From assembly GCA_965209055.1 (NCBI GenBank), contig OZ242374.1, forward strand, positions 4,832,001 through 4,896,000: DNA of 64,000 nt, read 5' to 3'. Below the pieces are notes generated by a model, which did not search any database, was not told the DNA's origin, and saw only the letters and a program-made list of their open reading frames with translations. The translations under genes were made by a program, and so were the position numbers. Numbering within the stretch: position 1 is the first letter of the stretch; each line of letters opens with the position of its first letter. Shown in pieces: positions 1-64,000 of the stretch. Source of the stretch: Acidobacteriota bacterium (GTDB lineage Bacteria > Acidobacteriota > UBA6911 > RPQK01 > JAJDTT01).

Positions 1-395
1 TCGGAAAACTCGGTGCCGCTTTGCCCATGGGCCTTGAATTCCCGGGGGCTGCCCATGAGGGTGGCCGTGGGCTTCAGGAAAGCCTGCTTCAAGTTTTTTC
101 TCAGGGAAACAGGCAACTGCTGTCCGTGCCACTTCTTCAGGGCCGGTTTAGGGTCCATGAGATCGATCTGGCTGGGTCCCCCCGACATGTAGAGGAAGAT
201 CACGTGCTTGGCCGTGGCCGGGAAATGGGGTCCCCTGGGTTCCAGCGGATTCACCACGCCGTTCCCGTTGGGCACGGCGGCCGTCAGTCCTTCGCTGGCC
301 ATGAGATGGGCCAGGGCGAGGGAGCCGAACCCGGCGGCTGTCCGCTCCAGAAACAGGCGCCGGTTCGACATGGGTCCAAAGCGATCAGCGTTCAT
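1..395 (-). CDS. DUF1501 domain protein (sulfatase-like), 5' part only; runs off the window edge
   Basis: Manual translation from ATG at 395: MNADRFGPMSNRRLFLERTAAGFGSLALAHL...PHFPATAKHVIFLYMSGGPSQIDLMDPKP. Has a Tat-like RR, the DUF1501 N-terminal motif, and sits directly after a PSD1 gene. Confidence 0.85.
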   Translation of the reverse strand, partial: MNADRFGPMSNRRLFLERTAAGFGSLALAHLMASEGLTAAVPNGNGVVNPLEPRGPHFPATAKHVIFLYMSGGPSQIDLMDPKPALKKWHGQQLPVSLRKNLKQAFLKPTATLMGSPREFKAHGQSGTEFS

Positions 396-399
396 GGAA

Positions 400-3000
400 C
401 TACTCCCGGGTAATGAACTCGTCCAGGTTCAAGAGAATCCGGCTGGCGCCGACCCAGGAGGCCGCTGCCGAAGGAGCGAGACCGGGAAATTCAACCGGAA
501 GGGTCAACTGCGCCAATTCCTGCTCCTTCTCCAGGATTTCGGTTTGGCGGCGCATGGCTGTCTCCAACCAATCCAACTCCTCTTCCGCGGGTGAGCGGGC
601 GAGACAGAGCCGGAAGGCATGTTCGAGGCGCGCCCGAGGATCCTCTGGTCCCTCCGTCAGGATCCGAACCGCCAGCGCCTGGGCCGCCTCGAAGAAAACC
701 TCGTCGTTGAGCAGATTCAGAGCCTGCAGCGGAGAGTTGGACCGGCCTCGGCGACACACGGCCTCATACCCCCCCGGCATGTCGAAATTGGCCAGGAACG
801 GATAGGGGAACATGCGCTGGTACTGGATGTATAGACCGCGGCGATAGCGGTCCTGCCCCTCGCTCTCCACCCACTTCCGCCGTTGCATCTTCCCGCCGGG
901 CTGGGGCGGACGAACGCTCTTGCCCCCCACGGCGGGATTCAAGAGGCCGCTCACGGCGAGAGCCGAATCGCGGATCAACTCCGCCGGCAACCGCATCCGC
1001 GTCTGCCGAGCCAGCAGGACGTTGTCCGGGTCGCTGGACTGCAGTTCCGGCCGGACCGCAGAGGATTGACGATAGGCGGCGGACATCACCATGGTCTTGA
1101 TGGCGCCCTTCAGGCTCCAGCCGTTCTCGCGGAAATCGCTGGCGAGCCAGTCCAGAAGTTGGGGATGAGACGGTTCTTCTCCCTGGAGCCCGAAATTCTC
1201 CGTGGTGAAGACGAGGCCGCGTCCGAACAGCTCCTGCCACAGGCGGTTGACCGTCACTCTCGCCGTGAGGGGATTCTCGGGACTGATGATCCAATCGGCC
1301 AGACGCTTCCTGGGAGGAGACGAATCGTCCACCTCCGGGTGCAGAAATCCGGGCACGCCCGGCTCCACGGGATCCCCCATGCGGTTGAACTCGCCACGGA
1401 CGTGAATATGGGTGGAACGGCCGTCCGCCTCGGTGGCGATGGTCTGTGCCTGGCTCAGAGCCGGGAACCCGGCCTCCAACTCCTTGAGCTTCTTCAGCAG
1501 CTCCCCAAACTTGAGCTTTTCCTCGTAGACCTTCTTGGGCACCACCTGGCTGGAGTAGCGGACGAAGTGCTCGGTAAGGATCTTGGCTTCCTTCTCGCTC
1601 CTATCCGACGGGTCCTTCCGCAGGATCTTCTCCCCCATCCCGTACACCGGATGCATGTCGCCGACCCGGACCGTCCCCACCGCCTTGTCCCAGTTCTGCC
1701 ACCGGCCCGGATTGGCCATGGCCTCCATCAGCTTGGCCTCCCACGCCGGCTGGAGCTCGGGCACCCGGTACTCGGCCAACAACTCGGCTCGCTTTTTCCG
1801 ATAGGAGGCCACCTCCCGCAAGTAGGGCCCTATTTCCCCCGGCAAAGGAGCGTCGATGTTCACCTCCTCCGCGTCATTGAAGAAGGAGAAAAGCCGGTAG
1901 TAGTCCTTCTGGCTCAAGGGATCGTACTTGTGATCGTGGCACTGGGCGCACCCCACCGTGAGTCCCAGCCAGACCGTCCCCACCGTGTTGATCCGGTTGA
2001 TCACCTGCTCGAAGCGGAACTGCACCATGTTGGTCCCGCCCTCGCGGTTGCTGGGGGTATTGCGGTGGAACCCGGTGGCCACCCTGGCCTCGATTCCGCC
2101 GTCCGGGAGCAGGTCTCCGGCGATCTGCTCCACGGTGAACCGATCGAAGGGCATATCCCGGTTCAGGGCCTGGATGACCCAGTGCCGATAGCGCCAGGCG
2201 TGGCGCCGGAAATCGTCCTGGCGGTAGCCGTCGCTGTCGGAATACCGGGCCAGATCCAACCAGTGGCGGGCCCACTTCTCCCCAAAGTGGGACGACTCCA
2301 GAAGGCGGTCCACGGCATTCTCATAAGCTCTATCGACATCCTCCGACAGAAAGGCGTCCGACTCAGTGAGCGTCGGAGGGAGCCCCGTGAGATCCAGGCT
2401 GAGGCGCCGAAGGAGCGTGGACCTGTCCGCTTCGGGCGAAGGCCGGATGCCCTCGGCCTCCAATTTGGCCAGGACGAACCGGTCCACCGGGTTCCGGACC
2501 CAGGACGCCTCCTTCACCGCAGGCGGAACGGGGCGGATGAGGGACCGGAAAGCCCAGTGCGAAGACTCGGTTCGCGCCTTTTCCGGACCCGCGTCAGCGT
2601 CGAGCTCCGGCCAGCGGGCGCCCTGGTCGATCCAGGCGCGCAGGAGCCCGACTTCATCGGAAGAGAGCCCCTTTCCTCCAGGCGGCATGACCTGATCCGG
2701 GATCACACCGGCGACGAGTTGGATGAGCCGGCTTCGAGAGCTGTCCCCGGGCCGAATCACGGCGCCCGACTCTCCTCCCCGCAACGCGTCTTCGGCCCGG
2801 TCGAGCCGCAGGCCCTTCATCTGCTGCTGCGGGCCGTGACAGAGGTAGCAGCGGCTCTCCAGCAACGGCGCCACGTCCCTCGAGTAATCGACGGTCTTCC
2901 CGGCCGGCGGCGGCAGGTCGGACGACTCCTCCGGCAGCGGTGCGGCCAAGCCGGCCGACAACAGGCAAATGGTCAGGCTTACGAGGTTGAAAGGCTTCAA
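400..3000 (-). CDS. PSD1/DUF1553 + DUF1549 protein with planctomycete-type cytochrome c domain
   Basis: Signal peptide; CYLCH and CAQCHDHK heme motifs; HWLDLARY and PLTARVTVNRLWQ motifs; C-terminal LLNLDEFITRE. Confidence 0.9.
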   Translation of the reverse strand: MKPFNLVSLTICLLSAGLAAPLPEESSDLPPPAGKTVDYSRDVAPLLESRCYLCHGPQQQMKGLRLDRAEDALRGGESGAVIRPGDSSRSRLIQLVAGVIPDQVMPPGGKGLSSDEVGLLRAWIDQGARWPELDADAGPEKARTESSHWAFRSLIRPVPPAVKEASWVRNPVDRFVLAKLEAEGIRPSPEADRSTLLRRLSLDLTGLPPTLTESDAFLSEDVDRAYENAVDRLLESSHFGEKWARHWLDLARYSDSDGYRQDDFRRHAWRYRHWVIQALNRDMPFDRFTVEQIAGDLLPDGGIEARVATGFHRNTPSNREGGTNMVQFRFEQVINRINTVGTVWLGLTVGCAQCHDHKYDPLSQKDYYRLFSFFNDAEEVNIDAPLPGEIGPYLREVASYRKKRAELLAEYRVPELQPAWEAKLMEAMANPGRWQNWDKAVGTVRVGDMHPVYGMGEKILRKDPSDRSEKEAKILTEHFVRYSSQVVPKKVYEEKLKFGELLKKLKELEAGFPALSQAQTIATEADGRSTHIHVRGEFNRMGDPVEPGVPGFLHPEVDDSSPPRKRLADWIISPENPLTARVTVNRLWQELFGRGLVFTTENFGLQGEEPSHPQLLDWLASDFRENGWSLKGAIKTMVMSAAYRQSSAVRPELQSSDPDNVLLARQTRMRLPAELIRDSALAVSGLLNPAVGGKSVRPPQPGGKMQRRKWVESEGQDRYRRGLYIQYQRMFPYPFLANFDMPGGYEAVCRRGRSNSPLQALNLLNDEVFFEAAQALAVRILTEGPEDPRARLEHAFRLCLARSPAEEELDWLETAMRRQTEILEKEQELAQLTLPVEFPGLAPSAAASWVGASRILLNLDEFITRE

Positions 3001-3076
3001 GAGATTCTTCCCGGACTGGGCTAGTTCCTACATGGAATCAGCGTCAAAAGTCAACCGCGGCAAGGCCTTCATGGCG

Positions 3077-4579
3077 TCATTGGAACCGGATCGAATAGAG
3101 GTCGCCGTCCCGGACCAGCATACGTAGGCGCACGGCCTGGCCGGCCAGATGGGACAGATCCGAGCCCCGGTCCCAGGTGACGACCTGCTCGATGCTGTTG
3201 CCGAAATGCTCCACCGCCTGCATCAGGCCATATCCCGGCAACGGGCTGCCGTCTTCGTCCTGAATCTCCACCCGAACGCTTCCCGCCGCCGACGTGGCGT
3301 AGTTCATGACCAGGTTCTTGCCCTGGAAGATCAGGGGCCGGGTCACCAGTTCCCCGCCCCCGTAGGTGGCGTTGACGGAGACGAAACCGTCGGCGCGCAG
3401 GACTCCCCGGCGCAGATTGATGCTGGGGAGCCGAAAGTGCCTCAGCACATAGACCGACATCTCGTCGGGCCCGGTCGGCACCAGGCCGGCCGCCACGTAG
3501 TTGCTCCGGTCGGTCCAGTCGAGGGGATCCGACCCGGGGCGGACAAAGGCCTCCAGGTAACGCCGGTCCCAGTTCGCGCCGTCGCGGCTGAACATGAAGA
3601 CCGAGTCGGAGAGGCCGATTCCACGAAGGGAGTCGTATTTCTCCGGCAGCCCGGAGTTCCGGTACTTCAACAGTCTCTTGGGAAAAGCCACGTAGATGTG
3701 CGGCGCCCTGAAATAGGGCGTCGCGGAGAAGGTGTAGAGCTGATCCGGCGGAGCTTCTCCCATGTCGATCCAATCGGGGTAGCTCCAGTTGGCAAAATCT
3801 TCGGACGTCGCTACCCGGACGCTCCGGGTCCTTTCGCCGAGTCCCGGCGACAGGTACATGTCCCGAATATAGGCCTGGTAGCGCTCCCGTCCGGCGTCCC
3901 AGAAGATCACGTTGTGGCTGTCGAAGCCGTTGATCATGGGGACCGTGGACATGCCGTGCTTCATGTAGGGCTCGCTGCCCTTGGCCTTCCAGTGGATTCC
4001 GTCGGCGGATACGAGGAGGTAGAGCCCGCGGTTGATGCCCCCCACTCCCTTGTATTGTTCCTCCGGCGCCACCTGGGGATTGCTGTCCCGAAAGGCGAAG
4101 AAATTGCTGGTGGGGCTCCCCCAGTCCCCTGGGGGTCCGGTGAGGATGATGTTGTTCTCCTTGCTCCCTTCGAATTCGATGAGGCCCAGCTTGGGCCGGG
4201 TCCAATTCGTGCCGTCGCGGCTCTCGGCGTAACACGTGTTCATGGGCCACCCCTTGCCGCTGGCCGGCATGTCCCCGGCCCGCACGCACCGGTAGTACAT
4301 GCGGTAGAGGTCCCCGTCCTTGAAGACGGTGATGTAGTGATTGCCGGGCCCTTCCCAGGGAGCGTCGAACTTGAGCACCGGATCGGTGAGCCGGGGCCGG
4401 TGCATGCGCAGGGAGAGGCCGCCGCTCATGCTTTCGATCAGGTAATCGTCGACGAAGGGTTCCAGGCGGGAGCCGATTTCGATGGGTTCGGTCGTCGACT
4501 TGTGGGCGCTGCCGGCCAGCGCCGCCGTTGAACCGAACACGAGAACGGCGAAAATGATGAATATCGGTCTTTTCCTCAT
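3077..4579 (-). CDS. Secreted beta-propeller glycoside hydrolase-like protein
   Basis: Signal peptide; YRMYYR, YAESRDGTNW and SRDGANW (Asp-box-like) motifs; C-terminal LRADGFVS...GELVTRP...LYSIRF. Confidence 0.65.
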   Translation of the reverse strand: MRKRPIFIIFAVLVFGSTAALAGSAHKSTTEPIEIGSRLEPFVDDYLIESMSGGLSLRMHRPRLTDPVLKFDAPWEGPGNHYITVFKDGDLYRMYYRCVRAGDMPASGKGWPMNTCYAESRDGTNWTRPKLGLIEFEGSKENNIILTGPPGDWGSPTSNFFAFRDSNPQVAPEEQYKGVGGINRGLYLLVSADGIHWKAKGSEPYMKHGMSTVPMINGFDSHNVIFWDAGRERYQAYIRDMYLSPGLGERTRSVRVATSEDFANWSYPDWIDMGEAPPDQLYTFSATPYFRAPHIYVAFPKRLLKYRNSGLPEKYDSLRGIGLSDSVFMFSRDGANWDRRYLEAFVRPGSDPLDWTDRSNYVAAGLVPTGPDEMSVYVLRHFRLPSINLRRGVLRADGFVSVNATYGGGELVTRPLIFQGKNLVMNYATSAAGSVRVEIQDEDGSPLPGYGLMQAVEHFGNSIEQVVTWDRGSDLSHLAGQAVRLRMLVRDGDLYSIRFQ

Positions 4580-4719
4580 ATATTTCCTCCAGACTGGAGC
4601 ATTCTCGCAGATCCGGGTGTCCTCAGTCGGGATGTCACCATGAATGTTGCTGGTATGGTGAGTTGGTGTTATTGTGTGACGGTGTTAAATCACCGGTTCG
4701 AGAATACGGAGACCGAGTC

Positions 4720-4959
4720 ATGCCCCGCCTGACCATCAGCCTGACCGACCGCACCCACCGCGCGTTGAAGGAAGCCGCCGCGCGCCAACACCGATCCATG
4801 GGTTCAATCATTGAAGAAAGCCTCGTACTTCGAGGTCTTCAGACTTATGACACCGCCAGGGAGATCGTCGCCAAGGCGCGGGCTCATTCCAGACTGAATG
4901 ATGAGGACGCGACGGCCGTGGCCGTGAAGGAGACTCAACTCCACCGCGAAGGACGATAG
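4720..4959 (+). CDS. CopG/ribbon-helix-helix antitoxin
   Basis: MPRLTISLTDRTHRALKEAAARQHRSMGSIIEESL is an RHH pattern; lies upstream of a PIN gene. Confidence 0.75.
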   Translation: MPRLTISLTDRTHRALKEAAARQHRSMGSIIEESLVLRGLQTYDTAREIVAKARAHSRLNDEDATAVAVKETQLHREGR

Positions 4960-5005
4960 CGCGACCGGCGCATGCTGCCGGGCGCTGGGGGGAACAACGG
5001 ATCCG

Positions 5006-5440
5006 ATGACCCGGCACCTCTTCGTCGTGGACACCAACGTCATCGTGTCCGGGCTTATCGTTGCCGACGCGATCAGCCCCCCCGCACGCATCCTGGACGC
5101 CATGTTGGATGGAGACCTTCTGTATCTGATGTCCAGCGATCTGCTGGCGGAATACTCAGCCGGTTTGCGGCGTCCCCGAATCGCCCGATTGCACGGCCGA
5201 GCAGACGACGAGTTGGACCGGCTGCTCACCGAATTGACGGCAAACGCCGTCTGGCGCCACCCTTCCTCCGGTCCTTCCGCTCCAGAATCCGGCGACGACC
5301 ATTTGTGGGCATTGCTCTCTTCCTGGCCGGGTAGCCGGCTCGTTACCGGTGACCGGCTGTTGGTTGAGAACCCCCCGGCCACCGCCGTCGTCGCAACTCC
5401 TCGTCAAGTGGTGGACAGCTTCCTCGCGACAAGGGAGTAA
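5006..5440 (+). CDS. PIN-domain putative toxin
   Basis: VVDTNVIVSGL, LLAEY, DDHL and LVTGDRLL motifs. Confidence 0.8.
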   Translation: MTRHLFVVDTNVIVSGLIVADAISPPARILDAMLDGDLLYLMSSDLLAEYSAGLRRPRIARLHGRADDELDRLLTELTANAVWRHPSSGPSAPESGDDHLWALLSSWPGSRLVTGDRLLVENPPATAVVATPRQVVDSFLATRE

Positions 5441-5482
5441 AATGTTTCGCCATCGGGTGGCGCCTGCCGGCAACCCGGAGGT

Positions 5483-5517
5483 TTGACAGAATTCATGCAG
5501 GTAATTACTGTAATTAC
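5483..5517 (+). promoter_or_regulatory. Sigma70-type promoter and probable operator of mazEF
   Basis: TTGACA (5483-88), 17 bp, TACTGT (5506-11). Two GTAATTAC palindromes at 5501-08 and 5510-17 overlap the -10. Confidence 0.7.
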
Positions 5518-5548
5518 CATCCCCAACGACTCGCGGGAGGTCACGAAA

Positions 5549-5803
5549 TTGAGCAGGAAAGCGGTCGCCAGAGAGGTGAAACTGATCGCCATCGGCAACT
5601 CCCAGGGCATCCGCCTTCCGAAGATACTGTTGCGAAAATATGGCTGGAGCGGCTCGCTCGTCCTGGAGGAGAGGGAGGACCGCATCGTGCTGCACGGCAA
5701 GGAAGGGGATCAGTTGTCCTGGGAGGACACCTATCGCGCCATGGCCCGCGAAAACGAAGTTTGGAGCGACCTGGACTCGACCGTCGCCGACGGTCTGGAT
5801 TGA
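5549..5803 (+). CDS. mazE: AbrB/MazE-family antitoxin
   Basis: KLIAIGNSQGIRLPK signature; TTG start after GGAGG; TGATG overlap with the toxin gene. Confidence 0.8.
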   Translation: MSRKAVAREVKLIAIGNSQGIRLPKILLRKYGWSGSLVLEEREDRIVLHGKEGDQLSWEDTYRAMARENEVWSDLDSTVADGLD

Positions 5804-6135
5804 TGGCGAGCTTTCCCAGGCGATACGCTATCTTCTTCGCTGATCTCAATCCCACATCAGGTGGCGGGATCCGCAAGGTGCGGCCCGTCGTGGTGGTCAG
5901 TCAGAATCAGATGAATCAGTTTCTGGATACGATTATCGTGTGTCCTCTGACTTCCACCCTGCATCCCCAGTGGCGGAGCCGCCTCCAGATTCAATGTGCG
6001 GGAAAGAGGGCTGAGATTGCAGTCGACCAGATTCGCGCCATCAGCAAGCAACGACTGGGGAACAAGCTTGACCGGCTGTCCGCCGACGGGGCGGCCCGGC
6101 TCCGGCGTATGATCACCGAGATGTACGGAGAGTAG
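5803..6135 (+). CDS. mazF: PemK/MazF endoribonuclease toxin
   Basis: DLNPTSGGGIRKVRPVVVVS, CPLTS and DQIRAISKQRL motifs. Confidence 0.88.
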   Translation: MASFPRRYAIFFADLNPTSGGGIRKVRPVVVVSQNQMNQFLDTIIVCPLTSTLHPQWRSRLQIQCAGKRAEIAVDQIRAISKQRLGNKLDRLSADGAARLRRMITEMYGE

Positions 6136-6144
6136 AGGTTCAAT

Positions 6145-7326
6145 ATGACAACGGACGTATCAGCGGCAGGCGCGGCGCCACTCGCCGGATCTCGCAGAAG
6201 TGCCTGGTTGTTGAACTACCTCCAAAGACGGTTGCAAGACAGCGCCATCGGGTTCGAGATGACGGCGCTTGACGGAAATACCCGCCGTTTCGGCGCCGGC
6301 CCCGCCAGCTTCAGGGTGAATATCACGCATCCGTCGGCGCTGAAGGCGATCGCCTCACTCGACGAGGGGACCATTGCACGGGCCTATGTGGACGGCTGGT
6401 TCGACGTCGACGGCGATTTCATCAAGATCTTCGACCTCCGCGAACAATTGCACGACCGGCACCCGTTCCATCGGCTCTGGCGGTTCGCCGCGCCCCTGTT
6501 GATGGGGCAGATCGCGGTCAACAAGTCGTCCATCAGGCGGCACTACGAACGGGATGCGGAATTCTTCCTGACCTTTCTGGACGAGAGTTTCCATTGCTAC
6601 ACCCAGGGCGTCTTCCTGTCGCCGGATGAGGATCTGGAGGTGGCGTTTCGCCGCAAGATGGATCACGTCGTCGAAGAGTGCCGGCTGGCTCCCGGGCGCC
6701 GGGTGCTGGAGGTCGGCCCCGGCTGGGGCGCGTTTGCGGCGTACGCGGCGCGTCAGGGGATCGAGGTGACGGGTGTCACGATTTCCACGAAGTCGCTCGA
6801 ATTCATGGATCGGCTGACCGCCCGGGAGGGTCTGCCCATCACCACCCTGCTGCGCGACTTCCTGGAGTTCGAGCCGGAGAAACAATTCGACGCCGTCGTG
6901 GTGCTGGGAATCATGGAGCATATGCCCGACTACCCGCGGGTCTTGGCGCGTCTTGACCGGGTGCTGAAGCCGGGTGGCCGGGTCTTTATCGATGCCGGCG
7001 CCTGTGACCGGAAGTACGAGATGTCGTCGTTCATTTCTCAGCAGATCTACCCAGGAAACAATTCGTTTCTCATACTCCACGATTTCTTGAAGTCGATGAC
7101 CTCTTTCCCGTTCGATTTGAAGGGCGTCTGGGACGACCGGATCAGCTACTACCGGACTTGCGTCGGCTGGGCCGAGCGCCTTGACTCCAACCGGGACTTC
7201 ATCGTCGAAAATTTTGGCGAGGCCGAATACCGGCGTTTTCGACTCTACCTGTGGGGATCGGCGCACTGCTTCCTGCGCAACCGGTTGCAGTGCTACCGGC
7301 TGGTGCTGGAAAAACACGCGTCCTGA
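6145..7326 (+). CDS. cfa: Cyclopropane-fatty-acyl-phospholipid synthase family SAM methyltransferase
   Basis: AYVDGWFDVDGD, IRRHYE, VLEVGPGWG, GIMEH, IYPG and YRRFRLYL motifs. Confidence 0.8.
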   Translation: MTTDVSAAGAAPLAGSRRSAWLLNYLQRRLQDSAIGFEMTALDGNTRRFGAGPASFRVNITHPSALKAIASLDEGTIARAYVDGWFDVDGDFIKIFDLREQLHDRHPFHRLWRFAAPLLMGQIAVNKSSIRRHYERDAEFFLTFLDESFHCYTQGVFLSPDEDLEVAFRRKMDHVVEECRLAPGRRVLEVGPGWGAFAAYAARQGIEVTGVTISTKSLEFMDRLTAREGLPITTLLRDFLEFEPEKQFDAVVVLGIMEHMPDYPRVLARLDRVLKPGGRVFIDAGACDRKYEMSSFISQQIYPGNNSFLILHDFLKSMTSFPFDLKGVWDDRISYYRTCVGWAERLDSNRDFIVENFGEAEYRRFRLYLWGSAHCFLRNRLQCYRLVLEKHAS

Positions 7327-7350
7327 CGCCGTCTTGGGGGATTCGCAGGA

Positions 7351-7737
7351 TCAAGCGACCAGGACGTCTGTCCGGGAAAAGTCCGCGCCTTTGAAAAGCA
7401 GCGGCTCGCCGCTCAACTCGGCGAGCGCATAGGCGAAGCAGTCTCCGAAATTCAACCCCGCCGGATGATTGCCCTTGCCGAAACGGCGCCAAGCCCGGCG
7501 AGCCGCGTCGGTATGTTCACGCGTTACCGGCACCAACTCGATTTCGGCTCTGGTCAGAAGCCGGTCGAGTTCGTGTCCGGCCGTCGTCCCGCCCCTGCTC
7601 TCGACGACAATCGCCGCCTCCAGCAATCCGACCGCCGACATGCGGCGGGGCCAAGCCGAGGCGATCGCTTGCTCATACCGGCGAGCGTCGGGTTCACCGA
7701 ACAAAACGGCCAGAATTGCGGAAGTATCGATGATCAT
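7351..7737 (-). CDS. vapC: VapC PIN toxin
   Basis: MIIDTSAILAVL...FGKGNHPAGLNFGDCFAYALA...LLFKGADF. Confidence 0.92.
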   Translation of the reverse strand: MIIDTSAILAVLFGEPDARRYEQAIASAWPRRMSAVGLLEAAIVVESRGGTTAGHELDRLLTRAEIELVPVTREHTDAARRAWRRFGKGNHPAGLNFGDCFAYALAELSGEPLLFKGADFSRTDVLVA

Positions 7738-7991
7738 TTGGGCAAGCCTCTATCATCGTAGAGCAGCTCACCATGATCCGTAGCCGAGGGTCCCGCCGCA
7801 ATTAAACGAGAGCAGCGTTGTCCGATGGCGTGAAGTTCTCGAGCCAGGGTCTCGGAACTGTGCCGGTGGTTTTCCCTGTCGAGCCGCTCGCGCAGCGCAA
7901 TAGTGATTGCCCCCGTCATGGTTTCGCCGGTCAGGCGGGCAAGTTTGCGGGCCAATCGGCAGGTTTCCTCGTTCTTGATGTTGAGACCCAT
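7734..7991 (-). CDS. vapB: VapB antitoxin (Rv0623-like)
   Basis: MGLNIKNEETCRLARKLARLTGETMTGAITIALRERL...LYDDRGLPK; ATGA overlap with vapC. Confidence 0.88.
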   Translation of the reverse strand: MGLNIKNEETCRLARKLARLTGETMTGAITIALRERLDRENHRHSSETLARELHAIGQRCSRLIAAGPSATDHGELLYDDRGLPK

Positions 7992-8011
7992 GGAACTCCC
8001 TTTGATAGAAG

Positions 8012-8042
8012 AGGGTAGAAAACCGCTAAATGTTTCTACCCT
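8012..8042. promoter_or_regulatory. Inverted repeat, probable vapBC operator
   Basis: AGGGTAGAAA-N11-TTTCTACCCT just upstream of vapB. Confidence 0.6.
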
Positions 8043-8129
8043 GGTCCTGTCCTCGGCGTCAACAGCACTTGTGTCGCTGATTCTTGCCAGATGACACCGC
8101 CTTGGCCCAAAATGGCGCTGGGTCCCACC

Positions 8130-10643
8130 ATGAATGTTCGATTCGGAACCGTCCTTTTCCTGATCCTGGCCGCCTGTCCGCTGATGGGCCAAATTGGGGA
8201 AGGCGCCACGGACGACGGGCCGCTGCTCTTTCGTGAAACCGTCCAGCCGATACTCCAGAACCGTTGCCTGGCCTGCCACAACCAGAAGGTTCGAAGCAGC
8301 GGCCTCTCGCTGGAGAGCCGGGACGGAGTACTCAGCGGCGGAACTCGGGGTCCGGCCGTTCTGCCGGGAGACTCGGAACAGAGCCGTCTGATCCAGGCGC
8401 TGGCCCATTCGTCCGATCTGAATATGCCTCCCGGAGGCAGGCTGCCGGATGCGGAAATCCAAGCCCTGGAACAATGGGTGGCATTGGGGGCTCCCTGGGA
8501 CGAGTCGGGCGATTCCCACACCGGCGGTCACTGGTCCTTTCAACCCGTCCGGCGTCCCGCGCCGCCTCAGGTTTCCGAAGCGGCGTGGATCCGCACACCC
8601 GTCGACAATTTCATCTTGCAGCGGTTGGAAGAGGAGGGACTGCAACCGTCACCCGAAGCCTCCCGGATCACGCTGCTGCGCCGTCTCAGCCTGGATCTTC
8701 TGGGCCTTCCGCCCTCTCCGGACGCCGTCGGCCGTTTCCTGGCGGACACCCGTCCCGGCGCCTACGAGCGCGCCGTGGAGCGCCTGCTGGCTTCGCCCCA
8801 CTACGGAGAACGCTGGGGCCGGCATTGGCTGGACGTGGCCCGTTACGCCGATTCGGACGGGTTCTCCGACGGACCCCGGCAGATCTGGATGTACCGGGAC
8901 TGGGTGGTCCGCTCCCTGAATCATGACCTGCCGTTCGACCGTTTCGCCATCCAGCAGTTGGCGGGCGACCTGGTTCCGGATGCGTCCAAGGAACAGATCG
9001 TCGCCACCGGATTCCACCGCAACACCCTCCTGAACCAGGAGGGGGGCATTGACGTGGAGCAGTACCGGGTCGAGCGGGTCGTGGACCGGGTCGAGACCAC
9101 CGGGGCCGCCTTTCTGGGCCTGACCGTCGGTTGCGCCCGCTGCCATGATCACAAGTACGATCCTGTTTCCCAGAAGGAGTTCTTCCAGCTCTACTCCTTC
9201 TTCAACAACGCCGAGGAGAGGAGCCCCGAACTGGAAAAGACGGACCGGCCGCGGCACTGGCCCTTCCTGGAGTTCGGGACCGACCGGGAGTTCGCCCGGC
9301 GAGACATCATCCGGAGCCAGTTGGCGCTGCTGGAGGAGGAGTTGAAATCCTACGAGAAGGATCTTCTGGACCGCTTGCCGCAATGGGAAAAGGAACTGGA
9401 ACCGGAGCGGCGGCGGGAGTTTCCTCTCGAAGTTCAGAAGATACTGGCGCTTCCGGCCGACGAGCGGAACGAGATCCAGCTCAAGACCCTGCATCTGCTC
9501 TACAAGGAGCACGATCTGGGCTTCTCCACCCGAAAGGCCGGCATCGACTCTCTGAAGCAGGCTGAACCGAAGCTCCCCAGCACCCTGGTGATGAGAGAAC
9601 TGCCGGAGCCCCGGGAGGCCTACGTCCATCTGGGCGGCGAGTTCACCCGCCGGGGAGATCCAGTCCGCCCGGGCGTGCCCGCCGTCCTGCCTCCGCTGGA
9701 CGCCCGGTCCCGGCCCGACCGCCTGGACCTGGCTCGATGGCTGGTGGAACCGGATCATCCTCTCACGGCCAGAGTCACCGTGAACCGGATTTGGCAACGG
9801 TACTTCGGCGCCGGACTGGTGGAGACCGAGAACGATTTCGGAATCCAGGGCGCCCAGCCGTCCCATCCGGCGCTTCTGGACTGGCTGGCCTCCGAGTTGA
9901 TACGCCGGCGCTGGAGCCTGAAGGCGATGCACCGGCTGATCGTCACCTCCGCCACCTACCGTCAGTCGTCCCGCCATCGAGCGGACGCCTCCAAGGTGGA
10001 CCCGGACAACCGGCTGCTGGCGCGGCAGCACCGTCTGCGGCTGGAGTCGGAGGTGGTGCGGGACGTCTGCCTGTCTGCCAGCGGACTCTGGAACCGGGCC
10101 ATCGGCGGGCCGCCCGTCTTTCCTCCCCAACCTCAGGGGAGCAGCCGCCTGGGACATTCCAAACGAGAGTGGGTCGCCAGCCAGGGTGAAGATCGATACC
10201 GCCGGGGCCTCTATACCCATTTTTGGCGCTCCACTCCCCATCCGGCCCTGATGGTCTTCGACAGTCCCAACGGGATCACCACCTGCACCCGGCGAAGCCG
10301 CTCCACCTCGCCCCTGCAGGCATTGACCCTGCTCAACGACGAGGCCTTTTTCGAGTTCGCCCAGGGTCTCGCCCGCCGGGTGCTCCGGGAGGGTCCGGAC
10401 CAGGACTCGGAGCGCATCGGCTACACCTTCCGCGTGTGCCTGTCGAGGCCCCCCAGCGCGGAGGAGACCACTCAATTGAAGCGGTTTCTGGATCGCCAGA
10501 GGACCGACCTGGCACAGCACCCGCGGGAGGCCCGATCCTTGCTTTCGCTGGATTCCGAGGACGAGGATCCGAAGGAACTCGCGGCCTGGACCCTCCTCTC
10601 CAGCGTGCTCCTGAACCTGGACGAATTCATCACCCGGGAGTGA
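8130..10643 (+). CDS. PSD1/DUF1553 + DUF1549 protein with planctomycete-type cytochrome c domain
   Basis: CLACH and CARCHDHK motifs; RHWLDVARY; LLNLDEFITRE end; paralog of 400-3000. Confidence 0.9.
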   Translation: MNVRFGTVLFLILAACPLMGQIGEGATDDGPLLFRETVQPILQNRCLACHNQKVRSSGLSLESRDGVLSGGTRGPAVLPGDSEQSRLIQALAHSSDLNMPPGGRLPDAEIQALEQWVALGAPWDESGDSHTGGHWSFQPVRRPAPPQVSEAAWIRTPVDNFILQRLEEEGLQPSPEASRITLLRRLSLDLLGLPPSPDAVGRFLADTRPGAYERAVERLLASPHYGERWGRHWLDVARYADSDGFSDGPRQIWMYRDWVVRSLNHDLPFDRFAIQQLAGDLVPDASKEQIVATGFHRNTLLNQEGGIDVEQYRVERVVDRVETTGAAFLGLTVGCARCHDHKYDPVSQKEFFQLYSFFNNAEERSPELEKTDRPRHWPFLEFGTDREFARRDIIRSQLALLEEELKSYEKDLLDRLPQWEKELEPERRREFPLEVQKILALPADERNEIQLKTLHLLYKEHDLGFSTRKAGIDSLKQAEPKLPSTLVMRELPEPREAYVHLGGEFTRRGDPVRPGVPAVLPPLDARSRPDRLDLARWLVEPDHPLTARVTVNRIWQRYFGAGLVETENDFGIQGAQPSHPALLDWLASELIRRRWSLKAMHRLIVTSATYRQSSRHRADASKVDPDNRLLARQHRLRLESEVVRDVCLSASGLWNRAIGGPPVFPPQPQGSSRLGHSKREWVASQGEDRYRRGLYTHFWRSTPHPALMVFDSPNGITTCTRRSRSTSPLQALTLLNDEAFFEFAQGLARRVLREGPDQDSERIGYTFRVCLSRPPSAEETTQLKRFLDRQRTDLAQHPREARSLLSLDSEDEDPKELAAWTLLSSVLLNLDEFITRE

Positions 10644-10648
10644 ACCCC

Positions 10649-12100
<1,452 letters not shown>

Positions 12101-12219
12101 CCCGCATTTCTCACCAGGTCGCTTTGCGTATGACGAATAAGGATCTGTTTTTGAGCATTTGCGCGAAATTGTCCAAGGTTTCTCCGAAAGAGACTGCGCT
12201 GGGCGCGCGCTCGCTGGTC

Positions 12220-12301
12220 TTTTCACCCTCAGCGCGCACGTGCTCCCTCGAACGTAGTCACCACTACGCTCTCGGTCGCGAGCACGCGCTGAGGGCGAAA
12301 A
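12220..12301. repeat. Long imperfect intergenic palindrome (REP/MITE-like)
   Basis: TTTTCACCCTCAGCGCG ... CGCGCTGAGGGCGAAAA (1 mismatch), with inner hairpin CGTAGT-CACC-ACTACG. Confidence 0.55.
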
Positions 12302-12402
12302 TCCTGCGCGATCGTCACGCCCCCTGGTGAGAAGTGCGGGTTAAACAGGAGCCACCTTTTGTCTTCCCCGTCTTCACCGGCTCCGGCCGCTCCACCGAGG
12401 TC

Positions 12403-13431
12403 ATGAACGCCGCCATCTATCGGGGAATCGGGCGAATCGGTCTGCAGCAAGTGGAGCGGCATCCGCCCCCACCCGGATACGTCACCATCGATACCCGGCA
12501 GACCGGCATCTGCGGAAGCGACCTTCACGCTTACCGGGGCCACTGGCCCCAGCCCAAGGCTTTGGCGCTGGGGCACGAGACCTCCGGCGTCGTGGTGGAG
12601 CTGGGGGAGGGGGCCACGGGAGTCGAGCCGGGAGACCGGGTCGCCATCGAGTGCTTCTCGCACTGCGGCCGCTGCCGCCACTGCCGGAGCGGCCACTACA
12701 ACCACTGCCGGGAGCGCCAGTGGGTTTCCCAGGATACGCACGGAGGTTTTGCCGAGTTCACGACCGCTCACGCCTCGGCCCTCTTCCGTCTCCCTGCGAG
12801 CCTGAGCTTCGAAGAAGGGGCCCTGGTCGAACCCCTGGCGGTCGGTTGCCGGGCGGTGGGCCAGGCCGGCGCGACCTGGCGGGACCGGGTCGTGATCCTG
12901 GGCGGTGGAACCATCGGCCAGTTCTGCCTGGCGGCGGCCAGGGCGGCCAACGTGCGGGAGACCTGGATCACCGTCAAGTACCCGCAACAGGCCCGGATGG
13001 CCCAGGGTCTGGGCGCCGACCACGTGTTCGTGCTGGGTGAGAGCGACCTGGAGGACTGGGTGAGCGGCCTGGACCAGGGTCCGCGGCCGGACGCGGTGAT
13101 CGAAACGGTGGGAGGAGGCGGCAATTTTGACCTCGCCCTTCGGATTGTCCGGCCCCGCGGCACCGTGGTCCTGGTGGCCGGCTATCCGGAACCGGTCCAG
13201 GTGGACCTGGGCCGGGTTCTGGAATCCGAGGCGGTCGTGACCGGGTCCCACTGTTACGCTTCAACGGGATTGGACACCGACTTCGGCGCGGCCATCGACC
13301 TGATGGCCAGCGGCCGGGTGGATGCGACCCGTCTCGTCACCCACCGGTTTCCTTTGGAAGCCGTCGAAGAGGCCTTTCGTGTGGCCGCGGACAAATCCTC
13401 CGGTTCCATCAAGGTCCACCTCTGCCAGTGA
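12403..13431 (+). CDS. Zinc-dependent alcohol dehydrogenase (MDR family)
   Basis: GICGSDLH, GHE, CGRCRHCRSGHYNHC and ALVEPLAV motifs. Confidence 0.9.
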   Translation: MNAAIYRGIGRIGLQQVERHPPPPGYVTIDTRQTGICGSDLHAYRGHWPQPKALALGHETSGVVVELGEGATGVEPGDRVAIECFSHCGRCRHCRSGHYNHCRERQWVSQDTHGGFAEFTTAHASALFRLPASLSFEEGALVEPLAVGCRAVGQAGATWRDRVVILGGGTIGQFCLAAARAANVRETWITVKYPQQARMAQGLGADHVFVLGESDLEDWVSGLDQGPRPDAVIETVGGGGNFDLALRIVRPRGTVVLVAGYPEPVQVDLGRVLESEAVVTGSHCYASTGLDTDFGAAIDLMASGRVDATRLVTHRFPLEAVEEAFRVAADKSSGSIKVHLCQ

Positions 13432-13505
13432 TCTTTCCCCGCTCCATTCCCATACCACGAAAAAGGCGAAAAGCAGGTATCCTGGAACCAGAGAGTGACA
13501 ATCCC

Positions 13506-14843
13506 ATGCAGGGACGACGTACTCCGGACATGACACGGCGATCGCTGCTGACTCGCGGGCTCGCGGGTATTGCGGCGACGGCGTGGACCAGTCGACGGAG
13601 GGCCGGGGCCACACCCGTACAATTGTCCAACCCGGCCGCGGCCACCCAACGGACGCATCCGGATTCACATTCCGGCCCACCTCGGAAGGAGATCGTGCTG
13701 GGCATGTCCGCCGCCTTTTCCGGCCCCTCCCGAGGCTTGGGCAGCGAGCTCTACCGGGGAGCCAAGGCCTATTTCAACCACGTCAACGAAAATGGCGGCG
13801 TCAACGGCTGCCGGATCCTCCTGAAGCTCTACGACGACGGCTATCAGCCGGACCCGTGCGTCAGGAACACCATGAAGCTCATGTTGGAGGACCGGGTCTT
13901 CCTCCTGTTCGGCTACGTGGGGACACCGACGGTGACGCGGGTGCTGCCCCTGCTCAAGAAGTTTCAGGACGAGAAGGTCTTTCTCTTCTTTCCCTTCACC
14001 GGAGCCCAGCCCCAGAGGGAACCGCCCTACGGCGACTTCGCCTTCAACCTCCGGGCGTCCTACCGGCAGGAGACCGCCGGCCTGGTCGACAACTTTCTTC
14101 GCGTCGGCAAGAGGCGCATCGCCGTGTTCTACCAGGCCGACGCCTATGGCAGGAGCGGCTGGGCGGGCGTCCGCGCGGCCCTGGCGGCCCACGGCGAGAG
14201 ACTGGTCGGCGAGGCCACGTACCGCCGCGGGCAACGGTTCACCGGCACCATGAGGGCACAGGTCGAAATTCTCCAGGCGGCTTCTCCCGACGCCGTGATC
14301 TGCATCGGTTCGTACGCCGCGTGCGCCGCGTTCGCGCGCGACGCCGTGGGCCTGGGGCTTCAGATTCCCATCGCCAACCTCTCGTTCGTAGGGAGCGAGA
14401 ACCTCCTCCAACTGCTCACCGAGGACCGCGACGACGCAGAGAAATACACCCGTTTTCTGGTCAACTCGCAAGTTGTACCCAGCTATGAGAACACCTCCAT
14501 TCCGGCGGTGCGGGAGTACCGGCAATTGATGGAGCGTTACGACCCCGCCGTTCCCGAGGAATTGGTCAAGGAACCTTACAGTCCGTTCCCCCAGAGCTTT
14601 GTCAGTCTGGAGGGATTCCTGGATGCCAAGCTGATGGCGGAGATTCTTCGGCGCATGGGGGGCGGGCACGATCGAACGAAACTGGAGAAGGCGGTCTTCT
14701 CGGTACGGAACTACGACCTCGGAATCGGGGAACCGGTCTCATTCGGCCCCGACCGCCGGCAGGGGCTTCAGATGGTCTATTACACCGTCGTCGAGGGCGG
14801 CCGCTTCGTGACCCTGGACGATTGGCAAGGTTGGGTTTCCTGA
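13506..14843 (+). CDS. Tat-exported substrate-binding protein, LIVBP/Peripla_BP_6 type
   Basis: TRRSLL Tat motif; GMSAAFSGPSRGLG, NENGGVNG, YDDGYQP, GYVGTPT and NLRASYRQE. Start codon uncertain (13428/13506/13530). Confidence 0.85.
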   Translation: MQGRRTPDMTRRSLLTRGLAGIAATAWTSRRRAGATPVQLSNPAAATQRTHPDSHSGPPRKEIVLGMSAAFSGPSRGLGSELYRGAKAYFNHVNENGGVNGCRILLKLYDDGYQPDPCVRNTMKLMLEDRVFLLFGYVGTPTVTRVLPLLKKFQDEKVFLFFPFTGAQPQREPPYGDFAFNLRASYRQETAGLVDNFLRVGKRRIAVFYQADAYGRSGWAGVRAALAAHGERLVGEATYRRGQRFTGTMRAQVEILQAASPDAVICIGSYAACAAFARDAVGLGLQIPIANLSFVGSENLLQLLTEDRDDAEKYTRFLVNSQVVPSYENTSIPAVREYRQLMERYDPAVPEELVKEPYSPFPQSFVSLEGFLDAKLMAEILRRMGGGHDRTKLEKAVFSVRNYDLGIGEPVSFGPDRRQGLQMVYYTVVEGGRFVTLDDWQGWVS

Positions 14844-14844
14844 A

Positions 14845-15588
14845 ATGAAGATACAGAAACTTTTCCAGAAAACCCGCTTCGGCATTTTCGCCCTCTTCGG
14901 ACTGATCGTCCTGTCGACGTCGATTCTGTGCATCTACACCGTCGATACCCAGTTGTCGGCCGAATACGAGACCAATACCAGGAATATCGCCAAGACCATT
15001 GCCGATGCCAGCGTGGACATCCTGCTGAACCGGAATCTGGCGACGTTGCAGTCGATGATCGATCAGTTCGTGGAGATCCAGGGAATCCGCTACATCTACA
15101 TCACGAGCGAGTCGGGCGAATACCTGGCTCACACCTTCGTCCCGGGGATTCCCGAGCAGGTCCTGGCCAGTGATCCGTCCAGCACCGAGCCGGTGGAACG
15201 CAGCATTCCCGGAATGGGCGACTTCGTTGAAGTGGGCAGCCCCATCCTGGCCGGGGTCGCCGGCACCGTCCACGTGGGGATGGATCTGGACCTGGTTGCC
15301 CTTAAGATCCAGCGGGCCATCGGCCAGCAGGTCATCCTGATCTGCATCTTTCTCGTGGTCGGTATTCTGGCGTCGATCTGGTTCGTGAACCTGGCGGCAA
15401 AGCCGCTGGGTGGACTCCTGGCTTATGCCGTCGACCTGGCGGGCAACCGGGATACGGACGAGGCGAGAGACGACGAACTGCTGGCACGCGACGACGAAGT
15501 CGGCGACTTGGCCCGCCTCTTCCGTTACGTGTCCGACCGCGGGTCCGGTTCGGAGTCGTCCGGGACCCCACCGGGACAGCCCGGGTAG
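14845..15588 (+). CDS. Two-TM sensor-like membrane protein with degenerate HAMP and no output domain
   Basis: TM1, extracytoplasmic domain (GTVHVGM), TM2, then AKPLGGL...RDDEVGDLARLF, then stop. Confidence 0.7.
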   Translation: MKIQKLFQKTRFGIFALFGLIVLSTSILCIYTVDTQLSAEYETNTRNIAKTIADASVDILLNRNLATLQSMIDQFVEIQGIRYIYITSESGEYLAHTFVPGIPEQVLASDPSSTEPVERSIPGMGDFVEVGSPILAGVAGTVHVGMDLDLVALKIQRAIGQQVILICIFLVVGILASIWFVNLAAKPLGGLLAYAVDLAGNRDTDEARDDELLARDDEVGDLARLFRYVSDRGSGSESSGTPPGQPG

Positions 15589-15602
15589 GAGGAAATCGAG
15601 CG

Positions 15603-16907
15603 GTGCGCATTCCGCGAAGCGGCATAGCTCTCATTTGCACCACTCTTCAAATCTGCTTCGGCACCGTCTATGCGTGGAGCTTCTTTCAGACGATGCTGGT
15701 CCGGCAGGTCGGCTGGAGCCATACTCAAACCGCCTGGGCCTTCAGCATCACCATCTTCTCGCTGGGCGTTTCGGCGGCTTGGGCGGGGAGCATGCTTCCC
15801 TGGCTGGGCCCCCGGCTACTGGCCCTGGCCGGCAGCATCATGTTCTCCGGCGGATACCTGATCGCGGGCGTCGCGCTGCAACTCGATCTGGTTCCTCTTT
15901 TCTATTTGGGATACGGCGTGATCGGCGGCGCCGGGATCGGATTCGGTTACGTGACGCCGGTCGCGACGGTCGCCAAGTGGTTTCCGGACCACAAGGGGCT
16001 CGCCACCGGCATCGTGGTGATGGGCTTCGGAGTCGGCGCGTTCCTCCTGAGCAAGGGACTGGCGCCACTCCTGATCGTCCGGACGGCGGGAACGCTCCCC
16101 ATGGTCTTCTTCTGGCTCGGAATCATCTTCGCCTGCATCCTGATTCCCTGCAGCCTCCTCCTGAGCAATCCCCCCGCTCCTGCCGCTCAGACCCGGGGAA
16201 ACCAAAGCATCCGGCAGGATGCCGCCGCACCGCGATCGGCCCGGACCTATTTGGGCACCACCCAGTTCGTCATCATGTGGATCGTCTTCTTTTTCAATAT
16301 CGCCGCCGGGATTTCCGTGATCAGCTTCCAATCGGAACTTCTTCAGGAGATCTGGGGACTCTCCGATCCGTCCATCGAGCCGACCATGCTGGCCGCATAC
16401 GGCGCGACGCTCATTGCCGTCAGTTCGCTCTGCAACGGTGTGGGACGCCTCTTCTGGGGACTCCTCTCCGACCGTCTGGGCCGGGCCGCGGTCTTCCGCA
16501 TCCTGCTGGCCAGCCAGATGGTGGTCTTCGGGGTCCTCATGACCGAGACCAACCCCTGGATCTTCTCCATCCTGGTCTGCTACGTGCTCCTCTGCTTCGG
16601 CGGCGGGTTCGCCACCATGCCCCCCTTCGTGCTCGACGTCTTCGGCAACAGGAAGATGTCCACCATCTATGGCGTGATTCTCACGGCGTGGGCCGCCGCC
16701 GGCATCTGCGGGCCGCTCTACATGGGATATCTGAAGGACACCTACCCCGACCGGGCCGTCATGTACTGTTTTCTCATCGGCATCCTCATGCTGGGAGCCG
16801 GGTATCTGTTTTCCTACCTGCTCAATGACGGGAGGATACGGCTGGGGCGTCCCACCCTGGAGAGCACGCTGCACCGCTACGGGATTCCGGTTCCGGGCAA
16901 GAGCTGA
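15603..16907 (+). CDS. MFS transporter, oxalate/formate antiporter (OFA) family
   Basis: GTVYAWS, AKWFPDHKGLATG, NGVGRLFWGLLSDRLGR, FGGGFATMP and YGVILTAW motifs. Confidence 0.88.
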   Translation: MRIPRSGIALICTTLQICFGTVYAWSFFQTMLVRQVGWSHTQTAWAFSITIFSLGVSAAWAGSMLPWLGPRLLALAGSIMFSGGYLIAGVALQLDLVPLFYLGYGVIGGAGIGFGYVTPVATVAKWFPDHKGLATGIVVMGFGVGAFLLSKGLAPLLIVRTAGTLPMVFFWLGIIFACILIPCSLLLSNPPAPAAQTRGNQSIRQDAAAPRSARTYLGTTQFVIMWIVFFFNIAAGISVISFQSELLQEIWGLSDPSIEPTMLAAYGATLIAVSSLCNGVGRLFWGLLSDRLGRAAVFRILLASQMVVFGVLMTETNPWIFSILVCYVLLCFGGGFATMPPFVLDVFGNRKMSTIYGVILTAWAAAGICGPLYMGYLKDTYPDRAVMYCFLIGILMLGAGYLFSYLLNDGRIRLGRPTLESTLHRYGIPVPGKS

Positions 16908-17046
16908 AAAAGCCCCGGCGGGTTTGTTGCATCCTGAATCGGAATACATAAAATCGTAGTTTTTTCAGCCCGACTTCCGCCACCGGATTGCGGTATTCTT
17001 GTCCCCGCTTACGGCTCGGACGGACGGCGCCGGCGATCCAGGGATC

Positions 17047-17559
17047 ATGCGAAGACGCGAGTGGTTTCGGAAATTGGTGGGAGGACTCGTTGGAATCGGC
17101 CTGTTGGCCGTCCCATTGGGAGCGGGTCTGGTCTTCCTCCTCAATCCCCTTCGCCGCCGCGCCGGTCAGCACGGCTTCAGCCGAGTGGCGTCCGTTGAAA
17201 GCCTTCCGATGGGCGTCCCCCGGCACTTCATGGTCCGTGGCCAGCGCCGGGACGCCTGGGAAGTGGGCGCCCAGGTCCCGCTGGGGGCCGTTTACCTGGT
17301 ACGTCAGGAGACCGGCATCCGGGCCTTCCAGGTGATCTGTCCCCATGCCGGATGCTTCGTCGGATATGAAACGGACAAGCGGCGGTTCCTTTGCCCCTGT
17401 CACGACAGCTCCTTCGGGCTGGACGGCGCCGTCGCCGATCCCGGCAGCCCCTCTCCCCGGGGTCTGGACGAGCTGGAGGTCAAGATCGAGAAGGGCGAGG
17501 TCCTGGTTCGTTACCAGGAGTTTCGACCCGGTATCGGCGAGAGGATCGCCGTCTCGTGA
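17047..17559 (+). CDS. Rieske [2Fe-2S] subunit of a cytochrome bc complex
   Basis: MRRREWF Tat motif plus TM; CPHAGC and CPCHDS boxes. Confidence 0.92.
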   Translation: MRRREWFRKLVGGLVGIGLLAVPLGAGLVFLLNPLRRRAGQHGFSRVASVESLPMGVPRHFMVRGQRRDAWEVGAQVPLGAVYLVRQETGIRAFQVICPHAGCFVGYETDKRRFLCPCHDSSFGLDGAVADPGSPSPRGLDELEVKIEKGEVLVRYQEFRPGIGERIAVS

Positions 17560-19373
17560 GCGACTGGCTGGATCGCAGGACGGGCTACCGGCGACTCGTC
17601 TCCTGGCTGCTGTACGAGTCGATCCCGGGCGGCGCCAGATGGCGCTACGTCTGGGGCAGCACGCTGATCTTCACTTTCCTGCTCCAGATCCTGACCGGAT
17701 TCCTCCTATGGACCGCCTACAGTCCCTCGATCCGGTCGGCCTGGGAGAGCGTCTACTTCATCCAGCACCAGATGGAGTTGGGCTGGTTCATCCGGGGACT
17801 TCATCACTACGCCTCCCACGCCATGATCGTGCTGCTGGTCTTCCATCTGGTGCAGGTGGTCATCGCCGGGGCTTACCGTTCTCCGCGCGAGATCAACTGG
17901 TGGTTCGGCATGCTGCTGCTGGGGCTGGTGCTGGGAACGGCCCTCACCGGGTACCTGTTGCCGTGGGACGAACGGGGATACTGGGCCACCCAGGTGACCA
18001 CCAAGATCCTGGGAATCGTGCCCCTGATGGGACCGACCCTGGAACGCCTGCTGCTGGGCGGACCGACTTACGGACATCACACGCTCACACGTTTTTTCGC
18101 TTTGCACGCCGGCATTCTGCCGGCTCTGCTGGTGCTGGCCACGGTCTTGCACGTCGTCCTGTTCCGCCGCCACGGCGTGACCCATCCCGGGAATGCCAAA
18201 GGAGAGGACTATTTCTGGCCCCGGCAGGCGTTGCTTGACGGAATCGCGTGCTTGGCCGTAATGGTCGTGTTGGCAGCGCTGGCCGGTTGGGGCGGATGGG
18301 AGCGGGGCTTCGTATTCGGACCCGAAGGCGGAGCACCCCTGGATGCGCCGGCCGATCCTTCCCGGCCTTCCCCTTCGGCGCGCCCCGAATGGTACCTGCT
18401 CTTTCTGTACCAGTTCCTGAAGTATTTCCCGGGACGGACCGAGGTGATCGGCGCCGTGGTGATTCCCTCGGTTGTGGTTGGGGTCATGTTGTGTTTCCCC
18501 TTTCTGGGCCGCATCCGCCGGGGGCACGCGCTGTGCGTCGGGATCACCGTCGCCACGCTCACCGGCGCGCTGCTGCTGACGGTGACGGCCGTGCGGGAGG
18601 ACCAGACCCGGCCCATGTACCTGGCGGGACTGGCGGAAGCGGAAAAGAAGGCCCGGCGTGTCCTGGAACTGGCCAGTGAAAACGGGATTCCTCCCGGCGG
18701 GGCCCTGGCGATGCTGCACCGGGACCCGCAGACTCAGGGTCCGCCGTTGTTTCGAGACAACTGCTCCGCCTGCCACCGCTGGGACGGCCATGACGGAACC
18801 GGGGCCCAGGTGACGGAGGTCCGGAATGGAGAGTCCGTGGCGGTCGGGGCGAGCGCCAGCGATCTGGCCGGATTCGGCACTCCGCAATGGGTCGCCGAAT
18901 TCCTGAGGGATCCGGCGTCGGAGCGCTTCTTCGGGAAGACCCGCCACCGGGAGGGGACCATGGTCCAGTGGTCCCGGAAGAACATTCCTCTCATGACCGA
19001 GCGAGAGATCGAAGCCGTGTCGGCGTTCGTCATCCACCACGCCGGCGATCCCGAACCAGCGGTGGCGGACCCGGAACTCATGGCGCTCGGAGCGCGCGTT
19101 TTCTCGTCAGGAACTTCGGAAGGGGCCCAAGGCTGCATCCTGTGCCATCAACTCGACCACCCGGAGGTGTCGGGGTCGGGAATGGCTCTGGGACCGGACC
19201 TGACCGGATATGGTTCACCGGAGTGGCTGGGCGGAATCATCAAGGATTCTTCCCAGCCCCGTTTCTACGGCAACCAGAACTCCGGGATGCCCAAGTTCGC
19301 CCATCGGCTCCGCAACCAGGAGCTCCAACTCCTCACCGACTGGATCCTGGCGGAGAACCCAACCGGAAAGTAG
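17556..19373 (+). CDS. Cytochrome b (b6 + subunit IV-like) fused to two c-type cytochrome domains
   Basis: GTG start overlapping the Rieske stop; RGLHHYASH..FH, TGYLLPWD, RFFALH..LH and RPEWY; C-terminal CSACH and CILCH. Confidence 0.9.
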   Translation: MSDWLDRRTGYRRLVSWLLYESIPGGARWRYVWGSTLIFTFLLQILTGFLLWTAYSPSIRSAWESVYFIQHQMELGWFIRGLHHYASHAMIVLLVFHLVQVVIAGAYRSPREINWWFGMLLLGLVLGTALTGYLLPWDERGYWATQVTTKILGIVPLMGPTLERLLLGGPTYGHHTLTRFFALHAGILPALLVLATVLHVVLFRRHGVTHPGNAKGEDYFWPRQALLDGIACLAVMVVLAALAGWGGWERGFVFGPEGGAPLDAPADPSRPSPSARPEWYLLFLYQFLKYFPGRTEVIGAVVIPSVVVGVMLCFPFLGRIRRGHALCVGITVATLTGALLLTVTAVREDQTRPMYLAGLAEAEKKARRVLELASENGIPPGGALAMLHRDPQTQGPPLFRDNCSACHRWDGHDGTGAQVTEVRNGESVAVGASASDLAGFGTPQWVAEFLRDPASERFFGKTRHREGTMVQWSRKNIPLMTEREIEAVSAFVIHHAGDPEPAVADPELMALGARVFSSGTSEGAQGCILCHQLDHPEVSGSGMALGPDLTGYGSPEWLGGIIKDSSQPRFYGNQNSGMPKFAHRLRNQELQLLTDWILAENPTGK

Positions 19374-19385
19374 GGCACAGCGACC

Positions 19386-21332
19386 ATGAACCCGGAAATC
19401 GTGCCCGATCGGATGCAGCTCTCCGCCGCTTCGACCGGCTGCGGACCCGGCTCCCGAACCCTGTTCTTCATGGTCCTGACCGCCGCCGTTCTCTCCCCGG
19501 GCTGTACTCAGCCGGCTCCGGTCGAAACCGGGGAGGACGGCCGGTTCCCCATCTTCCACCGGACCGGGACTCCCATCTATTTCACCGATCTGAGCCGGGC
19601 ACAACCGGAGTCGGCCCTGACCCGGCGGGAGAAACGCTTCGCGTGGAGGCTCATCGACTACGAGACCGAGGACTTCAAGGGATCGCTGGTCTTTGCGGGG
19701 GAGGAGGCCGAAGCTCCCGACCTGACTCTGGGCTTGGACACGGCTGGCGTCCACGACGTGTACGTCGGCATGTTCAACACCGCCTGGAGGCCCTACCAGA
19801 ATATGCGCGTGCAGGCCAAGCTGAGCGGCGACCCGGCATTTTCGACACTGTTCCTGCCGGCGCCGGAGGGTCTGACCTCGGGTGTGCCCGAGGACGACAC
19901 TGTCCGGGGCCCCCGGATTCAGGAGGTCTATTACAAGACCGCCGACCTGAGCGGACAGGACCTCATCATCCGGCAACCGTGCCAGCGGGTCGTCCCGCCG
20001 GACCAGGAGTACGGCAACTTCTGCGAAAAGGTGTGGGTCGCCTACGTGAAGCTGGTGCCGCTGAATCCGGAAGAGGTGGAAGTCCTGAAGCAGGATCGGG
20101 CGCGATCCGACACCCGCCGGCTCTTCGGCTACAACGACTCGTGGGCCGTGGCCTGGGGACGTGCGGAACCGCCCTCGGCGGAATTCGTCCGGTCTCACCT
20201 GGAGCCCTACCGCAACACCGACTTCCGCCGGATCTACTGGGACGGGATCAGTGGGGAAGTCTGCAACTACTTCACCCGGATCGGAAAGATGTGGACCCGG
20301 GAACACTACCCGCTGGAGGATTTCGTCAGGAAGGGCGACCGGCTCCTGATCCAGTCCTGGACCGAGTACGTGGAGAAAGGGATCGATCCCCTCCGGGTGG
20401 CAGCCGACGCCGCCCACGAGATGGGTCTCGAGTTCCACGTCAACTACCGGCTGGGCTGGGGCCCCTTCTACTGGCCGCCGCCCTGGGAAGCCTTCAACCG
20501 GGGAGGTTTCGCGGACCGGCATCCCGAGTGGCGAACCGTGCGCCGGGACGGGACGCCCGGCACCGCCATGTCCTTTGCCTTTCCCGGAGTTCGAGACTAC
20601 ATGCTGAGTTTCGTGAAGGAGATGGCCGCCTATCCCGTCGACGGCATCGCCATCCTCTACAATCGCCAACCCCCGTACGTCGGGTACGAAGCGCCGCTGG
20701 TGGAGGGTTTCCAAGCCGAGTCCGGCAAGGACCCCAGGGAGCTGGACGAGCAGGACCCGGAGTGGCGGGAATGGTTGGCCTACCGGAGCCGGGCCACCAC
20801 CCGGTTCATGAGGGACCTTCGCGAGACACTGGAAGAATCGGCCCGGGAGCAGGGCCGGGACGAGCCCTTCGAGATCACGGCCTGGGTCTTCGGCAGCCTG
20901 CAGGAAAACCTGGAATTCGGATTGGATCCCGAACTCTGGGTGCGGGAGCGGCTGGTGGACACCCTGATCCCCTACTCGTCGGCCAAGCACCTCTTCAGTT
21001 GGCAGCCGTCGTGGGAAGACCCTCGGAACGTGGCCGCGTGGGTGTCGCTGACCCGGGGGACGGGAACCAAGCTCGCCCTGAACGTCATGCCCCGCAACCT
21101 GCCGGTGGCCGAATACAGGCGCAAGGCAAATGCCCTCTATGGCGCCGGCGTGGAGTATCTGGCCTTCTGGGACACGGTCATCCAAGGCAGCGCCTCGTCC
21201 CTGGCGCTGCGCCGCCTGGGACACGCCGAAGAGATCGCCGCCTGGCTGAAGGCGGGACAGCCGGCGGAGGAACTGCCCTTCTCCCGCTTGCGCAAACTGG
21301 GAGACTGGGACCTGAGCTTCTTTCCCGAGTGA
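19386..21332 (+). CDS. Putative lipoprotein with GHL10-like TIM-barrel hydrolase domain
   Basis: Lipobox-like LSPGC; AAHEMGLEFH, HPEW, SFAFPGVRDY and YPVDGI motifs. Confidence 0.6.
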   Translation: MNPEIVPDRMQLSAASTGCGPGSRTLFFMVLTAAVLSPGCTQPAPVETGEDGRFPIFHRTGTPIYFTDLSRAQPESALTRREKRFAWRLIDYETEDFKGSLVFAGEEAEAPDLTLGLDTAGVHDVYVGMFNTAWRPYQNMRVQAKLSGDPAFSTLFLPAPEGLTSGVPEDDTVRGPRIQEVYYKTADLSGQDLIIRQPCQRVVPPDQEYGNFCEKVWVAYVKLVPLNPEEVEVLKQDRARSDTRRLFGYNDSWAVAWGRAEPPSAEFVRSHLEPYRNTDFRRIYWDGISGEVCNYFTRIGKMWTREHYPLEDFVRKGDRLLIQSWTEYVEKGIDPLRVAADAAHEMGLEFHVNYRLGWGPFYWPPPWEAFNRGGFADRHPEWRTVRRDGTPGTAMSFAFPGVRDYMLSFVKEMAAYPVDGIAILYNRQPPYVGYEAPLVEGFQAESGKDPRELDEQDPEWREWLAYRSRATTRFMRDLRETLEESAREQGRDEPFEITAWVFGSLQENLEFGLDPELWVRERLVDTLIPYSSAKHLFSWQPSWEDPRNVAAWVSLTRGTGTKLALNVMPRNLPVAEYRRKANALYGAGVEYLAFWDTVIQGSASSLALRRLGHAEEIAAWLKAGQPAEELPFSRLRKLGDWDLSFFPE

Positions 21333-21368
21333 ACCCGCACCGCAGAGTCAAGCTGGGGGACTGATCCC

Positions 21369-22139
21369 GTGAAGAATCGAATCGCCCTTGTGACCGGCGC
21401 CGGCCGCGGCATCGGACGCGCCATCGCCACCGGGCTCGCCGCCGAAGGCGCGCCTGTCGCCGTCACCGCACGCAGCGTGGACGAACTGGAGAACCTGGCC
21501 CGTGAGGTGAGAGCCGGAGGTGGAGAGGCGCTGGTGGTCCCGGACGACCTGTCGGACCGGTCGGCTCCGCACCGCATCGTGCGGACCGTTGCCGACACCT
21601 GGGGTCCCATTGAGATCCTGGTCAACAACGCCGGTGTCGGAAGCAGTCAGAACCCCAAGCCTCTGGTGGAATTCGACGACGGCTTCTGGGACCTGACGCT
21701 CATGGTCAACCTGACCGCGCCCTACCTCCTCACCAAGCTGGTTCTCCCTTCCATGATGGAACGGGGATGGGGACGGATCATCAACATCTCCTCCATCGCC
21801 GGGAGAATCGGGGGTGAGCACGGCGCTGCATACGGCGTGAGCAAGCACGGTCTGTTGGGGCTGACCCGCAGCACGGCTGTCGAGGCAGCCGCTCACGGCA
21901 TCACCGCCAACGCCGTGTGCCCCGGCGTGACCCGCTCCCGCCTCAACGACCGGCGGCTGGAGTACGACTCCCGGAGGCTGGGGGTCAGCTTCGAACAACT
22001 GGAGAGGGAATCCACTCCGCTGGGACGCCGCCTGGAACCGGAAGAGGTGTCGGTCCTGGCCGTGCAACTGGCTCGGGACGAAGCGCGGGGCATCAACGGC
22101 CAGTGCATCAACGTCTGCGGCGGGCGGGTGTTCAGTTAG
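21369..22139 (+). CDS. SDR family oxidoreductase
   Basis: TGAGRGIG, NNAG, YGVSK and NAVCPG motifs. Confidence 0.92.
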   Translation: MKNRIALVTGAGRGIGRAIATGLAAEGAPVAVTARSVDELENLAREVRAGGGEALVVPDDLSDRSAPHRIVRTVADTWGPIEILVNNAGVGSSQNPKPLVEFDDGFWDLTLMVNLTAPYLLTKLVLPSMMERGWGRIINISSIAGRIGGEHGAAYGVSKHGLLGLTRSTAVEAAAHGITANAVCPGVTRSRLNDRRLEYDSRRLGVSFEQLERESTPLGRRLEPEEVSVLAVQLARDEARGINGQCINVCGGRVFS

Positions 22140-22149
22140 GTTGCCGCGT

Positions 22150-22267
22150 GGAAGGGCGACTTTCTTGTCGCCCATTCTTCGGTTCGCCCAATTGGAAGAC
22201 GCTACGCGGAGTGGGGACTCCGTCCCCCCTGCCCCCCTGAATCGGGGACAGGAATGTCCCCGCTCCC
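22150..22267. repeat. REP/REPIN-like inverted hairpin pair
   Basis: GGAAGGGCGACTTTCTTGTCGCCC and, inverted, CGGGGACAGGAATGTCCCCGCTCC; similar pair at 37258-37356. Confidence 0.55.
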
Positions 22268-22311
22268 ATTCCTTCCCTTTTGTCGGCGCCCGGGACTATA
22301 GTGGCCGGGTT

Positions 22312-23580
22312 ATGGCAACCAACAAATCAGAGCTCGATCGACGAGGATTTTTCCGGAGAAGCGGGTTGGCCGCCGCCGCTCTCTCGGCGCGAAGCTACGG
22401 GCGGGTCCGGGGGGCCAATCACCGGCTTCGCATCGGCATCATCGGTTGCGGAAAGATCGCCGGGAGCCACCACCTGCCCAAGCTCCTGAAGATGTCCGAG
22501 AGCGCCAACGTCGAGGTCGTGGCCGTGTCGGACGTTTACCGGTCGCGGGCCAAAAAATTTCAGGATCGGATTTCGAAGGCGGGTGGGAGGGCCATCGAGA
22601 AGCTCTTCCATCAGGACCTGCTGGAGATGAAGGACGTGGACTACGTCGTCATCGCCACCCCGGAACACTGGCACCACCGGCAGACTCTCGACGCGCTGGA
22701 TGCGGGCAAGCACGTCTACTGCGAAAAGCCCATGACCCACACCATCCCCGAAGCCCAGGAGGTGGTTCGGAAGGTCCGGGAGACGGGGCTCAAGCTGCAG
22801 GTCGGCGTTCAGGGGATGAGCGACGACAGCTACTCCAGCGCCAATCGGGCCATCCGGGCCGGCAAGCTGGGTACGGTGGTGGAAGCCCAGATGGAATATG
22901 TCCGCAATCACCCCCTCCACAAGGGCCCCTGGCGCAGGGGCATCCGGTCCGATGCGCCCAAGCCTCGCGATCTGGACTGGGACCGCTGGTTGGGGCCGGC
23001 GCCCAGGCGTCCCTGGTCTCCCCACCGTTTCTTCGAGTGGCGCAACTACAGGGACTATTCGGGAGGGATCTCCACGGACCTGTTCATTCACCGCCTCACC
23101 CGCGTGCTGAAAGCCTGCGAACTGACCTACCCGAATTCGGTTGCCGGGTTGGGGGGAATCTACATCTGGGACGACGGCCGCGACGTGCCCGACAACCTGG
23201 AGATGATCGCCGAATACCCCGCTGTCGAGGGAATCACCAATGGGATGACTCTGCACATGCTGGGCACCATGGCGAACAAGCATGGTGTCGAGCACTGTAT
23301 CCGGGGACACAGGGCCACGCTGGTCTTCACCAGGCGAGGCTGGAAGATCCTGGATCAGAGATCCGGCAAGGTCGTGGAAACCCACAGGAAGACGGGCGCC
23401 GAGGACATGGCGCTCCACCATCGCAACCTGCAGGCGGCTATTCGGGACGGCAAGGCTCTGGCGTGTCCGGCCGAGTTGGGACTGCGCGGAGTCGTCGCCG
23501 TGGTCATGTGCAACGAGTCCTGGGCTCGAAGGAAGCTCATGGCCTGGGATTACAGGAAACAGGAGATGGTCGAAGCGTAA
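22312..23580 (+). CDS. Tat-exported Gfo/Idh/MocA oxidoreductase
   Basis: DRRGFF, IGIIGCG, ATPEHWH, KHVYCEKP and WDRWLGPAP motifs. Confidence 0.9.
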   Translation: MATNKSELDRRGFFRRSGLAAAALSARSYGRVRGANHRLRIGIIGCGKIAGSHHLPKLLKMSESANVEVVAVSDVYRSRAKKFQDRISKAGGRAIEKLFHQDLLEMKDVDYVVIATPEHWHHRQTLDALDAGKHVYCEKPMTHTIPEAQEVVRKVRETGLKLQVGVQGMSDDSYSSANRAIRAGKLGTVVEAQMEYVRNHPLHKGPWRRGIRSDAPKPRDLDWDRWLGPAPRRPWSPHRFFEWRNYRDYSGGISTDLFIHRLTRVLKACELTYPNSVAGLGGIYIWDDGRDVPDNLEMIAEYPAVEGITNGMTLHMLGTMANKHGVEHCIRGHRATLVFTRRGWKILDQRSGKVVETHRKTGAEDMALHHRNLQAAIRDGKALACPAELGLRGVVAVVMCNESWARRKLMAWDYRKQEMVEA

Positions 23581-23598
23581 GGTGACGTTGCGGCGTAC

Positions 23599-24699
23599 TT
23601 ACAGCAGCCCGTAGAACAATTCTTCGTACTGTTCCGTGATTCGTTCCCAGTCGAAACGGCGGCGAACCCGATCCTGAGCCGCCTTCCCCAGTCCCCGGTA
23701 ATCCTCGGGGCTCTCGCAGACTCTGGCCATGAGACGGGCGAGCCGCGCCTCCTGGTTGAAGGGATAGAAGAGTCCGGCGTCGGCCACGGCTTCCCGATTT
23801 TCCGGGATATCGTTGACCAGCACCAGGCAGCCGGCTCCCATGGCTTCCAGCAAGCCGGGATGGATCCCGCCGATCTCCCCCCCGTAGACATAGCAGCGGC
23901 TGTGGGAGAGCAGCTCCCGGTACCCCTGCCCGTAGATGGCTCCGGGCAACAGCACGTTGATCCCGCGGGCCATTTGCCGCAGATGGTCGATGTACGGACG
24001 GTTGTAGGGAGCGTCGCCCACCACCACCAGGGGGAGATCCACACCCGACTGCCGGTAGGCGCGGATCACCCGATGGGCGTTGTTCTCCGGCTCCAGCCGG
24101 CTCACGAACAGCAGATACCGATTCGCCTCCAGACCCAGCTTCCGCAAGACCTCCCGGCTCTCCAGCCGCCCCACCGGCGCTCCATAGGGAATGAACGGAG
24201 ACTTCCTCCGGTAACGGCTGAGATAGTAGTTCTGAGTGGTCCGGGCGTCGGTCACGAAGCAATCGGGAAAGCGGACAGCCAGAGACTCTCCCATTCGATG
24301 GAATGACCGGCCCAACCAGTTCCACTTTTTCCTCTTCCGTTCGATGCCGTCCACGTTGAGGACCACCCTCTGGCCCGCCAGCCGCGGGAGCCAGCAAAGA
24401 AAGGCGTTGGCCGCGTTGCACACCAGGCAGACGTCGTAGCCCCGGAAACAGCCGGCCAGTACGGACAGGACGGTGTGGGATACCGTTTCCAGGTACTTGT
24501 GCCGGATCGAGGGCAGGACCCGAATGCGCACTCCTCTGTAGACGGAGAGCTTCGGATCTACGAAGTGGCTCCGTCCGTAAACCGTGACCCGGTGTCCCCG
24601 GCGGACCAGACGGACGGCCAGTTCCTCGGCAAAGGTCTCGAACCCGCCGTAGTTGGCGGGAATCCCGCGAGTGCCCAGGATGCCGACTTTCATCCCCAT
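23599..24699 (-). CDS. GT4 glycosyltransferase (DUF1972 type)
   Basis: GTRGIPANYGGFETFAEEL, NVDGIERKRKKW, RLEPENN and PGLLEAM motifs. Confidence 0.9.
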   Translation of the reverse strand: MGMKVGILGTRGIPANYGGFETFAEELAVRLVRRGHRVTVYGRSHFVDPKLSVYRGVRIRVLPSIRHKYLETVSHTVLSVLAGCFRGYDVCLVCNAANAFLCWLPRLAGQRVVLNVDGIERKRKKWNWLGRSFHRMGESLAVRFPDCFVTDARTTQNYYLSRYRRKSPFIPYGAPVGRLESREVLRKLGLEANRYLLFVSRLEPENNAHRVIRAYRQSGVDLPLVVVGDAPYNRPYIDHLRQMARGINVLLPGAIYGQGYRELLSHSRCYVYGGEIGGIHPGLLEAMGAGCLVLVNDIPENREAVADAGLFYPFNQEARLARLMARVCESPEDYRGLGKAAQDRVRRRFDWERITEQYEELFYGLL

Positions 24700-24883
24700 A
24701 GGCCAGTTCCCCTTCCGGGCCAGAGACTATCACCACTATCGCATCGAACCAGAGTGATCCGGTTGCCTCCCGACCCGGCGATATCCCTCCCGGAGCTCCC
24801 GAACTCCCGCTCTGGTTCCTTCGATTCGGCTTCCGCTCCCCCGGAACTCCGATTGCTACAATGGCGTTCGCAGGGAGCGACCG

Positions 24884-25309
24884 ATGGTGCACATCCGGGA
24901 CGGCGTCGACATCAAGGAGAACGAGTTCCGCTTCGTCTTCTCCCGCAGCGGCGGGCCGGGCGGGCAGAACGTCAACAAGGTGGACACCCGGGTCACCCTC
25001 GTCTTCGACCTGACGAGTTCCGGCAGCCTGACCCCCAGGCAGAAGGCCGAACTGCGACGGCGACTCGCCGGGCACCTCAACCGCCGAGGCGAACTGCGGG
25101 TGGTTTCTCAACGGCACCGGAGTCAATGGAGGAACCGGCAGGAGACTCTGGAGCGCTTCCGCCACCTGTTGGCGTCGGCCCTGGAGAAGCGGAAGCGGCG
25201 CTACGAAACCCGTATTCCGGCCCGCTCCAAAGTGCGGCGTCTGGAAAACAAGGCACGTCGCAGCCGGACCAAGCAAATGCGGCGTAAACCGGCGGCCTCC
25301 GAGTATTGA
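24884..25309 (+). CDS. arfB: Alternative ribosome rescue peptidyl-tRNA hydrolase
   Basis: RSGGPGGQNVNKV, RSQWRN and a basic C-terminal tail. Confidence 0.92.
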   Translation: MVHIRDGVDIKENEFRFVFSRSGGPGGQNVNKVDTRVTLVFDLTSSGSLTPRQKAELRRRLAGHLNRRGELRVVSQRHRSQWRNRQETLERFRHLLASALEKRKRRYETRIPARSKVRRLENKARRSRTKQMRRKPAASEY

Positions 25310-25336
25310 AACAGGAGTGTCCCCCCTCCAAAGGGT

Positions 25337-25738
25337 TCAGTGGAGATATACGACCGGCTTCAATCCCAGAAATTTGACCATGGGCAGGAAGTCACGGTCG
25401 GAGAACAGCAACGGGAAGCCTTCGTCGATACAGAAAGAGGCGATGACAACATCGACGGTATTGCGGATCGTGATCCCCGTCCTGCGCAACTCCCGGTAGC
25501 GCATGGCAGCCCGTTGTGTCCGCTCGCGGCCGAGCAGGTCGAAGGACGGAAGCTTCGCCAGTGCTCTCTCTGCTGCTCTGAAATCCGAGTCGTTTCGGAA
25601 TCCCTGGAGAACTTCCACCAGAATCAGGTCGCCGGTTGCCGCCACGTCCTGTCCCAAAAGATCATTGAGACGATGGGTCTCCTGTGTTGGGATGCCGTTG
25701 AAATAGTCGATCCAAACACTGGAATCGACCAGAATCAT
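25337..25738 (-). CDS. vapC: VapC PIN toxin
   Basis: MILVDSSVWIDYF, EVLQG, DVVIAS and LLFSDRDF motifs. Confidence 0.9.
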   Translation of the reverse strand: MILVDSSVWIDYFNGIPTQETHRLNDLLGQDVAATGDLILVEVLQGFRNDSDFRAAERALAKLPSFDLLGRERTQRAAMRYRELRRTGITIRNTVDVVIASFCIDEGFPLLFSDRDFLPMVKFLGLKPVVYLH

Positions 25739-25929
25739 CGGTCTCGCCTCATCTTTTCCAAATCACCCGTCCAACGAAGTTTGCCGCGCAATCCTCGGAT
25801 TTCTTCCTGTTCCTTCAAACGAATCAACGAGGCCAGACCCAATTCCACGACCTCACGTTTGGTCTTGGCCCCGGTGGCGCGCATGGCTCGTTGCAGGAGG
25901 TCGTCGTCAATGACAATATTCGTTCGCAT
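25735..25929 (-). CDS. vapB: VapB antitoxin
   Basis: MRTNIVIDDDLLQRAM...KTKREVVELGL...WTGDLEKMR. Confidence 0.88.
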   Translation of the reverse strand: MRTNIVIDDDLLQRAMRATGAKTKREVVELGLASLIRLKEQEEIRGLRGKLRWTGDLEKMRRDR

Positions 25930-25947
25930 TTGGAGGCCCTCCGGACT

Positions 25948-25977
25948 ATGTGTATAAATCAAGTGGATTATACACAT
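25948..25977. promoter_or_regulatory. Inverted repeat, probable vapBC operator
   Basis: ATGTGTATAA-N10-TTATACACAT upstream of vapB. Confidence 0.65.
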
Positions 25978-25991
25978 TTTTTGCGCGGGAA

Positions 25992-27362
25992 TCAAGTCTT
26001 GCGAGTCACTGCGACCTGGACGAAGCCGATCCGGAGGATCGGAACTTCCCTGACCAGGACAGGCCCGGTGGTGGATGAAGGAACGTCTCGGCGTTCCGCC
26101 GGCTGGACCGGCGATCCTTCTTCAGATCCCGTCGGCGAAAATTCCCGCCTCTGCACCGCATAAGGGGCCGTCAGGAAGAACAGCAGCAGGATCAGCACCT
26201 CCGAGTCGCCGAAGTTGTACTCCAGGCAGCCCGCCACGTGAAACGCCGCCGAGATGCAGAGGCCGTTCAGGCTCAGGAATCGGACCCATTCCGATTCGGA
26301 CCGGAGCCACATCCGGATCAGGTCCCGGATCAGGACGATCCAGAGCGCCAACCAGAACGCCAGTCCCACGAGGCCGGTTTCCGCGGCGACCTGGAGAAAA
26401 TTGTTGTGGAGGTGTTGATAAGCCCAATCGGGGTATTCCCGGTGTGACCGATACTTGAGAACCTCACTGTAGACCATGCCGGGCCCGACTCCCGTCCAGG
26501 GATGATCGGCAATAAGGCGGGATCCGGACCGGACCATCTCCAGACGGACCTGGGTCGTGGTGTCGCTCAAGTCCACACCTGACAGGAGACGGTCCCGAAA
26601 CGGTGTCGGCACCACGATCAACAGAGCCATCAGCGCCAGCAGCAACAGCAGCACCCGGGTCCTCTTCGTCAAGACCACCAACAGAAGACCGCCCGCGGCC
26701 GCTCCCAGCCAGGCGTTCCGGGTGAAGGTCACCAGCAGGCACCAGCTCAGGAGGATCAAAAGGAGCAACCCGAGGACTGGCAGGCGCCGGCGTCCCGTCT
26801 CCCCCCGTTTCGCCGCCGGGGAGCCGGCCGCCGTGAACCGCTCCCGGCAGAGAAAGACCCCCAGCGAGACGGCCCCCATCATGAGTTGGCCGGAAAAGGT
26901 CATCCAATGGCCCATGAAACCGGTGATCCGATGCTGCAGATCCGGCTCCATCAGCCAGTAGTACTGCGCCAAGGCGTAAACGGCGCTGGCGCCGACAACC
27001 CAATAGATGCGCCTCACGGTCCACTTCACGTGAACTGTCCCGAACCAGGTGAACATCAGGGGGACGAAGAGGAAGCGCACCAGTTTCTTGAGCGAGCCGG
27101 AACTGGTCCCGGGGTCTGCCGAGAAGAGCACGGCGATCCCGATGGAAATGACAAAGAGGAGGAGCGGCAGCGTGAAAGGAGGCCAACGGAGGTGAAGGCG
27201 CCGCCGCCGCAGCGTATCGACGATCCAGAGGAGCAGGGCAACCCCGGCGAAAATGTATGCCGCCGCGATGGAGATGAGAGACGCTACGATGGACGCGGCG
27301 GCGCACCAGGGAATCCAACGTGCCTGAATCTGACTGGAAATGTGCTGCTTTACCGATGCCAT
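25992..27362 (-). CDS. O-antigen ligase/Wzy_C family membrane protein
   Basis: Many TMs; TFTRNAWLG, HPWTGVG and HLHNNFLQVAAETG motifs. Confidence 0.85.
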   Translation of the reverse strand: MASVKQHISSQIQARWIPWCAAASIVASLISIAAAYIFAGVALLLWIVDTLRRRRLHLRWPPFTLPLLLFVISIGIAVLFSADPGTSSGSLKKLVRFLFVPLMFTWFGTVHVKWTVRRIYWVVGASAVYALAQYYWLMEPDLQHRITGFMGHWMTFSGQLMMGAVSLGVFLCRERFTAAGSPAAKRGETGRRRLPVLGLLLLILLSWCLLVTFTRNAWLGAAAGGLLLVVLTKRTRVLLLLLALMALLIVVPTPFRDRLLSGVDLSDTTTQVRLEMVRSGSRLIADHPWTGVGPGMVYSEVLKYRSHREYPDWAYQHLHNNFLQVAAETGLVGLAFWLALWIVLIRDLIRMWLRSESEWVRFLSLNGLCISAAFHVAGCLEYNFGDSEVLILLLFFLTAPYAVQRREFSPTGSEEGSPVQPAERRDVPSSTTGPVLVREVPILRIGFVQVAVTRKT

Positions 27363-27452
27363 TACACCGTTCGCCGAAGTGTTTCCCGAAGCCGGCTTCC
27401 GCTGTCTGCGGGAGAGATTACGACTCCGGCTTCCCGTCCGCAACATCCGCCA

Positions 27453-30233
27453 CTACCGGAACCTGACCTCGACCCGGGTCAGAACGGGGCTGGCTCCGCC
27501 GTTGGGAGTCGCGAGCCGGGCGCGGTACTGAAGCCAGGAATCGGACGGCTCGCCGCCGGAAACGGGACCCGGCTGCAGGATCCAGCTTCCGGACCCCGGG
27601 GAGCCTCTCCAGGCCGCCTGCCGCAGGGACTCCTCGCTCCCGGCGGTTCGAATCTGGAACGCGATCGTAGTTCCCAAGGGGGTCTCCGCCTCCCACCCGA
27701 TGGAGACGGGCCGGACGCCGGGTTCGAACCGGTGCGGCGGTGAGACATAGGTCTCGGCCAACTTCCGTGTGTAGATGTTCCCCGGGTCGCGGAGCATCTG
27801 GCCGTGCGGGCCCACGGTGGGAAGCCAGGTCCTGTCCCCAAGGGAAAAGCCTTCGGGTCCGTTCCAATAGAGGACCGACGGAGTCGTGTGCCGGATGGGT
27901 TCTCCCGGGCGATCGACGCTTCCGTCCCGCTTGTGGTTGAGCAGAAAGATGTCGGTCCAGCCGTCGCCGTCGAAATCGGCGGCCAGGGAGGCGGTCCCCG
28001 AGTCCCCCGGCAGGTTCAGGCGGCGGTCCGGATCGAATCCGGAGGCGCTTCCCCAATAGAGAAAGCAGGGGATGCTCCGGGCGGTGTTGCTGGAGTAGTT
28101 GGGCACGAACAGGTCCAGGAATCCGTCCCGGTCGAAGTCGGCCACACTGGGGTCCAGGGCCGACATGTGCGGCAGCGGCCGGCCCTCTCTCAAACGGAAA
28201 CCGTCCGCGGAACCGTAGTAGATCCGGACCTCCCCTTCTTTGTTCCGGGGATAGTCGTTGACCGGCGCCACCAGATCCAGCCAACCGTCCGAGTCGAAGT
28301 CCGCGGCCTCCAGGTAGGGGACCCGTCCCTTTTCGATCAACCGGTGGTGTTTCCCTCCAAATCCTTCCTCCGAACCATAGACCAGGTGCAGTCCGTCCTT
28401 GGCGGAGCCTCCCGCCAGGTCCAGATACCCGTCGCGGTTCCAATCGGCCACCACCGGGGGAAACCCCAATCCGCCGACGGGAATCACCTCGCGCCGCAGA
28501 GGGGCGAAACCGGATTCCCCACCGTAGAGGATGACGTAACCGCGGCGGCCGTGGGCGTCGCCCTCGGCGGCGCCGATCACCAGGTCCAGGTAACCGTCCC
28601 GGTTCAGGTCGGCGGTGACGGCCCCCATTTCCGGGTCCTCCGTCGAGAGGACGGCGCGGCGGCGGGGCTCGTAGCCGCCGGCTCCTCCGTACCAGACATA
28701 GACCCCGTTGAGGGTCACCGGACGCTCCAGTGCGTAGCGGGCCTCGGCCGACACCAGATCCACCCAGCCGTCGTCGTCCAGATCGGCCTGGGCGGTGCCC
28801 ACCGTATAGCCGGCCCAGAGTTGGCTGCGGCGCCGGGTCGAGTAGTTTCGGGTCCCGTCGCCCCAGTAGATGAAGTTGGGGTTGTAGCCGGTCCGGAGTC
28901 CCCCTTCCAGGTTGAAGAAGATCACGTCCGGGCGCCCGTCGTTGTTCACGTCGCCGATGCCGTTGCCATGGGCGCTCCGCGTGTCCAGCATGGACTTGTG
29001 ACCGGGGAAGAACTTCCCTTCCCGGTTCCAAAAGACGAAGGACTGGACGTTCAGGTCGTTGAAGGAGTGGTGGTTGCTCACCACCAGCTCGGGCCAGCCG
29101 TCCCCGTCCAGGTCCCCTGCGCTGATTCCCCGGGCGTGGACCGTGGCCAGGGGAGTTGGATCGGTCCCGGACAACCGTCCGCCGCGGTTCCAGAAGATCA
29201 GGGAGTCGGTGTAACCGTTCCCGGCGCGGTCGGAAGAGGTCACGGCCAGATCCGGCAGCCCGTCCCGATCGAGGTCCCGGACCGCCAACTGCCAGGGGTT
29301 CTCCACCTGAAGCCGCTGCCGGACCTGAAACCGGCCCGAAGCCGCCGCCAGAACCTGGACCCCCGATTCGACGGCAACGACCAGCTCGATCCGTCCGTCC
29401 CGGTCCAGGTCCCCGGCGCCCAGATGCCGTGCCTCCAGATCCAGGACGAGGGGCTTCTCCAGGTCCAACCCCTCCTCCCCGGCGGCATAGACGAAGACAC
29501 GGGACCCGGCGGCCAGCACCAGATCGAGCGCGTTGTCTCCGGCCAGATCGGCAGCCAGGACCGCAGTTCCCGGACCGGCCAGCGGGGTCCGGCGATGGGG
29601 ATCGAAGCCATGGGCCGAGTTCCAGTAGACGGCCGAGTGGACCGATTGCCCGCCTCTCCCCGGATTGGCGCAGGCAATGGCCAGATCCGGCCATCCATCC
29701 CGGTTCCAGTCCCCGACGGCGGCTTCCCTTCCGGACCAGGACGTCAGTCGCCGGCGCTCGGACACGGGGAACCGTCCCTCGGACCCGTAGTAGATGAAGC
29801 TGTCGGATTTGTTGGTCGTTCCGCCCGTTCCGTTGACCACCACCACGTCGCTGATGCCGTCCCGGTTCAGGTCCGCCACCAGCCCCTCGACGGCCCCATC
29901 CGTAGGCAAAGCGATCCTCCGGAGAGGATCGATGGTCTCGCCGTTGTTCAGATAGACGAAAGCGTCTTCGTCTTCACTGTGTCCGTGTCCGTTGGCCACG
30001 AACAGATCGATATGACCGTCCCGGTTCAGATCCAAACGGTTGATCAGTTGGATCCTGCCGCGCCGGGAAACGTAGATGTTGGAGCCGGAGTCCTCGAACT
30101 TCCCTCGGGAAAAGGCTTGAAATCCCTCGTGGCGCCACACTTGGGCCCAAAGCCCGGCGCCGGTGTCCTCCCCGGCGAGAAGCACCGTTGCCACCATTGC
30201 CGCCCAGAGCCGCCAACCAAGCTTCAGCTTCAT
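27453..30233 (-). CDS. Secreted FG-GAP/VCBS repeat protein
   Basis: Signal peptide and more than 12 DLNxDGxxDL repeats followed by YWG/YYG strands. Confidence 0.88.
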   Translation of the reverse strand: MKLKLGWRLWAAMVATVLLAGEDTGAGLWAQVWRHEGFQAFSRGKFEDSGSNIYVSRRGRIQLINRLDLNRDGHIDLFVANGHGHSEDEDAFVYLNNGETIDPLRRIALPTDGAVEGLVADLNRDGISDVVVVNGTGGTTNKSDSFIYYGSEGRFPVSERRRLTSWSGREAAVGDWNRDGWPDLAIACANPGRGGQSVHSAVYWNSAHGFDPHRRTPLAGPGTAVLAADLAGDNALDLVLAAGSRVFVYAAGEEGLDLEKPLVLDLEARHLGAGDLDRDGRIELVVAVESGVQVLAAASGRFQVRQRLQVENPWQLAVRDLDRDGLPDLAVTSSDRAGNGYTDSLIFWNRGGRLSGTDPTPLATVHARGISAGDLDGDGWPELVVSNHHSFNDLNVQSFVFWNREGKFFPGHKSMLDTRSAHGNGIGDVNNDGRPDVIFFNLEGGLRTGYNPNFIYWGDGTRNYSTRRRSQLWAGYTVGTAQADLDDDGWVDLVSAEARYALERPVTLNGVYVWYGGAGGYEPRRRAVLSTEDPEMGAVTADLNRDGYLDLVIGAAEGDAHGRRGYVILYGGESGFAPLRREVIPVGGLGFPPVVADWNRDGYLDLAGGSAKDGLHLVYGSEEGFGGKHHRLIEKGRVPYLEAADFDSDGWLDLVAPVNDYPRNKEGEVRIYYGSADGFRLREGRPLPHMSALDPSVADFDRDGFLDLFVPNYSSNTARSIPCFLYWGSASGFDPDRRLNLPGDSGTASLAADFDGDGWTDIFLLNHKRDGSVDRPGEPIRHTTPSVLYWNGPEGFSLGDRTWLPTVGPHGQMLRDPGNIYTRKLAETYVSPPHRFEPGVRPVSIGWEAETPLGTTIAFQIRTAGSEESLRQAAWRGSPGSGSWILQPGPVSGGEPSDSWLQYRARLATPNGGASPVLTRVEVRFR

Positions 30234-30322
30234 TCTTCCTTTCCCTCCTGCCTCCTATCATCCCCCATTTTCACTTTTCTATTCGCTCATTTCCTCTTCC
30301 GCCTTTCTGCTACTATCCCGGC

Positions 30323-31567
30323 GTGACCGGATTCGACGCCTTTCCCTACGACAACGGGGAGCTCAATTGCGAAGGGACTCCCCTGTCCCGAATCGCCCGG
30401 CGGGCGGGGACGCCGTGCTACGTCTACAGCCGGCGCGCCATGCGCGACCGCTACCACCGGCTGGAAAGCGCTTTCGCCGAGGTGGACCCCCTGATCTGCT
30501 ACTCCCTGAAGGCCAACGACAACCTCTCGCTGCTGCGGGTCCTGCAGGAGGAGGGCAGCGGTTTCGACGTGGTTTCGGGAGGAGAGCTCTTCCGGTTGAG
30601 GCAGATCGGCGCCGATCCCGCGCGCATCGTCTTCAGCGGCGTCGGTAAAACGGTCCAGGAGATGGAGATGGCCCTGGAATGGGGGCTCTTCAGCATCAAC
30701 GTCGAGTCCCGCCAGGAACTGGAGACCCTGGCCCGGGTCAGCCGGAGGATGGGCCGCGAAGCCCGGGTGGCCATCAGAATCAATCCGGACGTGGATGCCC
30801 GGACCCACCCCTACATCGCCACCGGTCTGCATCGCCATAAGTTCGGGGTCGAGACCGGTCAGATCGACGACCTGTTGAAGATCGCCGAGGATACCGCCGA
30901 AATCCGGCTTGTGGGGCTCGGTTACCACATCGGCTCCCAAATCCTGGACGTCCAGCCGTTTCTGGACGCGTTCGGCAAGCTCAGGGAATGGGCGGACCGG
31001 GTCCGGGACCGGGGGTTTCCACTGGAACATCTGGATCTGGGCGGCGGCCTGGGAATCTCCTACCAGGGAGAAACGGGCCCTGATCTCCAACGGTACGCCG
31101 AGGCGTTGGCTCAACCTGGGGACGGCTACCGCATCGTCATGGAGCCGGGACGTTATCTGGTGGGAAACGCCGGCGTCCTGCTGACTCGCGTCCTCTATCG
31201 GAAGACCAATCGCGGCAAGGTCTTCCTGGTGGTGGATGCCGCCATGAACGACCTGCTGCGCCCCAGTCTCTACGGCGCCCGCCACCAGATTCTTCCGGTG
31301 CGGTCCGGTCGACCCCGAATCAATGCCGACGTGGTCGGGCCGGTTTGCGAGAGCGGCGATTTCCTGGCCCGCGGCCAGCAGGTTCCCGACGCACGCCCGG
31401 GAGACCTCTTGGCCGTCATGAGCGCAGGCGCCTACGGTTTTGTCCTATCCTCCAACTATAATTCCAGGAGGCGGGCGGCCGAGATACTCGTGGACGGAGA
31501 AGGCTGGAGGACAATCCGGGTCAGGGAATCATACGACGACCTGATACGGCGTGAATCCGTTCCCTGA
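30323..31567 (+). CDS. lysA: Diaminopimelate decarboxylase
   Basis: TPCYVYS, YSLKAN, FDVVSGGEL, HIGSQ, DLGGGLG, EPGR, VGPVCESGD and GAYG..SNYN. Confidence 0.95.
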   Translation: MTGFDAFPYDNGELNCEGTPLSRIARRAGTPCYVYSRRAMRDRYHRLESAFAEVDPLICYSLKANDNLSLLRVLQEEGSGFDVVSGGELFRLRQIGADPARIVFSGVGKTVQEMEMALEWGLFSINVESRQELETLARVSRRMGREARVAIRINPDVDARTHPYIATGLHRHKFGVETGQIDDLLKIAEDTAEIRLVGLGYHIGSQILDVQPFLDAFGKLREWADRVRDRGFPLEHLDLGGGLGISYQGETGPDLQRYAEALAQPGDGYRIVMEPGRYLVGNAGVLLTRVLYRKTNRGKVFLVVDAAMNDLLRPSLYGARHQILPVRSGRPRINADVVGPVCESGDFLARGQQVPDARPGDLLAVMSAGAYGFVLSSNYNSRRRAAEILVDGEGWRTIRVRESYDDLIRRESVP

Positions 31568-31778
31568 CGGGCTTCGCCGAACGTCGGCGCGGCGCTTGTC
31601 CTGAAGTCGTTTCCAATTGACGCCGAAGAGCAGGCGAGGTCCGGTCCCGCCTCCGGATCGGGCACCGGGATGTTTCGGTCAGGCGGGGTTGGATTGACTG
31701 GAACGCGGGCGGTTGAATAACATCCTGGGTCAGATGGCGTTTCCGCCAGGATAACTGCAGTTCGCAAGGAGCCAAGCC

Positions 31779-32852
31779 TTGTCCCTGGAGACTGACGTTA
31801 CGCTGGAAATCCAGCCCGAATCCCGGGTGGACGTGATCAACGTCCGCGAGCGGATTCCCGATCGGATCCGCTCCCGGTTGTCCCGGTATTCCAAGTCGGT
31901 CTACTACTCCTACCACACCACGGCCGGCTACTTCGGCGAGAAGCTCTCGGCCCAGCTCAACCACAGCGGCGAGGCCCTGCGCAACTTCGTGCAGATGTTC
32001 CAGACCCTCTACCCTTCCCGGCGCGGGTACCGCCACGACCAGTTGGATCTGCGCACCGAGTTGAGCCAGGAGCAGAAGGCCACGGAGCCTCTAAACGCCG
32101 ACTCCCACCTCACCTTCATGAGTTCCGGCCTCACCAATTGCGCGACCTATGAGAATCGCCCGGATACGCCCGTCTACTTCGTGGACCTGGACGGCATCTG
32201 GAACGATGTCCGGCGCCGGCGCCGGACCACGGTGCTGGCTTTCAACGAAGAACAGGTGGTGGCTCGCGTGGACCTCCCGGTTCCGGTGTCCCGGCATCCC
32301 ATCGACTCCATCAACCTGATGGATCCCCATCTGGGTTTCTTCTCCCGGCTCCAGGATCTGATCCGGACCCATCGGGTCGATCGGGGGCGCATCGACATCT
32401 CCCTGGGGCCGGAAGAACGGAATGCGGGTCTCACCGTGAACGAGTACGAGACCCTGCTGATGAAACACGATCTGGCCAAAGTGCTGAGAAACCCACTGCA
32501 TTTCATGGCCAAGAGCGGCCGGCAGATGCTGGGGAACCCGAGGGCCATTCCGGGAAGGGCCAGGGATTACGCCAAATACGATCTGGTCCAGATTCTGAAT
32601 CAGACCGTGGACGCCCTGGGGTTGAGCGAATCGGTCTTCGAGCGCCTTCTGCAACGATTCGTCCGGGCGCCCGCCGACCACTTCATGGGCATGGACCGTT
32701 CGCTGATCCTGCTGGTGTCCAGCGCCCATGCCAACGGAACCGGCCCCGGCTCCATCGTCAATGGGACCTACCAGAGTCCCATCCTGGTGCAATGGGACCG
32801 CCCGGAAACGGACACGCGGCGCCTGGAGATTTCATTGGTCCGATTCGATTGA
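31779..32852 (+). CDS. Hypothetical protein, probable tandem YjbQ/UPF0047-like domains
   Basis: N-half: HTTAG, YRHD, NADSHL, FVDLDG. C-half: NAGLTVNE, GTYQ. Confidence 0.55.
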   Translation: MSLETDVTLEIQPESRVDVINVRERIPDRIRSRLSRYSKSVYYSYHTTAGYFGEKLSAQLNHSGEALRNFVQMFQTLYPSRRGYRHDQLDLRTELSQEQKATEPLNADSHLTFMSSGLTNCATYENRPDTPVYFVDLDGIWNDVRRRRRTTVLAFNEEQVVARVDLPVPVSRHPIDSINLMDPHLGFFSRLQDLIRTHRVDRGRIDISLGPEERNAGLTVNEYETLLMKHDLAKVLRNPLHFMAKSGRQMLGNPRAIPGRARDYAKYDLVQILNQTVDALGLSESVFERLLQRFVRAPADHFMGMDRSLILLVSSAHANGTGPGSIVNGTYQSPILVQWDRPETDTRRLEISLVRFD

Positions 32853-32853
32853 A

Positions 32854-33768
32854 TCACCCGCCGCCCGTGCGGACCCATTCCAGGATCGTCCGGTAGGACG
32901 AGGACTCCCGGCTCCATCGAACGCCTCCGCCGTGTTGGCCGGACCCCGAAGTCCGAGTCCCTTCGGGAGGCTTCTCCCGGGTGGGCTTCAGCAACAGCAG
33001 GCTCTCCTGCGGCCGCTTCAGATCAATGACCCGCAACGCCGAACGATAGTAACTCCGCACCTCTTCCGGTCCGGCCCGTTCCTGAGCCGGCTCCAGGCGG
33101 AAGATGACGTGTGACTTGTGGCAGTCGAAGCAGCTCTTGTCATCGGCGCCGGACTTCTCCAGCAGCGGCAGCACGCGGTCCCGAAAGAATTGGAGCGAGG
33201 GGAGGGTCAGATCCGTCGCCGGACCCTCTCCCGGGAGTTGGGTCAGGCTCTCCGCGATCGCCGGCAGGTCGCGCAGTTCGGGACGGCTTCGAACCAGTTC
33301 CAGCGCCGACTCGCCCAGGGCGGGATCCGGATCCCTCAACGCCTCGCTCAGGAGACTGACGAATCGGAGATCCTGCAATCGTCCCGGTTTCTGACCGGCC
33401 AACTGCAGGATCGCCTCGCGCTTCCAGCCGTCCCGGCTGCGAAACGCCAGACTCAACCGTCTCCGGATCATGGCGAACGATTCCAGTCGCGGCGCCTCGA
33501 GACACAGTTCCACGGCCGCCCGGAAAATCACGGGATCCCTGGAGGCCAGGGACCGGAACACCTTTATCTGCACCGGCCGCCGATCCAGCAATCCCGGATG
33601 GGAAGCCACTGCCCGGAAGTCCTCAGCCTGGGCCTCGGCCGCAAGAAACGCCCGCTCCACCTCGGCCGAGTCCTGCCGACCGGCGGCGGCGCCGAGGGAC
33701 GTACCCATTGCCAACCATAAGACCGCAACCGACTCAATCGGAACCAGCATCAAATGACTCATTGTCAC
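32854..33768 (-). CDS. Exported hypothetical protein with HEAT-like region and a c-type heme motif
   Basis: Signal-like N-terminus; ALRDPDPAL; CFDCH; SLLLLKP...HGGG...YRTILEW. Confidence 0.6.
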   Translation of the reverse strand: MTMSHLMLVPIESVAVLWLAMGTSLGAAAGRQDSAEVERAFLAAEAQAEDFRAVASHPGLLDRRPVQIKVFRSLASRDPVIFRAAVELCLEAPRLESFAMIRRRLSLAFRSRDGWKREAILQLAGQKPGRLQDLRFVSLLSEALRDPDPALGESALELVRSRPELRDLPAIAESLTQLPGEGPATDLTLPSLQFFRDRVLPLLEKSGADDKSCFDCHKSHVIFRLEPAQERAGPEEVRSYYRSALRVIDLKRPQESLLLLKPTREKPPEGTRTSGSGQHGGGVRWSRESSSYRTILEWVRTGGG

Positions 33769-33986
33769 TACCGCGCCAGAGGCACTCTAACAACATGCTG
33801 CAAACCTCGCTGCTGAAGGACTCTCCTCCAGATTCCGCTTTTCCTGAGCCTTGGGCCAGTGCCTTCCCGCTCCGGCAGGTCAGAGTCGTTTGTTATCTTG
33901 AAATCGTAGGTTGGTGAGTTGTCGGCTGGACTATCGGGGAAACCAGTTGGTTCGAAACCGCGACTGAAACTCTGGAGGAAAGAGCC

Positions 33987-35411
33987 ATGTCCTTCAACCG
34001 AACCCTGACCGTGGCGCTGATTGCAGCATCGCTCCTGGCGGGTGTGCCTGACCTGCGAGGACAAGAAGAACTGCGGGAGGTCGATGGTCTCATCTATGAC
34101 CTGAGACACCCCGAGTTGGAGCGGCGGAAGACGGCGGTCGTGGGGCTTGGAAAACATCGGATTCGGCAGGCCATCCCGGAATTGTCCAGGCTGGTCAAGG
34201 ACCCGGATGACCTTCTCCGGACCGCGTTGGCCCAGGCTCTGATCAAGATCGGCGACATCCGGGCTCTTCCGGCTCTGATGACGCTCTGCCACGATTCCAG
34301 GAAACAGACGCAACTCGTGGCGGTTCAAGGGTTGGTCAAACTCTATGTGAACCTTCCCGACGGCTTCTTTCACGGGGTGAAACGTGTTGTCAGTTTCATG
34401 AATCCAGCGGACGACGACTACGATCCCCTGGTCGTGGAACCTTACATTTCCGTCAGCCCTGACGCGATCGATACGCTGGCCACTCTGCAGAGTGACTCGG
34501 ACGCGGACGTTCGGAGGAACGCCGCCCTTGCTCTGGGGATACTGCGCGGCCGTCGAGCCCTTCCCACACTACAAGCCGCTCTGGAGCAAGAACCGGAAAA
34601 CGGCGTGAAGGTGGAGATGATCCGCGCCATCTACAAGATCGGGGACCCCGAAGCCGGCGTCACGTTGGTTCCCCTGATTTGGGCCCCCGACAAGAAGGTC
34701 CACGACGAGGCCATTTTCGCGTTGGGGCGTCTGAGGGTGGAGGCTGCGGTCCCGGCGCTCACGGAGCTATACAACAGCGGCGTTACGGAGCGGAAGAAGA
34801 TTCTCGGCGGGCTGGTCCCCGTGAGTCGAAGCGACGATCTGAGGCGAAAGACTCTCGAAGCCCTGGCGAATATCGGCGACCGTCGCAGTCAGGGAATATT
34901 CATCGAGGCGATCGCAGACGAAAGAACTGCCTTTCGCCGGTATGGCGCCGAGGGATTAGGCAGAATCGGAGACCCGAGCCTGATCCCCAAGTTGGCGTAC
35001 ATGTTCCAAGGCGAGCGGGAACCGGAAGTGATCTCGGCCCTGAACTTTGCCCTCTTTCGTCTGGGCGGTGACGCGCACCTTCCCGAACTGGTGGACCGAA
35101 TCAACAACGATCAAGTCTACTTCTACCTGTTGGAACTGGAACCGGAGGAGGTTCCCAAGCTCCATCCGCATCTCCTGCTGAACGCCAAGGAACCTGGTAT
35201 TCAGGTCCGTCTCCTGGACGTCATCGGTCAGCGCGGCGATACCTCTTCCCTGGCGGTGGTGGAACCCCTGACCCGGAGCGAAAACTCTGACGTGATCTCC
35301 TCTGCAAACGTCGCGCTGAGGCGGCTCCAGGGCCGGCACCCCGGTGCGACCTTGAGTTCCATGGTGGGCCCTGACGCCACCGGCGAAAGCGTTGGCGTTC
35401 CGGTGAATTGA
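33987..35411 (+). CDS. Exported HEAT-repeat protein
   Basis: Signal peptide; repeated VRRNAALALG / ALIKIGD / EALANIGD units. Confidence 0.8.
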   Translation: MSFNRTLTVALIAASLLAGVPDLRGQEELREVDGLIYDLRHPELERRKTAVVGLGKHRIRQAIPELSRLVKDPDDLLRTALAQALIKIGDIRALPALMTLCHDSRKQTQLVAVQGLVKLYVNLPDGFFHGVKRVVSFMNPADDDYDPLVVEPYISVSPDAIDTLATLQSDSDADVRRNAALALGILRGRRALPTLQAALEQEPENGVKVEMIRAIYKIGDPEAGVTLVPLIWAPDKKVHDEAIFALGRLRVEAAVPALTELYNSGVTERKKILGGLVPVSRSDDLRRKTLEALANIGDRRSQGIFIEAIADERTAFRRYGAEGLGRIGDPSLIPKLAYMFQGEREPEVISALNFALFRLGGDAHLPELVDRINNDQVYFYLLELEPEEVPKLHPHLLLNAKEPGIQVRLLDVIGQRGDTSSLAVVEPLTRSENSDVISSANVALRRLQGRHPGATLSSMVGPDATGESVGVPVN

Positions 35412-35430
35412 CGGGCAACGGCGAAGAGAT

Positions 35431-36900
35431 TCAGTCCAGTCCCAAGTGAGGCCAGAGCCGGTCTACCCGTTCCCGGGTGTCCGTATCCATGACGATCTCT
35501 TCGGGCCAATCTCTCTGAAATCCCTCCTCGGGCCACTTCCGAGTGGCGTCGATCCCCATCTTGGAGCCGAAGTCGGGCAGACGGGAGGCGTGGTCCAGGG
35601 AGTCGACGGGGCCCAGCGTGAACTGGATGTCACGCTCGGGATCGATGTGGTTGAGAGCCCTCAAGAGGACCTCCGGATAGTCGTTGAGGTCGACGTCCTC
35701 GTCCAGAACGATGATGCACTTGGAGAACATGAGCTGACCCAATCCCCAGATGGCGCTCATGACCTTGCGGGCGTGTCCCGGATACCGTTTTCGGATACGG
35801 ACCAGGACCAGGTTGTGGAAAATGCCCTCGAAGGGCAGGTGCATGTCCAGGATCTCCGGGAGCTGCTTTCGTATCAGGGGCAGGAAGATCCGCTCCACGG
35901 CATATCCCATGTAGCAATCCTCCTGGGGAGGCTTGCCCACGATGATGGTCTGGTAGATGGGATCGCGGCGGTGCGTGACGCAGGTCACGTGAAAGACCGG
36001 GTACTCGTCGGCCAGGGAATAGTACCCGGTGTGGTCCCCGAAGGGTCCTTCGGTCCGGAGTTCGTCCAGGTTCACATACCCTTCCAGGACGATCTCGGCG
36101 TTGGCCGGAACTTCCAAATCGACGGTCTTGCAAGCCGTCATCTCCACCGGGGAACGCCGCAGGAACCCGGCGAACATCATCTCGTCCAGGTCATCGGGCA
36201 AGGGCGCAATGGCGGAGAAGACGGTGGCCGGATCCGCCCCGATGGCGGCAGCTACTTCCATGCGCCTTCCGCTCGCCTCCGCGCCGCCAAGGCGGACGGC
36301 CTCCCGAAAATGCTGGGCGCCGTGCTTGTGAGTCTGCCAGTGCATGGCCGTGGTCCGTTCGTCGAAGACCTGCATGCGGTACATGCCGCAGTTGCGCTTT
36401 CCCGACTCGGGATTCTTGCTGAAGACCAGGGGCATGGTGATGAAACGGCCGCCGTCCCCGGGCCAGCACTTGAGAATGGGAAAGTCGAGCAGGGAGAAGC
36501 CTTCCGTCTTGACCACCTCCTGACAGACGCCCCGGCGCACCATCTTGGGAGTCAGGGACGCCAATTCGGTGAGCTTGGGAAGCAGCTTCAGTTTGTCCAT
36601 CGCACCGGAGGGGGCCTTCAGGTCCAGCAGGTCCTCGATCCGATCCGCAATCCGATTGACGGAATCGACCCCCAGGGCCAGATTCATCCGGTTGTAGGAA
36701 CCCAGGGCATTGATGAGCAGCGGATGTTTCGACCCTTTGGGCTTCTCGAAGAGCAACGCGGGCCCCATGCGCTTGGAGACCCGATCCGCGATCTCGGCGA
36801 TCTCCAGCACCGGATCCACCGGCGTGTCGATGCGCCTCAGTTCTCCCTGCCGTTCCAGGACCTGGACGAATTCTCTCAGGTCCCGGTGCGGATACTTCAT
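35431..36900 (-). CDS. UbiD-family (menaquinone biosynthesis) decarboxylase
   Basis: DLREFV..LE..GEL, GPALLFE, RNCGMYRMQ, EGPFGDHTGYY and LDHAS...GSKMGIDAT. Confidence 0.9.
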   Translation of the reverse strand: MKYPHRDLREFVQVLERQGELRRIDTPVDPVLEIAEIADRVSKRMGPALLFEKPKGSKHPLLINALGSYNRMNLALGVDSVNRIADRIEDLLDLKAPSGAMDKLKLLPKLTELASLTPKMVRRGVCQEVVKTEGFSLLDFPILKCWPGDGGRFITMPLVFSKNPESGKRNCGMYRMQVFDERTTAMHWQTHKHGAQHFREAVRLGGAEASGRRMEVAAAIGADPATVFSAIAPLPDDLDEMMFAGFLRRSPVEMTACKTVDLEVPANAEIVLEGYVNLDELRTEGPFGDHTGYYSLADEYPVFHVTCVTHRRDPIYQTIIVGKPPQEDCYMGYAVERIFLPLIRKQLPEILDMHLPFEGIFHNLVLVRIRKRYPGHARKVMSAIWGLGQLMFSKCIIVLDEDVDLNDYPEVLLRALNHIDPERDIQFTLGPVDSLDHASRLPDFGSKMGIDATRKWPEEGFQRDWPEEIVMDTDTRERVDRLWPHLGLD

Positions 36901-37184
36901 CTCAGCCCCACCTTTCGCAGAAGATCCTCCAGTTCCCGCCGGAACGCCTCCCGGTTCAGATCCCGGCTCCCATCGGGGCCGTCCACCCGAAACAGTTCCG
37001 CCTGCCGGATCACATCGGACGGCGAGGGCAAGCCTCTCAATTCGCTCAAGGCGAGGAACCGGCCATAGTTGTTGGCCCGCTCCAAGCCCCCCGAACTCAC
37101 GAGGATGAAGCCGGTGTCGGAACTCCCCAGCCGAACCTGGCAATCCCGCAGCCGGCAATAGTCGGAAATCTCTTCAAGGGTCAT
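36897..37184 (-). CDS. Small hypothetical protein, translationally coupled to the UbiD gene
   Basis: ORF MTLEEISDYCRL...KVGLR with ATGA overlap. Confidence 0.55.
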   Translation of the reverse strand: MTLEEISDYCRLRDCQVRLGSSDTGFILVSSGGLERANNYGRFLALSELRGLPSPSDVIRQAELFRVDGPDGSRDLNREAFRRELEDLLRKVGLR

Positions 37185-37257
37185 GGTTGTCAGCCGGTAA
37201 TTCTCCAACGCGGTCCATTGCAGGTCAAATTGGAGCCGCCGTTTCCAACCGCCGAGC

Positions 37258-37356
37258 GGAGCGGCGATTTCCTTATCGCCGCTCCGGAACAGCGGGTTCC
37301 AACGCCCGAAGTCCGGCACCCACATGAGACGGGGGGCGACTACAAATCGCCCCTCC
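37258..37356. repeat. REP/REPIN-like inverted hairpin pair
   Basis: GGAGCGGCGATTTCCTTATCGCCGCTCC and GGGGCGACTACAAATCGCCCCTCC. Confidence 0.55.
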
Positions 37357-37396
37357 TGTCTTTTCTGCCGCCCCCGGCCCGGCTAACCTGAGAGGC

Positions 37397-38272
37397 ATGC
37401 CGAAACAACACGAGGCCTTGTTGGGCGCCCACATGTCGATTGCGGGAGGCATTCCCAAGTCCCTCGACCGGGCCATGGACGCCGGCTGCAACGTCCTCCA
37501 GATCTTCGTCAAGAACAACAACCAGTGGCGGGGCCGGCCCTTGCACGACCCCGAAGTGCACGAGTTCCGGCAACGCCGGGCCGAGTCCTCCATCCGCCAG
37601 GTGGTGGCCCACGATTCCTACCTCATCAATCTCGCGTCCCCCAAACCGGATCTCTGGGAACGCTCCATCGCCGCGTTCCTGGACGAGATGAAACGCTGCG
37701 AACGGCTGGGACTGAGTCACCTGGTCACTCACCCGGGAGCCCACGTGGGTGCCGGCGAGGCCTGGGGCATCGACCGGATCGCGGCGGCGCTGAATCGGAT
37801 CCTGGAGCGAACGGCCTCCTACCAGGTCAAGATCGCACTTGAGACCACCGCCGGCCAGGGAACCACCCTGGGCCACCGCTTTCAACATCTCCGGGACATC
37901 ATGGCCGGGTGCGGGTCCCCGGAGCGGATCGTCGTCTGCATGGACACGTGTCACGTCTTCGCCGCCGGCTATGAGATCAGAACCGAGGAGGGTTACGCCG
38001 GCGTCATGGACCAGTTCGACCAGGTCGTGGGCCTGGAAAAACTGGAGGTCCTGCATTTCAACGACAGCAAGCGATCCTTCGGAAGCCGCGTGGACCGGCA
38101 TGAGCACATCGGAGAGGGGGAGATCGGGAAGTCGGCGTTCGGCTGGTTTCTGAACGACCCTCGCCTGGTCCAGGTCCCCAAGTTGCTGGAGACGCCGAAA
38201 GAAAACGAGGGGGAGGCCGACCGGAGAAACCTGAAGGTGCTGCGCTCTCTGTTGGACAAACCTGAGCCATGA
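37397..38272 (+). CDS. nfo: Endonuclease IV
   Basis: LGAHMSIAGG, HDSYLINLASP, HPG, ETTAGQG, DTCH..AAGY, HFNDSK and DRHEHIGEG. Confidence 0.95.
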   Translation: MPKQHEALLGAHMSIAGGIPKSLDRAMDAGCNVLQIFVKNNNQWRGRPLHDPEVHEFRQRRAESSIRQVVAHDSYLINLASPKPDLWERSIAAFLDEMKRCERLGLSHLVTHPGAHVGAGEAWGIDRIAAALNRILERTASYQVKIALETTAGQGTTLGHRFQHLRDIMAGCGSPERIVVCMDTCHVFAAGYEIRTEEGYAGVMDQFDQVVGLEKLEVLHFNDSKRSFGSRVDRHEHIGEGEIGKSAFGWFLNDPRLVQVPKLLETPKENEGEADRRNLKVLRSLLDKPEP

Positions 38273-38679
38273 ACTCCTACAGCGCCCAGGAACGGGAAGA
38301 GATCCTCCTGGACTACTTCGGCTCCGCGTCCGAAGACGACCCGCTCTGTCCCGACTGCGGTGAGGACCTGGAATTTCGATCGCAGTACCCCTCAGGAGAT
38401 TCTCCGTACCGGCTCCGGGTGGACTGTCCCGACTGCCACGCCGGATTCACTTGGGAACAGGACCGGGACCGGGAGGACTGGACCTCGATTCAGCTCTCCT
38501 ACTGCCGGGAACGGTACCGGCAAGGGAACGCGCCCCGCTGTCCCGTGGATGATTCCTACATCGTCTGCACCGAGTTCACCGACGACACGGTGGAGTTTCG
38601 CTGCCCCTACTGCAACCGCAGCGGCCGGGCACGGACAGGCGTCAACCCACCGGCTCCCGAATCGCAGGATCTCAGGTAG
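38269..38679 (+). CDS. Cys-rich tandem zinc-ribbon protein
   Basis: CPDC, CPDC, CPVD..C and CPYC; ATGA overlap with nfo. Confidence 0.65.
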   Translation: MNSYSAQEREEILLDYFGSASEDDPLCPDCGEDLEFRSQYPSGDSPYRLRVDCPDCHAGFTWEQDRDREDWTSIQLSYCRERYRQGNAPRCPVDDSYIVCTEFTDDTVEFRCPYCNRSGRARTGVNPPAPESQDLR

Positions 38680-38776
38680 CCAAGGGTTCTGCGGCTGGAA
38701 ACCCGCCGCTCCCGGGTGCTACCATTTGCCCCGATTTTTCCGCTTATCGAAATCAGAATCGAGGGAGCAGACAGGC

Positions 38777-39394
38777 ATGAAAAACTACGTGGTCGAGTTT
38801 ATTGGGGCATTCTTCCTGGTGCTGGTCATTGGCTTGGCTTCCGGAGACCTGGCGCCGCTGGCCATTGGCGGCGCGCTGATGATCATGGTCTACATGGGGG
38901 GCCACGTTTCGGGGGCCCACTACAACCCGGCCGTCTCCATCGCCTGCCTGGTCCGAGGCGCCCTGGACGGCGCCACCACGGGAATCTACATCGTGAGTCA
39001 GATCCTGGGGGCGCTGGCGGGAGCCTGCACGGCCACTTTCCTGGCGGGACAAGCGACCACGGTGGCCCCCGGCGACGGCGTCAGCGCCACGAACGCGCTC
39101 CTGGCCGAGTTTCTGCTGACCTTTGCCCTGGCCTCGGTGGTCCTCAACGTCGCCACCTCCAAGGACCATCCCGACAACTCGTTCTATGGGCTGGCCATCG
39201 GATTCACCATCTTCGTCGGGGCCGTTTCAGTGGGCCCCATCTCGGGAGGGGCCTTCAACCCGGCGGTGGCGCTGGGCCACAACATCGTCTCCGGCTCACT
39301 GGGAAACATCTGGATCTACCTGCTGGGCCCCGTTGCCGGCGCCGTCGCGGCCTCACTCGTGTTTCGAATCACGAACCCCCACGAGTTCGAGTAG
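38777..39394 (+). CDS. Aquaporin (MIP family)
   Basis: SGAHYNPAV and GGAFNPAV (two NPA motifs). Confidence 0.92.
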   Translation: MKNYVVEFIGAFFLVLVIGLASGDLAPLAIGGALMIMVYMGGHVSGAHYNPAVSIACLVRGALDGATTGIYIVSQILGALAGACTATFLAGQATTVAPGDGVSATNALLAEFLLTFALASVVLNVATSKDHPDNSFYGLAIGFTIFVGAVSVGPISGGAFNPAVALGHNIVSGSLGNIWIYLLGPVAGAVAASLVFRITNPHEFE

Positions 39395-39527
39395 CCGGTT
39401 CCGCAAAGACGGTCGATACAGCGAGAAACCGGCAACTACGGTAATCCGTCCTTGATCGGAGCGTGTTTCGCATTGATGGCTCGATTCCAATATTGAGTAA
39501 ATTTAGGCAATACCGTATCAGGAGTGC

Positions 39528-40244
39528 ATGGCCACCTATGAACGGGCCCACGTCTCGAAGCTCTTTGACCGCCTCGCGGAAATTGCCCACCGGCTGATCA
39601 TCATCACCGGACCCCGCCAGACGGGCAAGACGACACTCGTCCGGCAAGCTCTGGCGCGGATTCGACGACCTCATCACTATCTGGCCGTCGACGAACCTGA
39701 AACGGCGACGCTCCCCTCCTTCCCGACGCTCGCCGAAGGCATGGCACTGCCCTCCACTCGGTTGTTCGTTCCACTCGGACACGAGAGAGATCTACAGTGG
39801 CTTGTCCGCCATTGGGAACGAGCCCGGATAGAAGCCAGCCGTTCGGAACGGGGCTTCGTCCTGGTATTGGACGAGATCCAGAAAATCCCCAACTGGTCCG
39901 AAGCCGTGAAGGGATTGTGGGACGCCGACCGGCGTCATGGCCGTCAACTCCACGTGGTCCTGTTGGGCTCGGCCCCGCTTCGCATGCAGCAAGGTTTGAC
40001 CGAGAGCCTGGCCGGCCGGTTCGAGACTATCCGTCTCACACACTTGTCGTTTGCAGAGATGGCGGCAACGTTCGACTTCGACTTTCGGAGCTACGTCTAT
40101 TTCGGCGGCTACCCCGGCGGCGCCCCGTACATCCACGAGCCGGACCGTTGGCGCGCTTCCATCTTGACCGCGCTCGGAGGTATCGGTGACGATGTTCGGT
40201 TCCCTTGTTATCGGAACGGATTGATCACGCGCAGGCCCGCGTAG
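39528..40244 (+). pseudogene. Truncated AAA_14/DUF4143-type ATPase
   Basis: GPRQTGKTT, LDEIQK, GS..ESLAGRF and GGYP. The ORF ends shortly after, lacks the C-terminal half and runs into the convergent PIN gene. Confidence 0.7.
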
Positions 40245-40615
40245 TTCTGCTGGTCGCTCAGATCCTCAGAGTACACCGCGTCGCACCCGCTTGTTCGCGC
40301 GGCAGCGAGAATCGCTCCGTCCCAGTACGACAGCCGGAAGCGCTGACTCAGCGCCACGCCAACCCGAAATACCGCGAGGGTCATGTCCTGCACCGGGAAC
40401 TCGCGAATGGATTCGATGAACCTCAGCGCCTGCGAAGAGGTCAGCGGTTCTGTACGACTGGATCTCGTGACCTGCGAATAGAACTCCTGGAGCACCTGCA
40501 CCGACACTACCAAGCCCCCCTCTCGCAACAGTTCCTGCGCCCGGCGACGCTTCTCGGCCTCCCTGGGAGACGGGCTGACCGCGTATATCAAGACGTTGGT
40601 GTCAACGAATCGCAT
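40208..40615 (-). CDS. PIN-domain toxin
   Basis: FVDTNVLIYA, SVQVLQEF, LSYWDGAILAAA, SEDL and INPF motifs. Confidence 0.9.
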   Translation of the reverse strand: MRFVDTNVLIYAVSPSPREAEKRRRAQELLREGGLVVSVQVLQEFYSQVTRSSRTEPLTSSQALRFIESIREFPVQDMTLAVFRVGVALSQRFRLSYWDGAILAAARTSGCDAVYSEDLSDQQNYAGLRVINPFR

Positions 40616-40898
40616 CGCGGTCGTATAGGGCTTCTCGGGGGATATTGTCGGCCGCCTTGAATCCACTACGGGTAGCGCAGATGTCCTCGAACACCTCTTT
40701 CAATAGCCGGCGCCGGCGGTCGCGCTCGGTCTCCACCTCCAGTTCCTGATCGCCGGTCCACTCGACGGGGTCTCGAACCAGACGTTCGAGAAAGCGACGC
40801 ACCAGGGCAGACACGGAGGTGTCCAATTCCGCCGCCCGGATGCGAGAACGTCGATACGTGCTGTCGTCAATGGATACCGTGATGTTCCTCATCGACAC
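40602..40898 (-). CDS. RHH-type antitoxin
   Basis: MRNITVSIDDSTYRRSRIRAAELDTSVSALVRRFL...REALYDR. Confidence 0.8.
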   Translation of the reverse strand: MSMRNITVSIDDSTYRRSRIRAAELDTSVSALVRRFLERLVRDPVEWTGDQELEVETERDRRRRLLKEVFEDICATRSGFKAADNIPREALYDRDAIR

Positions 40899-40927
40899 AT
40901 TCTCACAGTTTCAGTGTATCACAGGAT

Positions 40928-41125
40928 CTACGTGTGAAGAGGATTCACCCGTTGCCTCTCAGCAGCGTTCTCAGGCTTGATCGGCGCTGTTGCGTCTGTC
41001 GGTGCATCGAATTCGTCCAGCAGCACGGCCGCCGATTCATGGATGTCGAGCTTGCCGGTGACGACAGCGGCGATCAGGTGCGTCCGGTATTCGCGGAGGA
41101 GGTCATTCTCTCTTGCGATCCTCAT
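40928..41125 (-). pseudogene. C-terminal remnant of type I R-M specificity subunit (HsdS-like)
   Basis: LLREYRTHLIAAVVTGKLDI is the typical HsdS C-terminal helix; no upstream body. Confidence 0.65.
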
Positions 41126-41262
41126 CAGCCCGCATTTCTCAGAAGCTCCCCCGCCTGCCGGTAGCCGGCGAAATCCCGGTAGAAAAAGTATGGGCGGCGG
41201 TTTCCCAACCGCCGGACTCCGGTAACACTATGGAGAAATGGGCGATTGGAAATCGCCTCCTT

Positions 41263-41400
41263 TCAGAGAAGTGTGCAGAAGGGGACGGTCACTTTGTTGC
41301 TTGTTGTTCGGATCAAGCGGATCGCGATCCATGCCGGATCGGCGATACGCCACCCGACGTGGGCATCCTGAACTGTTTCGCACCGCAGTTCCATGGTCAC
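41263..41400 (-). pseudogene. Probable RES-domain toxin remnant (frameshifted, truncated)
   Basis: GTG start coupled to the upstream antitoxin stop; WRIADPAW followed by RDPLDP in a shifted frame. Confidence 0.4.
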
Positions 41401-41786
41401 GCGTGCACTCGCTCGAACCGGAACATGTTGCGGCATACCGCCACCACCGCTTGCGTGTCACCGTGCGCCAGCAGGCTCACCAGGGACGCGCCGCCAAGCG
41501 ATTGGATCGGCCTGCGCACGACGGCGGGGATTCGGTCGCGTTTGAGATAGTGCGCGAGGACGTCGGTGGCGGCAGCCAAGTCCGAGACTGCTCCAGCACG
41601 CTCGGGGGGCACGCCCTGTCGCAGCCACTTGCCGACTGCTTGGCGGCTCACACCGAAGAGACGGGCCGCTTCGGCTTGGCTCAGGTCCCATACTTCAAGG
41701 GTTCGCGCCAAGGACCCGCCCGCGCGCGGGCGATCAAGGCTGGACGAGGAGGCTGTGGCAGTGGTGGCGGAGCTGGTCGAAGTCAT
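41397..41786 (-). CDS. Xre-HTH / MbcA-ParS-like antitoxin
   Basis: LSQAEAARLFGVSRQAVGKW HTH; RRPIQSLGGAS C-terminal pattern. Confidence 0.65.
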   Translation of the reverse strand: MTSTSSATTATASSSSLDRPRAGGSLARTLEVWDLSQAEAARLFGVSRQAVGKWLRQGVPPERAGAVSDLAAATDVLAHYLKRDRIPAVVRRPIQSLGGASLVSLLAHGDTQAVVAVCRNMFRFERVHA

Positions 41787-41947
41787 CGGTTCGGGGCCAT
41801 CTGAGTGGTGAAAGGAAACTGGAGAAACCCACATCTGCCGTTGCCGGGAGCCAACCATTTTTCTCAGCGGTAGATTGAAGCCGGTGGAACGGATATTGTC
41901 GTTTTGTCGCTTGAACGAAGTTGCCTCGTCGAGTCGGAGACGTCTTG

Positions 41948-42400
41948 ATGAACAATATGGAACGGGAGCGCGTCGACGGTGAACTTCTTGCGCAGTTGAC
42001 AAGTGCTCTGGAGGAGCGCGAGGAGATCCTGGAAGCCTACCTCTTCGGATCGCATGCCTGTGGCCAAGCACGCCCGAATAGCGACATCGACGTCGCCGTC
42101 TACATCGATGAGGAGAGAGCCGGCGACGGCGCGTGGGGCTATCAGGCGCAACTCACGACAGACCTCATGATCGCGTTGGGTACGAACGACGTCGATGTCG
42201 TCGTGCTCAACAAGGTATCCATTCTCCTGTACCACCGGGTTCTGCGCGACGGCGTTCGATTGATGTCCCGGGACCTCAGGGCGACAACCACGCGTGCAGG
42301 TCAGGCCCTGTCCCGCTACTTCGACTTCCTTCCCCAACTGGACAAGATGGACCGCGCACGGCGGCACGCCGCCGGCTCCGCCATAGAGGATCAGCATTGA
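41948..42400 (+). CDS. mntA: MntA-type nucleotidyltransferase antitoxin
   Basis: YLFGSHACGQARPNSDIDVAV (GSx10DxD) and VDVVVLN motifs. Confidence 0.88.
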   Translation: MNNMERERVDGELLAQLTSALEEREEILEAYLFGSHACGQARPNSDIDVAVYIDEERAGDGAWGYQAQLTTDLMIALGTNDVDVVVLNKVSILLYHRVLRDGVRLMSRDLRATTTRAGQALSRYFDFLPQLDKMDRARRHAAGSAIEDQH

Positions 42401-42837
42401 CTCCAGGCCGTCCCGACCGCCGTGTCGTCCAGAGACGGCTCATCGCGCTGCGTCGAGCGGTCTCAGTCTTACGCCGGCACGCCGGATGTACGCCGCAGGA
42501 ACTCAGCGCCGATATCGACCGCCGGTGGGCCATTGAACACGGGCTTCAGGTTTCGGCCCAAGCCGCTCTCGACGTAGCGACTCATCTCGGTTCAGCGTTG
42601 GGGTATGATCCAGGGACGTATGGATCGTCAATCGACTGTCTGGTCGAGGCCGATATCCTGCCGCGGAGCTTCGGGGAACGGTTCCGGCGGATTGCCGGTT
42701 TTCGGAACGTGCTCGTCCATGGATACCTGGAGGTCGACCTCGACCTGGTCGCCGAGATACTCTCCGAACGACTCGACGACTTCGAAGATTTCGTGCGCCA
42801 CGTCGAGCGGTGGCTCGACGAGTCCCCGGCCACTTGA
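42397..42837 (+). CDS. hepT: HepT/DUF86 HEPN RNase toxin
   Basis: TTG start overlapping the mntA stop; GFRNVLVHGY (Rx4HxY). Confidence 0.88.
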   Translation: MTPGRPDRRVVQRRLIALRRAVSVLRRHAGCTPQELSADIDRRWAIEHGLQVSAQAALDVATHLGSALGYDPGTYGSSIDCLVEADILPRSFGERFRRIAGFRNVLVHGYLEVDLDLVAEILSERLDDFEDFVRHVERWLDESPAT

Positions 42838-42975
42838 TTCGGTCCGGCATCGGACCAGGATAACCACTGGAAACGCCAGTGAAGAGAACCAGGCCGGCGC
42901 CGAAGGGAACCAGGGGCAGTCAGCGGGTTCCGGACGGCCCGCGGCCGAAACATTTCGTCCTGAAGGAGGAGGCCA

Positions 42976-43425
42976 ATGAACTGGAAACTGATCATCATCG
43001 GCGGGCTGGCCTTTTGGCTCGTAACGAACATCCTGGGGTTGGGAGTCACCGGTCCCATCATCCACGAAGCGATCCTCGACCCGATGTACAAAGCCACCGA
43101 GTCGCTGTGGATCGAGCCCTTGCGCCAGGACCCACCCGACATGGCGGCCGTCATGCCGCGGTGGATCCTGGTGTCGCTGATCAGCAGCCTGGTCGTGGCC
43201 GGGCTCTACAGTTGCCTGCGCAAGGCTTTCGACGGTCCCGGATGGAAATGCGGGATGACCTGGGGGCTCTATCTGGGCATCTTCTCTTTCGTGACTCTGT
43301 TGAGTTACTCCGGGGTGATCGCCCTGCCCATGACGATCGTGCTCTGGTGGGGCGTCGATGGGCTGATTCTTTTCGTTTTGGGAGGAGCCGCCATGGGCTG
43401 GGCCGGAGAGAGGTTCGCGGGCTAG
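42976..43425 (+). CDS. Four-TM hypothetical membrane protein
   Basis: GGAGGAGG RBS and four hydrophobic segments. Confidence 0.7.
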   Translation: MNWKLIIIGGLAFWLVTNILGLGVTGPIIHEAILDPMYKATESLWIEPLRQDPPDMAAVMPRWILVSLISSLVVAGLYSCLRKAFDGPGWKCGMTWGLYLGIFSFVTLLSYSGVIALPMTIVLWWGVDGLILFVLGGAAMGWAGERFAG

Positions 43426-43710
43426 CCGGGTGCGCCTCCGCGCCGAACTCTCCAAGGCGAACCGTCGCGCCGCTGGTCGAAGAGGTGGCTCACCACCCGC
43501 TGCCGGGAAAGCCAGTGTCATGAGAGCTGCAAGGGTCTTCGAACTGGCCCACGGGAGATGAGAAAGGACGCGGGCTGGACCGGGGAGCCGCGCTTCGTGT
43601 CAGCCGGCCGGTCCGGAAAACGCCGGTGACCGCAGATTGGGGCAAGAAAGCACGAAATTTACATTCCGAGGGTATTCGTGTTTGATATATACGTGCCGGT
43701 ACATTTCGCT

Positions 43711-44001
43711 ATGACATCCACCTTTTTGCACGCCGACTTCCTCCTTGCATTCGGCTTCATCTTCTTCCTGCTTCTAATCGTGCTGGTGTTGTGGATCGGG
43801 TTCCGGCGGCGACTCTCGGAAATCCAATCGGATCAGGAACAACAACGGGAACAGTTGGACGTCCTGGAGAACAAGATGGCACGGATAGAGGGCGCACTGT
43901 TCTATGGGCCGTCAGCGACGTGGACTATGGAGCACCGAGGGCAAGCTCCCGACCGGGCCACGACCCGTCCGAGCGATCCTCAGATCAGGAAGGATTTGTA
44001 A
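43711..44001 (+). CDS. Small TM + coiled-coil hypothetical protein
   Basis: N-terminal TM followed by heptads ending MARIEGAL. Confidence 0.55.
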   Translation: MTSTFLHADFLLAFGFIFFLLLIVLVLWIGFRRRLSEIQSDQEQQREQLDVLENKMARIEGALFYGPSATWTMEHRGQAPDRATTRPSDPQIRKDL

Positions 44002-44015
44002 TCAATCTGAGGAGT

Positions 44016-44064
44016 TGGTGGAGCTGATGGGATTCGAACCCACGACCCCCTGAATGCCATTCAG
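44016..44064 (-). mobile_element. 3' fragment of tRNA-Ala(GGC), att site of an integrated island
   Basis: Minus strand reads CTGAATGGCATTCAGGGGGTCGTGGGTTCGAATCCCATCAGCTCCACCA (anticodon arm, T-arm, CCA). There is no D-arm or 5' acceptor strand, and an integrase is adjacent. Confidence 0.85.
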
Positions 44065-44245
44065 CGAAAACGGTCGTCTCACCACGTCTCATCTTATCCC
44101 ACAAGATCTTTCAACTGACTGATATACTTGAACTTGTCAGTCTATCATCGTATCATTCCGTCTCAGGAATTCCCGGTAAATCCGGAGCTGGTTGGAACCT
44201 ATATGGAACCAATATCTGAAATGGGTTCCAGTAGGAGGAGACGAA

Positions 44246-45421
44246 ATGCCCACCGCAAAGCTGACCGACAGGCTGCTGAAGAACCTGAAGACGGAACAAA
44301 CTGTCCAGGAATTCTGGGATCAGTCCTTCCCTGGCTCTTTCGGAGTTCGGGTCATGAAGAGTGGGCGAAAAACCTTCATGTTCCTCTATCGAACCGACGG
44401 CCGACGAAGACGGATGAAGCTTGGCGTCTACCCGGCACTTTCTCTGGCTCAGGCCAGGTCCCAGGCGTTCAAATTGCTGGGTGCCGTCCAGCGAGGAGAA
44501 GACCCGGCGGAAGAACGTCGGCAGGAACGCCAAGCCGGTACGTTCGAGGAGTTGGCCGATTTGTATCTGGAGAGGCACGCCCGACCCAACAAGAAACCGG
44601 CCAGCATCAAGGAAGACACCCGCATCTTGAACACCTACCTGCTGCCGGTTTGGGGCCGAAGAAAGTTTCGCACCATCACACGGTCCGATGTCATTCGTCT
44701 TCTGGACGACATCCAATTCAATCGTCAGGCTCCGGTCATGGCCAACCGGGTCAAGGCACTGACCTCCACGATCTTCAATTTTGCGTTGAGGAAGGCGCTG
44801 GTTCCGGAGACATTTGCCAATCCCTGCACCCACGTCGCTTTGCCGGCCAGGGAAAGGAGTCGTGACCGCGTGCTGAGCGACCATGAAATCCGGGCGCTTT
44901 GGAAAGATTTGGAGAACCGAATGGAACCGACCGCTTCCATCTATCGGCTCATCTTGTTGATGGGGCAAAGACCCGGCGAAACGAAAGCGATGCGGTGGCG
45001 CGACCTGGACGACGAGAACATCTGGACCATTCCAGCCACCGAAACCAAGAACAAGCGTGAACACAAGGTGCCCTTGTCGTCGCAGGCTCTGGTCATCATC
45101 GAGGGCCTGCGCCCCTTGACTGGTGACTCGGAATTTGTCTTTGCCTCCCCCAGAGGTGGACACATCCGCTGGCTCCAAAAGATGAGCCAACGCATTCAGA
45201 AAAAAACAGGATTCCATTTTCGACCCCACGACTTGCGGCGGACCTGTGCGACGAACTTGAGCAAGCTCGGCACCGACGATGTCACAATCGCCCGGATTCT
45301 GAACCACTCGTGGCCGTTCCGGCACATGACAGCCGTGTACAACCGGTGGGACAAGCTGCCGGAAATGGGCCGAGCGTTGCAAAGGTGGGGGGAACGTCTT
45401 GAGCAGATGGTCACTGGCTAG
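44246..45421 (+). CDS. Tyrosine integrase with N-terminal arm-binding domain
   Basis: AGGAGGA RBS; GVRV..SGRKTF and LGVYPALSLAQAR; catalytic R (GQRPGE), K (TKN), HDLRR, LNH and Y (VYNR) all present. Confidence 0.93.
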   Translation: MPTAKLTDRLLKNLKTEQTVQEFWDQSFPGSFGVRVMKSGRKTFMFLYRTDGRRRRMKLGVYPALSLAQARSQAFKLLGAVQRGEDPAEERRQERQAGTFEELADLYLERHARPNKKPASIKEDTRILNTYLLPVWGRRKFRTITRSDVIRLLDDIQFNRQAPVMANRVKALTSTIFNFALRKALVPETFANPCTHVALPARERSRDRVLSDHEIRALWKDLENRMEPTASIYRLILLMGQRPGETKAMRWRDLDDENIWTIPATETKNKREHKVPLSSQALVIIEGLRPLTGDSEFVFASPRGGHIRWLQKMSQRIQKKTGFHFRPHDLRRTCATNLSKLGTDDVTIARILNHSWPFRHMTAVYNRWDKLPEMGRALQRWGERLEQMVTG

Positions 45422-45464
45422 AAGAGAGTGGTTTCATTCAGGCCAAACGCGGGCACTGGGTGCG

Positions 45465-45599
45465 GTTGTGCCGCACGGGTTCCGGTCGTCATTCCGAGAC
45501 TGGGCGGCCGAGGAGACGGATCATCCGCGCGAAGTCGTCGAGGCGGCGTACCGGCGGACGGACCTGTTCGAGCGCTGGTGTCGGCTCATGGAGGACTAG
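45465..45599 (+). pseudogene. P4/IntA-like integrase C-terminal remnant
   Basis: VVPHGFRSSFRDWAAEETDHPREVVEAA-YRRTDLFERW (internal deletion). Confidence 0.8.
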
Positions 45600-45724
45600 G
45601 CGAGCTATCTGGCTGGCGAGATCCGGGCTCGGGCGTCCGTCCGGGTCTGTTGATCCGCCGTGGTGGTTCTCCCGGCAGGCTTCGAGATCTGGCGTTCGAG
45701 GCGGCGTCCGGGAGTTCGAACTGG

Positions 45725-46020
45725 ACCGCTGAAAAGTGGGGTTCCGCGCCCGAACCGGGAGTGTAAGTGAGACAAAGAACGCGAGTTACATCGCGGAAGT
45801 CTGCCGACTTACACCTCCGATTTCCCCGATCTCTTTATCGGTCATGCAGTTACGTCCATATTCCCGGCTTCGCCGTGCCCGCACGGGGAAATCGGAGGTG
45901 GACGGGAGCGACCCCCCATTTTTCCTGCCCGGTGCGGGCATGGCGGTGTTGCGCAACTTACATTTGCGCAGCACCCCCTGGGGGGTCGCTCCCGTCGCAT
46001 TTTTCCCTCGCGGGAAGGCA
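45725..46020. repeat. Structured noncoding element, copy 1
   Basis: Homologous to 48800-49092 and 49726-50018; three interleaved 14-18-bp inverted repeats plus two hairpins. Confidence 0.75.
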
Positions 46021-46150
46021 GTATGAACTCCCAACGAAGTGCCCGTATGTAATTGGAATTCAAGGTCGTCGAGTCCTGACCGGTAGATCGCTACGGCTGA
46101 GTTGGACCTTAAAACCGCCTCCTCTCGGGAACCTATGGTAGGCTTTTGTT

Positions 46151-46348
46151 ATGGCGATCATGCTGTCGGAAGTTTACGATGCGCTTATGGAGGCAGGTGC
46201 GAGCGAGGCCAAGGCTCGCGCCGCCGCCGAGCAGGTCGCCAGCCACAATAGTCGGTTACTCCGACTCGAAGTCATGACCGCATTGATCCTGACGCTGGTC
46301 GTAGCGATTTTCGTAATGGTGATCAATCTCTCCACCAAGCCTGCCTGA
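46151..46348 (+). CDS. Small coiled-coil + C-terminal TM protein
   Basis: EVYDALMEAGASEAKARAAAE followed by a hydrophobic helix. Confidence 0.65.
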   Translation: MAIMLSEVYDALMEAGASEAKARAAAEQVASHNSRLLRLEVMTALILTLVVAIFVMVINLSTKPA

Positions 46349-46589
46349 TTCAATTGAGAATCAGCGATCGCCGTGGTTCCCGGTCTATACCTGGAGAACT
46401 CGGGGCATCCTGTGGATCCAGCCTCCGTCGCAGTCGAGTCGGCGTAAGCTCGGGACTCCCTCATGAGTGCAATATTGGATAGGGCAGCCTGTTAGATCAT
46501 GCGTCTTTCCTGATGACCCATGTGATTCCTTGAAATAGGCTGGATTCAAATCTGCTTCCCCCGTTTAGGAACGCCCCCTTTCACAAATC

Positions 46590-46850
46590 CCCGTTGTGGT
46601 CGATGGTGTTCGCTCGCCAGGTACTGGACATCCTCCAGCGGCACGTTGTAGCTGAGCAGATCCGTGACCACCAGACCGCGAAACGAGTGGGCCGAGAGGA
46701 TCTCCGGCAGCCCGGCCGCCTTGAGCCGGAGCTTGAGAATTAGCTGCACGGCGAGAGGTAAACGCGACCGCTCGGTTTGCCTTCCCGCAGGTCTTTCGGA
46801 GACGACGGCGGTGCCGATCTTACGTCGCCATTCGAAGGCGCGAGGGTGCG
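46590..46850 (-). pseudogene. XerC/D-like recombinase C-terminal remnant
   Basis: LKLRLKAAGLPEILSAHSFRGLVVTDLL..NVPLEDVQYLA; no N-terminal part. Confidence 0.7.
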
Positions 46851-46983
46851 AAATTCGTCCTGGGTCGGTGGCTCCTTGCCGACGCCCATCCCCCATTCAC
46901 TTTCAGATACGATCTGTTGGGGGTCCCCGGATACGCCCGAAACGACGGTTGGGGGTCTACGGTCACCCAAGGGACTACGGTAG

Positions 46984-48609
46984 ATGCTCGTATACGCGAA
47001 TCGGCTACAAGTTCACGGCGAGGCTTCCGAATCGGTGGTATTCAGAGCCATCGGCGGCTGGCTCAAGGAACAGCTTGGGTTCGGTCTTCATCCGGAGCAA
47101 CTGCTCTTGACCGGAATACACAACGGCCGACGCGGGGAACTGCCATCGCGGCTTCAGATCTTCAGCTGCTACGACGGCGATCCAGCGCTATGTGTATGGG
47201 TACTGAAGCACGGGGATGTGGCTGTCCGAGGACGACGGTGGACTGTCGAGATCGGGATCAAGAAGTCCGCTGGAACGTTGGAAGTCTCGTGCGTCGTGAA
47301 GACGGACGAAGGCAGCACCTTGGTCTCGACTCCCGTCAGTGCGTCCCAGCCACGGGTTATCCGATACATCGTCAACAACGTTGCGGACTCCAAGGAGATC
47401 ACCTTCGCCAAAACCGTACCCGGCGAGGTCCTGCGGACAGTTGGCGAAGATCGTGACTCGTACCGGGCTTTCTCATACTACATCCATCGGCACGACCGAA
47501 ACGGCCCAATCGTCCTCGTAAGCCCCACACGGGAGGGTGCATACCTCGTCAGTCCGACCGAACTTCAGAAAACTCTGATTGGCCTGGCTAACGTCGTTCA
47601 TGTGCTGCCGGGCTCCAACACCTACGAAATGGCGGACGGACTTGGGCGTCGGATGTCGGCCTGGGACGGAGCGGTGAACGTGCTGTCCATCCCATCGCCA
47701 TCAGGCGAGGTCCGGTCTCGGCTCTTCCGCTCGGACGAGATTCAAGCGTGGGGCGAGCATCCGCAGCGGATCTCGCGGGTCTTGGCGTGGGTAACCGTGA
47801 CGACCAACGTTCCGCGGTTGCGAGAGCGTGTCCGGCCGGAAGGTGTAAGGCTACTGTCCACGCGGCGGCGCATGGAGAAGCTGCGGGCAAGCGCAATCAA
47901 GATGAAGGAGGAGGAGGGGCGTCAAGCGCTGATCGAGGCCTCGCGACAAGCGGAGGAGGAGCAGGAACGAGTCTTCGAAGGGTTCGCGGAGGAGAACGAA
48001 GATCTCCTCAACGAAGTCTCGCGGTTGGAGGATGAACTCCGGGATGCGCAGGACGAACTTCGGAGGAAAGCCTACGAACTCAGTGCCGTGAAGGGTCAGC
48101 TTTCCGCCGCCGGCACCGAGAAGAGCGTCGAATTCGATCCCGGCCCTCTCTTGCGCCTCCTTGCGCGGAAGTGGCAGCCGAGCCCTTTGGAGTGCCTCGA
48201 CATCATCGAGCAGTACCATCGCGACAAATGTACGGTCCTGGACAGTGCTCGGAAGAGCGCAAGGAAATCTCCATTCATCAACGGATGCGAATTACTCGAT
48301 CTGTTAATCCGCCTCGTAACCGAGTACCGTGCTGGCTTGCTGGAAGGAGACGACGGCAAGGCGCGCTTGGTGTTCGGGAAGAACGAGTACGCAGCGAAAG
48401 AATCTGAGACCGTCACGGCGAACCCGGCGATGCGACGCCGGAGAACCTTCTTCTACGATGGCAGACCGTTGGAGATGTTTCGACATCTGAAGATCGGGAT
48501 CGCCGACGACCCGACGCAAACGGTACGGGTTCATTTCCACTGGGACGGAACTCGCCGGAAGATCGTGATCGGGTACTGTGGAGAACATCTCCCGGTTACC
48601 AGCCACTAA
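46984..48609 (+). CDS. 541-aa hypothetical protein with central coiled coil and possible RelE-like C-terminal domain
   Basis: Intact ORF; E/R-rich coiled coil at about aa 295-375; C-terminal RHLKIG...RVHFHWD...IVIGYCGEHL. Confidence 0.7.
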   Translation: MLVYANRLQVHGEASESVVFRAIGGWLKEQLGFGLHPEQLLLTGIHNGRRGELPSRLQIFSCYDGDPALCVWVLKHGDVAVRGRRWTVEIGIKKSAGTLEVSCVVKTDEGSTLVSTPVSASQPRVIRYIVNNVADSKEITFAKTVPGEVLRTVGEDRDSYRAFSYYIHRHDRNGPIVLVSPTREGAYLVSPTELQKTLIGLANVVHVLPGSNTYEMADGLGRRMSAWDGAVNVLSIPSPSGEVRSRLFRSDEIQAWGEHPQRISRVLAWVTVTTNVPRLRERVRPEGVRLLSTRRRMEKLRASAIKMKEEEGRQALIEASRQAEEEQERVFEGFAEENEDLLNEVSRLEDELRDAQDELRRKAYELSAVKGQLSAAGTEKSVEFDPGPLLRLLARKWQPSPLECLDIIEQYHRDKCTVLDSARKSARKSPFINGCELLDLLIRLVTEYRAGLLEGDDGKARLVFGKNEYAAKESETVTANPAMRRRRTFFYDGRPLEMFRHLKIGIADDPTQTVRVHFHWDGTRRKIVIGYCGEHLPVTSH

Positions 48610-48799
48610 GCCGAGGACCCATTGGGTCGCATGATTCGCGAGGCGCGGGCAGCACCGGCTTACCAGCGACACCAACCATCAAGGCGCACCAACAGCGGGC
48701 CGTCGGGCGGCTACCAGCGGCGGAAGGTCGCTCCTTCCAGGTCGTGATTGACCGTGAACTCACTTGTCAGTCGCAAAGGCTGATGGAGGCTCGTTTCGG

Positions 48800-49092
48800 C
48801 TGTGCGTAAAGGGGGGCTCGTGCCCGTACGGGAGTGTGAACGGGACATGCGGGGTGGATTCACAAAAAGCGGTCCCGGCGGTTCACAAAGCCGCTTTCTC
48901 CGATCTCTTTGTCGCTCATGCAGTTACGGCCACATTCCCGGCTTCGCCGCGCCCGCACGGGGAAAGCGGAGGTGGATGGGAGCGCCCCCCCCTTTTTGCT
49001 GCCCGGTGCGGGCGCGGGGGTGTGGCGCCATTCACAATTGCGCCACACCCCCTGGGGGGGCGCTCCCATCGAATTGATCCCTACGGGAAGGT
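48800..49092. repeat. Structured noncoding element, copy 2
   Basis: Same stems as copy 1 with compensatory substitutions. Confidence 0.75.
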
Positions 49093-49479
49093 GGAAGAAA
49101 CGCTCTATGAAGTGGAGAAATGTGGTCCTCGTTCCGGCTGGATTGGCGGCAGTGATCTGCCGCTGCGGATAGGGTCCCCTTCCCGGGCTTGGAGACAATC
49201 CCGTATCGGATCGGATCGCTGTTCACGAGCCAATGCTGCATGCGGTGGTCCAGGCTGGGGACGATTTGGCGTCAAGCGCCGGGGAGCGCACAGCCCACCA
49301 GCCAGCGCGGCCAACAAGAGTGCCTCCATTGAGATGATTATGATACCAATGTGGGTCCCACTCATTCTTACAGCGGAAGCTTCCACCAGAGTTATGGGAG
49401 CCGCGACACGATGGCAAGGAGCCCAGCGACGGCGGCCAAGATGGCTCCGCTGGAGCCAGAGGGCACGGAAAGGCTGGGG

Positions 49480-49705
49480 CGGGTGGCGAGCGGCGCGACC
49501 GCGTCGTGTCGGTCCTCGGACCACAGGACGCAGTAGTGCGGCACATGCGGGCCTTGCCGCACCGGGAGTTGGCGTCGGTGCTCTGGAAGCTACGGGCCTC
49601 GGAGGCAAAGCCCGTGGCTCGGTTGGCCTTCGAGTTCCTGGTGCTCACGGCGGCGAGGTGGGACGAGGTGCGCTGGCGGATGTGGTGAAAAACAAAGTCG
49701 AGCCG
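49480..49705 (+). pseudogene. P4/IntA-like integrase remnant
   Basis: HMRALPHRELASVL...LAFEFLVLTAARWDEVR joined out of frame to VVKNKVE. Confidence 0.75.
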
Positions 49706-49725
49706 GATTCCAGGAGGTCGATCTT

Positions 49726-50018
49726 GACCGCTGAAAAGTGCGGTTCCGTGCCGATCGGGGAGTGCACATGAGACAACGGGGGGCATGTGCACCATGAGGG
49801 CTCGTCGACGTGCACGGCGACTTTTCTCTAACCTGCTGTCCCCGTTCGGGTTACGGATTTCCTCGCGGCTCGGCGGTGTCGCTCGGGGAAAGCGGAGGTG
49901 GACGGGAGCGACCCCCTTTTTTTGCCTCCCGGATCGGCAATGCGGGGCAGCCTGATGTGCACTCGCGTGCCATCGTCTTGGGGGGTCGCTCCCGTCTCAT
50001 GATCCCTTCGGGAAGGCC
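49726..50018. repeat. Structured noncoding element, copy 3 (most diverged)
   Basis: GACCGCTGAAAAGTG start shared with copy 1; GGGGAAAGCGGAGGTGGACGGGAGCGACCCCC ... GGGGGTCGCTCCCGTC ... CCCTTCGGGAAGG. Confidence 0.7.
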
Positions 50019-50197
50019 AACAGAAAACAGGTTTGTGCGTCGCCACACACAGACCGACGCACCAGGACGGCGCCTCGTGACCCAGCAAAGAGAACCTTGC
50101 TAAGCCTCCATCGAAGGAGTACAAAGACGAAGACCGTGCAACGCCTCGCGGTAAACCCATCCAAGAAAGCGGGACACCTTCAATAGATAGAGACGAA

Positions 50198-52447
50198 GTG
50201 CCTCAACCAAAGCATTACGCACACAGTGCGGAATCGGCTGCGCGAAACCGGTGGCACCCGCTGGCGAAGCATTTGGAAGACACGGCAGCGACCGCAAAAG
50301 AATTTCTCGCACCTGTGGTTGGAGGGGAATTCGGGTTCGCAGCCGGTCTACTACACGACCTTGGCAAGTACGCGCCGCGATTCCAGCGACGGCTCGACGG
50401 CGCAGGCCGTGTTGACCACGCCACGGCTGGCGCCAAAAAGGCGATCGGGCGTTACGGGGAGCTTCGCGGCAAAATGTTGGCATTCTGTATTGCCGGTCAT
50501 CATGCCGGCCTCGCCAACGGTGTGAATGGCCACAAAATCTCCGCCCTGGCAGACCGGCTCCAGAAGCAGGTTCCACGACTCGACCCGGTGTGGAACGAGG
50601 AGATCACATTTCCAGACTTACCAATACCATCCCTTAAGGCGCGTGATCGGGACAGCGCGGCCTTTTCCGCCTCCTTCTTCATCCGCATGGTGTTCTCCGC
50701 TCTTGTGGACGCGGACTTCCTGGACACGGAGGCGTACTACAATGCGCTGGCAGGAACTTCGAAGGCACGCGGGCAGCACCCGGAACTGCGAGAGTTGTCC
50801 GGGCGTCTCGATACATATCTCCAAACGCTTGGGTTGAGCGCAGAGCCCAGTGACGTGAACAGGCTGCGTCAAGAGGTGCTGATTTACGCCCGGAAGCAGG
50901 CAGCAAAGCCACCGGGCCTGTTCACTCTGACCGTTCCCACGGGAGGCGGCAAGACGCTGACCTCCCTTTCCTTCGCCCTGGACCACGCCGCGCGCCACGG
51001 GCTTGCGCGGGTCATCTACGTAATCCCTTACATGAGCATCATCGAACAGACGGCCGCCGTGTTTCGCGAGGCGCTCCGCGACGGCCCGACCGGTGCAGCG
51101 GACTTCGTTGTCGAACATCACAGCACCTTCGAAGATTGGCCCTATAGTCGGGAGGCGAAGGAAAAGCTGTTCCTGGCGATGGAAAACTGGGACGCCCCCA
51201 TCATCGTCACCACGGCCGTACAATTCTTTGAGAGCCTGTTCGCAAACCGCCCCGCACGCTGCCGCAAGTTGCACAACATCGCAAACAGCGTCATTGTCCT
51301 GGACGAAGCACAGACCCTGCCCTTGAAATATCTGCGTCCCTGCGTTGCCGCCCTCGACGAGTTGGCCCGTAACTGGCACGCGAGTGTCGTGCTCTGCACG
51401 GCTACACAGCCAGCCCTGGCAGAAACCTCCGGCTTCCGTGGAGGCCTGGAGAACCTGCGCGAGTTGGCCCCCGAGCCTCAGCTTCTCTACCAAACCCTGA
51501 AGCGCACACAGATTCGTAGTGTGGGACGGCTGGGCGACGCCGTACTCGCAGAACGGTTGCGTGATTCGCCGCAAGTCCTGTGCATCGTTAACACTCGGCG
51601 CCACGCCCGCGAGCTGTACGAAGCGCTCGGGGACATCGAGAACACCTTTCATCTGACCACCCTGATGTGTGCACACCATCGAAGGGAGCGACTCGACAGA
51701 GTACGTGTGCTCCTGAAGGAGGGGGCACCGGTGCGATTAGTCGCTACATCTCTCATCGAGGCCGGGGTCGATGTGGACTTCCCTGTCGTCTGGCGAGCAG
51801 AAGCGGGGTTGGAGTCGATTATCCAAGCCGCCGGACGGTGTAACCGCGAAGGTCGAGTACCCCTCGCTGACGTGTTCGTGTTCGAGCCGGAAGAAGGGGA
51901 AGGGCGCAAGCCCCCACCAGAGATCTGCCAGTTCGCAGCAGCGGCGCGTAGCGTCCTGAGCCGCCACGACGATCCCATGTCCCTGACGTCCATCGACGAC
52001 TACTTCCGGGAACTCTACTGGAGCAAGGGCAAAGATGCACTCGACGCCAAACACATCCTTCGGCAGCTACGTGAGCGTCGAACAACCCTAGACTTCCCCT
52101 TTGAGACTATCGCCCGGGAGTTTCGGTTGATCGAGACAGCCATGGAACCAGTGATTGTCCCCTATCGTGGCGCCAACTGCGACGCCCCAACCGTCGATCG
52201 CCTCCTCGAAAATCTGAAGTGGGTCGAGCGCCCGGGCCACATCGCACGCCTGCTTCAGCCCTATGTCGTAAATGTCCCATCTTCGGCAAGGGTGTCGCTG
52301 CTACGCGCCGGCGCCGCGCGGATCGTCCGGGAAGCCGATTTTGGTATGCAGTTTGTAGTTTTGACCAATATCGACCTTTACCACGAGGAACTTGGCTTGA
52401 TTTGGGATGATCCCACGTTCCTTAAGTTGGAAAGTCTTCTCATGTGA
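50198..52447 (+). CDS. cas3: Cas3 HD nuclease-helicase (type I-C)
   Basis: HL..., LHDLGK, GHH, SALVDAD, PTGGGKT, DEAQ, IEAGVDVDF and QAAGRCNREG. Confidence 0.96.
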   Translation: MPQPKHYAHSAESAARNRWHPLAKHLEDTAATAKEFLAPVVGGEFGFAAGLLHDLGKYAPRFQRRLDGAGRVDHATAGAKKAIGRYGELRGKMLAFCIAGHHAGLANGVNGHKISALADRLQKQVPRLDPVWNEEITFPDLPIPSLKARDRDSAAFSASFFIRMVFSALVDADFLDTEAYYNALAGTSKARGQHPELRELSGRLDTYLQTLGLSAEPSDVNRLRQEVLIYARKQAAKPPGLFTLTVPTGGGKTLTSLSFALDHAARHGLARVIYVIPYMSIIEQTAAVFREALRDGPTGAADFVVEHHSTFEDWPYSREAKEKLFLAMENWDAPIIVTTAVQFFESLFANRPARCRKLHNIANSVIVLDEAQTLPLKYLRPCVAALDELARNWHASVVLCTATQPALAETSGFRGGLENLRELAPEPQLLYQTLKRTQIRSVGRLGDAVLAERLRDSPQVLCIVNTRRHARELYEALGDIENTFHLTTLMCAHHRRERLDRVRVLLKEGAPVRLVATSLIEAGVDVDFPVVWRAEAGLESIIQAAGRCNREGRVPLADVFVFEPEEGEGRKPPPEICQFAAAARSVLSRHDDPMSLTSIDDYFRELYWSKGKDALDAKHILRQLRERRTTLDFPFETIAREFRLIETAMEPVIVPYRGANCDAPTVDRLLENLKWVERPGHIARLLQPYVVNVPSSARVSLLRAGAARIVREADFGMQFVVLTNIDLYHEELGLIWDDPTFLKLESLLM

Positions 52448-52489
52448 ATACTCTACAATCTCGCACACATTAGGATGATTTTCTACTAC

Positions 52490-52518
52490 ATGCACGAAGA
52501 ACAAAAATATGCCATACT
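52490..52518 (+). promoter_or_regulatory. Putative promoter of the mini-array/hicA transcript
   Basis: ATGCAC (52490-95), 17 bp, CATACT (52513-18) with extended TGn; implied start site is near the first pseudo-repeat. Confidence 0.45.
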
Positions 52519-52525
52519 TCCGAGT

Positions 52526-52624
52526 GTCGTTGGCCGACGAGAGCCAACGCGGGTTGAAACGTGCAAGTGGTGCGTTTGGTCGCAACGAGTCGTCCCCGGC
52601 TGCTCCGGGGGCGCGGATTATCCG
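52526..52624 (+). CRISPR. Single-spacer mini-array with degenerate type I-C repeats (crRNA-like regulatory RNA candidate)
   Basis: GTCGTTGGCCGACGAGAGCCAACGCGGGTTGAAAC, then a 28-nt spacer, then GTCGTCCCCGGCTGCTCCGGGGGCGCGGATTATCCG. Both units keep the GTCG start, a hairpin and the CG-YGGRTT 3' part of the array repeat. Confidence 0.8.
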
Positions 52625-52672
52625 GTAGGACAACGAGGAAAGTGGATTTAGACCCAGCAGCCGGAATTTGCC

Positions 52673-52879
52673 GTGAAGGTTCGCGATGTCATACGCACGC
52701 TCAAGCAGCATGGGTTCCGATTGGACCGTCAATCCGGAAGCCACAGGCTGTTCGAAGGTGTGGCCGGCGGACGCCGCCGCATAGTGCCGGTACCCGGAAA
52801 GGATGGCGACGACGTTCGTGTAGGTACGTTGTCAGCAATCCGACGGCAATCCGGTCTGCCAAAGGCGCTGTTCCGCTAG
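52673..52879 (+). CDS. hicA: HicA-family mRNA interferase toxin
   Basis: KVRDVIRTLKQHGFRLDRQSGSHRLF...VPVP...GTLSAIRRQSGL. Confidence 0.9.
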   Translation: MKVRDVIRTLKQHGFRLDRQSGSHRLFEGVAGGRRRIVPVPGKDGDDVRVGTLSAIRRQSGLPKALFR

Positions 52880-53208
52880 GTAATCGCAGGAAGTTTATGG
52901 TGGAAGGAACGACCCTGAAAACAACCGGCCGCGCCTGGAACTCGAGACAACCACGTCATGAACGCGAGTTTTGCGCGAAGGTGCCATGGGGACTTGCGTG
53001 CCAAGAAATGGCTTTGTTCTTGGACCGGCAACTCGGCAACCCTCTCCAAGTAAAGTTCGATACAGACGGCGAGCGATTTCTTGACTTCGTCCAGAGACGG
53101 CGCGAACGTTGCGACATCCAAGTCGATGCAGATCGCTTCCCAATCATCACCGGAGGGGTACGCATAGCATTTGAGGTCAAGGGTCACATTCGACTCCCTG
53201 GGTTCCAT
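52876..53208 (-). CDS. HicB-like protein lacking an obvious DNA-binding domain, convergent with hicA
   Basis: YPSGDDWEAICIDLDVATFAPSLDEVKKSLAVCIELYLE matches the HicB N-terminal pattern. Alternative GTG start at 53187 after GGGAG. Confidence 0.65.
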   Translation of the reverse strand: MEPRESNVTLDLKCYAYPSGDDWEAICIDLDVATFAPSLDEVKKSLAVCIELYLERVAELPVQEQSHFLARKSPWHLRAKLAFMTWLSRVPGAAGCFQGRSFHHKLPAIT

Positions 53209-53294
53209 ATGGTAAAGGGAGGCATCTACCATCAAAATACCAAAGGATGGCACCATATGCACGGAGTCGCAGCCCACGACGCCGAGAGGACCTT

Positions 53295-53966
53295 ATGCCA
53301 TACGGAGTGAAGTTGCACATTTGGGGTGACTACGCCTGCTTCACGCGACCCGAAATGAAGGTTGAGCGGGTGTCGTACGACGTGATAACACCTTCCGCGG
53401 CGCGCGGGGTCGTCGAAGCGATTCATTGGAAACCGGCCATCCGCTGGATGATCGACCGCATCCACGTCTTAAAACCGATCCGCTTTGAGAACCTCCGCCG
53501 CAACGAGTTGGGTCGAAAGATTCCAGCAGGCAGTGTCCTTCGGGCGATGAAACAAGGCAAGACGGAGGGACTTTACACCCTGATTGAGGACAACCGCCAG
53601 CAGCGGGCCACGACCCTGTTGCGCGACGTGGCCTACGTTATCGAAGCGCACTTCGTCCTCACTGAGGCCGCGACGTCTTGCGACACCGCAGCCAAGCATC
53701 TGTCCATGTTTAACCGACGTGCTTCCAAGGGCCAGTGCTTTCACCGACCCTATCTCGGTACCCGTGAATTCGCCGCCAACTTCGCGCCAGTGGAGGGCAT
53801 GATGCCAAAGTCAACGCTGCCTACCACTCAACAGGATCTCGATTTGGGCTGGATGTTGTACGACATCGACTTTGAAGATGATCGGTCCCCCCGTTTTTTC
53901 CGCGCCAAGCTGCAAAATGGCGTGATGGACGTGCCGCCGCTGGACTCCGAGGAAGTCAGGGCGTGA
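53295..53966 (+). CDS. cas5c: Cas5c (Cas5d), type I-C
   Basis: WGDYACFTRPEMKVERVSYDVITPSAARG, RRNE, LRDVAY and PYLGTREF. Confidence 0.96.
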   Translation: MPYGVKLHIWGDYACFTRPEMKVERVSYDVITPSAARGVVEAIHWKPAIRWMIDRIHVLKPIRFENLRRNELGRKIPAGSVLRAMKQGKTEGLYTLIEDNRQQRATTLLRDVAYVIEAHFVLTEAATSCDTAAKHLSMFNRRASKGQCFHRPYLGTREFAANFAPVEGMMPKSTLPTTQQDLDLGWMLYDIDFEDDRSPRFFRAKLQNGVMDVPPLDSEEVRA

Positions 53967-55747
53967 GTATTCTTCAAGCTCTTGCCAGCCATTACAAACG
54001 CCTTCATGCAAATGGAGAAGCGCCAGATTACGGGTATTCCCGTGAGCCGGTTTCGTTTGCCATCGTGTTGTCGCCGGATGGTGAACCCGTCGATGTCATG
54101 GATTTGCGGGATCCATCAGGCAGGATGCCAAGGCCATCGCTCCGCGGGGTACCCCGACCCGTCACCCGCTCATCGAACATTGCCGCTAATTTCCTGTGGG
54201 ACAAGACCGCCTATACGCTCGGCATGAAGCGTGACCGCGACACGAAACAGCCGACGTCCGCAAGCCGCGAGCACGCTGCTTTCAGGAAGCTACACCAAGA
54301 ACTGCTCCCAGGGACAGGAGACGAGGGACTCAAAGCTCTACGCATCTTCTTGGAGCAATGGCAATCGGAGAATTACTCCAGCCTACGGCACGGAGACGAC
54401 ATGCTGGACGCGAACGTCATCTTTCGACTTGAGAGCGAACAGCGGTTCCTGCATCAGCGGCCAGCGGCACGAGGTATCTGGCAAGCCTATCTGGCAGGAA
54501 CAGACAAATCTCTAGGTCTCTGTCTTGTCTCAGGTGAGCAGGCACCGATCGAACGGCTTCACCCGAAGATCAAAGGCGTCAGAGGAGCGCAATCCTCTGG
54601 CGCGTCCATGGTCTCTTTCAACCTTGACGCCTTCGCATCGTTCGGCAAGAGGCAAGGCTCCAATGCCCCCGTGTCGAAACGAGCTGTCTTCTCCTATGCC
54701 ACCGCCCTGAACACGTTGCTGGCAAGGGACAGCGCGCGACGCATTCAGATCGGCGATGCGACGACGATCTTCTGGGCCGAGGCATCCGGCAACGAAGCGT
54801 GTGCCGCAACGGCGGAAGATTTGTTCTCGTTGCTTGCCGATCCGCCGACGGATGCGGAAGAAGCCATCAAGGTGGGAGACAAGCTCTTGGCGGTTGCGGA
54901 AGGTAAACCGCTGACCGCTGTCGAGCCAGAATTAGACGAGCACACAAGTTTCTACGTGCTTGGACTCGCTCCCAATGCGGCGCGCCTCTCGGTCCGTTTC
55001 TGGCATGTTGACAGCATCGGAGCGATTGCACGACAGATTGGCGAGCACTGGCGTGATCTGCTCATTGATCCGCTTCCCTGGACCACCCCGCCTGGCGCAT
55101 GGCGCCTGCTATACGAAACGGCCGTGCAGCGTAAATCTGAAAACATACCGCCAATCCTCGGTGGCGCGTTAATGCGTTCGATACTAACAGGTGGTCGTTA
55201 TCCCCGATCTCTACTTGCCGCCGTCGTGGCCCGAATGCGCGCCGAGGGAAACATCACGGCCCTCAGGGCAGCGATCTGTAAGGCATGTCTTGCCCGTGAC
55301 CACCGCCTGGGCTTCGAAATGGAGGATGTACCCGTGAGCCTGAACCCGGAAGAAACCAACCAAGCCTATCGCCTTGGAAGACTGTTTGCTTTGTACGAAG
55401 ACGTCCAACGTGCCGCCTTGGGCAATGTCAACTCGACGATCAAGGATCGCTATCTTGGGGCCGCTTCCGCCACCCCAGCATCGGTTTTCCCCTTGCTTGA
55501 GCGCAACTCCGCGAATCACCTTGCGACGCTCCGGAAAGGCAACAAAGGTGGTCTAGCCCATTGGTTTGAGCAACAGATCGACTCCATATTCGACGGTTTG
55601 GACGGGTCCTTTCCACGTAGTCTTCGTCTTGAGGATCAAGGACGTTTCGCGATCGGCTATCACCACCAGAGAGTCAAGAAACGAACCTCTTCAGACAAAG
55701 GAAGAGAAGGTACGGACGCCGAAACCCATGATGAGGAAGGACCATGA
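53963..55747 (+). CDS. cas8c: Cas8c/Csd1
   Basis: [46 protein letters not shown] and [11 protein letters not shown]. Confidence 0.95.
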
Positions 55748-56676
55748 ACCCGATCAAACACCGCTATGACTTCGTTTATCTGTTCGATGTCACCAACGGG
55801 AATCCGAACGGCGACCCGGACGCGGGTAACCTGCCACGTCTTGACCCGGAGACCAATCAGGGGCTGGTTTCGGATGTCTGTCTGAAGCGCAAGGTGCGTA
55901 ACTTCGTCGCCTTGACCAAGGAAGACGCACCGGGCCACGAGATCTATGTCACCGAGCGTGCCATTCTTGAACTGCAGCAAAAGCGCGCCTGGGAAGCGAT
56001 TATCCCTGAAGCCACAGCCAAAGATCGGGAAAAGCTCCCCAAGGACCAGCAGAAAGCCCGTGAGATCACACGGTGGATGTGCGCTAACTTCTTTGATGTC
56101 CGTACATTCGGTGCAGTCATGTCAACGAGGGGCGCCAACTGCGGTCAAGTGCGCGGTCCGGTCCAGTTCTCGTTCGCGCGTTCGATCGATCCGATTCTCC
56201 CTTTGGAGGTCTCCATTACACGGATGGCTGCGACCACCGAAGCCGACGCCGAGTCCAAAGGCGACATCCGCACGATGGGCCGTAAGCACATCGTCCCCTA
56301 TGGCTTGTACCGCGCTCACGGTTACGTATCCGCTTGTCTCGCCGGGGGTGCTAAGGGTACCGGCTTCTCCGAGGAAGATCTTGCACTAGTCTGGTTGGCT
56401 CTCGAACAAATGTTCGATCATGATCGATCTGCGGCCCGTGGCGAGATGGCAGCACGGAGGCTGGTCCTGTTCGAGCATGAAACCGCACTCGGCAATGCGG
56501 CCGCCCACCGGTTATTCGAGCGCGTCGCGGTCAAGCGAGCATTCGACGGTAGAGAATACGAGCCCGGCGCGCGCGATGCTCGCCATCTGCCGCCAGCACG
56601 GGCCTACACCGACTATGCGGTCCACATCGACGAGACGGATTTGCCGAACGGGATAAAGATCATAGACCGGATCTGA
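55744..56676 (+). CDS. cas7c: Cas7c/Csd2
   Basis: [44 protein letters not shown] and DRSAARG. Confidence 0.96.
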
Positions 56677-56680
56677 ATTG

Positions 56681-57316
56681 ATGGATGCGATCGAACCTGT
56701 CGCACAAGACGAATTGGTACCGATTTCGGCCCTGCAGCACATGCTCTACTGCCCGCGACAATGTGCGCTCATCCATGTCGAGCGGCACTGAGCCGAAAAC
56801 CGCTTTACTGCCGAAGGAAGCATCTTGCACCTGCGCCCCGACGCCGGAAGGGACGAACGCCGCCGCACCATACGAATCGAGCGCAGTGTTCCCCTCCGCT
56901 CTTCTCGGCTTGGTCTTTTCGGCGTGGCCGATGTAGTCGAGATGCATGCCGGCGGACGCATCTATCCGGTGGAGTACAAGCGCGGCCGGCCCAAGACTCA
57001 TCGTGCCGACGAAGTGCAACTCTGTGCGCAGGCAATTTGTCTAGAGGAAATGCTGGATGTCCCTGTTCTGGAGGGAGCCTTGTTCTATGGCCGCAGCCGG
57101 CGCCGTAAGGTGATCGTATTCGATGCTGGGCTGCGCGCGCTCACCGAAGCCGTCGCCGCCGATACGTGGAGCATGCTCGCCGCCGGCCGGACGCCACCAG
57201 CCGAGTTCGAAGCGCGCAAGTGCAACGCCTGCTCGCTCAAGGAAGCATGTCAGCCAGAGAGCCCCCGAGGGGCAGATGTCGTCGATCGCTGGCTGAGGCG
57301 CGCCGTCGAGGGCTGA
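56681..57316 (+). pseudogene. cas4: Cas4 interrupted by an in-frame TGA at 56789-56791
   Basis: [32 protein letters not shown]...GVADVVE..PVEYKRG..QLCAQA...CNACSL..C; the stop replaces the usually conserved Trp. Confidence 0.88.
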
Positions 57317-57327
57317 TACAAAGTTCC

Positions 57328-58368
57328 ATGCGCCGTCACCTGAACACCCTGTACGTGACGACGGAAAACGCTTGGCTGCACAAGGATGGCGAGAATGCGG
57401 TGGTCAAGGTAGAGGGCTCAGAACGCGGCCGTGTACCCGTACATCTCCTCGGCGGCATCGTCTGTTTTGGTTCGATCGGACTGACGCCGCGACTGATCGG
57501 GCACTGCGCCGAACGCGGCGTTTGCATCTCACTGATGACCCGCTACGGCCGCTTTCTGGCTCGCGTCGAAGGCCCTGTCGCTGGAAACGTGCTTCTGAGG
57601 CGGAGTCAATATCGCGCCAGCGATGATGAGACCACCACCGTAACGCTGGTACGCAACTTGTTGACGGGAAAACTGCTCAATCAACGGACCGTAGTCCGGC
57701 GGGCGCTACGTGATCATGGCAAGAACATGCAGCCGGATGCACGCGCCCGCATGGAAGCCTGCGAGCGCCGACTGAGTGGTGCGGTGCGGCGCACGACTCG
57801 ATCAAAATCGACGAACGTACTGAGAGGAATCGAAGGAGACGCCGCGCGGACCTACTACAGCGTGTTCAATGATCTAGTATTGAGGACAGAATCAGCCTTC
57901 AGGTTCACAAACCGTTCGCGCCGACCGCCACTCGATCCAGTGAACGCTTTACTGTCGTTCGTTTATACCCTTCTGGTTCACGATTGCCGATCGGCCCTGG
58001 AAACTGTGGGGCTCGATCCCGCTGCGGGATTCTTGCATCGAGATCGTCCAGGTCGACCGGGCCTTGCGCTCGACCTCATGGAAGAGCTGCGGTCCGTAAT
58101 CGCTGACCGTCTGGTTCTATCGTTGATCAATCGCAAACAGATCTCGGCCAAAGATTTCACCACGGCAATCAGTGGGGCAGTCTCATTGCGAGACGATCCA
58201 CGGAAGGCGATTCTGGTCGCGTACCAAGCGCGAAAGAAAGATGAACTGACGCACCCGTTTCTCAAGGAAAAAATGATGCTCGGTATCGTCCCGTTCGTCC
58301 AAGCTACTCTGATGGCCCGGCGGTTGCGGGGTGACCTTGACGGCTATCCTCCGTTTCTCTGGAAGTAG
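57328..58368 (+). CDS. cas1: Cas1, type I-C
   Basis: LNTLYVTT, GNVLLRR, LRGIEG, RSRRPPLDPVNALLSF, GFLH, DLMEE and YPPFLWK. Confidence 0.96.
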   Translation: MRRHLNTLYVTTENAWLHKDGENAVVKVEGSERGRVPVHLLGGIVCFGSIGLTPRLIGHCAERGVCISLMTRYGRFLARVEGPVAGNVLLRRSQYRASDDETTTVTLVRNLLTGKLLNQRTVVRRALRDHGKNMQPDARARMEACERRLSGAVRRTTRSKSTNVLRGIEGDAARTYYSVFNDLVLRTESAFRFTNRSRRPPLDPVNALLSFVYTLLVHDCRSALETVGLDPAAGFLHRDRPGRPGLALDLMEELRSVIADRLVLSLINRKQISAKDFTTAISGAVSLRDDPRKAILVAYQARKKDELTHPFLKEKMMLGIVPFVQATLMARRLRGDLDGYPPFLWK

Positions 58369-58377
58369 GGGGCAACA

Positions 58378-58668
58378 ATGTTGATGCTTATCACGTACGA
58401 TATTGCCACTGGAGAATCTGGAGGACAACGACGCTTACGTCGTGTCGCTCGGCTTTGTCAGGATCTCGGACAGCGGGTTCAGTACTCAGTGTTCGAGTGC
58501 CAAGTCGACCCGGCTCAATGGGCGATACTACGTTCCCGACTCATGAACGAAATCGACGAAAATGCCGATAGTCTTCGCTTTTACAGACTCGGCTCCAATT
58601 GGCGCTCGCGCATCGAACATGTGGGAAACAAGAAGTCCTACGATCCAGATGGACCACTCGTATTCTGA
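58378..58668 (+). CDS. cas2: Cas2
   Basis: LITYDI, RRLRRVA, RVQYSVFEC and DSLRFY. Confidence 0.96.
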   Translation: MLMLITYDIATGESGGQRRLRRVARLCQDLGQRVQYSVFECQVDPAQWAILRSRLMNEIDENADSLRFYRLGSNWRSRIEHVGNKKSYDPDGPLVF

Positions 58669-58850
58669 GGATGCGCGAACCCAGAGCTCCCAAGATATTC
58701 GTAACAAGTTCGCACAGCCTGCAAATCATGATTTCGCAATACTATGGTTTGCTCGGTTGGCGCTGGAAGAGGTTTTCTTGACGTAACAGGGTCCGGTTCG
58801 CGCAATCGGGTCAATTTCGCCTGTTTTTCAAATCAGATAGAGTGGCTGCG
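58669..58850 (+). promoter_or_regulatory. CRISPR leader
   Basis: Relatively AT-rich region between cas2 and the first repeat; inverted motif TGCGCGAACC ... GGTTCGCGCA. Confidence 0.8.
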
Positions 58851-61800
58851 GTCGCCCCCTTACACGGGGGCGTGGATTGAAACTCTGATATCAGAAACAC
58901 TTGCCAGGGGGCCTCTGGTCGCCCCCTTACACGGGGGCGTGGATTGAAACACCCCCGCGACCGCAGGCGACTGGTTCCCGAGGACGTCGCCCCCTTACAC
59001 GGGGGCGTGGATTGAAACTGCGTAATCTCCCCACGGGTGACCATCTGGTCCAGGTCGCCCCCTTACACGGGGGCGTGGATTGAAACCCGAATCTCCTGGC
59101 GAGTCCACGGCCGGCGCGCGGGTCGCCCCCTTACACGGGGGCGTGGATTGAAACACCTTCTGATAGATCGGGTCCGGCGCTTCCTCGAGTCGCCCCCTTA
59201 CACGGGGGCGTGGATTGAAACCTGCAACCGGATCAAGGGGAACCGGGGCATGGAGGTCGCCCCCTTACACGGGGGCGTGGATTGAAACACTCTGATGCTG
59301 GTAACTCTCAACGTCGTGTGGGGTCGCCCCCTTACACGGGGGCGTGGATTGAAACCAGGTAGGGGCCTCGTGGACGGCCCAATCATTCGCGTCGCCCCCT
59401 TACACGGGGGCGTGGATTGAAACACTCTGATGCTGGTAACTCTCAACGTCGTGTGGGGTCGCCCCCTTACACGGGGGCGTGGATTGAAACCAGGTAGGGG
59501 CCTCGTGGACGGCCCAATCATTCGCGTCGCCCCCTTACACGGGGGCGTGGATTGAAACAAAACGGCGTCTCCGAGTCCATCTCAGGGCTCCAGTCGCCCC
59601 CTTACACGGGGGCGTGGATTGAAACCGGCTCGTTGTTCGAATAACGAACCCGGTATTTCGGGTCGCCCCCTTACACGGGGGCGTGGATTGAAACTTGACG
59701 AGTCTCAAAAGATTCTGGCGGTGCCTACGTCGCCCCCTTACACGGGGGCGTGGATTGAAACCAGGCCATGAGCAATGCTCTGCCGTCCGAGGTCACGTCG
59801 CCCCCTTACACGGGGGCGTGGATTGAAACACCGACGCAATACTCTGTTCCACCAGGCCCAGTCGTCGCCCCCTTACACGGGGGCGTGGATTGAAACCTAC
59901 GTTATGAAGTCCTTGGGACGGTGCCGGCTCGTCGCCCCCTTACACGGGGGCGTGGATTGAAACTTGATAAACTTGGCCAGGCCCTTCTGCGCCGCCGGTC
60001 GCCCCCTTACACGGGGGCGTGGATTGAAACTGGCATGCGCTTGATCGTCGCGGACTGACTGCCCGTCGCCCCCTTACACGGGGGCGTGGATTGAAACAAC
60101 ACGGAGGGAGCATGACCGACGACAAGCACCGGGTCGCCCCCTTACACGGGGGCGTGGATTGAAACCTTGCGCTCGGCGAAGCTCTGCCGGCGCTGCCGGC
60201 GTCGCCCCCTTACACGGGGGCGTGGATTGAAACCTCGTGTCTTCCATGGCGCTCCTCCTCTGATGCGGTCGCCCCCTTACACGGGGGCGTGGATTGAAAC
60301 AGGAACAATATCCCGACGTTGATTGCCGCTCCGATGTCGCCCCCTTACACGGGGGCGTGGATTGAAACCAAGAGGAGAACCGCACCATGACACCTACCCC
60401 ACGTCGCCCCCTTACACGGGGGCGTGGATTGAAACAAACTGGAACCGGCGTACTGGCGAGCCGTCGAGCGTCGCCCCCTTACACGGGGGCGTGGATTGAA
60501 ACGATCGTCACCGCGGAGCGTGGCCTCCGAGCCCCGTCGCCCCCTTACACGGGGGCGTGGATTGAAACTCGCCGACAACGCCGCCACCGATCCCGACGAC
60601 GGGTCGCCCCCTTACACGGGGGCGTGGATTGAAACTCCAAGACCACCAAAGATAAGGTTTGTTCGGCCCGTCGCCCCCTTACACGGGGGCGTGGATTGAA
60701 ACATTGGTAAATTGAACTGCATCCCGAATGGCCCCGGGTCGCCCCCTTACACGGGGGCGTGGATTGAAACTACCGATTAAACCCTACTGCCCAGGGTGAA
60801 ACTAGTCGCCCCCTTACACGGGGGCGTGGATTGAAACACGGTATTTGCAAATCCGTTCAAATTTGCCAGCAGTCGCCCCCTTACACGGGGGCGTGGATTG
60901 AAACCATGCGGGTGTTGATTGCTTTTTGGTCAACCTGAGTCGCCCCCTTACACGGGGGCGTGGATTGAAACCCAATAGGGCTTGATCAATACAAATGGGT
61001 GAAACGTCGCCCCCTTACACGGGGGCGTGGATTGAAACACCCATATTTCGCTTGGCGAGGCGTGGATTCACGTCGCCCCCTTACACGGGGGCGTGGATTG
61101 AAACTCTATATTGGGCTCTCTTCGTCTCTGATATTCTCGTCGCCCCCTTACACGGGGGCGTGGATTGAAACACCGGAACGGGCGGGATATCACTTCGGAA
61201 TTCACGTCGCCCCCTTACACGGGGGCGTGGATTGAAACCAAGCTCTCTGCAATGGACGGTTGATCGAGGTCAAGTCGCCCCCTTACACGGGGGCGTGGAT
61301 TGAAACCCACCACGCTTCCCGTCGCCACCCGGGAATCGGCGGTCGCCCCCTTACACGGGGGCGTGGATTGAAACTCGGTTGTAGTCTCGATACTTGGCCA
61401 CCCCTTTCAGGTCGCCCCCTTACACGGGGGCGTGGATTGAAACACCCAAAAGATGGCCACGCAGGCTGGATTCTACGGGTCGCCCCCTTACACGGGGGCG
61501 TGGATTGAAACTCTGGCAGCGCGAAGAACCCATTGGGCCGCGTCGTGTCGCCCCCTTACACGGGGGCGTGGATTGAAACTCCAAGGGGCTGACAGCATTG
61601 AAAGTCGCCCTCGTGTCGCCCCCTTACACGGGGGCGTGGATTGAAACACGGAACCCTGTTTCATTGTATGAAAGGATGTAGTCGCCCCCTTACACGGGGG
61701 CGTGGATTGAAACCAAGAAGGGGCATATACCGGGCCGCGTTTTGAAGGTCGCCCCCTTACACGGGGGCGTGGATTGAAACAAATGAACAGGTAGCGGACC

Positions 61801-62452
61801 AAGCAAGAATGATTGTCGCCCCCTTACACGGGGGCGTGGATTGAAACAATATAAGGGTCTAGTTCCTTGCCCGTTCCAACCGTCGCCCCCTTACACGGGG
61901 GCGTGGATTGAAACGACCCGGAGGCCGCACGTGCCTAGAACACCGAAAGTCGCCCCCTTACACGGGGGCGTGGATTGAAACCGCTAAGAACGTGAAGGGC
62001 CTCCACGAGGTCACGTCGCCCCCTTACACGGGGGCGTGGATTGAAACGTCGATCGCTGTCCGTCGCACACGGGCTGAGGAGGTCGCCCCCTTACACGGGG
62101 GCGTGGATTGAAACGATCGTCCGGCTGTCGTCGTCGTCGCGCAGCACGTGTCGCCCCCTTACACGGGGGCGTGGATTGAAACAATTACGGGATTTCAGAG
62201 CACACTGGTCGGGCCGCGTCGCCCCCTTACACGGGGGCGTGGATTGAAACCCACAGACTGGTCAGATGATGCCATCAGCCCGTCGTCGCCCCCTTACACG
62301 GGGGCGTGGATTGAAACCAGCAGGAGGACGAACCATAACTGATTCCTCCAAGTCGCCCCCTTACACGGGGGCGTGGATTGAAACACTCTATTCCCCGCCA
62401 GGTACGGCGGGTCGAGGAAGTCGCCCCCTTACACGGGGGCGTGGATTGAAAC
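58851..62452 (+). CRISPR. Type I-C CRISPR array, 54 repeats / 53 complete spacers (manual count)
   Basis: 33-nt repeat GTCGCCCCCTTACACGGGGGCGTGGATTGAAAC with spacers of about 33-36 nt. It is followed by a 15-nt truncated spacer and an IS end. Confidence 0.98.
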
Positions 62453-62611
62453 TACACTTTGCGGAGCTGTCAATGGCCGTTGAAAATTGCACACTCTTGG
62501 CCTTCGAAAATTGCACACTTTTGGCCACTGAAAATTGCACAGGTCGCGGGAGCCCCCGTGGCGGTCGCTACGCTCCCTTCACGGGGGCTCCCGCGGCCGG
62601 ACCTGGTCCCC

Positions 62612-63433
62612 TCATGCCCCCCTCCTCCCCAAGCCCGATTCCTGGGCACTGACGGCTCGGGCGGCGGTCGGATGGATCGCCTTCGAGAGCTCCGCGTGGT
62701 GCCTCAACCGGTAGCTATTGCCTCGGATGTTGACGATGTGGCACCGGTGCAGGATCCGGTCCAGAAGCGCCGCCGCCATCACCTCGTCCCCCAAGATCTG
62801 GCCCCATTCCTCGAAGCCCTTGTTCGAGGTCAACACCGTCGAGGCCCGCTCGTAGCGCCGGTTCACCAGTTGGAAGAACAGCACCGCTCCGCTCTGGCTG
62901 ACCGGTAGGTAGCCGATCTCATCCACCACCAGGAGCGCCGGATGGGTCAGGGTCTTGAGCCGGTGGTTGAGCCGGCCCGCCGCTTTCGCTTCCTCCAACG
63001 AGTCAATCAGGTCCACCAACGTGCCGTAGTAGACCCGCCGACCACGCTCGGCCGCGGCGATCGCCAGGCTGATGGCCAAGTGCGTCTTTCCCACCCCGGG
63101 CGGACCCAGGAAGACGATGTTCTCCCGTCGCTTCACGAAGCCCAGCTCGTGCAGCGAGTCGATCTGCTCCCGCTTGATCGAAGGCTGGAAGCTGAAGTCG
63201 AACTCCGCGAGCGTCTTGATCGTCGGCAGTCGGCTGGAACGCATCGCCGCCTCCAGCCGCCGGCTGTTGCGCAGGGCGATCTGGGCCGCCAGGAGCCGTT
63301 CGATGGCTTCCGAGGCGGTGGTCCCTCCACCATCCACTCCGGAGAGTACGCTATCCAGGGCTTCCAGGGCACCCGGCATCTTCAGGTCCGCCAGCTGGGC
63401 GGCGATGCGCTCACGACGGGAAGGGAGGTTCAC
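62612..63433 (-). CDS. istB: IS21 helper ATPase
   Basis: KTLAEFDFSFQP, GPPGVGKTHLA, VDEIGY, TSN and LLDRILH. Confidence 0.95.
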   Translation of the reverse strand: MNLPSRRERIAAQLADLKMPGALEALDSVLSGVDGGGTTASEAIERLLAAQIALRNSRRLEAAMRSSRLPTIKTLAEFDFSFQPSIKREQIDSLHELGFVKRRENIVFLGPPGVGKTHLAISLAIAAAERGRRVYYGTLVDLIDSLEEAKAAGRLNHRLKTLTHPALLVVDEIGYLPVSQSGAVLFFQLVNRRYERASTVLTSNKGFEEWGQILGDEVMAAALLDRILHRCHIVNIRGNSYRLRHHAELSKAIHPTAARAVSAQESGLGRRGA

Positions 63434-64000
63434 GACACCCCTCCCGTGAGGCGGGCATACTCGGTCAGGGGACGGCGCTCGACGTCCACCATACGCGGCC
63501 AGTTCGTCGCCGGTACCGGAGTTGCCGACGGCTTCGGCAGTGGAACCACAGTGGAGTGGTAAGGCCAAGTGGCCAAAGGAGTTAGAGTCTCACGCTCCCG
63601 CTCGAACCGGTCCACGGGCCGTTCCTTGAGCGTCCCGTGGTTGCGGACATTGGCCTCTTCGTCCCGCCACTTCCGAGCCCGGGCGTTGAGATCGGTGTCC
63701 GAGACGAAGTCCCGGCCATAGAAGAAACTCTCCCGAATGTAGCGGACCGGCCGCTCCACCTTCCCCTTCGTCTGAGCTCGATAGGGTCGGCAGGCCCGCA
63801 CCCGAAAACCCCAGTGGCGGCTGAAGCGAACGAACTCCCGGTTCTCGATCAACCGTCCGCCCTCTTCGCGCCCATCCCGGACGATGACCGCCTTCATCTG
63901 GTCGAACAGAAGTTCCCCAGGGACACCCCCGAAGTAAGTGAACGAGGCCTCCAGGCCCCGCATCACCACCGGCATCGTCTTGCGCTCGTAGTACCGAAAC
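63430..64000 (-). CDS. istA: IS21 transposase, C-terminal part
   Basis: FGGVP..LLFDQMK, CRPYRAQTKGKVERPVRY, RNHGT and VERRPLTEY. Confidence 0.93.
   Translation of the reverse strand, partial: FRYYERKTMPVVMRGLEASFTYFGGVPGELLFDQMKAVIVRDGREEGGRLIENREFVRFSRHWGFRVRACRPYRAQTKGKVERPVRYIRESFFYGRDFVSDTDLNARARKWRDEEANVRNHGTLKERPVDRFERERETLTPLATWPYHSTVVPLPKPSATPVPATNWPRMVDVERRPLTEYARLTGGVS

Follow-up and report, generated by a model that had tools for sequence, protein, structure and literature searches.

What does a structured, non-coding sequence of about 300 nt do that occurs in three diverged copies within the 64,000-nucleotide stretch of an Acidobacteriota genome analysed here (hereafter the window)? 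The original prediction described an integrase-associated structure with interlocked helices that is selected at the level of base pairs, and offered a multi-state RNA switch, an antisense immunity RNA, or a folded single-stranded DNA (ssDNA) site for recombination or replication as possible functions.

Results

Three structured copies in a tRNA-Ala island

The alignment of the three copies, here called the module, spans ~300 nt with a mean column identity of 77% (Table 1). Inverted repeats were found where they had been predicted, with every position of helices C/C' and B/B' paired in copy 1, and the predicted compensatory changes, GACGGG/CCCGTC to GATGGG/CCCATC and GATTT/AAATC to GCTTT/AAAGC, were apparent in the alignment. 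The loops of the terminal hairpins read TCGC, TAC, and TTC on the plus strand, i.e., GCGA, GTA, and GAA on the minus strand, again as described. In helix C, a CACCTCC stretch is paired with GGAGGTG. Folded as ssDNA, copy 1 reached -86.1 kcal/mol on the plus strand and -88.7 kcal/mol on the minus strand whereas its shuffles averaged about -54 to -55 (z = -8.68 and -8.71, respectively), and none of 200 shuffles was as stable. The minimum-energy fold of copy 1 is nested and does not require the crossing A/A' helix. Comparative support for A/A' is weaker, with 81.4% of cells paired; sliding the partner gave 57.8% or less.

Table 1. Features of the island and of the three module copies. Positions are counted from the first nucleotide of the window unless marked as genome positions; limits of the copies are those that fitted best.
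Feature	Position	Strand	Evidence or remark
50-bp copy of the tRNA-Ala(GGC) 3' end, distal island direct repeat	44015..44064		100% identical to genome 4897592-4897641
Intact P4-type tyrosine integrase, 409 aa	44192..45421	+	Pfam Arm-DNA-bind_3, Phage_int_M, Phage_integrase
C-terminal remnant and 3' flank of second integrase family (int419)	45428..45662	+	BLAST to int419 gene 3' ends
Module copy 1	45720..46019	+	Alignment, inverted repeats, BLAST, fold; covariance model match 45850-46019
Copy 1 helix C/C'	45812-45828 with 45884-45900		17/17 paired
Copy 1 helix A/A'	45871-45888 with 45928-45945		18 nt, 89%
Copy 1 helix B/B'	45901-45918 with 45979-45996		18/18 paired
Copy 1 small hairpin and hairpin D	~45927-45941 and ~45946-45975		Both inside helix B
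Copy 1 terminal hairpin	46004-46015
541-aa ORF between copies 1 and 2, island cargo	46984..48609	+	Sole Pfam row is sub-threshold PhoU
Decayed 3' end of gene X, directly before copy 2	48690..48792	+	DNA alignment to upstream flanks encoding the X C-terminus
Module copy 2	48793..49092	+	Alignment, inverted repeats; covariance model match 48924-49092
Copy 2 helix B/B'	48975-48991 with 49054-49070		17/17 paired
Copy 2 hairpin D	49016-49032/49036-49052
N-terminal remnant of coupling protein (T4CP)	49095..49256	+	tblastn, residues 10-63 of the T4CP of the genome's own element
Internal remnant of int419, residues ~211-273	49497..49685	+	tblastn
Module copy 3, diverged subfamily	49718..50017	+	Alignment, inverted repeats; covariance model match 49851-50017
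Copy 3 helix B/B'	49901-49916 with 49981-49996		16/16 paired
Type I-C CRISPR-Cas (Cas3, Cas5d, Csd1/Cas8c, Cas7, Cas4, Cas1), island cargo	50198..58368	+	Pfam
Intact tRNA-Ala	genome 4897593-4897668	-	~1.6 kb past the window end; ARAGORN

The copies sit in a ~21.6-kb tRNA-Ala island that carries a type I-C CRISPR-Cas system; no tRNA gene was found inside the window itself. The intact 409-aa integrase has a 95% identical paralogue at genome positions 1246382-1247782. BLAST and tblastn bore out that copies 1 and 3 are preceded by integrase remnants, which belong to int419, a 419-aa integrase that precedes the module in many copies. The decayed end of gene X before copy 2 falls below the tblastn threshold used for the genome-wide count of remnants.

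Dispersed copies in the genome

The three copies are real, but they belong to a much larger family, as BLAST recovered 63 copies of the module in the 6.08-Mb genome, with 75-90% identity kept among them. Only one copy resides in an intact secretion cluster and 62 lie outside. Gene X next to the 63 copies is full-length in three cases, a remnant in 18, an inverted remnant in five, and not detectable by tblastn in 37; a T4CP stub follows seven copies, while 56 have no T4CP gene. An integrase on the same strand is located at most 3.5 kb upstream of 27 of the 63 copies, in many cases with a constant spacing of 369 nt, and integrases flank the module only where X is decayed or deleted. A unit of integrase plus module (~2.9 kb) is present in at least seven copies, and arrays of two or three modules occur. 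The 3' homology edge, which in copy 1 falls at 46019, is sharp and common to many different flanks; on the 5' side, the limit differs according to how well X or the integrase remnant is preserved. Multiple copies per island, together with decayed X and T4CP stubs, show that many copies are erosion products of larger elements.

Strong PADLOC matches were found within 5 kb in ten of 20 flanks that were picked by hand and have no genome-wide control, and included type I, II, and III restriction-modification systems, HEC-05, PD-T4-6, and Cas. In several flank families, what we read as a promoter-like conserved stretch follows the module.

A conserved place beside gene X in type IV secretion clusters

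The intact element of this genome has the order primase/helicase, VirB2, B3, B4, B9, B10, B6, B8, X, module, T4CP, VirB11, ArdC, with a CHC2 zinc finger and an AAA_25 domain in the primase/helicase-like protein. X lies directly upstream of the module and on the same strand. Relatives of X are encoded in 571 stretches of the genome collection, of which the best 80, all from Acidobacteriota and Gemmatimonadota, were used as loci. A covariance model built on the 3' 171 nt of the module matched after X, and on the strand of X, in 73 of these best 80 of 571 loci, with the match ending 237-394 nt (median 306) past X; VirB8 was encoded upstream in 71 and T4CP directly downstream in 54 of the same 80. 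An integrase-like match within 6 kb was seen in only 12 of them. The association with integrases is a secondary, derived context, and the conserved partner of the module is X in type IV secretion clusters.

The module was present in all eight other species of the genus that were searched. Among 41 related genomes, 17 had the module and 18 had X, and all 17 genomes with the module also had X or X remnants. In some genomes, however, many module copies accompany a degraded X, which speaks against the transfer-origin reading proposed below: genome G004 had 47 module matches and only a partial X, and G023 had 13 matches and only a 61-residue remnant of X.

Gene X resembles MOB_C relaxases in predicted architecture

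The uncharacterised 307-aa product of gene X is predicted to consist of a winged-helix N-terminus and a restriction-endonuclease-like C-terminus (AF2 models with pLDDT of 82.5 and 82.8). Modelled residues ~1-90 resembled MarR-family winged helices (Z 8-9.3, rmsd 1.8-4.0 over 65-89 residues); the top Foldseek rows were also of MarR type, none of them at E <= 0.001. The C-terminus alone retrieved mostly PD-(D/E)XK nucleases at modest Z of 5-7.5, including NucS (Z 7.5), SdaI (7.4), AF1548, CdiA-CT, N.BspD6I, FokI, and many restriction enzymes. X has invariant acidic and lysine residues, although placing them in the canonical PD-(D/E)XK motif failed.

X had no match among Pfam, NCBIfam, and PHROG models, and neither X nor the module matched plasmid records. 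The relaxase models PF03432, PF08751, PF03389, PF07514, and PF13814 had no match in the genome, with PF13814 (Replic_Relax) likewise silent in control genomes, and a scan of 51 distinct ORFs along the element revealed no other recognisable relaxase. MOB_C relaxases are described, in the part of a review available to us, as PD-(D/E)XK-related, with an N-terminal winged helix-turn-helix in TraX (PMC12857230). The models of X have the N-terminal winged helix of MOB_C relaxases, and its combination with a putative PD-(D/E)XK-like domain makes the predicted architecture of X that described for this group.

Covariation and folding strand

Conservation of the structure at the base-pair level, as originally predicted, was evident among copies of the genus and also between two phyla. 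The alignments used here had been fitted to the model, or their scoring relied on a structure that was itself predicted from them. In these alignments, the 47 best cross-phylum matches had 89.6% of cells paired versus at most 64.2% with the partner slid, and both sides changed in 19 of 31 pairs versus at most eight when slid, values reached by none of 500 shuffles, while 39 genus-level copies (MAFFT, full 300 nt) had 89.0% paired versus at most 51.1% and both-side changes in 35 of 80 pairs. The core of helix B, AGCG.CCC/GGG.CGCT, is invariant and its flanking pairs covary, a pattern that would fit a stem recognised by a protein.

Evidence for the folding strand is mixed. On the plus strand, helices C (33:10) and D (28:10) contain more G-T than A-C pairs, suggesting that this is the strand that folds; the excess is also found overall (238 versus 64; 126 versus 50 in a second count) but is absent from helices B and E. 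Conversely, the terminal loop reads T-N-C on the plus strand, and hence G-N-A on the minus strand, in 61 of 78 cross-phylum rows, which would favour a stable hairpin on the minus strand.

No Rfam family matched the window at gathering level, as the original prediction had anticipated in recognising no named RNA family, and below threshold only chance-level rows were returned (45400-50300 at E up to 10; two full-length elements at E up to 1).

Discussion

With slightly better than even confidence, we propose that the module is the origin-of-transfer (oriT) region of integrative conjugative elements widespread in Acidobacteriota and Gemmatimonadota, that X is a MOB_C-like relaxase or oriT-binding protein, and that copies without X mark oriT-only hitcher islands. 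An oriT lies within or beside conjugation genes, and so does the module in the order VirB8, X, module, T4CP, VirB11, ArdC. Among the functions offered originally, a folded ssDNA recombination or replication site comes closest to the role that we prefer, that of a conjugative transfer origin. A multi-state RNA switch or an antisense immunity RNA, also offered there, would be conceivable as well.

Transfer could proceed as follows. In the intact element, the module is flanked by X and the T4CP gene where the type IV secretion operon ends. X would bind it sequence-specifically, possibly by recognising the invariant helix B core, a short palindromic motif that is present three times, or both. A nick in one strand would follow close to the module's 3' edge, probably in the plus strand directly past the terminal hairpin; the sharp 3' homology edge at 46019 is only suggestive as a sign of a nick site. 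Taken over by the coupling protein, the nicked strand would be transferred in the 5' to 3' direction, such that rightward DNA enters the recipient first, i.e., T4CP, VirB11, and ArdC in the intact element and defence cargo in the islands, with the type I-C Cas genes on the predicted leading side in the window. The hairpins may re-form on the single strand and mark the site of termination. Copies with an integrase but without X and secretion genes, such as the three in the window, would be oriT-only hitchers mobilised in trans by an X-encoding element, which would account for a module that is better conserved than the adjoining genes.

The closest known counterparts are the oriT regions of MOB_C systems such as pAD1 (TraX) and CloDF13 (MobC). 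They share with the module an intergenic, repeat-rich site beside conjugation genes and, as far as the available part of the review describes TraX, a partner that has a winged helix at its N-terminus together with a domain of PD-(D/E)XK type, a putative one in X (PMC12857230). In MOB_C elements, oriT is placed between the secretion operon and the relaxase gene in the accessible part of a preprint (10.64898/2026.01.13.699239). The module, however, lies downstream of X and not upstream, forms a multi-helix fold of ~300 nt in place of direct repeats plus one inverted repeat, and occurs in Acidobacteriota and Gemmatimonadota, where it was found in chromosomes only; X, moreover, lacks a sequence match to Pfam or NCBIfam models. 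The islands in turn resemble oriT-only integrative hitchers, 'iOriT', which, in the sections of the same preprint available to us (Ares-Arroyo et al., bioRxiv 10.64898/2026.01.13.699239), carry an integrase and an oriT-like sequence without relaxase or secretion genes, are more numerous than the putative helper, are similar to it in oriT only, and have defence genes near oriT. That study, in the same sections, deals with six nosocomial species and with oriT families that were delimited upstream of known relaxases, whereas the module family stems from uncultured sponge-associated lineages, is tied to an unclassified candidate relaxase, and shows several copies per island along with decayed X or T4CP stubs. 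Like integron attC sites and other folded single-strand recombination sites, the module combines variable sequence with conserved structure, imperfect inverted repeats, and compensatory changes. An attC identity was rejected: the neighbouring integrases are P4-type (Arm-DNA-bind_3 plus Phage_int_M), a cassette array is absent, and the conserved partners are X, VirB8, and T4CP. REP/BIME, Correia-type, and other MITEs also populate a genome with dozens of scattered copies that are non-coding, structured, and 200-300 nt long; unlike them, the module has a fixed ancestral position in a gene cluster that is conserved across phyla, and its copies carry remnants of the flanking genes.

A structured RNA would explain several of the same observations. 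The module would then be part of the virB-X-T4CP transcript, where it would act in cis as a leader or on processing or stability and so control expression of the coupling protein, and dispersed copies would be passive passengers on fragments of decayed elements. In 54 of the best 80 of 571 loci, the genes on either side of the module share one orientation and the module is on their sense strand, and in Gemmatimonadota its 3' GGAAGG precedes the T4CP ATG by ~10 nt and could be masked by the terminal hairpin, so that an mRNA leader fits the position equally well; the CACCTCC/GGAGGTG pairing in helix C, the overall G-T excess on the plus strand, and the covariation itself are as expected of RNA. 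In Acidobacteriota, however, T4CP starts ~50-70 nt further downstream with its own GGAG. There is also no T4CP gene to regulate at 56 of 63 copies and no X at 37, and identity is nonetheless 75-90%. The invariant helix B core and the G-N-A loop on the opposite strand would better match recognition of DNA by a protein, and an Rfam match is absent. We regard such an RNA function as unlikely.

Still less probable, in our view, is an ssDNA element that belongs to the leading region but is distinct from oriT proper, i.e., a priming site or single-strand promoter that folds after entry and starts complementary-strand synthesis or early expression, or else a replication origin of the excised element. 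Strong folding of either strand, the CHC2 and AAA_25 primase/helicase-like protein, the putative promoter-like stretch after the module, and the location of ArdC and defence genes on the same side speak for such a role, whereas the fixed place beside a coupling protein and a predicted DNA-binding, nuclease-like X is typical of oriT, and a separate oriT candidate was not seen. The two roles are not mutually exclusive and are hard to tell apart from sequence alone. We give slightly less credence again to a recombination or transposition end, be it an att or accessory site of P4-type integrases, in keeping with the integrase link originally predicted, or a self-spreading MITE/REP-like selfish repeat. 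The upstream integrases and their frequent 369-nt spacing, the repeated integrase-plus-module unit, the sharp 3' edge, and the arrays would all be compatible with it, but the window island is bounded by tRNA-Ala repeats with the module internal to islands, and among the best 80 of 571 X loci integrase-like matches are rare and VirB8 is common.

Tentatively, and with somewhat less than even confidence, we suggest that X is the founder of an unrecognised relaxase family, MOB_C-like in its winged helix and PD-(D/E)XK domain and beyond the reach of current profiles, that serves a conjugation system common to Acidobacteriota and Gemmatimonadota, sponge symbionts among them. The module would be the oriT cognate to X, unusually large with its several helices over ~300 nt and possibly able to form a pseudoknot or an alternative A/A' pairing, and it may have seeded swarms of defence islands that carry an oriT only, one genome alone having more than 60 copies.

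A conserved protein and DNA pair within a conjugation cluster

The approximately 300-nt folded repeat of the window, hereafter the module, has one copy inside an intact element of the source genome that encodes, in order, a primase/helicase-like protein, VirB2, VirB3, a VirB4-like ATPase, VirB9, VirB10, VirB6, VirB8, the 307-aa protein X, the module, a coupling protein (T4CP; TrwB/TraG-D), VirB11 and ArdC. The X of this element is encoded at genome positions 1832396-1833328. A database search at E <= 0.001 gave 3205 relatives of X, none of them named and one a fusion with VirB8. In the genome collection, X relatives are encoded by 571 stretches, and synteny was scored on the best 80 of these 571, which belong to Acidobacteriota (including Terriglobia and Bryobacterales), Gemmatimonadota (Longimicrobiales, Palauibacter) and one MAG labelled Gammaproteobacteria. 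Among these best 80 of 571 X loci, VirB8 lies upstream in 71 and a coupling-protein gene directly downstream in 54, whereas an integrase-like match within 6 kb is present in only 12. With the covariance model R1, built on the 3' 171 nt of the module, a module with the orientation of X was recovered at 73 of the same best 80 loci, ending 237-394 nt (median 306) past X. This synteny and the position of the module after X show that X and the module are an old, conserved pair within a conjugative system; the integrase-linked copies, from which the module had been described as integrase-associated, are derived.

The VirB4-like ATPase matches P-loop_TraG, DUF87 and AAA_10, yet a search of the whole source genome with PF03135 (VirB4) gave no match. 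The secretion system is thus divergent and escapes standard markers, and blanks from such family searches are weak evidence. None of the canonical relaxase families PF03432, PF08751, PF03389, PF07514 and PF13814 was found in the source genome, a weak negative given that PF13814 was silent in control genomes too, and no canonical relaxase was found among the ORFs scanned in about 59 kb around the element. Neither X nor the module had a match in plasmid and phage collections, and nothing relevant on conjugation in Acidobacteriota or sponge symbionts, whether elements or relaxases, came out of a literature search.

X matched no Pfam, NCBIfam or PHROG model and, by sequence, no solved structure. 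In its AF2 model (pLDDT 82.5), residues ~1-90 are predicted to form a MarR-type winged helix (Z 8-9.3); the top Foldseek rows were also MarR-type, none of them at E <= 0.001. The C-terminal 212 residues, modelled alone (pLDDT 82.8), resembled mostly PD-(D/E)XK nucleases (NucS, Z 7.5; SdaI, 7.4; AF1548, 6.8; CdiA-CT, 6.5; N.BspD6I, 6.5; FokI, 6.0; and many restriction enzymes), with Z scores that are modest, yet one fold dominates the list. According to the review PMC12857230, MOB_C relaxases are related to PD-(D/E)XK enzymes, and TraX of pAD1 has an N-terminal winged HTH and binds to repeats located 70-120 bp away from the nick.

Structure and distribution of the module

The three repeat copies of the original prediction were borne out by their mutual alignment A1, which spans about 300 nt and contains the compensatory changes that had been quoted. 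A repeat finder placed arms C/C' (17/17), B/B' (18/18) and A/A' (18 nt, 89%) where they had been drawn, and the B helices of copies 2 and 3 are perfect. Copy 1 is strongly folded as single-stranded DNA (z = -8.68 for the + and -8.71 for the - strand; 0 of 200 shuffles as stable). Its minimum-energy fold is nested: helix C is followed by helix B, whose interior holds a small hairpin plus hairpin D, and finally by the terminal hairpin. The helices had been proposed to interlock; the A/A' inverted repeat does exist, but the nested fold has no need of its crossing pairing. Support for A/A' is weaker (81.4% paired versus at most 57.8% when slid, two covarying positions), and its arms are also parts of a short palindromic motif that occurs three times (family D8), which makes protein-binding repeats an alternative to base pairing here.

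Conservation at the base-pair level was assessed in two alignments. In A7, the 47 best cross-phylum matches fitted to the covariance model, 89.6% of cells are standard pairs versus 45-64.2% with the partner slid, and both sides changed in 19 of 31 pairs versus 1-8 when slid; these values were reached by 0 of 500 column shuffles. For A3, 39 copies from the genus were aligned by MAFFT along their full 300 nt, and the structure was the one that RNAalifold predicted from these same copies; 89.0% of its cells are paired versus 42-51% slid, and 35 of 80 pairs changed on both sides. Such double changes affect ten of the 14 pairs of hairpin D and four of the six pairs of the 5' hairpin E (e.g., GTGTAAGT/ACTTACAC versus GTGCACATG/CATGTGCAC) in A3. 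In helix B, covarying pairs flank a core, AGCG.CCC/GGG.CGCT, that does not vary.

The copies in the window are members of a dispersed family rather than a local trio. When copy 1 was compared by BLAST with all 6.08 Mb of the genome, 63 places were identified, all with a common sharp 3' edge (equivalent of window position 46019) and with varying 5' extents, and the covariance model gave at least 68 matches. Across 41 related genomes the module was detected in 13 by BLAST, including all eight other species of the genus searched, and in 17 by the covariance model. In line with the original reading, it matches no named family in Rfam (0 at the gathering score, only chance-level rows below). A tmRNA- or tRNA-derived structure was rejected, as ARAGORN found nothing in the window. 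A TnpB/IscB-like system of protein plus guide RNA, with a structured element, a sharp 3' end and variable sequence after it, was also rejected, since in intact loci the module is followed by a conserved T4CP gene and not by a variable guide. In the related genome G004, 47 module matches are accompanied by no more than a partial X; G023, which belongs to a different family within the order, shows 13 matches, with X reduced to a 61-residue remnant; module copies in these two genomes are either fossils or dependent on incoming helper elements.

Decay of genes around a retained module

The tRNA-Ala repeat in the window and the intact tRNA gene past its end mark the limits of an island of about 21.6 kb. 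Other places in the genome have the same pairing as copies 2 and 3, at a nearly equal spacing (884-888 nt, versus 926 nt here), so the pair belongs to a larger duplicated backbone.

Features of the island (window positions, island order numbered) and of related loci (G000:C1, source genome; L031, L045, L046 and L006, genomic stretches)
Feature	Position	Strand	Remark
tRNA-Ala(GGC) 3'-end copy, 50-bp repeat	44015-44064		intact gene 1.6 kb past window end
Intact P4-type integrase			order 1
C-terminal stub of second integrase family			order 2, before copy 1
Module copy 1	45720-46019	+	order 2
Unknown ORFs			order 3
541-aa ORF	46984-48609	+	between copies 1 and 2; island cargo of no assigned family; sole match sub-threshold, PhoU, residues 318-370
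X stub			order 4, before copy 2
Module copy 2	48793-49092	+	order 4
Coupling-protein stub			order 4, after copy 2
Internal integrase stub			order 5, before copy 3
Module copy 3	49718-50017	+	order 5
Type I-C CRISPR-Cas genes			order 6
IS21-type IstB ATPase gene	62612-63568	-	within island, downstream of Cas genes
Intact X	G000:C1:1582321-1583244		order tRNA-Phe, P4-type integrase, X, module
VirB4-like ATPase	L046:12058-14757	-	
~1.1-kb spacer, integrase-plus-module unit	L031:1860-2960 and equivalents; G000:C1:4966925-4967107, 3840201-3840382, 1600365-1600548		inverted X remnant and module
Interrupted module copies	L045:3100-3700 (G000:C1 about 1583500); genome 1608.7 kb, 3165.1 kb, 3375.0 kb, 4508.9 kb		
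Integrase-plus-module unit with insertion	G000:C1 about 3379000-3382500 (partly L006)		
~45-nt 3' stretch, examples	G000:C1:70733-70790, 3841333-3841390, 1601503-1601560		

Upstream flanks of the copies in the source genome fall into a few classes, which proved to be decayed pieces of gene X. X precedes the 63 copies in full in three cases, as a remnant in 18 and as an inverted remnant in five, with none detectable in 37; the genome has five full-length X paralogues besides the intact gene listed in the table. Of the 63 copies, 27 have a co-oriented integrase no more than 3.5 kb upstream, and a coupling-protein gene stub follows the module in seven of the 63. Integrase and module also form a recurrent unit of ~2.9 kb (419-aa integrase, spacer, module) with at least seven copies. 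None of the six ORFs in its ~1.1-kb spacer had a Pfam match; the spacer contains an inverted X remnant and, according to the covariance model, an inverted, diverged second module, so that the unit has two modules in opposite orientation.

Several further sequences were observed at module copies. Five copies are interrupted at one point in the terminal-hairpin loop, between CCTGCGG and ACTGTTTCTATAAAG, by an insert with a common sequence over at least 550 nt. In one integrase-plus-module unit there is an insertion that holds three ORFs in a row (254, 317 and 331 aa) and, judged by ORF sizes and N-termini, looks like a recombinase-in-trio element. Immediately 3' of at least 13 copies comes another conserved sequence, ~45 nt long (AATGACACCCGTGACGGGCAAGATGGGA and variants), which resembles a -35/-10 promoter that would read outward into the cargo.

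A proposed origin of transfer and its alternatives

It is attractive to propose that the module is an origin of transfer and that its X-less copies are oriT-only hitchers, a reading we somewhat favour over its alternatives taken together. It is suggested by the position of the module beside a coupling protein and a protein predicted to be DNA-binding and nuclease-like, by the retention of this non-coding module while its neighbours decay, by its linkage with integrases and by the defence cargo beside it. Strong PADLOC matches lay within 5 kb in ten of 20 hand-picked flanks, a proportion with no background rate for comparison. X would act at a putative nick site of the module, predicted on the + strand within a few bases of window positions 46016-46025, one strand would be transferred, and the islands would be mobilised. 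We liken the X-less copies to the oriT-only hitchers of preprint 10.64898/2026.01.13.699239, from which this concept is taken.

The main rival, that the module is a structured RNA leader of a virB-X-T4CP transcript, seems unlikely to us, even though in Gemmatimonadota the GGAAGG end of the module lies about 10 nt ahead of the T4CP start codon. Strand-specific signals are divided. Taken over all helices, the + strand has more G-T than A-C (238 versus 64 in A3, 126 versus 50 in the model-fitted set); the excess occurs in helix C (33:10) and helix D (28:10) and not in B (5:9) or E (2:3), and the counts are biased because the structure was predicted on the + strand. Against this stands the terminal loop: of 78 distinct cross-phylum rows, 61 read T-N-C on the + strand, i.e., G-N-A on the - strand, and each of the four bases occurs in the middle. 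Loops of the G-N-A type form very stable mini-hairpins when a C-G pair closes them, and the stable minus-strand loops remarked on in the window thus generalise. A priming or promoter element of the leading region, or a replication origin, is an improbable account of the module. An integrase site or MITE, which the integrase-linked copies might suggest, is the least probable; the intact X loci place the module in a conjugative system.

If the module is an origin of transfer, it would explain how dozens of 'orphan' integrase islands are transferred, whose cargo includes CRISPR-Cas, restriction-modification and further defence systems and whose hosts, sponge symbionts among them, belong to phyla that have been little studied. 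X and its covarying 300-nt site would be a testable protein/DNA pair for biochemistry, and a striking 'riboswitch-like' covarying fold may turn out to be a mobile element's DNA site, a caution for ncRNA screens. Such a conjugation system would have a relaxase that escapes all current annotation, and elements with this relaxase would be scored as relaxase-less in mobilome surveys.

Follow-up and report, generated by a model that had tools for sequence, protein, structure and literature searches.

A degenerate type I-C repeat-spacer-repeat unit and a candidate HicAB cargo with two partial target sites in a CRISPR-cas operon of Acidobacteriota

Mini-arrays that regulate toxin-antitoxin (TA) and other cargo within CRISPR-cas loci were predicted computationally by Shmakov et al. 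2023 (PMC10120712). In the cases described there, which are mainly of type I-D, the upstream repeat is better preserved than the degraded downstream one, the TA cargo is situated between the mini-array and the effector genes, which come after it, and PAM-flanked partial targets occur in the promoter regions of the cargo. The TA enrichment given in that work concerns types I-B, I-E, I-F1 and I-D; for type I-C its main text offers a table figure only (a mini-array in 7% of 1206 loci), with no mention of HicA, the supplement apart. In the CreTA and CreR systems of types I-B, I-E and V-A, a degenerate mini-CRISPR guide of limited complementarity represses promoters (Liu et al., bioRxiv 10.1101/2023.03.10.532045). 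According to the sections of that preprint on Haloarcula hispanica, a single CreA target represses the divergent promoters of the toxin and cas8; CreT is an RNA toxin with CreA as its sole antitoxin, and CreR loci are toxin-free.

A protein toxin is found in CrePA of the Acinetobacter type I-F system, in which creA accompanies a CRISPR-repressed protein toxin, CreP (Shu et al., bioRxiv 10.1101/2024.01.05.574328). As outlined in that preprint, a degenerate psiR1-psiS-psiR2 unit after cas3 stands upstream of the small gene of a KilAC-domain toxin without a protein antitoxin, and the guide is partly complementary, over 19 matching bases, to one PAM-flanked target in the -35 region, between creA and creP. 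The type I-C counterpart is CRISIS, the CRISPR-supervised immune systems, described together with Nezha and Gabija, where crRNA-like RNAs (crlRNAs) repress cargo located between cas3 and cas5c through targets that have TTC or TTA PAMs and whose mismatches fall at positions 6 and 12 or in the PAM-distal part (Shu et al., bioRxiv 10.1101/2024.12.27.630466). The role proposed in that preprint is the arming of the cargo upon Cascade inhibition, and the cargoes named in its main text are Sir2, PHP nuclease, ATPase, TIR, caspase, SLATT, transmembrane and MBL systems; Hic is not mentioned there, Supplementary Data 1 apart.

The locus described here lies in a window of 64,000 nucleotides, which is the whole stretch of DNA that was analysed, from an Acidobacteriota bacterium. 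It is of type I-C, with full-length cas3, cas5, cas8 and cas7 genes according to Pfam, and it carries between cas3 and cas5 a one-spacer mini-array, hicA and a hicB-like gene, with the two genes as non-cas cargo of a type I-C operon (Table 1). A sequence-only reading of this DNA had proposed a crRNA-like mini-array and a HicA toxin in this interval, together with a circuit in which Cascade silences the toxin. As set out below, the anatomy proposed by that reading holds, and the circuit appears to be less simple.

Table 1. Features of the type I-C locus, with positions in the window
Feature	Positions	Strand	Description
cas3 (HD nuclease-helicase)	50198-52447	+	749 aa; Pfam DEAD, Cas3-like_C_2, Cas3_HD
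Site A	52483-52498	-	TTC PAM (52498-52496) and partial protospacer (52495-52483); reads TTC + GTGCATGTAGTAG
Putative promoter P_A, for the mini-array and perhaps hicA	52490-52518	+	Weak -35 ATGCAC (52490-52495), TG (52510-52511), -10 CATACT (52513-52518)
psiR1, degenerate I-C repeat	52526-52560	+	GTCG, swapped stem CGTTGGC/GCCAACG and 11-nt handle CGGGTTGAAAC
Predicted mature crRNA-like RNA	52550-52612	+	11-nt 5' handle, 28-nt guide and psiR2 hairpin; 3' end uncertain; predicted from Cas5c processing of I-C crlRNAs as outlined by Shu et al. (bioRxiv 10.1101/2024.12.27.630466)
psiS, spacer (guide)	52561-52588	+	28 nt
psiR2, degenerate repeat	52589-52624	+	9-bp stem; decayed tail, repeat-like in the first 6 bases only
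hicA, toxin gene	52673-52879	+	68 aa, GTG start; Pfam HicA_toxin PF07927, E 1.5e-16, 60.7 bits against a cut-off of 27
hicB-like gene, candidate antitoxin	52876-53187	-	103 aa from GTG 53187; upstream ATG at 53208; convergent with hicA
Putative extended -10 of the hicB promoter	53234-53242	-	TGGTATTTT on the minus strand
Site B	53250-53265	-	TCC PAM (53265-53263) and partial protospacer (53262-53250); reads TCC + GTGCATATGGTGC
cas5c	53295-53966	+	223 aa counted from ATG 53295; Pfam Cas_Cas5d
cas8c	53963-55747	+	Full-length; Pfam Cas_Csd1
cas7	55744-56676	+	Full-length; Pfam Cas_Cas7
CRISPR array	58851-62452	+	54 identical 33-nt repeats; 53 spacers of 33-36 nt

Positions 52526-52624 are confirmed as a degenerate I-C repeat-spacer-repeat unit within the I-C cas operon. 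A covariance model built from 10 I-C repeats and run over 58.8 kb outside the array, on both strands, ranked psiR1 first (14.2 bits, E 0.1) and psiR2 second (13.3 bits, E 0.2), each E-value being marginal when taken alone; the two matches lie 63 nt apart and on the cas strand. In the RNA folds, both pseudo-repeats adopt the geometry of the array repeat, with 2 nt, a stem, a loop and an 11-nt tail, and their energies (-11.7 kcal/mol for psiR1 and -19.7 for psiR2) compare with -15.7 kcal/mol for the array repeat. The tail of psiR1 equals that of the array repeat, TGGATTGAAAC, at 9 of its 11 bases. Repeat model and RNA folds thus agree with the mini-array that the sequence-only reading had recognised inside the operon; its two degenerate repeats and its spacer, shorter than any array spacer, are where it had placed them, and all its statements on the sequence proved correct on re-reading. 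With its hairpins and handle, the mini-array would permit processing and loading, the processing itself being a prediction. Within 52400-53300, an Rfam scan gave chance-level matches only (E of at least 0.69), and a 58-aa open reading frame that overlies the mini-array (52475-52651) matches no Pfam family.

Two partial targets of the guide, sites A and B, flank the cargo. At both of them pairing begins exactly at guide position 1 beside an I-C PAM, there is a mismatch at the 6th position, which stays unpaired, and the remaining positions up to 11 are Watson-Crick or rG:dT. Site A pairs with spacer positions 1-5, 7, 8, 10 and 11, with an rG:dT wobble at 9, just as had been read from the minus strand beside the TTC. 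Site B, located between the hicB-like gene and cas5, 30-45 nt upstream of the cas5 ATG, pairs with positions 1-5, 8-11 and 13, with the wobble at 7, and its TCC is known as a functional but weaker I-C PAM from two other systems. This second site is absent from the description given by the sequence-only reading. Among the paired positions, the sites differ from each other (A or G) at 7 and 9 only; the guide has a G at both of these and can therefore pair with either site. Moreover, the two sites share one strand while the predicted promoters face opposite ways, so that a strand-specific guide fits better than a shared promoter element. A protein operator or -35 element common to the three related sequences was considered and rejected on these grounds, since the similarity begins at guide position 1 beside the PAM, the sites at opposed promoters are on one strand and neither of them is palindromic.

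The probability of such matches was estimated over the 1190 intergenic positions of the locus with random guides, shuffles of the spacer and the 53 real array spacers. Under site criteria that were set post hoc, the sites having already been seen, a TTC PAM with at least 9 of 11 matches was found for 51 of 20,000 random guides, 10 or more matches out of 11 beside any PAM for 244 of 20,000, and both jointly for 3 of 20,000. Under equally post hoc criteria, two or more fully paired sites (wobble allowed, five PAMs) occurred for 4 of 100,000 random guides and 10 of 100,000 spacer shuffles, and none of the 53 real spacers had even one site of that kind. The matches are short, with 9-10 Watson-Crick pairs and one wobble per site, and comparable PAM-plus-seed matches exist elsewhere in the 6-Mb genome, in which 53 sites pass a relaxed seed filter, some of them scoring equally high. 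Altogether, the data support that the PAM-flanked, seed-type partial match upstream of the mini-array and hicA is not a product of chance. By analogy with the published CreA and crlRNA cases, they also support that so short a match would fit binding without cleavage.

We infer both promoters from sequence motifs. The predicted start of P_A falls near 52526, and its extended -10 (TGnNATACT, 52510-52518) is kept in G006, the related genome described below. Upstream of hicB, the extended -10 is conserved as TGGTACTTT or TGTTAATTT in three further genomes (G005, G006 and G007; four with the source), and site B would overlie about -35 to -23 of this predicted promoter. A scan of 52300-53400 for sigma-70 promoters and terminators returned none of either; neither putative promoter was called, and no plus-strand promoter is recognisable before cas5. 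To our knowledge, acidobacterial promoters are poorly characterised in general. Both the letters and the spacing of the promoter ATGCAC-17-CATACT suggested earlier are present, but it is not among sigma-70 calls. A source-specific cluster of substitutions giving rise to site B cannot be claimed, given that the region upstream of hicB has diverged over its whole length.

The toxin gene starts 48 nt past psiR2 and encodes a member of the HicA family, in which G22 and H24, the conserved Gly-x-His, are invariant among 4 homologues; we take both residues to be catalytic. Its stop codon interlocks with that of the hicB-like gene, with an overlap at 52876-52879. For the protein encoded by the latter, Pfam and NCBIfam gave no match, and a PDB sequence search, with the single sequence and with a profile, gave nothing meaningful. 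It has 11 homologues, each of 102-103 aa, the closest of which (P0001-P0006) show 74-83% identity. Its best Foldseek matches, with weak E-values, are 2yzt and the antitoxin 3k6q, and its best Atlas cluster is named HicB family (score 0.93). A complex of HicA with the HicB-like protein was predicted with a score of 0.79 against 0.01 for the best control, with the interface over the conserved His24, agreement between runs on at least 94% of the contacts and a partner pLDDT of at least 71. Among solved complexes, 58 of 80 attain this mark, as do 2 of 110 mismatched pairs; as HicAB complexes have already been solved, this pass may stem from likeness. The HicB-like protein is thus predicted to bind HicA, and the weak fold matches, the name of the Atlas cluster, the predicted complex and the conserved adjacency make its gene a candidate member of the HicB family.

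The same convergent pair occurs outside CRISPR loci, with the same arrangement in L005 and L006, and neither the HicB-like protein nor the mini-array DNA had a match in the plasmid collection. The 5' leader of hicA, just past psiR2, is homologous to the leader of these non-CRISPR cassettes, which places the boundary of the insertion right after the mini-array. A lone Cascade-repressed toxin, as hicA had been viewed, is difficult to maintain in the light of a convergent HicB-type gene that adjoins it, whose product is predicted to bind HicA and which accompanies hicA outside CRISPR loci as well. The sequence-only reading makes no mention of the HicB-type antitoxin.

One related genome with the same layout, G006, was found, and it keeps the mini-array. 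Its psiR1 is identical at 29 of 35 bases (83%), against 54% for the flanking intergenic DNA, with the changes mostly in the loop, and its guide is conserved at positions 1-5 and 8-11. The psiR hairpins are weaker than those of the source and the unit is more degenerate. The G006 guide matches each aligned site at 6 of 11 positions, as derived from the alignment, and a scan of the 19-kb G006 locus found no site above 9/11 and none with 9/11 and a known PAM. In this genome cas5 has a TAA at codon 10 and cas3 a frameshift, and hicA is intact, so the locus may simply be decaying. The sequence-only reading had counted on conservation of the pseudo-repeats and of the seed match in homologous loci; G006 retains the former and not the latter, but its cas5 and cas3 are broken. 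Since G006 has no matching target, there is neither independent conservation nor guide-target covariation, and the case rests on one genome.

Metagenome and genome contigs yielded no further homologous locus besides G006. A handle-plus-seed pattern matched 17 loci in metagenome contigs and 5 in genome contigs, which are ordinary arrays or chance non-repeats with the exception of G006's own contig, and no locus in viral contigs. Among 18 other acidobacterial I-C loci, cas3 abuts cas5 in 17, and in the cas3-cas5 gap of those 17 the repeat model detects no unit, its only two matches (E 0.4-0.55) lying elsewhere in these loci. The 18th does have a repeat unit, without cas3 nearby.

The arrangement resembles the described systems in most of its parts. 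As in CRISIS, and as far as the preprint details them, we find a type I-C operon, cargo other than cas genes in the interval from cas3 to cas5c, a predicted RNA that derives from the repeat and has an 11-nt handle and, at site A, a partial match with a TTC PAM. However, the repeat unit of CRISIS comes between the cargo and cas5c, whereas here the mini-array precedes hicA and it is the hicB-like gene that faces cas5. Moreover, each CRISIS system described has one target, and here there are two. CRISIS targets lie just before the cargo, with a TTC or TTA PAM and the start 37-46 bp downstream; the PAMs here are TTC (site A) and TCC (site B), and the distances from PAM to start, for starts that are themselves only predicted, would be about 28 nt for site A and P_A and about 37 nt for site B and the hicB promoter. 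With CrePA, in the form in which it was presented, the locus shares a degenerate unit between cas3 and a small protein toxin gene and a guide that pairs in part with a PAM-flanked site in the -35 region, here that of a predicted promoter, from which repression without cleavage would be expected. It differs from CrePA in its type, in its HicA toxin with a convergent HicB-like partner and in having two targets, one of them upstream of the mini-array itself, with only 11-13 bases involved.

Site B, in the divergent hicB/cas5 region, recalls the CreA target of H. hispanica described by Liu et al., unlike which it accompanies a protein toxin and an antitoxin gene that faces cas5. The better upstream repeat and the TA cargo ahead of the effector genes are traits of the mini-arrays in the cases of Shmakov et al. 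With respect to HicAB modules, the Gly-x-His HicA and the small HicB-like partner without a recognisable DNA-binding domain are reminiscent of Class 1 in the classification of Gerdes 2024 (PMC10865869). The classes set out in that work are bicistronic or fused, and its account of them does not mention a convergent arrangement; the genes described here are convergent, with interlocked stops, and are kept so in at least 2 other loci. The layout is therefore not new in kind, since CrePA (I-F), CRISIS (I-C) and mini-array-regulated TA cargo (I-D) are in print, and HicAB cargo is not among the known circuits found. No HicAB case in a I-C locus was found in print, and the supplements of Shmakov et al. 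2023 and Shu et al. 2024 may list I-C TA cargo.

We lean slightly towards a gene for a functional crRNA-like RNA that stems from the I-C repeat of this locus and through which Cascade would hold the HicAB cargo down. Cas5c would cut the transcript past the psiR1 hairpin, leaving the 11-nt handle, the 28-nt guide and the psiR2 hairpin to be loaded into Cascade and, with only the first 11-13 guide bases paired, Cascade would bind and cleavage by Cas3 would not be triggered. The two PAM-flanked sites occupied in this way would bracket the convergent hicA-hicB cassette inserted between cas3 and cas5: site A, with TTC and a perfect seed, over the -35 region of the promoter driving the mini-array and hicA, and site B, with TCC and one wobble, over the -35 region of hicB, in the divergent control region of hicB and cas5. 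As the cargo genes converge, each from a predicted promoter at its own outer end, one guide could control both only through two targets, which is the number present; a circuit consisting simply of Cascade silencing hicA leaves no place for the second and longer of them, over the predicted hicB promoter. Cascade would also exert feedback on the guide RNA that it carries and perhaps on cas5-cas8-cas7. When Cascade is titrated, inhibited or lost, both promoters would be derepressed, that of the toxin more strongly than that of the antitoxin, this being the direction and size of regulation that we infer. Repression of an antitoxin promoter is an odd design, and counts against this explanation.

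The sequence-only reading had favoured a strict addiction of the CreTA/CrePA type, where Cascade with the mini-array RNA is the effective antitoxin of HicA, and loss of Cascade or its inhibition by an anti-CRISPR frees HicA, arrests or kills the cell and safeguards the cas genes. Such an addiction would suit the canonical TTC PAM and perfect 1-5, 7-8 seed of site A upstream of the mini-array and hicA, the lack of a predicted terminator between psiR2 and hicA, and the I-F precedent of CrePA, reported with its mini-array upstream of a Cascade-repressed protein toxin. We nevertheless find it unlikely, because a protein antitoxin gene adjoins hicA, with predicted binding over the conserved His24, because the hicA/hicB pair is also found by itself away from CRISPR loci, and because site B would free the antitoxin along with the toxin. 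The intact hicA of G006, next to a cas5 with a stop at codon 10 and a frameshifted cas3 and with no matching target, indicates that loss of Cascade was survivable there, which argues against obligate addiction and, indirectly, against a toxic effect of Cascade loss.

Both sites lie upstream of cas5-cas8-cas7, and the strand with which the guide would pair is, at either of them, the coding strand for transcription to the right. These positions would also be expected if the mini-array and its self-targeted promoter were an older, CreR-type device of Cascade autorepression, into which hicAB was inserted later, with cas5-cas8-cas7 as the real targets and site B, so close to the cas5 ATG, acting on the cas5 side. 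Liu et al. (bioRxiv 10.1101/2023.03.10.532045) indeed describe the repression of effector promoters by CreR and CreA, and the leader homology with non-CRISPR cassettes sets the insertion boundary right after the mini-array, as a later insertion would. However, no plus-strand promoter is recognisable before cas5, none of the 17 acidobacterial I-C loci (of 18) in which cas3 abuts cas5 has a repeat unit in that gap, and the overlap of site B with the conserved promoter elements of hicB is no poorer than with any promoter of cas5, all of which makes the autoregulator improbable. Another possibility is that the mini-array is a decaying, functionless fragment and its two partial matches are chance or leftovers, as the more degenerate and targetless unit of G006, the E-values of 0.1-0.2 that each repeat alone obtains with the I-C model, and the shortness of matches with similar ones elsewhere in the genome might suggest. 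We regard this relic as doubtful, since the probability of both sites occurring together is about 1e-4 or lower, they are in exact register with the PAM and the 6th-position rule, the hairpins and the handle are intact where the Cascade genes are intact, and psiR1 is more conserved than its flanks.

A bolder reading can be imagined, which we consider a long shot. One guide would gate both arms of a convergent type II TA pair unequally, through a strong site A (TTC, perfect seed) at the toxin promoter and a weak site B (TCC, wobble) at that of the antitoxin and cas5, its G at positions 7 and 9 allowing one RNA to recognise the two. Cascade occupancy would thus set the HicA:HicB ratio, and titration by crRNAs or an anti-CRISPR would flip a transcription-collision switch to the toxin and boost the Cascade genes. 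If so, CreA-like, CreR-like and CRISIS-like roles would be joined in one RNA, and a HicB without DNA-binding domain would get its transcriptional control from CRISPR.

The proposal opens no new category, as the principle, its I-C version and the TA cargo have already been published. The locus is small and reporter-friendly, with about 850 bp and three Cascade genes. If the proposal is true, HicAB, a classical protein TA pair, would join the cargoes that type I-C systems supervise via crRNA-like RNAs, in a case from Acidobacteriota, far from the Neisseria and Acinetobacter models, and the locus would offer a natural case of one short guide over two opposed promoters.

In the window, cas3 and cas5, which directly adjoin each other in 17 of the 18 other acidobacterial type I-C loci retrieved, are separated by a gap of 847 bp, wherein a mini-array (two degenerate repeats, psiR1 and psiR2, flanking a guide) precedes a pair of HicA/HicB-like genes. 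A sequence check confirmed the mini-array as the sequence-only reading had described it, including the repeats, the swapped stem, the 11-nt tail and the 28-nt spacer. The predicted RNA folds of psiR1 and psiR2 show the same geometry as the array repeat. A covariance model trained on ten I-C repeats of different sources, with which 58.8 kb were scanned on both strands, ranked psiR1 first (14.2 bits, E 0.1) and psiR2 second (13.3 bits, E 0.2). Each is a weak match taken singly, but judged by sequence and placement the pair is not a product of chance, since both lie on the cas strand between cas3 and cas5, at a distance of 63 nt. No Rfam family matched the mini-array.

Features of the type I-C locus with its mini-array, target sites and HicA/HicB-like genes
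Feature	Position	Description
cas3	50198-52447	
site A	52483-52498	minus strand; TTC PAM + GTGCATGTAGTAG; 9/11
psiR1	52526-52560	GTCG kept; 7-bp stem CGTTGGC/GCCAACG, sequence unlike the array repeat stem; 11-nt tail CGGGTTGAAAC (array repeat, TGGATTGAAAC)
spacer (guide)	between psiR1 and psiR2	28 nt
psiR2	52589-52624	9-bp stem; tail degraded beyond first six bases
hicA	52673-52879	clear HicA (Pfam HicA, E 1.5e-16)
hicB-like	52876-53187	strand opposite hicA; stop codons of both genes interlock
site B	53250-53265	minus strand; TCC PAM + GTGCATATGGTGC; 10/11, best non-self match
cas5c	53295-53966	
cas8c	53963-55747	
cas7	55744-56676	
cas1	57166-58368	
cas2	58378-58668	
CRISPR array	58851-62452	54 identical 33-nt repeats; spacers 33-36 nt

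Other peculiarities of the locus can be mentioned here. The cas4 gene (56681-57316) carries an in-frame TGA at 56789-56791, between ...ALIHVERH and AENRF, and its Pfam Cas_Cas4 match (profile positions 55-159) is limited to the 163-aa ORF downstream of this codon; this adaptation gene is possibly a pseudogene, despite the many identical repeats of the array. Three tandem 24-nt units (TGGCCNTNGAAAATTGCACA...) follow the last CRISPR repeat immediately (62474-62545). At least four further identical repeats occur beyond the window end, at ~64679-64913 in window numbering (genome 4896679 onwards), and since they begin ~2.2 kb past the array end (62452), the array may have been split by an insertion; minus-strand ORFs are found at 62612-63975. 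Between 52300 and 52600, which covers the cas3 end and the gap before the mini-array, G+C falls to 48%, against 63% in the genome, a composition compatible with a promoter region or an insertion boundary.

A mismatch search with PAM and first guide bases recovered the TTC-flanked minus-strand site of the sequence-only reading (site A), together with a second target (site B). Sites were scored over guide positions 1-13 minus the unpaired 6th and 12th (11 positions) along 14.8 kb of the cas region, where two further non-self matches of 9/11 lack a PAM. Within positions 1-11, the 6th aside, each site has a single mismatch, an rG:dT wobble that falls at position 9 in site A and at 7 in site B, and the guide has G at exactly both paired positions that distinguish the two sites. 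In Bacillus halodurans and Legionella pneumophila, TCC is reported to work as an I-C PAM, though a weaker one. Under criteria defined post hoc, once the sites had been seen, 20,000 random guides were compared with the 1190 intergenic positions of the locus: 51 reached TTC with at least 9/11, 244 any PAM with at least 10/11, and 3 both jointly, and none of the 53 real array spacers attained either mark. When wobble pairs were accepted and the PAM could be any of five published for I-C, at least two fully paired sites appeared, by the same post hoc approach, in 4 of 100,000 random guides and 10 of 100,000 guide shuffles. A genome-wide search found matches of similar length elsewhere, so the case for both sites rests on their location and not on uniqueness. 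We conclude that the mini-array and its PAM-flanked partial targets are real and non-random.

Both sites fall on putative promoters. Site A overlaps the weak -35 (ATGCAC) proposed by the sequence-only reading; the TGn extended -10 (52510-52518) is kept in G006, a genome of the same genus with the same layout, and transcription would start at the first base of psiR1. Site B spans about -35 to -23 of a putative hicB promoter, its PAM ~37 nt ahead of the predicted start, and is at the same time 30-45 nt upstream of the cas5 ATG. Four genomes conserve the extended -10 of this putative promoter, TGGTATTTT (reverse complement of 53234-53242). A sigma-70 scan predicted neither the mini-array promoter nor the hicB one, and all these assignments are candidates.

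The partner of hicA retrieved nothing by sequence in Pfam, NCBIfam or PDB. Its eleven homologues measure 102-103 aa, lengths that place its start at GTG 53187. The structure model (mean pLDDT 68) shows three strands followed by helices, with 2yzt (E 0.24, probability 0.98) and 3k6q, a deposited antitoxin, as top Foldseek matches; the best Atlas cluster bears the name HicB family (score 0.93). Prediction of the complex with HicA, whose G22 and H24 are invariant among its relatives, scored 0.79 versus 0.01 for the best control, a mark that solved complexes attained in 58 of 80 cases and mismatched pairs in 2 of 110. The runs shared at least 94% of their contacts, with partner pLDDT of at least 71 and His24 in the interface. 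The modelling supports binding of HicA by this protein, although the pass may reflect likeness to HicAB complexes already solved. The two genes, convergent with interlocked stops and not arranged as an operon, also occur away from CRISPR loci in genomes of the same genus and are therefore a mobile cassette. Both are full-length in two free pairs (L005, L006), and two loci (L003, L004) keep hicB intact with hicA broken. Directly downstream of psiR2, the hicA leader shares homology with the leader of the free cassettes, which places the insertion boundary beside the mini-array.

The G006 locus (L002/L013) is 76% identical to the window. Its psiR1 matches in 29 of 35 positions, with most changes in the loop, against 54% identity in the upstream intergenic DNA, and its spacer in 19 of 28, retaining positions 1-5 and 8-11; psiR2 is degraded and the hairpins are weaker. 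The G006 guide matches the window's site B at 11/11 scored positions (direct sequence comparison). In this homologous locus, the conservation on which the sequence-only reading staked its proposal holds for the mini-array but not for guide-target matching: at each aligned site the G006 guide scores 6/11, its 19-kb locus contains no match above 9/11 and none of 9/11 with a known PAM, and the best TTC-flanked one (8/11) lies ~600 nt upstream of cas3. Moreover, cas5 has a TAA at codon 10 and cas3 a frame change near residue 231; hicA and hicB are intact, and the array has 21 repeats. The locus reads as a decaying copy of the I-C system, unable to confirm the regulatory circuit but showing that the cell survived without intact Cascade. 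A search of 60 relatives and of plasmids, together with pattern scans of contigs from metagenome, genome and viral collections, gave no further copy of the mini-array. In another acidobacterial I-C locus (L047 of G322), a strong solitary repeat unit (1110-1138, minus strand; 24.4 bits, E 1e-4) sits ~370 nt upstream of cas5 in opposite orientation, close to a DUF559-like ORF and lacking a cas3 within 1.5 kb, and may represent another arrangement of cargo and repeat unit.

The strict proposal that Cascade itself is the antitoxin, silencing hicA through the mini-array RNA, is weakened by the gene for a HicB-like protein antitoxin and by G006. The most likely reading of the sequence is that a crRNA-like RNA (crlRNA) gene would let the I-C Cascade occupy the promoters at the two outer edges of the inserted cassette of convergent HicAB genes, and perhaps the cas5 promoter too; its support, at the level of sequence, is confined to one genome.

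As far as the accessible text of the sources goes, Shmakov et al. 2023 (PMC10120712) report, chiefly for I-D, mini-arrays whose spacers have partial matches to promoters of cas8 or of cargo, toxin-antitoxins among them; I-C features in a table only. In a survey of the cas3-cas5c gap of I-C loci, Shu et al. (bioRxiv 2024.12.27.630466) identified cargoes under crlRNA repression with TTC or TTA PAMs, namely Nezha, Gabija and eight new ones; there the repeat unit follows the cargo, whereas here the mini-array stands just before the hicA leader, and HicA is missing from its main-text cargo list. In CrePA, an I-F mini-array lies upstream of a protein toxin repressed by Cascade (bioRxiv 2024.01.05.574328), and in Haloarcula a single CreA represses divergent toxin and cas8 promoters (bioRxiv 10.1101/2023.03.10.532045). 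HicB proteins without DNA-binding domain are listed by Gerdes 2024 (PMC10865869), in the accessible part of which no convergent or CRISPR-linked HicAB class appears, unlike the pair described here. The literature searched yielded no HicAB case with an I-C mini-array. Control of cargo by mini-arrays is therefore already known in kind, and HicAB at an I-C locus would be an added member.

Follow-up and report, generated by a model that had tools for sequence, protein, structure and literature searches.

A crRNA-like mini-array and its predicted targets in a HicA/HicB-like cassette of a type I-C CRISPR-Cas locus

The cas3-cas5c gap and its HicA/HicB-like cargo

The window (the whole stretch of 64,000 nucleotides analysed here, from an Acidobacteriota genome of 6.08 Mb and 62.8% GC) contains a type I-C CRISPR-Cas locus with the cas genes on the plus strand. 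The gene for the HD nuclease/helicase Cas3 (50198..52447, plus strand), which was recognized by the Pfam models DEAD, Cas3-like_C_2 and Cas3_HD, forms the upstream border of the cassette described here. The genes cas5c (53295-53966; Pfam Cas_Cas5d and TIGR01876), cas8c (53963-55747; Pfam Cas_Csd1) and cas7c (55744-56676; Pfam Cas_Cas7) follow on the same strand, and the main type I-C CRISPR array (58851..62452, plus strand) consists of more than 50 identical copies of the 33-nt repeat GTCGCCCCCTTACACGGGGGCGTGGATTGAAAC, the first of which starts at 58851. The gap between cas3 and cas5c holds three elements, namely a mini-array, a hicA gene and a convergent hicB-like gene.

The hicA toxin gene (52673..52879, plus strand) begins with a GTG start codon, encodes the GSH motif and matches PF07927 with an E-value of 1.5e-16 and 60.7 bits against a cut-off of 27. 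Both the MKVRD start and the GSHR sequence of the protein are conserved in relatives. The single match in Rfam, which also falls within hicA, was a sub-threshold one to M23 (19.3 bits versus a cut-off of 41.2).

The hicB-like gene (52876..53208, minus strand, 110 codons) is convergent with hicA, and the stop codons of both genes overlap by 4 nt (52876-52879). A search with the encoded protein gave no sequence match in Pfam, NCBIfam or the PDB. A structural model of it was built with AlphaFold (AF2) from 13 aligned homologues and has a pLDDT of 73.4. The best Foldseek matches of this model are N-terminal domains of HicB proteins, in particular 6g1c with an E-value of 0.23, a probability of 0.97 and TM scores of 0.51/0.64; HicB of B. 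pseudomallei takes ranks 1, 2, 7, 8 and 10, but none of the 181 matches reached an E-value of 0.001 or lower. The alignments are confined to the HicB N-terminal domains and the model contains no recognizable DNA-binding domain. A complex prediction of HicA with the HicB-like protein scored 0.54 compared to 0.03 for the best control, which is a weak signal that may also reflect memory, as HicAB complexes have been solved. Among 80 solved complexes, 58 attain the mark applied in this prediction, as do 2 of 110 mismatched pairs, and the marks attained at 0.60 or under comprise seven of those 80 solved complexes and both mismatches; run agreement was at least 100% of contacts and partner pLDDT at least 62, with alignments made by ourselves. 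The name hicB-like, which had been used in the initial sequence-only reading of this DNA, is reasonable but unproven: a fold weakly similar to the HicB N-terminal domain and the conserved pairing with hicA speak for it, whereas a match to a sequence family is missing.

In comparison with HicAB type II toxin-antitoxin systems, the pair shares a PF07927 HicA with the GSH motif and a partner whose fold is nearest to the N-terminal domain of HicB, and it is likewise found away from cas genes, in this case within the same genus. It differs from them in the convergent arrangement, which replaces the co-directional operon, and in a partner that lies outside the HicB sequence families.

The mini-array, its guide and site 1

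The mini-array is intergenic within the cas operon, between the end of cas3 (52447) and hicA/cas5c. It starts with a degenerate repeat, PsiR1 (52526..52560, plus strand), which folds into a hairpin of -11.7 kcal/mol and carries the 11-nt handle CGGGTTGAAAC. Nine of the 11 handle positions are identical to the handle of the array repeat, TGGATTGAAAC; the stem is unlike the array repeat in sequence, with the pairing retained. The mini-spacer, which provides the guide, follows with 28 nt (GTGCAAGTGGTGC..., 52561..52588, plus strand) and has homologous 28-nt spacers in the three related loci L010, L012 and L019. The second degenerate repeat, PsiR2 (52589..52625, plus strand), contributes the 3' handle and forms a strong hairpin of -20.9 kcal/mol. 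The element combines repeat-derived units with hairpins and a handle, a location inside the operon and a PAM-flanked target that is conserved and co-varies with the spacer.

Species-representative genomes were scanned on the basis of Cas5c and 80 loci were kept. A hicB gene lies between cas3 and cas5c in the same arrangement in eight of the 80 loci (L010, L012, L014, L016=L018, L019, L021 and L017); seven of these also carry hicA in the same convergent layout, and L017 has hicB only. The cassette-bearing loci belong to several phyla, including Acidobacteriota as well as Alpha- and Gammaproteobacteria. In the close relatives L011, L013, L020 and L022, the gap is short (167-224 bp) and without cargo. 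A search with the cassette DNA in 41 relatives and 76 genomes of the order detected the cas-linked cassette only in one genome, G006, and neither these 41 and 76 genomes nor metagenome contigs contained an intact relative closer than G006. A Cas5c scan of metagenomes added one of 80 loci with hicA/hicB (L092), which is truncated and lacks the mini-array.

The first target of the guide, site 1 (52485..52498, minus strand), is located about 65 nt upstream of the mini-array guide and consists of the PAM TTC (52498-52496) and the protospacer GTGCATGTAGT (52495 to 52485). In the window the match comprises nine exact positions and one wobble with nothing past position 11, and is weaker than that of the orthologous sites. 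In L012, L014, L019 and L021 the first 11 nt of the spacer agree with a TTC-flanked site at each of the 10 informative positions, and over 17 nt the agreement is 13-14 of 15 informative positions. These orthologous sites occupy the strand opposite to the spacer and precede it by 58-70 nt. Site and spacer change together (CGTCG in both in L012, CGTTG in both in L019, and a different sequence, ATGCA..., in L014 and L021), and position 6 is mismatched in all five pairs of site 1 and spacer. In L016/L018 a degenerate repeat-like unit is present, and a search for its target gave no result. Judged from these comparisons, the pairing of the guide with site 1 is conserved and co-varies across phyla. 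Since the cassette recurs across phyla and site 1 co-varies with the spacer, we read the mini-array as a real one, and it is predicted to be a genuine crRNA-like regulator.

A hexamer scan places a putative promoter of the mini-array/hicA transcript at 52491..52518 on the plus strand (TGCACG-16-CATACT with TGn), with the -35 element under site 1. G006 has an equivalent at the same place (TGGACG-16-AATACT with TGn), and a plus-strand -10 element, often with TGn, occurs 2-14 nt past the site 1 PAM in the window, G006, L012, L014 and L021. From the position of these -10 elements past the PAM and of the protospacer over the -35, site 1 is most plausibly the operator of a predicted plus-strand promoter that drives both the mini-array and hicA. 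A minus-strand promoter at site 1 (GTGCAT-17-TAATGT) was also considered and rejected, as it is not conserved in relatives and the plus-strand promoter fits better. Taken together, the predicted circuit of mini-array, site 1 and HicA is well-supported. A stricter promoter/terminator scan was empty and called no sigma-70 consensus promoter between 52300 and 53400.

We also looked for an RNA toxin of the CreT type, for which one expects a mini-ORF with many rare codons to be driven by the promoter that the guide targets, and found none here. One creT-like candidate, ATG-AGA-AGA antisense to the end of cas3 (from 52443 downward), was rejected because it is not conserved: the ATG is absent from G006 and no equivalent was seen on reading L012. 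The AGA AGA of this mini-ORF is the reverse of the Leu-Leu codons of cas3.

Site 2 between the hicB-like gene and cas5c

The sequence-only reading had proposed a second match to the same guide in the interval between the divergent hicB-like and cas5c genes. On re-reading the sequence, the minus strand from 53265 indeed reads TCC-GTGCATATGGTGC, and site 2 (53250..53265, minus strand) is thus made up of the PAM TCC (53265-53263) and a 13-nt protospacer (53262 to 53250). Positions 1-5 and 8-13 are identical to the spacer, position 6 differs (A/T), and at position 7 the guide has G where the site has A, which corresponds to an rG:dT wobble; past position 13 the similarity drops to background level. 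Position 6 of the Cascade guide is stated to be unpaired for I-C guides (10.1101/2024.12.27.630466). Site 2 is nearer to the guide (11 of 13 positions) than it is to site 1 (9 of 13). At positions 7 and 9, where the two sites differ within the seed (G/A and A/G), the guide has G, so that pairing with both sites is possible by G:C or G:T. The PAM of site 2 lies 30 nt from the cas5c ATG at 53295, in line with the distance given in the earlier reading; this start is favoured over the upstream ATG at 53247, as the MPYGVKLH start is conserved in relatives. In metagenome reads from four runs, one contig spans site 2 and is identical to the window (53036-53274, 0 differences). A metagenome contig of a relative with about 98% identity ends at 53246, 4 nt short of site 2.

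TCC is a functional but weaker PAM than TTC in type I-C systems, as had been assumed (PMC5602111; 10.1101/2021.10.18.464778). In B. halodurans the PAMs rank in the order TTC > CTC > TCC > TTT, and in L. pneumophila protection amounts to 95-99.5% with TCC compared to more than 99.9% with TTC (PMC5602111).

Site 2 overlies the -35 element and the spacer of the predicted hicB promoter (53234..53262, minus strand), which consists of the -35 GTGCAT (53262 to 53257), 17 nt and the extended -10 element TGgTATTTT (53242 to 53234; TGn with T53242 and G53241). This promoter, already noticed in the sequence-only reading, is the best minus-strand hexamer pair of the interval. The extended -10 element TGnTAYTTT is conserved in all four close hicB loci (L001-L004), cas-linked or not, and its conservation in the homologues of the non-cas loci L003 and L004 supports the assignment of the hicB promoter. 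The proposed overlap with the hicB -35 is backed by a retained -10 element; the consensus sigma-70 scan gave no site. The earlier reading had also pointed to a recurrence of TTTGGT, which is present at spacer positions 15-20 and at site positions 19-24 (53244 to 53239), 4 nt out of register. It belongs to the conserved extended -10 (TGGTA) of the hicB homologues and adds no pairing. The sole plus-strand promoter candidate for cas5c in the hexamer scan, TGGTAA-17-CAAAAT at 53210-53238, would put site 2 at about +5 to +20.

To judge how often such matches arise by chance, positions 6 and 12 were skipped and G:T pairs counted; this scoring follows the known rules for Cascade but was set after the match had been seen. 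Under this scheme, 33 of 12.15 M genome positions (the spacer included) pair at every one of the 11 informative positions within 1-13 and need no more than one wobble. For an 11-nt seed, the same 12.15 M positions contain 103 sites that pair fully with one wobble or none, and five of them are flanked by TTC or TCC. Two of these five, site 1 (52498) and site 2 (53265), fall in this locus within 710 nt of the spacer. Random 13-mers from the genome, taken as pseudo-guides, scored as high as observed within the 86-bp hicB-cas5c interval five times in 20,000 trials (P=2.5e-4). For the whole cas3-cas5c gap the rate was 0.31% (P=3.1e-3), or 0.02% (P=2e-4) if a TTC, TCC, CTC or TTT PAM was required in the gap. 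Shuffled spacers gave the same figures, and the window's own spacer scores 10.5 of 11 in its own hicB-cas5c interval (P=2e-4 versus shuffled spacers). The match at site 2 is statistically non-random; the earlier reading had called two promoter-overlapping hits within 800 bp of the spacer suggestive. A genome-wide count of TYC-GTGCANRTRGT, which had been suggested as a control, gave three matches, two of them here, against about 1.0 expected; it is circular, as the pattern was derived from both sites. Long open frames cover the other TTC/TCC seed sites but also the intergenic site 2, so that a coding test does not discriminate at 63% GC.

Conservation gave a different picture. When the hicB-cas5c interval of each of six relatives was scanned with its own spacer, none of them showed a counterpart of site 2; scores peaked at 7-8 of 11 (P=0.83, 0.50, 0.64, 0.84, 0.36 and 0.99 versus shuffled spacers). 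In five of these six relatives cas5c has no internal stop. As none of these six cassettes has it, site 2 stands outside the conserved design. Support for the earlier interpretation is partial and extends to a crRNA-like mini-array, a conserved and co-varying site 1, and a non-random match at site 2 with a functional but weaker PAM over the hicB promoter. G006, the closest relative with 75% nucleotide identity across the cassette, lacks good matches at both sites. Its cas5c is interrupted by a stop at the tenth codon and its cas3 is broken into two frames, which makes G006 a poor test of site 2, because its regulatory sites may be drifting.

The related sequences allow a view on the origin of site 2. 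At its place G006 reads GCC-ATGCAGGG..., and the non-cas loci L003 and L004 read (G)CC-AT(G/T)CAGGG... at the -35. Since G006 and the non-cas hicB loci share this other -35 sequence, the TCC-GTGCATATGG of the window is, on sequence comparison, the derived state. Over the PAM and 13 nt the window differs from G006 at seven positions, five of which changed toward the guide or the PAM, one lies at position 6 and one gives the wobble. The ancestral hicB -35 (xTGCAG) already shared seed positions 2-5, and the TGCA of the match is inherited promoter sequence.

Explanations for site 2 and relation to known systems

The reading we favour predicts site 2 to be a second, lineage-specific operator for the crRNA-like RNA, and we regard the chances that it is right as evenly balanced. 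In this model, Cas5c would trim the transcript to the 11-nt handle, the spacer and the PsiR2 hairpin. Guide-loaded Cascade would then sit on the -35 of the mini-array/hicA promoter and repress the mini-array and hicA, with cleavage by Cas3 presumably avoided at site 1 because merely 11-13 nt can pair. The guide would also pair with site 2 over positions 1-13 and occlude the -35 and the spacer of the hicB promoter; occupancy should be lower than at the TTC site because TCC is the weaker I-C PAM, and the outcome would be a partial, Cascade-dependent damping of hicB. Transcripts of cas5c would be blocked as well if they begin upstream of 53250, and the Cascade operon would then be damped in a CreR-like manner. 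At site 2, base-pairing of the guide involves the plus strand, the non-template strand with respect to cas5c. Repression by type I CRISPRi is strongest when the non-template strand is targeted. Other points also speak against a second operator: it is hard to see what an addiction or abortive circuit would gain from co-repression of antitoxin and toxin, and the pairing covers only 13 nt with one wobble and a sub-optimal PAM, compared to 13-14 of 15 informative positions over 17 nt at site 1 of the relatives.

The main competitor, which we rate as somewhat less probable but to be taken seriously, is a fortuitous match, with site 1 as the sole functional target and site 2 as a drifted hicB -35 that is bound weakly or not at all. 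It would readily account for the absence of site 2 from the six related cassettes, and four of the 11 informative positions (TGCA) were inherited from the ancestral hicB -35. A score of about 8 of 11 in the interval is usual by chance, so that only 3-4 substitutions are needed. The weak PAM and the 13-nt pairing with a wobble fit as well, and site 2 came to attention for the very reason that it matched. On the other hand, the probabilities given above are small for the interval (2.5e-4), the whole gap (3.1e-3) and the gap with a PAM (2e-4). Even if TGCA is taken as given, pairing of the other seven positions with at most one wobble has a probability of about 5e-4 by our own arithmetic, and a fortuitous origin has to explain why a 6.08-Mb genome has two of its five TTC/TCC seed sites no more than 710 nt from the spacer.

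Another explanation, which appears unlikely to us, is that both sites share a protein operator or promoter motif (GTGCAT.T.GT), for instance for the HicB-like protein or a sigma factor, and that the match to the guide is a by-product. Both sites have T at position 6, which the guide does not, each is followed after 17 nt by a minus-strand -10-like hexamer (TAATGT and TATTTT), CATCCT occurs in both, and CATATGG is found within site 2 (53254-53260) and again at 53206-53212. A shared protein motif does not explain why site 2 resembles the guide (11 of 13) more than it resembles site 1 (9 of 13), and the site 1 sequences of the relatives, which equal their spacers, match nothing in the hicB-cas5c interval. 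Furthermore, the model of the HicB-like protein is without a recognizable DNA-binding domain, and at site 1 it is the plus-strand promoter that is conserved and not the minus-strand one.

That site 2 is the relic of a duplication, either the remnant of another mini-array unit or a copy of the promoter at site 1, is highly improbable: the recurrence of TTTGGT and a loose resemblance of CGTGGGCTG and CGCGGGTTG upstream of the match had hinted at it, but TTTGGT is part of the conserved extended -10, the similarity between both sites stops after about 13 nt, and the candidate was rejected because the upstream flank of site 2 is homologous to the region upstream of hicB in the non-cas loci L003 and L004 and not to PsiR1.

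Extending the favoured second-operator reading, the earlier note had suggested that one guide acts as a dosage sensor of Cascade activity. In this form, a strong TTC and a weak TCC operator would make up a two-threshold Cascade sensor that arose recently in one lineage from a one-operator cassette, which we consider possible but rather doubtful. If active Cascade falls, the weak site 2 would clear first, allowing more HicB and possibly more Cascade, and a deeper loss or inhibition of Cascade would clear the strong site 1, so that HicA fires. The role as a dosage sensor is offered as inference only.

The locus resembles several known systems. In CRISIS, the CRISPR-supervised systems of type I-C, crRNA-like RNAs from solitary repeat units repress a cargo located between cas3 and cas5c, and their pairing is mismatched at positions 6 and 12 (10.1101/2024.12.27.630466). 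With these units the mini-array shares the cargo position, a repeat-derived guide with an 11-nt 5' handle, the mismatches at 6 and 12, and partial pairing with a TTC-flanked site in the cargo promoter, some tens of bp ahead of the inferred start (10.1101/2024.12.27.630466); here, too, a non-cas cargo is located between cas3 and cas5c with a TTC-flanked target ahead of it, where CRISIS targets have TTC or TTA. In contrast, the CRISIS unit lies after the cargo and before cas5c, whereas the mini-array comes before the cargo and probably shares a transcript with it (10.1101/2024.12.27.630466), and a search of the window for a repeat-like unit between hicB and cas5c, the CRISIS placement, found none. 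The HicA/HicB-like cargo and the proposed second site for the same guide are further differences (10.1101/2024.12.27.630466). The main text of that paper does not contain the term 'Hic'.

A degenerate mini-CRISPR within the operon is also a feature of CreA/CreR (I-B of Haloarcula hispanica, with CreR of I-E and V-A), where limited complementarity leads to repression without cleavage, the guide acts on effector cas genes as well as on a toxin, and divergent promoters flank the target (10.1101/2023.03.10.532045). In H. hispanica, CreA represses the divergent PcreT and Pcas8 via a single site between them, whereas two separate sites with different PAMs are predicted here (10.1101/2023.03.10.532045). 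In addition, the toxin CreT of CreTA is an RNA (10.1101/2023.03.10.532045), in contrast to the HicA protein with its protein partner in this locus, and for cas5c an effect is only predicted here.

The third parallel concerns the I-D mini-arrays with toxin-antitoxin cargo (Shmakov et al., PMC10120712), which have the same order of cas3, mini-array, cargo and first effector gene, predicted targets in the cargo promoters and a cargo hotspot that is empty in relatives. The locus differs from these in its subtype, I-C; mini-arrays were reported in 7% of I-C loci, and toxin-antitoxin cargo mainly in I-D (PMC10120712). HicA and HicB are absent from the main text of PMC10120712, as is HicA from that of 10.1101/2024.10.29.618823.

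That guide RNAs can make Cascade repress toxins, cas genes or neighbouring defence systems has been recognized only recently as a layer of CRISPR biology. The mini-array with a HicA/HicB-like cassette in I-C loci of several phyla extends the cargo to a classical type II toxin-antitoxin family. Should site 2 be functional, nature would provide an example of a single guide that acts on two operators of unequal PAM strength, of how such circuits acquire targets through a few point changes and of how a PAM hierarchy could set thresholds. If the match is fortuitous, the locus remains a clean I-C example for work on CRISPR-repressed toxins.

A last observation concerns the spacer of G006, GTGCACATGGTCC, which pairs with site 2 of the window at 11 of 11 positions. 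This agreement rests on one informative difference (position 7) and may be seen as only a hint of an older guide with A at this position.

The hicA/hicB-like pair and the cas genes of the closest relative

The genome from which the window derives contains, outside the cas locus, a second and shorter copy of the hicB-like gene together with a partial hicA, and the same convergent hicA/hicB pair occurs without cas genes in other species of the genus (loci listed for both observations: L008 at G000:C1:3534616-3537802, L005, L006 and L007). Therefore, the pair looks like a mobile module that was captured by the type I-C operon. In L010 (= G006), the closest relative, codon 10 of cas5c (3501-4172) is a TAA stop in place of tryptophan, and cas3 (415-2660) is divided into two reading frames, split near residue 231; hicA, hicB, cas8c and cas7c have uninterrupted frames. 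The type I-C system of this relative looks inactivated.

Motifs in the hicB-cas5c interval

The motif CCATATG is present in two copies in the window, at 53205-53211 and 53253-53259 (surroundings 53204-53212 and 53252-53260). One copy spans the start codon of hicB, as CCATATGG, and the other lies within site 2, the TCC-flanked second guide match, where the minus strand reads GCATATGG. It is possible that the repeated CCATATG represents a half-site of a protein operator. Furthermore, the motif TGGTAGAGT or near variants of it are conserved across phyla on the hicB strand of the hicB-cas5c intervals of five cassette loci (L012, L014, L016, L019 and L021), in which it probably serves as the extended -10 element of hicB. 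In the window, TGGTAGATG is positioned 9 nt downstream of TGGTATTTT.

Guide pairing and the region around site 1

A comparison of the guide with site 1, its TTC-flanked target, revealed a mismatch between spacer and target at spacer position 6 in all five pairs (A/C, C/A, A/C, G/A and A/T in L012, L014, L019, L021 and the window, respectively), which is expected by chance about one time in four. In L021 the mini-array is present twice (2595-2760), on either side of a stretch of Ns and low-complexity sequence. The second copy most likely stems from a scaffolding artefact and not from a true duplication.

Just downstream of site 1, a mini-ORF of 21 codons starting with ATG AGA AGA is located on the minus strand (52378-52443), antisense to the final codons of cas3. 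It is reminiscent of the CreT RNA toxins with their rare arginine codons, but this likeness is probably due to chance, since the start ATG is missing from G006 and AGA AGA mirrors the Leu-Leu codons of cas3.

The main CRISPR array

The main array contains an exact duplication of two successive repeat-spacer pairs at 59256-59525, with 59256-59390 and 59391-59525 being 100% identical over 135 nt. Immediately past the distal end of the array, three tandem units of 24 nt are found, consisting of TGGCCGTTGAAAATTGCACACTCT and variants (62474-62545).
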